Source of the DNA: Vulcanisaeta sp. AZ3
Lineage (GTDB): Archaea > Thermoproteota > Thermoprotei > Thermoproteales > Thermocladiaceae
NCBI GenBank assembly: GCA_000960865.2
Contig: JZWU02000019.1
Span: forward strand, 1-30,843
Reading direction: 5' to 3'
Length of the DNA: 30,843 nt
This document shows positions 1 to 30,843 of this stretch, piece by piece. The position numbers and the translations under genes were made by a program. Under the pieces are notes generated by a model. That model saw only the letters and a program-made list of their open reading frames with translations, was not told where the DNA came from and ran no database searches. Within the stretch, counting starts at the first letter, position 1. Each line of letters begins with the position of its first letter.

Positions 1-62
1 TTCTGATTAGTAATTACTTGTTTATTAGGATAAGGTATTTATAGGGGTCTAATTATTATGTC

Positions 63-1124
63 GTGATGTCTATAGTGAAGTTTGAACCTGAAACTAGGAG
101 GGTTCAACTAACGGGCGGTGCAACCCTAATAGTATCGTTGCCCAAGGAGTGGACTAGACAGGTAGATTTAAAACCAGGCGATGAAGTGCTAGTCATACCA
201 CAGCCAGATCTATCGCTCCTAGTAGTCCCGAAGAAGATGGTTAAGGCACCATTGCTTGAGTCTTCAATAAACGTGGCCCAAGACCTCTCAAGTGCAGACC
301 ATTTAGAGAGAATTCTACTAGCTTATTATCTCTCTGGTTATGATATATTCAGGCTTAACTTTGACATAACAACCATAGATCTTAAGAGGCAGATTAAGGA
401 TATTGTACGGAGAAAGTTAACAGGCGTTGAGATAATCGAGGAAGGTAGAAACACACTAACTATCCAGAACCTAATCAATGTGCCTGATATAAACATTAAG
501 GACATTATTGTAAAGCTAGTGAGAGCGGTTGTTGGAATGATAGATGACTTGAAGTCACCAATAGAGAATGGTGATAAGTCAATGGCCATGGACATAATAG
601 AGAGAGATAACGAAGTTGATAAATTCTACTGGCTATTAAATAGACAGTTGAAGAGAATTCTCGTCAGTAAGCATGCTCTCAGTCTATCTGGTATTCAAGA
701 CCCACGGAATATAATTGAGTATGCAATAATCAATAAATCCCTCGAGAGAGCCGCCGATCACGCAGTTAAGATAGCCAGAGAGATAGTTAACCTAGGCGAG
801 AAATACATACTACTCATACCGCAGGAACTCAGGCAGAAATTCAGTGATTTGCTAACTAGGGACTCAATGATTATGAATAATATCGGTAAGGCAATAATGG
901 AGAAGCCAGACGTTAAGGAAATTAATTACATAATCGATATTGTGAAGTATGAAATAAGGTCCACAGTAGATTCGATAGATTCATCACTATACAATTACAA
1001 CCTAAGTGCACAAGCAGCAGCATCAGCGAGGCTAATACTTGATAGCATTTATAGAATAGCGGAGTATGTGTCTGATATTGGCGAATCCATGCTTGATCTG
1101 TCTATTGAGCAATACAGTGCTTAG
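63..1124 (+). CDS. phoU: Phosphate uptake regulator (AbrB/SpoVT DNA-binding domain + PhoU domains)
   Basis: N-terminal RRVQLTGGATLIVSLPKEW...LKPGDEV AbrB signature; PhoU motifs ERDNEVDKFYW and LERAADHAVKIA; start GTG 63 or ATG 66. Confidence 0.9.
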   Translation: MMSIVKFEPETRRVQLTGGATLIVSLPKEWTRQVDLKPGDEVLVIPQPDLSLLVVPKKMVKAPLLESSINVAQDLSSADHLERILLAYYLSGYDIFRLNFDITTIDLKRQIKDIVRRKLTGVEIIEEGRNTLTIQNLINVPDINIKDIIVKLVRAVVGMIDDLKSPIENGDKSMAMDIIERDNEVDKFYWLLNRQLKRILVSKHALSLSGIQDPRNIIEYAIINKSLERAADHAVKIAREIVNLGEKYILLIPQELRQKFSDLLTRDSMIMNNIGKAIMEKPDVKEINYIIDIVKYEIRSTVDSIDSSLYNYNLSAQAAASARLILDSIYRIAEYVSDIGESMLDLSIEQYSA

Positions 1125-1721
1125 TAAAAACCATTGTAATAATATCTTCAAAAAGTAATGAATTGATTTAATAATAATCAATTTATACCCACAACTTCTT
1201 AAAAACCACACCACTTCCTCCCAATTAGAGAGTGATGAGGATGTTAATACCACAATGTCGACTTTAATATTGCAGATTCTATTAATTAACTGCCTAATTA
1301 CATAATTCCCATCAGGTCCTCCAAATATCCTCCAATCTTCTCTCCAATCGCCAGGTAAGTATGGGGGATTGCTGACGATAATGTTTATGTGAATTCCATG
1401 TTTAATGGCATTAAGTACAGTTGTAGAGACTACATCAGCATAATTATGTAAACCATTATTTATGATATTTATTCTAGTATTCATTGAAGCGTTATAATCG
1501 TGGTCAATAGCTATGACCCATGGAGAAATATTTCTCTTAAGGGCTCGAGCAGCTGCTATTATGGCTAGTATTCCAGTTCCAGACCCAACATCAATTATTC
1601 TTGGAATACAACTATTAATCCTCATATAATGGCTTATCACCCAGCTGAGGGTCTCTGCGGTTTGCCAGGAGTCCTCGGCTGGTGGATAGACATTATTAAG
1701 TATTGTTAGTCTCATGTTCAT
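1102..1721 (-). CDS. HemK/Mtq2-like SAM-dependent methyltransferase, apparently frameshifted near the 3' end
   Basis: VYPPAEDS, DVGSGTG and SNPPY motifs. One extra T in the T5 tract (+ strand A 1150-1154) gives HYFFEDIITMVFTKHCIAQ* ending at 1102; as sequenced the ORF runs to 1032. Confidence 0.85.
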
Positions 1722-2530
1722 TATTTAAATAGCACCATGTATATTATTACTGAGGGTATTAAGAGTAGTAGTGTTTCGTAGAGTAATGAGTATTCTGTGG
1801 GTTTTCCAGAGGCCATCGACAACACCGTTGCAAGTATTATTAAACCGCCCAGTGGTAACAATGCCTTAAGTAATGCATCTATTATAGAAAGGAGTAATGG
1901 TGGTACCCATGGTGTTATTAATGCTATTATTGTTGGATATAACATTACCGGTATTAATGATACAAAGATCCCGCTTAATAACCTAAGGTCTATAATCTCG
2001 CTACCAAGTAAATACTTATAGATAAATAATGCTATACCTAAGTAAGTAAGCATCGATATAATTGTTATATCTGTGGGTATCATAGGCACACCCTCAACGA
2101 AAACAAGAAGTAACAACTCATAGTTTTGCATAAAAGATATAACAAGCCCTAGTACTATTATTACCATTGAGTAGAAGAGGAGCAGGGTCGGACCAAGCCT
2201 ATACATATTAATAACCATAGGCCTTAACAATAATGTATCTGTGAGCTCCATCGTCTTACTACTACCCCCCTGGCTAGGGTTTACTACTCCATTAATTCTC
2301 TCAATCAGTATCCTGCCCTTGTTAGTAACCTTTACGTAGGATCCATCCCTAATGACTAATCCATTTACCCTAAGCACCTCAATATCGTAATAAATCGAGG
2401 AAGCCGGTGCATTTAGGGCTCTCCTAATGTCAGAAATCTTCATCGTGCCTTGTTCAACTAACAATTTAAGTATTCGAATTCTCCTTGGCCTCATTAGTAT
2501 GTAGCTAATGCCATCAAGATCATCACTCAT
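1721..2530 (-). CDS. ArsR-like winged-helix protein fused to a multi-pass membrane domain
   Basis: RPRRIRILKLL...SSIYYDIEVLRVNGLV wHTH followed by about 5 hydrophobic segments; ATG 2530 chosen because it avoids overlap with the divergent gene and lies 26 nt from a TATA box. Confidence 0.7.
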   Translation of the reverse strand: MSDDLDGISYILMRPRRIRILKLLVEQGTMKISDIRRALNAPASSIYYDIEVLRVNGLVIRDGSYVKVTNKGRILIERINGVVNPSQGGSSKTMELTDTLLLRPMVINMYRLGPTLLLFYSMVIIVLGLVISFMQNYELLLLVFVEGVPMIPTDITIISMLTYLGIALFIYKYLLGSEIIDLRLLSGIFVSLIPVMLYPTIIALITPWVPPLLLSIIDALLKALLPLGGLIILATVLSMASGKPTEYSLLYETLLLLIPSVIIYMVLFK

Positions 2531-2585
2531 TACATCATGATATCTACAGAGTAAGTATAAAAGAGTTCCTCTGCAGAATATTGCT

Positions 2586-3467
2586 GTGGTTAGTTTTGAA
2601 GATTTAAAGATTTCATTGAGCACATACATAATGAAGAGTAGGAGAATTAGTTATCAAGACCTGCTTAAGTGGTCTTCAGCAAATAAGGTCGGTAATGCAA
2701 TGCTCTACCTACTAATTAGGGAGCTATTACGTGAGAGGAAGGTGAGGGTTTCCGGTGAGTACGTGATAGGTACGTTAAGGATAAACAACAATGATATCAA
2801 GCTGGTAATACCCATGTATATAGAGACGGCTTCCGAGGCTTTGAGATCCGGATCGACGAAGCGCCAGGTTAGGCAGAGGCTTACGAGAAGCACAAGCATA
2901 CTTGAGGCATTAAGCGAGGGAGGTAAAATTGAGCAGAAGGGTACGGAAGAGGCTGGAGGTAAGGCTGAGGAAAAGCCTACAGTTGAGATGACGAAGGAGA
3001 ACGCGGAGTCCAGGACTAACCAGGAGGTAGTTAAGGAGAAGGTTGAGGAAAGTGGTGCGGTTACTGAGGCAGTTGAGGTTACTTCGGGTAGGGTTAAGGA
3101 TCGAGGTGAAGCACTTGTTGAAGAGGTTACGGATTACTCTACGTTCTCAACTAATGACTTATTTTCAATGCTTAGGAATGTAATTAATGAGGAGTTCCCG
3201 CAGAATAGGGAGGAGGCCTTTAAGGTTGCGGTGGCCATGCTTTCTTATTTAAATAAGTATTGGAGTGTTGGTGAGTTAAGATTGAGGTTTGATATTGCCA
3301 AGCAGTTTGGTGGTGTTAATGAGCGCATATTGAGGGTTGAGGATGGTGTCCTGAGAGTGCTTAGGAAGATGGGTATCATAGAAATTGTGGAGCCTGGCGT
3401 GATTAATAGAATTAGGGAGTTGCCTAGAGATTTCGTTAAGGTTAGGCTTGATTCAATCTTTACATAA
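2586..3467 (+). CDS. Hypothetical protein; two probable winged-helix domains joined by a Glu/Lys-rich linker
   Basis: 293-aa ORF with TATA box at 2556-2562; domain call is by eye only. Confidence 0.6.
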   Translation: MVSFEDLKISLSTYIMKSRRISYQDLLKWSSANKVGNAMLYLLIRELLRERKVRVSGEYVIGTLRINNNDIKLVIPMYIETASEALRSGSTKRQVRQRLTRSTSILEALSEGGKIEQKGTEEAGGKAEEKPTVEMTKENAESRTNQEVVKEKVEESGAVTEAVEVTSGRVKDRGEALVEEVTDYSTFSTNDLFSMLRNVINEEFPQNREEAFKVAVAMLSYLNKYWSVGELRLRFDIAKQFGGVNERILRVEDGVLRVLRKMGIIEIVEPGVINRIRELPRDFVKVRLDSIFT

Positions 3468-3477
3468 CAATATCCTA

Positions 3478-4035
3478 TTAGATAGTAGCACCCTGGCCTT
3501 CCTGCTGCGTTGACTGCGCAGCTGGCTGGGCGAGTAATCTCTTGAGTATTGGGCTTGTTACTGCGTAGGTGATCTTATCCTCAAGATCCCTAGGCACTAA
3601 ATAGCCTGGTGATCTAACAATTCTATCGCCAACCATCACATGTCCATGAGTCACAAGCTGCCTTGCTTCATACACAGTCTTCGCAAGACCCCTTCTATAA
3701 ACAATAGTTTGCAGTCTTCTGTCTAACACGGCCCTAACATCAAGTGATAGCACAGCATCTAGAGGTATATCCTGCTCGGGTATGAAACCCGCCTTGAATA
3801 AGCTCTTCTTGAAAGCATTCTCTAAGGCGGCTCTCTCCTCGGCTGGCATCGAAAGTAGGGCCCTAGCTCTATGCTTTATCTCCCTAAGTATGGTTTTTGC
3901 GATCCAAAGCTCTCTTTTATTCCTCAATCCATACTCACCAATTGTCCTAAGCTCCTCATCTAACAACTCTCTATTCCAGAGTCTTCTCGGTTTACCGCCT
4001 ATGTATTTCTTCCTCGACTTCTTCGGGTCGCCCAT
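3478..4035 (-). CDS. rps4: 30S ribosomal protein S4
   Basis: MGDPKK..YGLRNKRELW, LDRRLQTIVYRRGLAKTVYEARQLVTHGH; ATG at 4035 (the ORF-track start at 4110 is an over-extension). Confidence 0.97.
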   Translation of the reverse strand: MGDPKKSRKKYIGGKPRRLWNRELLDEELRTIGEYGLRNKRELWIAKTILREIKHRARALLSMPAEERAALENAFKKSLFKAGFIPEQDIPLDAVLSLDVRAVLDRRLQTIVYRRGLAKTVYEARQLVTHGHVMVGDRIVRSPGYLVPRDLEDKITYAVTSPILKRLLAQPAAQSTQQEGQGATI

Positions 4036-4060
4036 TCCAGAGGACAGAATTGTAACCCTT

Positions 4061-4066
4061 TTTAAA
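4061..4066. promoter_or_regulatory. Palindromic TATA box (TTTAAA) centred between divergent rps4 and ABC ATPase starts
   Basis: 26 nt from ATG 4035 (-) and 26 nt from ATG 4092 (+), the spacing expected for leaderless archaeal transcripts. Confidence 0.55.
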
Positions 4067-4091
4067 TCTGTACCTCTCGTAAAATAATATA

Positions 4092-4961
4092 ATGGATGCC
4101 ATATTAACAAGAAACCTAAGAAGGAGGTTTAATGGAAGGGAGGTGTTAAAGGGTATAGATTTAGAAGTTGGTTATGGCATGATAGTGACGTTATTGGGGC
4201 CTAATGGCGCAGGTAAAACTACGCTAATTAGGATATTGACCACGGAATTAATGCCTCACAGTGGTGAGGCCTATGTAGCCGGCTTCGATGTAGTTAAACA
4301 AGCCAGTGAGGTTAGACGCAGAATAGCAGTAGTGCCCCAAGACGCCAGACCCATAACATACATGACACCCTACGAATTCGTCTACGCCTACCTACTCTTA
4401 AGGGGTTTATCTAGAGGTGATGCAAAGAGTGCAGCTAAGGACACCCTAGAGGAACTTGGGCTTTGGGAACTTAGGAGAACGCCGATTTATCAATTATCAG
4501 GCGGCATGGCAAGGAGAGTTTTAGTAGCTGCTGTATTGGCGTCTAATGCAGAGATTGTGTTCCTCGACGAACCCACGGTTGGACTTGATGTAGCCTCAAG
4601 ACGTGTTGTGTGGAATTCCCTAAAGCAATACAGCGATGGTGGTGCTACGGTCTTCCTGACTACCCACTATATCGATGAGGCTGAGCAAATATCCAATATT
4701 GTACTCCTGATGGACAGTGGTAAAGTAGTTGCTTGGGGAAGACCTAGGGATTTAGTTGAGAGTCTCCCTGGTAAGTATGTTGTTGAGTATCCAATATCCA
4801 TGAATAATGGCTCTTGTATAAAGATTGGGCCTTCCTGCATATCATTCGTAAATTCCCTAAATGAGGTTAGTGAGGGTGCACTCAGGGTTTCTCCAAAGTC
4901 CCTTGAACATTATGTATTAGTTACGATAAGATCCTGGGGTGAGGGTAATGAGGAGGGTTAA
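4092..4961 (+). CDS. ABC transporter ATP-binding protein (ABC-2/DrrA type)
   Basis: Walker A GPNGAGKTT, signature LSGGM, Walker B VFLDEPT, LTTHY. Confidence 0.95.
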   Translation: MDAILTRNLRRRFNGREVLKGIDLEVGYGMIVTLLGPNGAGKTTLIRILTTELMPHSGEAYVAGFDVVKQASEVRRRIAVVPQDARPITYMTPYEFVYAYLLLRGLSRGDAKSAAKDTLEELGLWELRRTPIYQLSGGMARRVLVAAVLASNAEIVFLDEPTVGLDVASRRVVWNSLKQYSDGGATVFLTTHYIDEAEQISNIVLLMDSGKVVAWGRPRDLVESLPGKYVVEYPISMNNGSCIKIGPSCISFVNSLNEVSEGALRVSPKSLEHYVLVTIRSWGEGNEEG

Positions 4962-5706
4962 GGGTGGCTTGTTGCACCAATTAAGATCCATACTAGTATT
5001 GGCTTGGTTAAATGGACTACTACCAATAATGAGGTCACCACTTTGGGCCATATCAACACTCACCACTCCAATATCGCTATTAGTATTATTAACCATCCTT
5101 TACCGAGGGGTTGGTCTTGTCATGGGTATTGTTGGCGGTCTGGTTTGGTCTATATTATCAAGCGGTACCTCATTGATTGGCGATGCCTCGTACTACAGAT
5201 TAGAACTCAAGTTTCAACAAATGATCGTTTCAACACCAACAAATCCACTTACATACACAATAGGCTTGGCGTTAAGCGAAGTAATATTCACCCTGCCAGG
5301 CATAATCCTATTCACAGCATTACTCACCATTGAGGTACATCTCAAGGTCGAGGGAGCCCTTGGGATTGCATTATCATTAGCGCTACTTTGGTACGCCATA
5401 TCTGCATTATCATTCTATTCATCAACATTATTCACTTATATTAGGTACACGTGGGCCGTTACAAGCCTATTAACGTTAGCCCTCGGCGTATTACCTCCAG
5501 TCTACTACCCAGCCACTTACCTAGGCAATATATGGTGGATCGCCTACTTAATACCAACATCAGCTAGTGCAATGGTCATACAGGATGCCATCAACATTGT
5601 GCATTACTCACAAATACAATTACTCATTGCATACGCATCTGAGCTTGCTTGGTGCTTACTTGGCACCTTCCTGGCAATTAAGGTTGCGAAGTGGAGGTCT
5701 CCCTAG
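4939..5706 (+). CDS. ABC-2 type transporter permease
   Basis: About 6 hydrophobic helices, PPVYYP motif, overlaps the ATPase gene. Confidence 0.88.
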   Translation: MRVMRRVKGGLLHQLRSILVLAWLNGLLPIMRSPLWAISTLTTPISLLVLLTILYRGVGLVMGIVGGLVWSILSSGTSLIGDASYYRLELKFQQMIVSTPTNPLTYTIGLALSEVIFTLPGIILFTALLTIEVHLKVEGALGIALSLALLWYAISALSFYSSTLFTYIRYTWAVTSLLTLALGVLPPVYYPATYLGNIWWIAYLIPTSASAMVIQDAINIVHYSQIQLLIAYASELAWCLLGTFLAIKVAKWRSP

Positions 5707-5756
5707 GTATGGCGTGAAGAATTTAAATTAGCACCCAAATTACTAATTGTATTGTT

Positions 5757-6458
5757 ATGAGCAATAAAAGAAATTATGTAATTGCGAGGTACGAGAAGGA
5801 GGGCTATGTCTTCGAAATACTCGTAGATCCTGATGCAGCTCTCGATATGAGGCTTGGTAAGTCCGTGGGTATAGACAAAGTGTTAATTACAGACACGATT
5901 TATAAAGATGCTAGAAGGGGGCTCAGAGCAAGCGAAGAGTCATTAATGAGAGTTTTTAAGACCACCGACCCGAGGAAAGTGGCTGAGTTCATAGTTAAAA
6001 ATGGGGAGTTACCATTAACAGCTGAACAGAGGAGAAGGTTAATCGAGCAGAGAAAGAAGCAGATAGTTGATTGGATAAGTAGAAACTGCATCGACACTAG
6101 GACTAAGACCCCAGTACCACCTCAGAGAGTCGAGGCGGCAATCCAGCAAGTCGATGTTACGATAGACCCATTTAAACCTGTAGAGGAACAAGTAAATGCT
6201 ATAATAAAGGCCCTACAGAGGATCTTACCTATTAAGGTTGCCTCAAGCGTACTCGAGATTAGAGCACCAGCTAACTACGCACATAAGGTTAGGAATACCC
6301 TATCTAGGATGGGTAGAGTCATTAAGGAAAGGTTTGAAGGTGACGGTTCACTAATCATGCAACTAGAAATCCCTGCAGGACTCCAGGACACAATAATCGC
6401 TAAAGTTAATGAACTAACTCACGGTTCCGGCGATGTCAAATTACTATCCGCATCATGA
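5757..6458 (+). CDS. sdo1: Ribosome maturation factor SBDS/SDO1
   Basis: FEILVDPD, IYKDARRGLRA, LPLTAEQRR, PVPPQRVE motifs; upstream of rrp4. Confidence 0.95.
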   Translation: MSNKRNYVIARYEKEGYVFEILVDPDAALDMRLGKSVGIDKVLITDTIYKDARRGLRASEESLMRVFKTTDPRKVAEFIVKNGELPLTAEQRRRLIEQRKKQIVDWISRNCIDTRTKTPVPPQRVEAAIQQVDVTIDPFKPVEEQVNAIIKALQRILPIKVASSVLEIRAPANYAHKVRNTLSRMGRVIKERFEGDGSLIMQLEIPAGLQDTIIAKVNELTHGSGDVKLLSAS

Positions 6459-6698
6459 GAATTCAAAAAATCCTTAACTATCCTAACCTCTCGTTCACCA
6501 CTTTTGTGGTGATGTAAAATTAAGGAGAGCATTAGATTGACAGGAGATATGCTTGTGGTATTAAGTCTACGTTCTCCATTGAGGAGAGGCTTAAATTAAC
6601 TAGCTGCATACTAAGGGTTACGGCTTGAGCCTTTAAGTTTACTGGGTCATATGGTTTTAGGGTTAAAAATAAATTGGGAATGGCAGGGTTGTTTTATT

Positions 6699-7406
6699 AT
6701 GCCGCTTTATGTTAGTGATAGGCAGATAGTGCTTCCGGGTGATGTAGTGGCTACGAAGGACTATAACATAGGTGGTAGTGTGTATTGGGAGGAGGATGTG
6801 GCTTATTCAGCGGTGGTTGGTTTTGTAAATGTCAAGGGTGAGCGTGATGTTGAGATAATACCGTTAAGTGGTATCTATAGGCCTAGAGTTGGTGATATAA
6901 TCATTGGCTACGTAGCTGATGTAGGCCTCACGGGGTGGATTGTGGATATAAACTCACCATACCAAGCATATTTACCAGTTCAAGAGGCTACATTAAAACC
7001 CATAGATCTGACAGCCGTTGATTTAAAGAAACTACTTAATACTGGGGATGTTATTCTCGCCAGGATAGTAGATTTCAATCTAACCAAGGATACACCCGTA
7101 ACCCTGACCCTCAGAGAGGCTAGGCTGGGTAAAATTGAGGATGGCACGCTCGTCGAAATTGATCCTAGTAAAGTTCCGAGGGTTATTGGTAGAAGGGGTT
7201 CCATGGTCAGTATCTTCAGCGAGGAACTTGGATGTGACGTAACAGTTGGTCAGAATGGGAGGATATGGATTAGATGTAAGTGTTCTAACGATGAGTCATT
7301 TGTTGCCAGGACCATTAAATTAATAGAATCTGAGAGCCACACCAGTGGATTGACGGATAAAGTTAGGTCAATAGTTTCTCAATACAAGACCAGCAGGAAG
7401 AGCTAA
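6699..7406 (+). CDS. rrp4: Exosome RNA-binding subunit Rrp4 (S1 + KH)
   Basis: IVLPGD, YRPRVGDIIIG, KVPRVIGRRGSM, VGQNGRIWI; ATG 6699 more likely than 6651. Confidence 0.95.
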   Translation: MPLYVSDRQIVLPGDVVATKDYNIGGSVYWEEDVAYSAVVGFVNVKGERDVEIIPLSGIYRPRVGDIIIGYVADVGLTGWIVDINSPYQAYLPVQEATLKPIDLTAVDLKKLLNTGDVILARIVDFNLTKDTPVTLTLREARLGKIEDGTLVEIDPSKVPRVIGRRGSMVSIFSEELGCDVTVGQNGRIWIRCKCSNDESFVARTIKLIESESHTSGLTDKVRSIVSQYKTSRKS

Positions 7407-8380
7407 GGCTCACTGACGTCTAACCAGGTCTTCTTAAGCCTAGCCAACTCCTCATCCCTAACCTGCTTCCTTCTCTCACCCTCCATGAATAATTTCCTCT
7501 CAGCATCATTATTAGGCACATACTCAGCAACAGGCGCCGGCCTCCCCGTAATATCGACATGTACGTATGTGTAATATGCCGTGCATACATGCCTAACCTG
7601 CCCGTAAGCGCCTCCCGCTATTACGTCAAGCAAGATCTCCATTGAGGATTTACTTACGTATGTTATCCCAGCCCTAACCGTAACAATATCCCCAACCCTA
7701 ATTGGAGCGTAGAATGCAGTTTCATCTACAGAGCCAGTCACAGCTGCGCCGCCTGAGTACCTCGCTGCTAAAAGCCCTGCTATATCATCAAGCCATGCCA
7801 ATAATCTACCACCAGACACAAGATTCCCCACAAAGGCATCTGAAGGCGTTGCCCAACGACTTGATTCTACACGCCACCTAAGGCCGATAGTAGGATCTGT
7901 TAAGTCAAATCTCTTAATCTTTCTATCCTCAATCTTTTTCTTTCTATACTCATACCTCTTCCTAGCCTCCTCATACATCTCAAACTCATCACTTGAGGGT
8001 TCTATCTTATTATTAATTGGTCTTGGAACACCATACTCATCTACAGCAACGTAGGAGGCGGTAGCTATCGTGACCAAAGCCTGTTTGCCACCTGGTGCTT
8101 CCTTCCAAGCCTCAATCCTTACCTCCATAGAAGAGGTACCTGCATACTCAATCCTGGCCTTAAGTATTACGAATTCTCCAAGTCTAACTGGTCTTATGAA
8201 GAAATGCCTATCTAAGTATGCAAGTACGGCAGGCCCCCTTGAGAATCGCGTGGCTGCTACAGTACCTATATTTGCCATCCACTCAAGCATTCTACCACCA
8301 AAAAGATTACCCAATGAGTTCGTATCAAACGGCTGTACGGCTTCGACAAGAACAACCTCAGTATCTCTAATACTAACCAT
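7403..8380 (-). CDS. Acyl-CoA thioesterase, tandem hotdog domains
   Basis: Two repeats: GNLFGGRMLEWM...GTSSMEV and GNLVSGGRLLAWLDD...SKSSMEI. Confidence 0.92.
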   Translation of the reverse strand: MVSIRDTEVVLVEAVQPFDTNSLGNLFGGRMLEWMANIGTVAATRFSRGPAVLAYLDRHFFIRPVRLGEFVILKARIEYAGTSSMEVRIEAWKEAPGGKQALVTIATASYVAVDEYGVPRPINNKIEPSSDEFEMYEEARKRYEYRKKKIEDRKIKRFDLTDPTIGLRWRVESSRWATPSDAFVGNLVSGGRLLAWLDDIAGLLAARYSGGAAVTGSVDETAFYAPIRVGDIVTVRAGITYVSKSSMEILLDVIAGGAYGQVRHVCTAYYTYVHVDITGRPAPVAEYVPNNDAERKLFMEGERRKQVRDEELARLKKTWLDVSEP

Positions 8381-8464
8381 ACAAGTGATTGTCGAATCCC
8401 GACTTTAAAGCGTTGCTGTCTATAAGGGAAATAGATAAAATGATTTAGACAGGGGTTAGCCTCA

Positions 8465-8980
8465 ATGGTAAGAGCGTTATTCATCGGTCGTTTCCAACCA
8501 TTACATAGAGGTCATGAAGAGGTAATTAAGTGGTTATTGAATAGGCATGAGGAGATTGTCGTGGCCATAGGCTCAGCTAATGAATCATTCACGGAAAGGA
8601 ATCCCTTCACTGTTGGTGAAAGAATTGAAATGCTTAATACAATGCTCAAGGAATTGAGCCTGTTAAATAGGGTTATGTATTGCGCCGTACCTGATACGAA
8701 GGGTGATTCAGCTCTATGGTATGCCTATGTACGTGAGCAATGCCCATCCTTTGACATAGCCTATACAAATGATGAGTTCACGAGATTATGCCTCGAGTAC
8801 GGAGGTATTAAGGTAATGAATACCCCTCTCTTTAATAAAGAGGTATATAGTGGAACCAGGATTAGGAAGTTAATGGCCATCGGTGATAAATCGTGGCAAA
8901 GCCTCGTGGCAACAGGCATATTATCAGTTCTAGTCAGAATTAATGCTGAGGATAGAATTAAGAGAATAATGCAAAAATAA
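8465..8980 (+). CDS. nadM: Nicotinamide-nucleotide adenylyltransferase
   Basis: FIGRFQPLHRGH, IGSA, NPFTVGER, SGTRIR. Confidence 0.93.
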   Translation: MVRALFIGRFQPLHRGHEEVIKWLLNRHEEIVVAIGSANESFTERNPFTVGERIEMLNTMLKELSLLNRVMYCAVPDTKGDSALWYAYVREQCPSFDIAYTNDEFTRLCLEYGGIKVMNTPLFNKEVYSGTRIRKLMAIGDKSWQSLVATGILSVLVRINAEDRIKRIMQK

Positions 8981-9008
8981 TTTAAGGGGTTAATCCACGA
9001 TTATTAGC

Positions 9009-9242
9009 GTGGGCGAGGAATTCTTTGAGGAAAGCGATGAGGAAACACCACCTCCAGCCCCAACTCAAGGTGAAGAAGGTAGTGAAATTTCCGGCAGGAA
9101 AATGTACATGTGCCTTAAATGCGGTAGGATATTCGCACTTGAGGATATGATAACACCAGGCGTTCATTGCCCATACTGTGGTTATAGGATTATTGTTAAG
9201 GTTAGGTCATTCCAAACAAAGAGGATTACACACATCGACTAA
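9009..9242 (+). CDS. rpo12: DNA-directed RNA polymerase subunit P (Rpo12)
   Basis: YMCLKCG...HCPYCGYRIIVKVR zinc ribbon; TTTAAG box about 23 nt upstream of the GTG. Confidence 0.93.
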   Translation: MGEEFFEESDEETPPPAPTQGEEGSEISGRKMYMCLKCGRIFALEDMITPGVHCPYCGYRIIVKVRSFQTKRITHID

Positions 9243-9243
9243 T

Positions 9244-10302
9244 TCACAAGCCAAATCTATCCTTCACAGCATCTATCACGTACAGCGCCTCCTCATAATA
9301 ACGCCCTGGAGTTGTTGTTGGTTCACTATCCATGTAACTACTGTATTTATTAATTGTTGTTGGTTCTGTCAAGGCAACCACGGCCAAGAACCAAGTCTTT
9401 ACTGTATTCCAAACATTATACCCACCGCCTCCAGTCAACACTAACCTACCGCCTGAAAACCTGTGAGCTATATCATGAACCAAATTCAGAACCTTTAGAT
9501 ATGACGCTGTTGTTAAGTTTAATATGCCTAACTCATCATCGACATGCGCATCAACGCCAAATTGAAGAATTACGAACTCAGGCATGTACCTCTCAAGCAT
9601 GGGCTTTATAATTTCATCAATAACCATAGAATAAACATCATCGCCAGTACGTGGAGGTAACGGTATATTCACCTTAAGCCCCTTACCCGAGTCAATGCCA
9701 TCTTCATCAATCCAACCTGTACCTGGATAAAACCCTCCATCATACCCATGTGTGGATATTAAGAGGACATCCTCATTATTAAAGACATTCTGTGTTCCAT
9801 CAGCATGGTGAACATCAACATCTACTATCGCCACACGCCTGATACCTTGACTTCTAAGCCACCTCACTGCTATGGCTATATCATTGTAGACGCAGAACCC
9901 AGCAGCCTCGCTGGGCTTTGCATGATGAAAGCCACCACCGGGATTAAACGCATGAAGGTATTTCTCACTATGAACAAGCTTAGCGGCCAATAACGTACCA
10001 CCAACCCTAACTGCAGCAGCCTCGTGAATACCCTTAAAGGCAGGTGTATCACCATAATCCAAATAACCAATCCCTGACTCAGAGGCGCCCTTAACATAAT
10101 TTATGTAGTCCTTAGTATGGACTAGCATTAACTCATCATCTGCAGCCAATGGTGGTTCAATGATATCCACATAAGTACCTACTAAACCATGTTCTCTAAG
10201 TAACTCCACAAGCCTTTGTTCCCTATGCGGATTAAATGGATGCCCTATGCCAAAATTATAATTAATATATTTATCTGAATATGTAAGTGCCAATCTCTCC
10301 AT
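9244..10302 (-). CDS. Histone deacetylase family / AcuC-like Zn-dependent deacetylase
   Basis: GGGFHHA, GFCVYND, DVDVHHADG, GVDAH, GGGGY motifs. Confidence 0.95.
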   Translation of the reverse strand: MERLALTYSDKYINYNFGIGHPFNPHREQRLVELLREHGLVGTYVDIIEPPLAADDELMLVHTKDYINYVKGASESGIGYLDYGDTPAFKGIHEAAAVRVGGTLLAAKLVHSEKYLHAFNPGGGFHHAKPSEAAGFCVYNDIAIAVRWLRSQGIRRVAIVDVDVHHADGTQNVFNNEDVLLISTHGYDGGFYPGTGWIDEDGIDSGKGLKVNIPLPPRTGDDVYSMVIDEIIKPMLERYMPEFVILQFGVDAHVDDELGILNLTTASYLKVLNLVHDIAHRFSGGRLVLTGGGGYNVWNTVKTWFLAVVALTEPTTINKYSSYMDSEPTTTPGRYYEEALYVIDAVKDRFGL

Positions 10303-10337
10303 ATAATTTAGATAATAATTAAGGAAGTAATTAAATT

Positions 10338-11237
10338 TTATTGGGGATGGATCTCCAGGATTTCCACGTTAAGGTAGTTTTCAATCAAATTATTGTCTAT
10401 TAATGAGTTCAATAAATATCTAGATTTATCGCTAGGTCTAATTATTAATTTATTATCATCAACGTTCACCGAAAGGTCATGAGCCCTAAGCACGTTCAAT
10501 ATAGTATTAATATCTCCATTAACCCTAACGATAAGCTCAAGGAGTTTAGATTCTTGTCTCTTCACATTATGATCTCTAATTAACTGAATAACCTCATGTA
10601 CTATCTCACGAATCGAAGTCTCATTAGGTATTGAAACGATTAATGTGGGATACCCCTCATAGGAGAAGTGTTGTGCAAAATCGGTTGGATCTGGTATAGA
10701 CGCCTCATAATCATCAATTCTAATAGGTTCAGACGTCATTATCGACCATTTACTGGAGCTCATGAGAACCATTATTAGGTCGGGCTTCATATCGTTAACA
10801 AGACCATGAAGCTTTACTGAGTACTTACTCTTAAGTGTCAGCGCATCGTACCTAACGGGTATACCCTCATCATCTAAATCGTAAAATTGCGCCTTTCCAC
10901 GAATAGCCTCCCATGAATTATAGGGCCAGGGATTAGCCATAGGCACGATATTTATGGTCCATTTAGAGAGTTGTGAGGTACTGAAGGTTGGTATTGAGTA
11001 TACATCATTAACGCACTTATTGAGAAGCATATACAGTAAAGCGTTGCTTATTCTATAATCATTTATGGAGAACCCCGTGATTATCAAGGCTCGTTTAGCC
11101 CCAGCACCTGCTGTGAATACAGGATAAGCCTTATCTGCAGATGGCCCACACTTCATAGCATCCATTAATGTAAATGCATATTCAGGCGTTACCACATCCG
11201 TCAATAATGCCTTGAAGGGCTCACCAATAAATGGCAC
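10338..11237 (-). CDS. Hypothetical protein, M14 carboxypeptidase-like fold suspected
   Basis: WTINIVPMANPW resembles the M14 IVPxxNPDG strand; no HxxE zinc motif visible. Confidence 0.5.
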   Translation of the reverse strand: MPFIGEPFKALLTDVVTPEYAFTLMDAMKCGPSADKAYPVFTAGAGAKRALIITGFSINDYRISNALLYMLLNKCVNDVYSIPTFSTSQLSKWTINIVPMANPWPYNSWEAIRGKAQFYDLDDEGIPVRYDALTLKSKYSVKLHGLVNDMKPDLIMVLMSSSKWSIMTSEPIRIDDYEASIPDPTDFAQHFSYEGYPTLIVSIPNETSIREIVHEVIQLIRDHNVKRQESKLLELIVRVNGDINTILNVLRAHDLSVNVDDNKLIIRPSDKSRYLLNSLIDNNLIENYLNVEILEIHPQ

Positions 11238-11264
11238 ATGGAATTTTAGACCTGAGTATTTTTA

Positions 11265-11753
11265 TTATGTACCTCCCATGATGTGAGGTATTGTTTCCCT
11301 AAGCTTCTTAGCAATACCTAGTGTTTCTTCCATTACAGCACTTGGTTCTGCATTCCTAAATGCTATGACTGATGGTTTAGGCACAATGTGTATGTGGACA
11401 TGTTCCTCAATACCTGCACCAGCCACCCTACCAATGTTTATCCCAATATTAAAATCTCCATAATCAATACCTAACGCCTCCGTCAGGGCTTTAACGGTAA
11501 TGATTAATAGGGTGCTACATTCATGAAGTTCATCACTATTTAAATCTGTAATTGATGGAACATGCCTATTAGGCACAATCATTACGTGACCCACATTATA
11601 GGGATACTTATTCATAACTACAAAGCAATACCTGCCCCTATAGACCACCAACTCATCATCACTATGTAAATAGGCACATAATGCACACTCACCACTCTTA
11701 TTATTCGTAGATCTTATGTATGACCAACGCCATGGAGAAAATACTGTCTCCAC
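11265..11753 (-). CDS. HIT family nucleotide hydrolase/phosphorylase
   Basis: HVHIHIVP histidine triad, CALC, NKYPYNVGH, SPWRWSYI. Confidence 0.93.
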   Translation of the reverse strand: METVFSPWRWSYIRSTNNKSGECALCAYLHSDDELVVYRGRYCFVVMNKYPYNVGHVMIVPNRHVPSITDLNSDELHECSTLLIITVKALTEALGIDYGDFNIGINIGRVAGAGIEEHVHIHIVPKPSVIAFRNAEPSAVMEETLGIAKKLRETIPHIMGGT

Positions 11754-11810
11754 AAGGATCGCCTAAGTTAAAGGGTTAAAGTATTTTTATTCTAATACAC
11801 CTTAAACTCA

Positions 11811-12083
11811 ATGCCCAGGATAATCCATGTTAGGAGGTTCATACCCCTAACCGTGACTGTTAGCCAACTAACCAGAAGCCTGGACTTTGAGGAGGCATTG
11901 AATAGACTTGATGATGCACTTAATAAGGCCTTAAGTGAATTGAGTAACGCCATTGGTCCACAAAATATTAAGCAGATTGGTATTAACGTTAGTAATGTTG
12001 TTCTGGGTAATGTAAGTGGGATCTTAATAGTAGCTTATGCACTTGTTGACGGAGATAATGAGGTTCGTAAAGAGAATAAATAA
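11811..12083 (+). CDS. Small hypothetical protein
   Basis: 90-aa ORF divergent from the HIT gene, no competing ORF, protein-like pattern. Confidence 0.65.
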   Translation: MPRIIHVRRFIPLTVTVSQLTRSLDFEEALNRLDDALNKALSELSNAIGPQNIKQIGINVSNVVLGNVSGILIVAYALVDGDNEVRKENK

Positions 12084-12236
12084 TAGCTAGGGATTATTAA
12101 CAGAATTTAGAGTTAACGCTGTAAAATGATTAGATACAGCAGTTTAGGAAGATTAGCTAATGAAGTTAAGTTAATTCCTTTTAGTTCCTGGAGTAATTTT
12201 CTAATGGCTTATAGAACCTAGCGCGATGACTAATAC

Positions 12237-13418
12237 TTAGCGCACGGTTTTTAACCAATTCTTAGATGGTATGAAGGGCGATGCTATAGTTATAGTGCCC
12301 AGTAAAAACCAATAGAGAGGTAGTAGGATTAATGCCTTACCCATGCCCATGCTTTCTCGCACATAGTCCTTCATTAAATATAGTATTGCAATTTCCGAGA
12401 GTATCATTACAAGTATTAACTGATAAATAATACTCACAGTAAAAACGCCATTAATCAGTGTAACGTAGGCTACGTAAATGAAGCCGACAGCCGATATTAT
12501 TAAGAGGGTCGGTGGTAAGGAGATTAATATATAAAGCATTAAGACCCTAACTGCATAATTCAATTGCACACCTTGCTTAAACAACATTATAATATTCTGA
12601 GCATAACCCCTATTCCACCTAATCCTTTGCCTAATGAAGCTCATTATATTCAACGGTGCAAGCTCGTAAACATAAGAATCAAGAAGACCAACACTATACC
12701 CCCTACTTGCTAGCTTAAATGACAATAATGCATCCTCAGCCATACTTTGAGGCATTGAATCAACAACTTGCCTCCTAATGAAGAGGCCCTCGCCAGACAG
12801 CGGAGTTATTTTAATGGTAGCTCTCAGAAAGGGCACAACGGCATTGTACCAAATAATTGTCTCTAAATACATCAAACCGCCAAGTGCAGAACTCCTAAAC
12901 CTATACACCCTAGTACCCACTGCAGCATAATTTCTCTCCATCATTAAGGCAACTGCACTGAGCACTTGATCGCTTGGAAATACATCATCAGCATCGTAAA
13001 ATCCAATTATTGAACCGCTGGCATGTCTCATCGCAGTATTCATGGCGACAGCCTTAAGTCTGCGTCCTGAATTCTCATTAATCAATATTCTAATGTTCAA
13101 TGAGTTCAGAAACCTCTCCACAGTTCTCAATGCCTCACCTAAAGTATTTGCGTCATCATTGTCGACCACAATTAAGACCTCCATCAGATTCTTTGGGTAT
13201 GTCTGTGAGGATAGACTATCTAGAGTTTTCTCAATGCTTTTTCTTCTCTCCCTATAGATCGGTATTATTATTGAGACCTTTGGTAGCTCATTCGTATTAT
13301 TAACAATTGCTGGTCTTTCATAAGCATTGACTCTCCTGGATATTAAGTATTGGATTGTCCATAATGCGGTACCAATTAGTATTAATGTCTCTAGTAATGC
13401 TATTAAGTTCATAGGCAT
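12237..13418 (-). CDS. GT2 glycosyltransferase, processive (cellulose-synthase-like) type
   Basis: VSIIIP, KAVAMN, DADD, AED and QRIRW (QxxRW) motifs; N- and C-terminal TM helices. Confidence 0.9.
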   Translation of the reverse strand: MPMNLIALLETLILIGTALWTIQYLISRRVNAYERPAIVNNTNELPKVSIIIPIYRERRKSIEKTLDSLSSQTYPKNLMEVLIVVDNDDANTLGEALRTVERFLNSLNIRILINENSGRRLKAVAMNTAMRHASGSIIGFYDADDVFPSDQVLSAVALMMERNYAAVGTRVYRFRSSALGGLMYLETIIWYNAVVPFLRATIKITPLSGEGLFIRRQVVDSMPQSMAEDALLSFKLASRGYSVGLLDSYVYELAPLNIMSFIRQRIRWNRGYAQNIIMLFKQGVQLNYAVRVLMLYILISLPPTLLIISAVGFIYVAYVTLINGVFTVSIIYQLILVMILSEIAILYLMKDYVRESMGMGKALILLPLYWFLLGTITIASPFIPSKNWLKTVR

Positions 13419-13606
13419 ATCATGAGTTATACATCTAATATTTTTAAAGTATTTTTATCGCATGAAACATAACGTGATAAGTATAATCAACATAATTACG
13501 ACAAGCCACATATCTAAACTTATTATTCGTCTAAGAACTAGGATGCTAGTATCTCAATAAATCAACTATATTACTGATCATCTTGTGAAATGAGTGTTTT
13601 AAATAA

Positions 13607-14710
13607 TTGAGAATAGAGTATCTCGTGGATCTAAGCATTAGAGTAATTCAAGATGGTGATGAGTATCAAGTAATCATAGAATGTGATGGATCGACAAGGA
13701 TTGAAAGAGCTCAATCAATAGATTCGCTCATAAATATAGTAAGTAATGACATTAAGGAGCTACTAACCATGAAGGAGAACACAGAAGCACTTAAACCCAG
13801 TGATTGCGTATTAAAAGGTTGGTACATTAGGTTACCTATTACGAAAATCCTCGATATATTGGCATACGTAGTAAAGGAGGATGGGGAAAATCCAACGGAG
13901 AGACTACTGAGCTACTTAGATGTACATGGGTTGAGTAGATCGAATTATAGAGTTATCGTACCAACACTATCAGCTCTAGGCCTTTGGAGGCAGGGTGAAT
14001 TGACCAGGGAGGCTGAGGAGTTAGGTAAAGCTATAATTAATAATAACCAAGACATACCAAACCAACTATTTAACATAGCCATTAAGAACTGCATCCTAAG
14101 GGATGCGCTCGAGGGGCTTGCTAATGGTGCACCAATTAATGAGATTACCAAATCCATGGGTCTAACGAGGAGGGATGAAATTAATTACACGACAAACCTA
14201 CTTGAGATGTTAATGAGTAGTGATGGATTTAAATGCCTACGATTGGCTAAGAGCATTAGTAATTATTTAAAGAGCGGTGGATGCCTAGCCGAGGTTGAGC
14301 CTGTAAATGCCTGTATCATGGATAATGTGGTCACAATCTTCAATTATCTCATAAACAATAAAGGTTTTCACATGGTGGGACTTCTAAGCGATATTGATGT
14401 TAACGTGAACTTAAGTCTCATAACCACGCAGGTGAATGGCGACCATGCTATAATAATGCAGAGCAACAAGCCTGTTGGGGTTCTTGTGGGTGATATTGTG
14501 GTGACTAATAATAATTATGCACCTAAGGCTAGGGAGACCGTGGATAGACTTGAGCCCATGACTGCGAAAATAATGAGAAGTAATAATCTATCCTTTAGCA
14601 TGGTTGTTGTTCCCATAATAATTAGGGATAGTTGTTCTAGGATGAAGGTCTACGTAATGGTTGGCAATAAGGCTGGTGATTGGGTTGCTAGGGTTTTTGA
14701 CCTGCCTTAG
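13607..14710 (+). CDS. Hypothetical multidomain protein
   Basis: 367-aa ORF with TTG start; start uncertain; no confident family. Confidence 0.65.
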   Translation: MRIEYLVDLSIRVIQDGDEYQVIIECDGSTRIERAQSIDSLINIVSNDIKELLTMKENTEALKPSDCVLKGWYIRLPITKILDILAYVVKEDGENPTERLLSYLDVHGLSRSNYRVIVPTLSALGLWRQGELTREAEELGKAIINNNQDIPNQLFNIAIKNCILRDALEGLANGAPINEITKSMGLTRRDEINYTTNLLEMLMSSDGFKCLRLAKSISNYLKSGGCLAEVEPVNACIMDNVVTIFNYLINNKGFHMVGLLSDIDVNVNLSLITTQVNGDHAIIMQSNKPVGVLVGDIVVTNNNYAPKARETVDRLEPMTAKIMRSNNLSFSMVVVPIIIRDSCSRMKVYVMVGNKAGDWVARVFDLP

Positions 14711-15174
14711 GTCTCCTTAGCGTACACACTTATTAGGGACCTGAACCCCATTTTATTATAGAAGTTAATGGCTATTTGGTTTTGGGTTGGGAATTCAGCA
14801 GTTATTAATTGAGCGCCTCTCTCGCGAAGTAATGATATTGCCTTCTCAAGTATCTGCCTACCCAAACCCTTGCGCCTGTACTCAGGCATTATATAGAAGT
14901 CCACAATAGCCCCCTCAATAGATGGTGAGTAAAACAATCTCTCCCTAATGTCAGCCTTAATCACACCGATAATCTTCCCATAATCCTCAGCAACTAGAAC
15001 TAAGTGGCTCTTACTGTCACGAATAGCATTCAGCAAGTATTCCCTGGCCCGTTCTGCACAATCATTTCTAGCGCTGAATAACGGGTCGAACTCGCCATTT
15101 AGTCTCTTTAACCTGACCACGAGATCCATGAGATTATCAACATCACTCTCCCGAGCCTCCCTAATTGTGACCAT
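14707..15174 (-). CDS. GNAT family N-acetyltransferase
   Basis: IREA N-terminus, YIMPEYRRKGLG acetyl-CoA motif, NQIAINFYNKMGF; ATG 15174 avoids overlap with rrp41. Confidence 0.92.
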   Translation of the reverse strand: MVTIREARESDVDNLMDLVVRLKRLNGEFDPLFSARNDCAERAREYLLNAIRDSKSHLVLVAEDYGKIIGVIKADIRERLFYSPSIEGAIVDFYIMPEYRRKGLGRQILEKAISLLRERGAQLITAEFPTQNQIAINFYNKMGFRSLISVYAKET

Positions 15175-15239
15175 ACCAGTAATAGTATTCTCTCTAGCCT
15201 TAAAAATACTTTTATACCAAGAGGTACTATGGAGAATTA

Positions 15240-15965
15240 ATGACCAAGCAATCTCCGGTGCCATTATTAGTTAATGGTAAGAGGAGTGATGGTAGATTAC
15301 CAACCGAGCATAGGCCCGTTAGAATGGAGATCGGAGTTTTAAGTAATGCTGAGGGTAGTGCCTTAGTGGCCTATGGCAATACCGTGATCCTGGCCGCGGT
15401 TTACGGACCTAGAGAGGTCCCCCAGAAGCATCTGGAGCTTCCTGATAAGGCGATACTGAGAGTTAGGTATCACATGGCGCCTTTTAGTACGTCTGAGGGG
15501 AGAAAGAGTCCAACGCCTTCCAGGAGGGAGATAGAGATTTCCAAGGTGATTAGAACAGCATTAGAGCCCGTTGTCCTATTAGAGAGATTCCCAAGGACCG
15601 CAATAGACGTGTACATAGAGGTACTTCAGGCAGACGGCAGTACTAGAGTTACCGGTATAACTGCCGCATCTCTAGCCCTTGCCGATGCTGGAATACCCAT
15701 GAGAGATTTACTTGTTGGTGTTTCGATAGGCAAGGTCTCAGGAACCATAGTGGTTGACTTAAATCAGCTGGAGGATAATTACGGCGAGGGTGATATGCCA
15801 TTTGCAATTATGTATGGTCGTGGATTAATAACGCTTATGCAATCAGATGGTGAGTGGACGCCTAATGAGGTCAGTCAAGCCATTGATTTAGCGTTTAAAG
15901 CGGCTGAGCAAATATATAGGCTTCAAAGGGATACTTTAAAGGGTGGATTTTCAGTAGAGTATTAA
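15240..15965 (+). CDS. rrp41: Exosome catalytic subunit Rrp41 (RNase PH fold)
   Basis: [33 protein letters not shown]. Confidence 0.97.
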
Positions 15966-16107
15966 AATCAAGTTCCTTTTATCACCATATATTTCCATCT
16001 CCAACATTCACATTATTCAATAATTATTTGATTATTTCGAAATTATTAAGGTTTCATAATTCACGGATTTTACCTCAAATAACGAACCATTCGAAAAGTC
16101 CAAACTC

Positions 16108-16134
16108 ATCATTTAAATGATTAAGATTATAAAT
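16108..16134 (+). promoter_or_regulatory. Putative rrp42 promoter: 14-bp palindrome ATCATTTAAATGAT followed by TTATAAAT
   Basis: Palindrome 16108-16121; TATA 16127-16134, about 25 nt before ATG 16159. Confidence 0.45.
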
Positions 16135-16158
16135 GGCTTAATTTCTCATCTCAATTAA

Positions 16159-17010
16159 ATGCTTAGTGTAACTCAGGAGAGGGGTGTGATTCCCAAGCTT
16201 AAGCAGGAGGTCATGAGTAGGTTGGTAGGGCAGGGTGTTAGGATTGATGGTAGGGGATTAAATGATTATAGGAAGCTAAGTATTAGTGTTGGTGTTGTTA
16301 AGACCGCTGATGGCAGTTCATTAGTGGCCCTGGGCAATACCAAGGTGATAGCCGGTGTTAAGGTTGACGTTGGCAAGCCCTTTGAGGATACACCAGATGA
16401 GGGTGGATTAATAGTTAACCTAGAGATAGCTCCAACAGCCTCGCCAGACGTGGAACCTGGACCACCAGATGAGAGTGCGATTGAGATTGCAAGAGTTGTT
16501 GATAGGGCAATTAGGCATAGTGGTTTTCTGGACTTTAAGTCCTTATCAATAGTCACGGGTAAGCATGCTTGGTTCCTGTGGGTGGATATTTATGTGCTTA
16601 ATCATGATGGTAATCTTGTAGATGCATCCACTATAGCGGCCATCACGGCAATGATGAATACCTCATTACCTAAGGTTGAGCTTGACCCTACAGGTAATAT
16701 ACTGAGAATTGATAAGAGTAATAGAACACCACTATCATTTAATGTCGATAAGCTACCATTGACGGTAACCCACATAAAGATTGGTAATGTTTTAATGGTA
16801 GATCCAACCCGTGAGGAGGAGTACTTATCTGATGGCACTTACATGGTTGGTATATCCAGTGGTAATGTTGTGGCTATTCAAAAGGTTAATGGTGCATTTA
16901 CGAAGGACGAAATTAACAACATAATTAATGACTCAGTTAATCAATACACCAAATTGAAAGATGAAATACTCAACATGATGGGAAACCCATCAAATGAGCT
17001 TAAGTTATGA
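16159..17010 (+). CDS. rrp42: Exosome subunit Rrp42
   Basis: RIDGR, ADGSSLVALGNTKV, PFEDTPDEG, PGPPDE, DIYVLNHDGNLVDA, DPTREEE. Confidence 0.97.
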   Translation: MLSVTQERGVIPKLKQEVMSRLVGQGVRIDGRGLNDYRKLSISVGVVKTADGSSLVALGNTKVIAGVKVDVGKPFEDTPDEGGLIVNLEIAPTASPDVEPGPPDESAIEIARVVDRAIRHSGFLDFKSLSIVTGKHAWFLWVDIYVLNHDGNLVDASTIAAITAMMNTSLPKVELDPTGNILRIDKSNRTPLSFNVDKLPLTVTHIKIGNVLMVDPTREEEYLSDGTYMVGISSGNVVAIQKVNGAFTKDEINNIINDSVNQYTKLKDEILNMMGNPSNELKL

Positions 17011-17069
17011 ATCAGTCTAGCCTAATCATCACTGAGTACTTATCAGCGCTGCAGTACCCTCATCACAAG
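17010..17069 (-). ncRNA. Box C/D sRNA (2'-O-methylation guide), double guide
   Basis: Minus strand: C GTGATGA (17066-17060), 13-nt spacer, D' CTGA (17046-17043), C' GTGATGA (17032-17026), 10-nt spacer, D CTGA (17015-17012); all four boxes match consensus and are intergenic. Confidence 0.9.
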
Positions 17070-17114
17070 TATTAGCTCTAAAATTATATTAATAGAGTTT
17101 ATGCCGTATCAATA

Positions 17115-17771
17115 GTGGCTAGTGTAGGGCTTAGATTTGAGGATTACGTAGCAGAACTATTGAGTAGACTTGGGTTCAAGGTCATTGGTAGAAGAGTTAA
17201 GGTCACGATTAATGGTATTGAGGCCGGTGAGGTTGACATGATGGCTGAGGATGATTCAGGAAATAGATATGCCGTTGAGGTTAAATCTGGTAAGGTTGAT
17301 GTTAGTGCAGTAAGGCAGGCTTACGTTAATGCAAAGGTCCTCAATGCAAAACCACTAATTGTCTCAAGGGGCTATAGTAACGATTCTAGTAAGGCGTTAG
17401 CTAATGAGTTAAATGTTCAAGTTATAAACCTCGAGGATGCAGTAGTCCTAACAGTTGATGAATTAAGGGCTGTCGTTGAGAGCGTGATTTATGAGGCCAT
17501 TGGTGATTTAATAAATACGATATTCTCATTAGCTTCAAAGTCATGTAACGAGAATATAAGGACTATGATGAGTGCTGTGCTTGAGTGCAATGATTGGAAT
17601 TGTGTCTGTAACAAACTGGGCGTTAATGAGAGTGACTGCGGTTCCCTAATTAGCGATATAAGAAAGGAGTTAGGTCTCGGTAATATCTCACTGTCAAAGT
17701 TAAGAACTGCAATTCGCCTTTATAACCTCGTGGCCTTACTCATTAATTCACGTTCAAGAGCTAATACTTAA
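17115..17771 (+). CDS. PD-(D/E)XK endonuclease (RecB/Mrr-like) with Cys-rich C-terminal domain
   Basis: GLRFEDYV, GEVDMMA..YAVEVKSG, AVRQAY motifs. Confidence 0.82.
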   Translation: MASVGLRFEDYVAELLSRLGFKVIGRRVKVTINGIEAGEVDMMAEDDSGNRYAVEVKSGKVDVSAVRQAYVNAKVLNAKPLIVSRGYSNDSSKALANELNVQVINLEDAVVLTVDELRAVVESVIYEAIGDLINTIFSLASKSCNENIRTMMSAVLECNDWNCVCNKLGVNESDCGSLISDIRKELGLGNISLSKLRTAIRLYNLVALLINSRSRANT

Positions 17772-17794
17772 ATTAGCTTGACCGCGCATTATTA

Positions 17795-19261
17795 TTGATG
17801 GGAATCGAAGATTTAATAAAAGCCTACAGACCCGTATGGGCCTTAGATCATGCAGGAGCATTACTAGGGTGGGACCTAGAGGTTAACATGCCTGTGGAGG
17901 GAGCCTCAGCACGTGGCGAGGCACTTGCTCAATTAACATTAATACGGAGAGAGTATTTACTCAAGCTTAAGGATTTGGTAGATAGGTTTGAAAGTGCTAA
18001 GGACTTAGACGATTTTGGGAGAGGAGTCATTAGAGTTTTGAGGAGGGAGTTAAAGTATTACACATCAATACCTCCTGAAATACTTGAAGAGCTAAGCAAA
18101 ACTACGACAGAGGCCGCCGTAGTTTGGAGAGAAGCTAGAAAGGAATCTAACTTCAATAAGTTTAAGCCCTACCTGACTAAGATCGTTGAGCTAGAAAGGG
18201 TTATTGCCGATAAGCTTGGTTATGAGGGACACCCATATAACGCGCTCCTCGATTTATACGAGGAGGGCTTTACTGTCAATGACGCCGATGAAATCTTCAA
18301 TAAGTTAATACCTAATTTAAAATCAATACTTGAAAAGATAAGGAGTGAAAACAGATACCCAGAGAGGCATCCGCTTGAGGAGGTGCCATATGACATTAAC
18401 ACCATGAAGGTTGTTAATGAAGAATTACTTAAGATCCTCGAAATGCCTGTAGGGACTAGGTTCAGGATGGACGTCTCGGCACACCCATTCACAATAGGCA
18501 TGTCTGTAAATGACGTTAGGATTACAACTAGGTATGAGGGTAAGGATTTCAGGGCAACCATGTTCTCAGTAATACATGAAAGTGGACATGCAATTTATGA
18601 ATTATCAATAGACCCCTCACTAGAGATGACTCCAGTAGGCCGTGGGGTCTCCATGGGAGTTCACGAGAGTCAATCAAGGTTTTGGGAGAATATTATAGGT
18701 AGGAGTAGAGAATTTACGCATATAGTATATTCATTACTTAAAGAGAGGCTTCCCTTCCTCAAGGATTATAGTGAGGATGGTGTCTATAAGTACTTTAACA
18801 TAGTCAGGCCCAGCTTAATTAGAGTTGATGCTGATGAAGTCACGTATAACTTCCACATAGCTCTTAGGTATGAGATTGAGAAGGAGTTAATAGCCGGTAA
18901 GCTCGATGTTTCAGACCTACCATCACTATGGAATGACTTCATGGATAAGTACTTAGGTGTTAGACCTAAGGATGATGCCGAAGGTGTATTACAAGATATT
19001 CATTGGTCCCAAGGGTCCTTCGGTTATTTCCCAACCTATACCCTTGGCAATGTCATTGCTGGTATGATCTATGCAAAATTACCCGGCCTTAAAGATAAGA
19101 TCACCAATAGAAGGTTTAACGAGATAAAGGATTTCCTTAGGGAGAAGATTTGTAAGTATGGCGCCACATACCCACCCAAGGAGTTATTGATGCGTTCCTT
19201 CAACGACACATACAACCCAGACTACCTACTGAATTACCTACGCGAAAAGTACCTCGAGTAA
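17795..19261 (+). CDS. Carboxypeptidase, M32 (Taq) family
   Basis: HPFT, DVRITTRY, HESGH, HESQSRFWEN, IRVDADE, LQDIHW, GYFPTY. Confidence 0.97.
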   Translation: MMGIEDLIKAYRPVWALDHAGALLGWDLEVNMPVEGASARGEALAQLTLIRREYLLKLKDLVDRFESAKDLDDFGRGVIRVLRRELKYYTSIPPEILEELSKTTTEAAVVWREARKESNFNKFKPYLTKIVELERVIADKLGYEGHPYNALLDLYEEGFTVNDADEIFNKLIPNLKSILEKIRSENRYPERHPLEEVPYDINTMKVVNEELLKILEMPVGTRFRMDVSAHPFTIGMSVNDVRITTRYEGKDFRATMFSVIHESGHAIYELSIDPSLEMTPVGRGVSMGVHESQSRFWENIIGRSREFTHIVYSLLKERLPFLKDYSEDGVYKYFNIVRPSLIRVDADEVTYNFHIALRYEIEKELIAGKLDVSDLPSLWNDFMDKYLGVRPKDDAEGVLQDIHWSQGSFGYFPTYTLGNVIAGMIYAKLPGLKDKITNRRFNEIKDFLREKICKYGATYPPKELLMRSFNDTYNPDYLLNYLREKYLE

Positions 19262-19304
19262 TTTGCAAAAACTTTAAAAGTAACGTTAGCCATAATGCGG
19301 AGTT

Positions 19305-20405
19305 ATGAAGGTAGATATCGAGGAACTAAAGAGTAAAATAAAACCAAGGTTAAGACCAATAATTTGGCGCAATAACGACAACACCTTAATCCTACTTGAC
19401 CAGAGGAAAATACCCTTTGAGGAGTCCTATGTAGAGTTGAGGGATCCTGTGTCCACGGCCGACGCTATTAGGCAAATGATTGTTAGGGGTGCACCGGCCA
19501 TAGGGATAACGGCAGCCTACGGAATGGTCCTGGCAGTAGCCCATGGAAACGCCTCATCGCTCAATGAAGCTCTAACTGAGTTAGCTAGAGCTAGGGACAC
19601 CCTCAATGCTGCCAGACCCACGGCGCAAAACCTCTCCTGGGCTACGGGGAGAATGTATAGTAAGGCTGAAAGAGTTATTCATAATGGTGAAGTGAGGACT
19701 GTTAAGGAGTTAGTAGATGTGCTTAAGGAGGAGGCCGATGCAGTATTTAATGAGGAGTTCGAAGCTGAATTATGGATGGGCATTTATGGCCTTGAGAAGG
19801 TAAGTGATGGCGATGCAATACTCACACAGTGTAATGCAGGTGGTCTAGCCACTGGTACTGGCATTGGAACTGCCACAGCACCAATTAGGGTTGCACACGC
19901 CCTTGGGATCAAGGTCTCAGTCTTTGCCCCTGAGACCAGGCCGTGGCTTCAGGGAGCCAGGTTAACAGTATATGAGTTGATGGCTGATGGAATACCCGTA
20001 ACTCTAATTACGGATACAGCTGTTGGTTATGTGATGTATAGGGGTATGGTTAATAGTGTTATGGTTGGTGCCGATAGAATATTAAGGGATGGACATGTGT
20101 TTAATAAGATTGGTACATTTAAGGAGGCTGTAATAGCCCATGAACTAGGCATACCCTTCTACGCAATAGCACCCTCATCAACCTTTGACTTAAAGAGTAA
20201 GGTTGAGGATATAAAGATTGAGGAGAGAGACCCAGATGAAGTTAGAAAGATAAGGGGTGTGCCAATAACAGTGGAGAATGTGCCTGTGTTCAATCCAGTC
20301 TTCGACGTTACACCTCCAAAGTACGTTACGGCATTAATAACAGAGAAGGGTATTATATACCCACCATTTGAGAGGAACGTGACTAAGATATTGGGCGTTG
20401 AGTAA
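19305..20405 (+). CDS. mtnA: S-methyl-5-thioribose-1-phosphate isomerase
   Basis: [51 protein letters not shown]. Confidence 0.93.
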
Positions 20406-21774
20406 GCCACCTCAGGTTAATTCCTAACCTATATGAATAGTCACGGTATAGACTTACTAACCTACCATACCAACTAGGTAATTTGCTTGGGTCTGTCGGG
20501 TAAGCTTCATACAATGTCTTAACATCATTCATGTACCTCAAGGCTAACCTAAGCTTGGCCGCAACATCGGGAACCCTCATTAAGCGAAGCCCAATCTTTA
20601 TCTTATCAATAAATGAGAGTTCCAGGTAGCCTCTCTCAGAAATTTCGAGAACCTCATCCTCAGTAAGCAACCTAGCTCTCAAACCCCTATTTAACTGATC
20701 ATCAGTTAATGTTTGTAACATTAATCTGAAAACATCAAGCATCGCTTGCTTAATGCCATAAGCCCTCAAGTACTCAATGTTATACCTCCATAGAGCTTCC
20801 TCAGAGAAATCACCTCTCTCAAAGGCCTCAATAACAGCCTTAGATGCAAGCTCTGCAGACAGTAATGCAGGCCCTAAGCCCCCACCATGAACGGGATTTA
20901 CAGTCACCGCTGCATCACCAACCGCTAAGAAGCCATTGGCAACCAACGATGGTAATGGTCTTCTTGTTGGCACAATACCACCACCTGCATGTATTACCCT
21001 CCTACCCCTCGTGTACTGGCTATTGGCTAAGTATTCATCATAATTATGCCTTGGGTTTAACCCCCTATCCTCACTTAACTTACCCCAAAGACCAAGCCCT
21101 ATATTCATAGTATTCCTAGACTTCGGGAACAACCACCAATAACCACCAGGGGCTATTCTAGAGTCTAAGTAAATCTTTATGTACTCAGGTCTCTCTATAT
21201 CATAATCAACCTCAATAACCTCCCTATAAGCATGAGATGCATCCTCAGGTAGTAATGGTTCAGAAACCCACCACTCACGAGGCAACCTACCCCTAACCAC
21301 AGCACCGACGCCACTGGCATCAATCACAACCTTAGCCCTAAAGTCCTCAATCAATCCATCAGGCTTAAGAACCCTAACCCCCACAACCCTACCATTCTCT
21401 ATTATTGGACCCTGAACCTTATACCCATCAAAGACTTGAGTCCCTGCGGACTCAGCCTCGCTAATCAACCACTGAGCCCACCTACTCATATCAAGACCAA
21501 ACCCCTTACCAAGAACCACATACCTAATGGATAGGTCGGGGCTATAGAGCTCAGCACCCTCATACCTAATCGTAAAGACATGACTTGGGGGTTTAATGGC
21601 TAATCTATCGATATGATGAATACCAATCGCATCCCCCGTCACCTTAAAGACCTTATCCCTCCTCTTCATCTCCACGAGAGCCACGTTAAGCCCAGCCTTA
21701 GCCAGCAAGTATGATGCGTAAGAACCACCGGTACCCGCACCAATAACTACTACATCGAAATTTGCCATACTCAC
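20383..21774 (-). CDS. Geranylgeranyl reductase (digeranylgeranylglycerophospholipid reductase family)
   Basis: [12 protein letters not shown] motif, [27 protein letters not shown]. Confidence 0.9.
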
Positions 21775-21823
21775 GAATGATCTTCAGTAGGTATTTTAAG
21801 CATTAGGGATTTGGTATGATTAA

Positions 21824-22516
21824 TTACTTAATTGGTAATGGTAGCGACTCACCTGGCTTTAGTATGTATACCTTAACGTCAGGCATTAGAGACTCCGCAA
21901 GCTCCTTAAATACCTCCGGGTCTTGCTTAATGTCAGGAAATGTATTGTAATGCATTGGAACAGCCGCCCTAGGTCTAAGAAGGGTTAAGGCATAAGCCGC
22001 CTGCCTCGGATCCATTGTGAATAAACTACCTATTGGTAACAAAGCAACATCAATCCTGAAAAGCTTTCCTAAGATCTCCATCTCACTAAATATACCTGTA
22101 TCGCCCGCATGGTATATCGTGGCCTCAGGAGCCCTTATAATAAAACCAGCAGGCACACCCCTACTCGAACTATGCAGTGCTGGTGTTACATAAACCTCAA
22201 CCTCACTAGTTAATTTTGTAGAACCACCCACATTCATACCTATCGTATTCTTAACACCCTGCTCACTAAGGTAATTCGCAAGCTCAAAAACACCAACCAC
22301 CGTGGCATTAGTCTTCTTAGCAATATCCACAGTCTCGCCTAAATGGTCGAAGTGGTCATGCGTGACCAATATGAAATCCGCATTACTAATATCATTGAGA
22401 GTGATCGGTGATAGTGGATTTGATATCCACGGATCAACCAACAACTTCTTACCACTAACGGAGACCTCAAAGGCAGAGTGACCAAGCCACCTAATATATG
22501 ATTGTGAGCTCATCAA
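21824..22516 (-). CDS. Metallo-beta-lactamase-fold hydrolase (UPF0173-like)
   Basis: WLGHS, THDHFDH, YHAGDT, LLPIG, PMHYNTF. Confidence 0.92.
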   Translation of the reverse strand: MMSSQSYIRWLGHSAFEVSVSGKKLLVDPWISNPLSPITLNDISNADFILVTHDHFDHLGETVDIAKKTNATVVGVFELANYLSEQGVKNTIGMNVGGSTKLTSEVEVYVTPALHSSSRGVPAGFIIRAPEATIYHAGDTGIFSEMEILGKLFRIDVALLPIGSLFTMDPRQAAYALTLLRPRAAVPMHYNTFPDIKQDPEVFKELAESLMPDVKVYILKPGESLPLPIK

Positions 22517-22618
22517 GATAACTAAGCGCCGGCACTAAATAAGTTTTAACACTAATTTCACAATGAGAGCCCATAAGGTATTTTTAAATAGTCTAAAGAG
22601 TAATTTAGGTAGTTAAGC

Positions 22619-23416
22619 ATGACAAGCAATAATGAGGAGCTTAAGGGAAAGCTTCTGGAGTTATTGAAGGTTGATGAGGAGTTTAGATTAGCAGTCATGG
22701 GACTACTAGGCATCGCTAACCTAAGCTCATCTATTGATAAACTAACTAGGTCTATTAATGAACTAACAGAAATAGTGAAGAAGCACGAAGAAAGACTGGC
22801 AAAAATAGAAGATAGATTGATTAAATTAGAGGGAAGAGTAATTAAGTTAGAAGAGGGAGTAGCTAAGTTAGAAAAAAGAATAACCAGGATAGAGGAGAGA
22901 TTAGCTAAGTTAGAGGAGAGAGTGATCAAGTTAGAAGAGAGAGTAGCTAGGCTGGAGGAGAGGATGGTTAAGTTAGAGGAGAGGATGGCTAAACTTGAGA
23001 AGGGAATGGCGTACTTAATAAGGAGGGTTAATAGGATTGAGAGGACTCTCGAGAGGTACAGTGTTAGTTTGGAGGATGAGGCTAATATTGTTGTTCAACA
23101 TTACCTTAGGCAGAGGGGTGTGGATATTAAGACTAGGGTTACTTACTTTGATGGTAAGTATGAATTTGATATTTATGGGACTGATGGTAAAATAACCATA
23201 GTTGGGGAGGCTAAGGTTAGGGCTAGTAGGAATACTATTACTAGGCTTGTAAATAAGGTTAAGAAGGTGATGGATAGGTGGCCTGACAAATTTAAGGGCA
23301 GGGTTATCACTGTGCTTTACTGCATGAGAGCCTTACCAGGCGTCGTTGAGGATGCTACGGCCAATGGCATTTGGTTAATTGAGGATATGGAGGAGAGGAC
23401 TGGGCTAAACCTCTAA
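22619..23416 (+). CDS. Coiled-coil heptad-repeat protein with C-terminal PD-(D/E)XK nuclease domain (paREP-like)
   Basis: DEEFRLAVMGLLG N-terminal motif, KLEER(V/M)x heptads, EFDIYG...VGEAK. Confidence 0.8.
   Translation: MTSNNEELKGKLLELLKVDEEFRLAVMGLLGIANLSSSIDKLTRSINELTEIVKKHEERLAKIEDRLIKLEGRVIKLEEGVAKLEKRITRIEERLAKLEERVIKLEERVARLEERMVKLEERMAKLEKGMAYLIRRVNRIERTLERYSVSLEDEANIVVQHYLRQRGVDIKTRVTYFDGKYEFDIYGTDGKITIVGEAKVRASRNTITRLVNKVKKVMDRWPDKFKGRVITVLYCMRALPGVVEDATANGIWLIEDMEERTGLNL
22781..23011 (+). repeat. About 11 degenerate 21-bp tandem repeats encoding KLEERVA-type heptads
   Basis: KHEERLA KIEDRLI KLEGRVI KLEEGVA KLEKRIT RIEERLA KLEERVI KLEERVA RLEERMV KLEERMA KLEKGMA. Confidence 0.85.
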
Positions 23417-23706
23417 TGTTGTTTTGCCGCTCCCTTGATTGTGAAGGTTAGTCTTATGGCTCTTGAGTGAGGTGCGTAGATTAATATATCGTTTGGTTGG
23501 ATGTTGTACTTACTCGTTAATGCCTTAACTAATTCGTAAATGCTACCTAACTTCATTGGGTGTTCTAGGTATATCTTTATATAAACCTCGAGGCCTGCCT
23601 TGAAGTCCTTAACACCAACCCTAGTGTACTTAAGAGAGTTCGTCTCCAGGTTCTTGAGTGTTTGGTCTACAATAGACTTCAAATCTCTCTGTAATCTTGA
23701 TGCCAT
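23413..23706 (-). CDS. Small hypothetical protein
   Basis: 97-aa ORF downstream of hjc, converging on the coiled-coil gene with a 4-nt overlap. Confidence 0.7.
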   Translation of the reverse strand: MASRLQRDLKSIVDQTLKNLETNSLKYTRVGVKDFKAGLEVYIKIYLEHPMKLGSIYELVKALTSKYNIQPNDILIYAPHSRAIRLTFTIKGAAKQH

Positions 23707-23746
23707 TTAATTGTTCGCAGAATTAAGTAATTATAAGGATTAATGT

Positions 23747-24166
23747 TCAGTCCAGGAATTCTGTCAAGGACTTACTAACGTACTTATTAATTAACTGTTC
23801 AATGGTGTAAGCCTTAGAAAGATCGCCAGGTCTTACTGTGATATCACCACCACTCGTTATCGGTAAAAATCTCCACTCATCACCCCTATATTTAATGGCC
23901 ACATAAGCATCACCACCAGCCCTCTTGGCAAACTCGAGGAGCTTTTCCACCTTCTTTGCCTCAATCCTTATGGGTTTCCCCTTAGACCTATACTTGGCTT
24001 CTATTACGAGGGTGAATCCAGGACCTATGGCAACAATGTCTGGTACAAACCTCTTCCTAACACCACCACCTGATGAGCAACCACGAAGTACGGCGAGACC
24101 CATATCCCACAATATATTGGCCAGGGACCTCTCGTGAGATGATCCCTTCCTCTTTGGATGGCTCAT
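23747..24166 (-). CDS. hjc: Holliday junction resolvase
   Basis: KRKGSSHERSL, AVLRG..SGG, PDIVA, IEAK, WRFL; PIP-like tail KSLTEFL; ATG 24166 (TTG 24175 possible). Confidence 0.92.
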   Translation of the reverse strand: MSHPKRKGSSHERSLANILWDMGLAVLRGCSSGGGVRKRFVPDIVAIGPGFTLVIEAKYRSKGKPIRIEAKKVEKLLEFAKRAGGDAYVAIKYRGDEWRFLPITSGGDITVRPGDLSKAYTIEQLINKYVSKSLTEFLD

Positions 24167-24167
24167 G

Positions 24168-24860
24168 CTAATCAACTCTCAACTCCCTAATAATATTTGT
24201 GTCTGGGCATAGTAATACACATGCTAGGCTTGATTGTGAATCACAAAAGCCGCAGTTCGCGCTTATGGAGATGCTAGAGCTATTCTTAACCAATGCGTTG
24301 TAGGTTTCTGCTAGTCCAATGTCATATGTAAATACAAGGCTTGAGTGCGTAATTAAGTCCATATCGCCCAGGGAACCCGGCCTAACCAATAGGTATAAGT
24401 CACCCCCTGAATCCACATAATCCAAGAGCCAATTAACCACAGGCCTAGGCAAACCTCTAGGCAAAACCTCAGCATTACTATCTATTATTGGATCAATAAA
24501 TAACTCATTGGGTAAGTTTAGCAGATGAGGCCTTATATCAATAAGCCTCGTGAGGGCATCTAAAGTAAGACCTATTATGTAATTCCCAAGGTTAATTACA
24601 TACATAATCCACGCATCCCCAACCTCCGAATTCATAATAATTATTGACTTATCAAAATAATTCAACGATTTAGGTATGCCATTACCCAACCCACCACGAA
24701 ACCTATACACACCTATAACCTCCTTACCCAAGGATCTAATCCCCCTAATAAATCTCTGATCAATCTCACCATTAACCTCCATACCCAGCTTATTAGTGAA
24801 GGTAAGCCTCGGTATATGATTAATCCCCAACCCAATTATTGGAACCGCCTCAGGAAGCAT
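24168..24860 (-). CDS. Hypothetical protein with C-terminal ferredoxin-like Cys motif
   Basis: Start overlaps the tbp stop (TAATG); CGFC-x7-C-x3-CP near the C-terminus. Confidence 0.65.
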   Translation of the reverse strand: MLPEAVPIIGLGINHIPRLTFTNKLGMEVNGEIDQRFIRGIRSLGKEVIGVYRFRGGLGNGIPKSLNYFDKSIIIMNSEVGDAWIMYVINLGNYIIGLTLDALTRLIDIRPHLLNLPNELFIDPIIDSNAEVLPRGLPRPVVNWLLDYVDSGGDLYLLVRPGSLGDMDLITHSSLVFTYDIGLAETYNALVKNSSSISISANCGFCDSQSSLACVLLCPDTNIIRELRVD

Positions 24861-25438
24861 TAAAACTCCTCCTCCCCCTTCTTCACCTCCTCATACAACG
24901 CACCAATATCCTTCAATACATTATGAATCTTAAACACAGCATCCCTAACCTGCTCCTCCCTCTTCGCCCCCGTACACACAATCTTACCACTACTAAAGAT
25001 TAAGAGAACAACCTTAGGATCATCCATCCTATAAATAAGGCCAGGAAACTGCTCAGGTTCATACATAGAGTTCTCCAGAAGTAAGGCTGACTTCTCAATA
25101 TCCACCTCAGCATGTAAGTTCCCTGAAGCCACAATATTCTGAACCTGAATCTCAGGAACAAGCGGGACATCAGCCTCATGCTCATTAAGAAGCCTAACCA
25201 ACTCCTTAACAGCCCTCTTAAGCTCATTCTCACTCTTAGCCCCCGTACAAACCATCTTACCAGTCCTAAAAATAAGAGCCGAAATCTTAGGCCTCTGAAG
25301 CCTAAGTATGAGGCCAGGAAACTGCTCAGGATTATACTCAGCAGCCGGGAGCCTCTCGGCAAGTTTATCCAAGTCCAAATCAACGCCTAGGTTTACAGTA
25401 GCCACAATATTCTCAATCCTATAGGTAGGGCTTGACAT
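24860..25438 (-). CDS. tbp: TATA-box-binding protein
   Basis: Two repeats: NIVA...YNPEQFPGLI..LIFRTGKMVCTGAK and YEPEQFPGLIYR..LIFSSGKIVCTGAK. Confidence 0.99.
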   Translation of the reverse strand: MSSPTYRIENIVATVNLGVDLDLDKLAERLPAAEYNPEQFPGLILRLQRPKISALIFRTGKMVCTGAKSENELKRAVKELVRLLNEHEADVPLVPEIQVQNIVASGNLHAEVDIEKSALLLENSMYEPEQFPGLIYRMDDPKVVLLIFSSGKIVCTGAKREEQVRDAVFKIHNVLKDIGALYEEVKKGEEEF

Positions 25439-25495
25439 TGTTATGATTTATAAACCAAGTTTAAAAAGCCTTTCCAACAATTCACGATGTATTAC

Positions 25496-25753
25496 AACAT
25501 GCGAAAACCTCGCCATTTATGACGGGATTACGGTTTTAATTCCTTAAATAATAAAGAGTTTATAATTCTCGGCGAGTCGGGTTTGAGAATACGGACCCTC
25601 TAAAGAGGCCTTAAGGCCCCCTCACCCCTTAGCATATGGGAGGGTTCTCTGTTCCTCTCGACAACCCTACATGCAAGATGTAAACCCAAACCAATGAGGA
25701 ACCCCCCTCAGCCCATTTAGAGTGAGGAACCCTCGCACCTCAAGGCGGGTCAG
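25496..25753 (+). mobile_element. Degenerate non-autonomous IS200/IS605-family miniature element (tnpB internal-deletion derivative)
   Basis: GC-rich non-coding island with related imperfect hairpins at both ends (AAACCTCGCCATTTATGACGGG 25505-25526; GAACCCTCGCACCTCAAGGCGGG 25727-25749), TTAC before the left end, TCAG (25750-25753) at the right end, no terminal inverted repeats; boundaries approximate. Confidence 0.72.
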
Positions 25754-25809
25754 GATAACACCAAGAGAATAACTTATTAAAGGCATACACTGAAAAATAA
25801 TGACCAAAA

Positions 25810-26160
25810 ATGGGAGGAAAGAAGAGACCAACAGCATCCCAAATAGCTAAGAAGCAAGAAAGACAACAAACAGCGCAAGCCAAACCAGCAGCCAAGGGGA
25901 AGAAGACAACCACTGAAGAGAGACAGACAACCAAGGCATCCCTAGTAGACCCAAAACTACTAAATGATGTTGAGAATGAGGTAATTAAGTGGGAGTACGT
26001 AACACCATACCTAGTAGCAAGTAAGTTCAACACAAAGCTGAGTGTTGCATACCAAGTACTAAGAACCCTAGTAAGCAAGGGGACCCTAATCCTATACTCA
26101 AAAGGACACAGAACCGAAATATACACCACACCAGACAGACTTAAGAAAATAGCCGCATAA
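25810..26160 (+). CDS. rps25e: 30S ribosomal protein S25e
   Basis: MGGKKRPT basic N-terminus, YVTPYLVASKFNTKLSVAYQVLRTL winged helix, HRTEIY. Confidence 0.92.
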   Translation: MGGKKRPTASQIAKKQERQQTAQAKPAAKGKKTTTEERQTTKASLVDPKLLNDVENEVIKWEYVTPYLVASKFNTKLSVAYQVLRTLVSKGTLILYSKGHRTEIYTTPDRLKKIAA

Positions 26161-26200
26161 ACAATAAGCACCTTATTAATCAACTTAATTAAACAAATAA

Positions 26201-27322
26201 TTGATGAAGAACAAAGGTTCACTATCAACAATAATAGCAGGAATACTAGTCCTACTAACCCTAACCACAGGAATAATCATTGGAATAACAACACTATCAA
26301 CAATAACAACACTAACAAACCTAGCCTCAAACCACGTAAAAACAGTCGGAGAAGAATCAGCACTATACAGCGGACTAATAATACAAGGAAACAAACTAAC
26401 AAGCACCAAAGGCCCAATAACAATAATAAGCGCCATAAACAAAGAAGGAACACTCACAATAATCAACGAAACAACACAAACCTACACAACAAACACCACA
26501 ACACCACAACTCCTACTAACAAACGTAGGCCCAATCCTAATAGACCCAACAAACACGCTAAACCAAACCCAAACAAACAACCCAATAAACAACTACCTCT
26601 GGAACTGGGTAACCGCAGTAATAACAACAAACAACGGACAAAACCAATACACAGGCATAATAATAACCCTAGCAAACCAATACTACCTACTCCACATAAA
26701 CCCAAACTACGCCATAGGACCACTAACAGTAACGAATACATACATAACCAAGGACTACGGAGCAGGACTATGGGGATGCCAAGCAACCTACGGAGGACTA
26801 GGAGTCGGCGGCGCCTGGACAACATGCCCAGCACCAAACTACGCAAACACAGCCGTATACAAAGGACCATGGCCACAAATAACAATAACACCCATAAACA
26901 ACACAACCATAAAACTAACAATAACACTACTAAAAGGAACAAGCTTCATAAGAACACCAAAAAACTTCACCCTATACATACTAAACCAAAACAAACCACA
27001 ATGGATAAACCCAACATGCCAAGGACCCCATTTAATCACAAAATGCACCTTCGACATGACCTGGATACAATACCCATACCAAAAAGGCACGGCATGCTAC
27101 AATGGAGGCTGGATCTGGTGCACCCTACCCGAAAACATAACCTATAACATAACCATAAACATGAAAACACAAACACCCCAAAACTACTACCTAATAATGA
27201 TAATACACTACCCACCAGGATTCCCAAACCAATGGTTCACCTGGAACATAACAAACACAAAACCAAACACCCCAATCTGGCTAGACACACCAACACCAAA
27301 CGCAACAATCCTAACTCCATAA
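26201..27322 (+). CDS. Secreted/surface protein with a class III (pilin-like) signal peptide candidate
   Basis: MKNKG followed by a hydrophobic stretch SLSTIIAGILVLL; Thr/Asn-rich with many N-x-T sequons; ATG 26204 or TTG 26201. Confidence 0.7.
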   Translation: MMKNKGSLSTIIAGILVLLTLTTGIIIGITTLSTITTLTNLASNHVKTVGEESALYSGLIIQGNKLTSTKGPITIISAINKEGTLTIINETTQTYTTNTTTPQLLLTNVGPILIDPTNTLNQTQTNNPINNYLWNWVTAVITTNNGQNQYTGIIITLANQYYLLHINPNYAIGPLTVTNTYITKDYGAGLWGCQATYGGLGVGGAWTTCPAPNYANTAVYKGPWPQITITPINNTTIKLTITLLKGTSFIRTPKNFTLYILNQNKPQWINPTCQGPHLITKCTFDMTWIQYPYQKGTACYNGGWIWCTLPENITYNITINMKTQTPQNYYLIMIIHYPPGFPNQWFTWNITNTKPNTPIWLDTPTPNATILTP

Positions 27323-27449
27323 ACACTACATACGACTATATATAAAAATCAAATTCCAAATAAATTATTTATAAGTTCCAGAAAATACGAAAAATTAGAA
27401 CGAAATTCTAAACAAGATCCTTATAAAACCCTAAGCCCACGAATCCCCG

Positions 27450-30400
27450 ATGAATAAACCCAAAACCCATACCGGGATAACTACAAAACTACTCCCACTA
27501 CTACTAATAATAAGTATAATAGGTATAGTAGGAGCACTAGGGCACCCAGCCCTAGCACAAACAACCGGACCATACGGACCAACAAAAGTACCAATACCAC
27601 CAGTAACATACACCTACACCCTATACTGGAACCTAACAGACGCAAGACTAACAATGACAGCAAGTTTACCATCAGGAACAGCAGGTGACGTATATAAATA
27701 TTTAATAAATAATATGGTTCCTTGGTACTTCACAGCAAGCGAAAGCTTCACAATATACGTAATTAACGCCACAGATGTACACTACATAACAAGCAGTGGA
27801 ACCCAACTCGGCAGCCCCATATCCATGACAGCCACAGCAACAACAAACTCCACAGGCGGCATAACCTGGACCCTAAGCACAACACTACCAGGCACAGTAT
27901 CTCCCAACAATGTTTACGCTAGTTGGACAGTAGCCATAGTACTTAATAACTATGGAGGAGCAAACTGGTTAGTATTCAACGTAACAACCACAAACATGAG
28001 CTTAAAAGATCTAATGGGCAACCTAACCACAGTAAGCAATAGCAGTTACTTACTAACACCAAAAGGGAAGTATTACCTCTTCATACCCGTCCATGGCGCA
28101 GAGACATCAAAAAAAGGACTTATACGTAGTCCTACCATACCTATACTTCTTCTTCTTATACGTAGGCACAGCAACAACAAACACAACAACACCTGCACAA
28201 TTACCACCAACACCACAACTTGAGGCCTCAGTAACACTAGGCACTGGAGTTACTGTATTCGGCCCAACAACCTACAACTCCACAGTAACAAGCGCCTCAG
28301 AGAGCATTTACAGTAAGACCTACACAGGCTTCGGCCCCATTTACTACGTAACAAATGAATTCACAGGATTAAGCAATGGCCAACCAACAGTGACTGCCCA
28401 ACCAATAACAATAACAGTAAGCCTCGTCTACCCAAGCGGACAATCAGTAACACTCTATAACTACACAACAGCCACCGAAAACGTAACAACAACACCAGAA
28501 TCACTCAATGTAGCCCAAGCCTACGACTTCTACTCCAGCACGCAATATTATTTAACGGCAATTGACAATATTACAGGAACCGCTCCATCCCTAGTTGTTG
28601 GTGTTCCAATTGTTCAATTCTACATTGGTAGTGTTTATGATTTAAAGGGTAACTTAATAATACTTAGCCCAACCTCCATACCCAACGCAATACTTGCTGG
28701 TAAGCTATATGTAAAGTGGTTATTAGCCACAACACCAACAGCAACAGTAGTCAGTGAGAATTACCTACGCTACTACGAAACAACACCAGCCCCAGTACCA
28801 GTCGGCCAATTCACAGGCACAGGCCCCAAAGCACCTAAACTCACTCCACTCACAGTATCGCCTGAGTTATACATATTCTATGAGAATGAGCCGGTATTCA
28901 CAGCAACAATAAGCGTTGCTGAAGGCGTCACAAGCGTCACTATTAATGATATAACCGTGGCAGTAATGCCAGTATTCATAAACATAACCCAGTACCAACC
29001 AAGCGTTAAAGCATCAAGTCAACTACCACTAAGCCCCAACATAGCTACACAAATAACTGTGTACTACGCCTTCTCACCAACAACACCAATAATCTCAGAA
29101 ACACCACCAACAAGTGCTGTGCAGGGCACTCTCTACTATGAGTCACAAGTCTGGACTAATGAGACAATATCTGGCACAAGCTACCCAGCAACAATAGCTC
29201 AATTCCCACCATTCGTAGAGTCCTCAATATCGGGTGTATTAATAACGCCTGAGGTTAATTGGTTCCCAGCACCACCACTCACAGCCACAATAAGTGCAAC
29301 AAGTACGACTGCAACAGCAACACCACAGTACTCAGTCACATCAGAGCAGGTGTATTACTACAGTTTCTGGTTAATGTATAACGGCATGACTGTTGGTTAT
29401 GGAACATACGAATTAGGTTATAAACCTGGTGGCATACACAATGAGCAATATAAATTCAGCACACCTGAAATGCCCATATTCGATGTCTACCCAATTAGTG
29501 AGAGCAACACCACATTACTGACACTGTATGATAATGCTACTGAGTTAGCAGTAATGACACCAACTGGTGTCAAACCAAGCGGTACCATAGTATTTGCAAA
29601 CGTTACTGTGGAGAGAGCCTTCATAGCAGCAACATACACAGTCTATAACGTGCAATTCCTCAACCTATGCAATGAAACAATAACATCTGGTATAGCAACC
29701 GTTAGTGAATTAACACCAAGCGGTACCACGGTAACCCTATCACCAGTTGCACTAAGTTCCACAGCCTATGTAATGAAGATAACAGCACCCATAGCCCTAG
29801 AGATAACCTCAGTATCTGGCGTGCCGTACATAGAGACCACAACACCGGTCTTTAACTTCACATTGAATTACTACGGCTACATAATGCCGTCAGTCAGTTA
29901 CAGCACTAGGCAGCCCATGCATAATGTACCACTAAAGCCTGGCGTAATTAATGTGGTTTACTTCCCACTAATTGACATAAACATACAAGTACTAAGCAAT
30001 ACAACACCAAGCTATCCACTATTCGGCTTTGCAGTCAGTGTGTATAACTATAATGGAACCTTCGAGATGTGGCATGCCATAACAAACTCCAGCGGTTATG
30101 TATTTGTAACGAATGTACCACTAAATGCCAGTTACATAATGCCTAAGGGCAAGGCCTACGTAATGCTAAAAGTCAGGACAATAAGCCCAGCTACAGACAG
30201 CGCCTACTCCTACGCCTCAGTATCCAGCGAATATGGACAGACCTACCAAAACTATACAAAGGCTCTAGGCATACCCTCATCATACTACGCCTACACATTA
30301 GGTACTAGGGGTCCATTTGATGAGGACCTCGTGATTTACTACAAGCAATTCAGTGTACCCGTAACCACCACGTGTGGCCAGGTATTCCCCGTAACTGTGC

Positions 30401-30843
30401 CAGTTGGAACTCTACACATAGTTGTAACTGACCTAAAGGGTAATGTCTTGAGTAGTCAGCCTGTCTACCCATGCGCCACACCGAGCTACTGCCCAAGCTT
30501 CTACTACAACGTAACACTAGTACTTGATGACCAGTACAGCCCATACTACCTAGCCAGCCAGTGGGACATGTTCCCATCTTACTACCTCAACCTAACTGAC
30601 TTCAGGGTTGTTGGTATCACTTGGATGAAGCCTCAGTTCGAAGCCTTGGAGAGTACATTCCAGTCATTAATGGCCGCGGACCAGTCGGCATACCAGAGCA
30701 GTAAGATTTCCCTGCAGAAATACAGCATGTGGTATGTGGGTAACTACAGCTACTACCTACTAGCCGCAATGCTAGCTAGCTATAGCACATCATCACCATA
30801 CGCCATATTCAACTTCCCATCAATAGCGCCACACCAAGGCACA
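27450..30843 (+). CDS. Large S-layer-like/cell-surface glycoprotein, +1 frameshift near 28109-28115, 3' end outside the window
   Basis: Sec signal peptide (KLLPLLLIISIIGIVGALGHPALA-Q); first frame stops at 28223; the +1 frame is stop-free from 28057 to the window end (929 codons) with the same Thr/Tyr/Val/Pro-rich composition. Confidence 0.85.

Follow-up and report, generated by a model that had tools for sequence, protein, structure and literature searches.

The window, i.e. the whole stretch of 30,843 nt that was analysed (contig JZWU02000019.1 of Vulcanisaeta sp. AZ3), carries the genes tbp and rps25e in opposite orientation, and the spacer between them contains a gene-less derivative of the IS200/IS605 family (PATE). 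Table 1 gives an overview of the genes, the native promoters and the parts of the element. In the surroundings a coiled-coil repeat protein, an Hjc resolvase (PF01870) and Thr/Asn-rich surface-type ORFs are found (22619-23416 (+), 23750-24175 (-), 26201-28223 (+)). All features named in an earlier note on this DNA were recovered at their positions, and its basic claim, a TnpB-less mini-element of the IS605 family following TTAC, is supported by homology, by family copies and by empty sites in relatives. Stop codons interrupt five of the six frames of the element, and the open frame on the minus strand comprises 86 codons, which is too short for a transposase. An Rfam scan of 25000-26300 gave only four chance-level matches (E 5.9-8).

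Table 1 Features of the tbp-rps25e region with their positions in the window
Feature	Position	Strand	Remark
tbp (TATA-binding protein), host gene left of the insertion	24860-25438	-	PF00352, E=4.9e-67
Native tbp BRE-TATA promoter, intact	25460-25475	-	Top matrix site, 11.6 bits; conserved in relatives
TTAC target tetranucleotide, host DNA left of the element	25492-25495	+	At the position of the relatives' empty site
Whole gene-less IS200/IS605-derived mini-element (PATE), 258 nt	25496-25753	+	Spacer length compared with relatives; 13 family copies in genome
Left-end DNA guide position, AAAA instead of AAAG	25504-25507	+	Mismatched to TTAC
Left subterminal hairpin, weakened	25508-25526	+	Matches left ends of the relatives' tnpB elements
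tnpB promoter relic (TTAAATA, TTTATAA), poor BRE	25536-25567	+	Position of the TATA of parents L139 and L141
Middle segment, 70 nt, including the 12-nt palindrome	25566-25635	+	Common to 9 of 13 copies in the own genome
Degraded omegaRNA-scaffold homologue (tnpB 3' end and right end)	25636-25753	+	E=3.6e-11; 43.2 bits on covariance model R3
Stem 1, 7 bp, can still pair	25638-25659	+	From fold; 5' strand of the pseudoknot (25649-25653) in its loop, one U-U mismatch
Central 7-bp helix region, broken	25661-25701	+	Conserved ACTG reads ACAA
Right-end guide GAAC and weakened right hairpin	25727-25749	+	GAAC 25727-25730; hairpin 25731-25749
Terminal TCAG	25750-25753	+	Follows a 7-nt deletion of the conserved purine linker
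Host flank, would-be guide segment, overlapping the rps25e BRE	25754-25773	+	Abuts the rps25e TATA
Native rps25e BRE-TATA promoter, intact	25766-25781	+	6.8 bits; TATA-to-ATG spacing as in relatives
rps25e (ribosomal protein eS25), host gene right of the insertion	25810-26160	+	PF03297, E=3.4e-21

Loci with rps25e were fetched from 30 relatives. The tbp gene adjoins in 23 of them, including all 12 loci of the same genus, and the element is absent from the tbp-rps25e spacer in each of these 12, so that the empty site proposed as a check in the earlier note does exist. The spacer measures 371 nt in the window compared to 123-125 nt in ten of the 12 relatives and 157 and 186 nt in the other two, while the distance from the junction to the tbp start codon is 57 nt compared to 57-67 nt. 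The relatives are diverged and the junction was set by length and position, not base by base; the corresponding tetranucleotide is ATAC in ten loci, TTAC in one (L033) and TTTC in one. We placed the end of the element at 25753, which assigns 25754-25775 to host DNA. A covariance model favours another position, 25761, as the 3' boundary, where the terminal motif would be decayed. From the junction to the ATG there are 56 nt for an end at 25753 and 48 nt for 25761, compared to 63-66 nt in the ten relatives with a compact spacer. The end at 25753 is preferred because the empty-site lengths fit it better, and the right end is damaged whichever boundary holds. An unrelated hairpin remnant is present in the same spacer at L039 (G007), and a PATE-like element lies upstream of rps25e at L058 (G023). 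These two cases suggest that the spacer is used repeatedly by inserts.

The marks of a PATE are found together at this locus: insertion without duplication 3' of a conserved target of 4-5 nt with an empty site in relatives, near-terminal palindromes akin to IS605-type ends in the absence of terminal inverted repeats, and several dispersed genomic copies (13 at E<1e-3). The copies were collected by an iterated profile search, for which seven of the 13 served as seeds, and none was found in the reversed-genome control. C42 and C46 represent one locus in two haplotype contigs, which leaves 12 loci. Many contigs of the assembly overlap by 115 nt or have duplicates of 93-98% identity (e.g. C42/C46), pointing to a strain mixture. 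The copies have a median pairwise identity of 55% over 78 pairs, and the element of the window (the query) reaches at most 64% identity to any other copy.

Several copies and related elements show features of their own. Despite identities of about 55-70%, C8 (L061), C26 (L064) and C46 (L062) keep all seven pairs of the central helix of the scaffold by compensatory changes. A short repeat at the start of C46 resembles a tRNA gene, as judged by eye. In three of the 13 copies, L066 (G000:C3:65678-65698), L067 (C20:13162-13182) and L070 (C11:42150-42170), a convergent host ORF enters the right end for about 20 nt and takes its last codons and its stop from it (ending LTPSLP or LTSSLP); this overlap could explain the good keeping of these right ends. 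A near-perfect, terminal-only PATE of another family, L075 (G000:C22: about 3803-3849), has a TGAC target, CAAG at the guide position, an intact hairpin and a TCAG end, and is apparently younger than the main family. Furthermore, L161 (G022:C22:224-396) and L173 (G020:C42:4399-4590) are better-preserved gene-less cassettes of a left end and an omegaRNA (76.8 and 73.5 bits), which sit in genomes with TNB-domain matches. These two are better candidates than the query for a working standalone guide or for a test in trans.

The best outside match to the element is the 3' end of a full tnpB gene (L002). Searches with such TnpB proteins led to tnpB-only elements of Sulfolobales, Thermoproteales and their kin, and all three parent-type proteins tested pass NCBIfam NF040570 (guided_TnpB). 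Both the left end of the element and its final ~118 nt have counterparts in tnpB-only elements of Thermoproteota. The earlier note had suggested a likeness of 25635-25750 to tnpB 3' ends. Indeed, a profile of 24 tnpB-linked 3' ends, chosen by eye for this end type (L081, L082 and L084 excluded as more decayed) and built without the query, matches 25636-25748 at E=3.6e-11, the best match in the genome. Upstream of this part no further homology to the parent 3' ends was found.

Most of the listed parent elements follow TTAC, and AAAG precedes the left hairpin in 14 of 15 parent left ends. Their right ends consist of a hairpin followed by a purine linker and TCAG, and the usual right-end pair is GAAC with TCAG; in IS608, GAAT pairs with TCAA. 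The tnpB-only (IS1341-type) elements L077, L078, L117, L136-L139, L142 and L143 share with the query the TTAC target, a left end of GAAAG plus hairpin, a TATA behind the left hairpin, the 3' core and the terminal TCAG. They differ from it by an ORF of ~390 aa, an intact linker and intact helices. Among the 15 parent left ends, L136 is the sole one with AAAA and follows TTAT, compared to TTAC with AAAG in the sister elements, a natural covariation of DNA guide and target. The middle segment of the query is not convincingly present in any tnpB-only locus. A search for full-length tnpB elements and mini-copies, as suggested earlier, thus yielded related tnpB-only elements and the 13 copies of the own genome but not the direct parent. 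Of 30 other genomes of the family, 14 contain ends of a similar type, often lacking a gene.

Some of the features that first drew attention to the region are less telling. Dinucleotide shuffling of the element yields a perfect 12-nt palindrome, like that at 25607-25618, in 65 of 1000 cases, and an exact 10-nt direct repeat, like that at 25695 and 25723, in 30 of 1000; the repeat corresponds to a GAACC motif that is doubled in parent ends of the long form (e.g. L079, L131, L143, L151). As single-stranded DNA neither terminal hairpin folds better than shuffles (z -0.55 to +0.47, four strands), and the fold of 25570-25775 gave z -0.64 against shuffles. Palindrome, repeat and hairpins are unremarkable when taken alone, and the reality of the element rests on comparison.

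In the parents joint covariation is seen for three parts of the scaffold, a pseudoknot (upstream CUGAC with terminal GUCAG), a central helix of 7 bp and the terminal hairpin: their score was reached in none of 500 shuffles and slid controls were far lower, for a set of 11 parent ends that were picked for in-register alignment and whose relatedness can inflate covariation. Stem 1 pairs in 91% of the cells of the parents but covaries no more than shuffles do (127 of 500 when taken together with the pseudoknot). An alternative helix given by RNAalifold for the 24 parent ends was set aside and the covarying central helix was preferred, as the variable pair of the former is broken or gapped in 6 of 24. 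In the available part of its description, the ISDra2 structure has a pseudoknot at the scaffold end, too (PMC10097598).

A covariance model recognises the scaffold of the query at 43.2 bits, below the 62-100 bits of 21 held-out matches; the models were derived from related subfamilies and not from the direct parent, and part of the low score may reflect divergence. The pairing of the scaffold, on which the earlier note had made its omegaRNA depend, is damaged in the central helix: three of its seven pairs are broken, compared to full pairing in 20 of 24 references. Three Watson-Crick pairs of the pseudoknot are kept; the fourth, which is intact in 22 of 23 distinct references, is U-U, and is followed by a wobble and then a pair. 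Of 42 columns conserved at ≥90%, as defined by the references themselves, the query misses nine and the references 0-5. It scored below the held-out end in all 24 leave-one-out profile runs. Among the 3' ends of its own genome it ranks first or third in preservation, and in folding the 124-nt scaffold surpasses 186 of 200 shuffles (z -1.5). By these comparisons the scaffold carries uncompensated lesions, and the reading as a functional omegaRNA is weak.

The left end and the internal promoter are altered as well. In the accessible portion of the IS608 work, AAAG recognises TTAC (PMC5027513). According to this rule, AAAA with TTAC in the query is a mismatch of guide and target that would oppose mobility. 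The left hairpin reaches -0.7 kcal/mol compared to -0.9 to -9.8 kcal/mol in 15 parents. Two TATA-like sites follow it (TTAAATA, 25544-25550; TTTATAA, 25559-25565). For scoring promoters, a BRE-TATA matrix was derived from 178 upstream regions of the own genome, and a rounded version of it was used for comparing element and host; a sigma-70 promoter scan was set aside as not applicable to archaea. On the rounded matrix the plus-strand sites of the element score 2.4 and 4.5 bits and a minus-strand site 4.8 bits, compared to 7.5 and 12.0 bits for the host promoters of rps25e and tbp, respectively; on the unrounded matrix the 75th-90th percentile of shuffled sequences is at 3.5-5.4 bits and parent promoters reach 2.2-11.4 bits. 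The internal promoter has lost its purine-rich BRE, and its scores are in the shuffle range. A promoter fused almost directly to the scaffold had been proposed: a TATA-like relic is indeed present at the position of the parent promoter, but ~70 nt of family-specific DNA separate it from the scaffold. A model of this middle segment was searched over 120 genomes and gave, in the 119 other genomes, only weak matches (E 7e-4 to 0.05) in 15, none of them tnpB-linked. Local alignment of the segment to tnpB 5' starts beats shuffles in 4 of 30 tests (0-3 of 200), and it possibly represents the decayed first codons of a tnpB. No consensus fold was obtained for it (0 pairs in RNAalifold).

At the right end, the hairpin (-2.5 to -3.2 kcal/mol, compared to -1.0 to -10.4 kcal/mol in 24 references) is weaker than 22 of the 24. 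Only one linker nucleotide lies between hairpin and cleavage site, compared to 6-8 in all 24 references, and the spacing associated with mobility is lost. The flank that would serve as guide ends next to the rps25e TATA (25774-25781). No target of this guide with a TTAC motif was found in the own genome beyond one 12/20 match, which leaves the empty site as its target. A scan of viruses (motif plus 12-nt seed) gave 29 matches, none past 14 nt and with 4-8 mismatches in 20, which were treated as chance. The single match of the 20-nt flank in a metagenome scan (L085) is unrelated to the locus. In the filled locus TCAG, not TTAC, precedes the DNA matching the guide. For S. islandicus, the part of the report at hand states that the element's end motif abolished cleavage (PMC11043419). 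With TCAG in place of TTAC, a motif-reading TnpB should thus not target the filled locus. Both host promoters retain their ancestral spacing despite the insert. These two observations speak against the effect on tbp and rps25e that the earlier note had considered.

Two studies provide three public DNA runs whose contigs show the left part of the element and the right junction at this site; one of the runs, X1, is possibly the source of the window itself. Being present in all three, the insert persists in the population, and no empty tbp-rps25e allele was seen in these runs. The 5' part of the element differs between X3 and the window at 11 of 120 positions, compared to 17 of 930 positions of tbp and rps25e (p=1e-4); the host spacer differs at 3 of 113, and the element is not clearly above it (p=0.05). 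In this comparison 40 of 43 letter differences were itemised. A sister allele, represented by X3 and a minor X1 contig, shows, in place of 25616-25729 or -25733, 112-120 letters without an alignment at 80%. Both alleles co-occur in X1 at depths of 10.1 and 5.8, and the linker deletion is common to both. One sister contig reads G at 25664, which restores one conserved base. At 25564 the sister allele carries a change that affects the second TATA as well as the one on the reverse strand. The replaced letters show that the scaffold region varies at this locus, be it by conversion or by fast decay. An inversion was discarded as origin of the variant, as there is no strand-change joint among those listed.

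No match to PF07282 (Cas12f1-like TNB), PF01385 (OrfB_IS605) or PF01797 (Y1_Tnp) was found in the assembly, which is 89.85% complete and could lack an intact tnpB or tnpA for this reason. In contrast, PF07282 matches occur in 11 of the 12 genomes of the same genus, and Y1 (PF01797) matches in three. With 36 putative TnpB queries only two short pseudogene fragments were detected in the assembly, both decayed (G000:C6:53191-53593 and C1:56598-56822); the one in C6 runs into a right end of the family type. None of the contig ends of the assembly carries a fresh IS605 end.

Elements of this kind have been described before, and the following comparisons refer to the portions of the publications that were available. 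The PATEs of Haloquadratum walsbyi are heterogeneous, and HqIRS71 has retained a piece of the region coding for the TnpB C-terminus, in which every frame is disrupted (PMC3119063). Like them, the query is a gene-less IS605 derivative with near-terminal palindromes, a 4-nt target and divergent copies, and is devoid of inverted repeats and target duplication; it differs by its host from the Thermoproteota, its TTAC/TCAG tnpB subfamily and its private 70-nt middle segment. Geobacillus stearothermophilus has PATE-like elements with omegaRNAs (PMC10055086), and omegaRNAs that stand alone and act in trans have been reported (PMC10691335). The query resembles these in having a left end, a right end and an omegaRNA part without a protein, with the guide coming from the right flank. 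However, those genomes hold an intact tnpB or iscB, and that of Geobacillus tnpA too, whereas none was found here and the scaffold is damaged. In Halobacterium salinarum, sotRNAs and the PATE-derived ncRNA VNG_R0052 are known; VNG_R0052 likewise stems from an archaeal element of fused left and right ends in a spacer, is homologous to tnpB 3' ends, is transcribed and affects growth when overexpressed (PMC4615843), while the query is known here from its sequence. Guide RNAs of Sulfolobus TnpB have been described as well (PMC11043419, 10.1101/2023.03.06.531077). PATEs encoding omegaRNAs are thus already published, and the query family adds a member to a known kind that is probably inert. In the literature searched, which did not extend to supplements that could list such elements, no paper on this particular family was found.

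With high probability the element is a PATE of old age that is decaying: a tnpB element with an internal deletion, which spread non-autonomously, was once protected by its omegaRNA and a TnpB in trans and is now immobile. The homology, the insertion and the lesions are observed, and from them we infer former mobility, a former guide function and present silence. A tnpB-only element of the IS605 family would have lost almost all of its coding region; judged by homology, there remained the left end and the promoter, a short stretch in the middle and the right end with the omegaRNA. This shortened unit may have spread to about a dozen intergenic sites with a Y1 transposase acting in trans, landing 3' of TTAC without target duplication, as the shared architecture and the known peel-and-paste mechanism suggest. 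As long as a cognate TnpB was present, it would have been directed to the empty site by the omegaRNA, which would have favoured retention of the insert, by analogy with published work. Later, as far as can be seen from the assembly, intact tnpA and tnpB would have disappeared from the lineage, and this copy has since lost the left-guide match, hairpin strength, the BRE, the central helix and the right-end linker. Because ends, promoter and scaffold are all affected, the copy is most likely immobile and without a functional guide, and the insert may be tolerated because it is located between two intact host promoters.

A working standalone omegaRNA, transcribed from the internal TATA and used in trans by a TnpB that the assembly lacks or that part of the population possesses, could cut empty alleles and thereby keep the insert. 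The architecture does match published PATE omegaRNAs as far as the accessible texts describe them (PMC10055086, PMC10691335), stem 1 is intact, five of six extended pseudoknot positions can pair, the three runs gave no empty allele, and the ISDra2 omegaRNA, in what could be consulted of that study, tolerates the loss of some parts (PMC10097598). We nevertheless consider this unlikely in view of the broken central helix, the deleted linker, the lost conserved bases, the weak promoter scores, a search that gave neither a TnpB nor a fresh IS605 end at contig ends, and the replacement of the scaffold region by unlike sequence in the sister allele. The orphan omegaRNA of the earlier note therefore stands as an omegaRNA-homologous 3' part; as a working RNA it is opposed by the uncompensated lesions, the promoter without purine-rich BRE and the lack of an intact TnpB or TnpA among the proteins found. 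Its own alternative, that the element may simply be decaying, is the best-supported reading. Similarly improbable is a co-option in cis, by which the element would serve rps25e as a second upstream promoter or as a 5' leader, or would drive tbp from a promoter on its reverse strand. In favour of this, it is oriented toward rps25e, both of its strands contain TATA-like sites (4.5 and 4.8 bits), a bacterial-type scan gave no terminator-like site on the plus strand, and three other copies are partly absorbed into host gene ends. However, the native promoters are intact and spaced as in the ancestor, the second and the reverse-strand TATA are both altered at 25564 in the sister allele, and all 12 relatives of the same genus manage without the element.

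That chance hairpins in spacer DNA or an assembly artefact mimic a transposon remnant has hardly any probability left: the individual hairpins, palindrome and repeat are compatible with it, but it is already refuted by the match to independent tnpB ends (E=3.6e-11), the 13 copies, the empty site in relatives and the occurrence in three runs of two studies. Finally, the family might consist of dedicated guide-RNA cassettes, once or partly still, with the 70-nt segment as their own 5' module and with scaffolds exchanged by gene conversion under selection from a TnpB in trans. This reading, to which we give a slight chance, is raised because sister copies keep the central helix by compensatory changes and because two unlike, equally long scaffold versions exist in one population. 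If true, it would mean that selection acts on protein-less guide cassettes and that their scaffolds are exchanged, here with a guide placed over the rps25e promoter.

Under the favoured reading as a decayed PATE, the element itself is of little importance. It adds an example from the Thermoproteota and illustrates stages of decay after the loss of TnpA and TnpB. As a by-product, the comparison provides a covariation-supported omegaRNA core (stem 1, pseudoknot, central helix and terminal hairpin) for a thermophilic TnpB subfamily.
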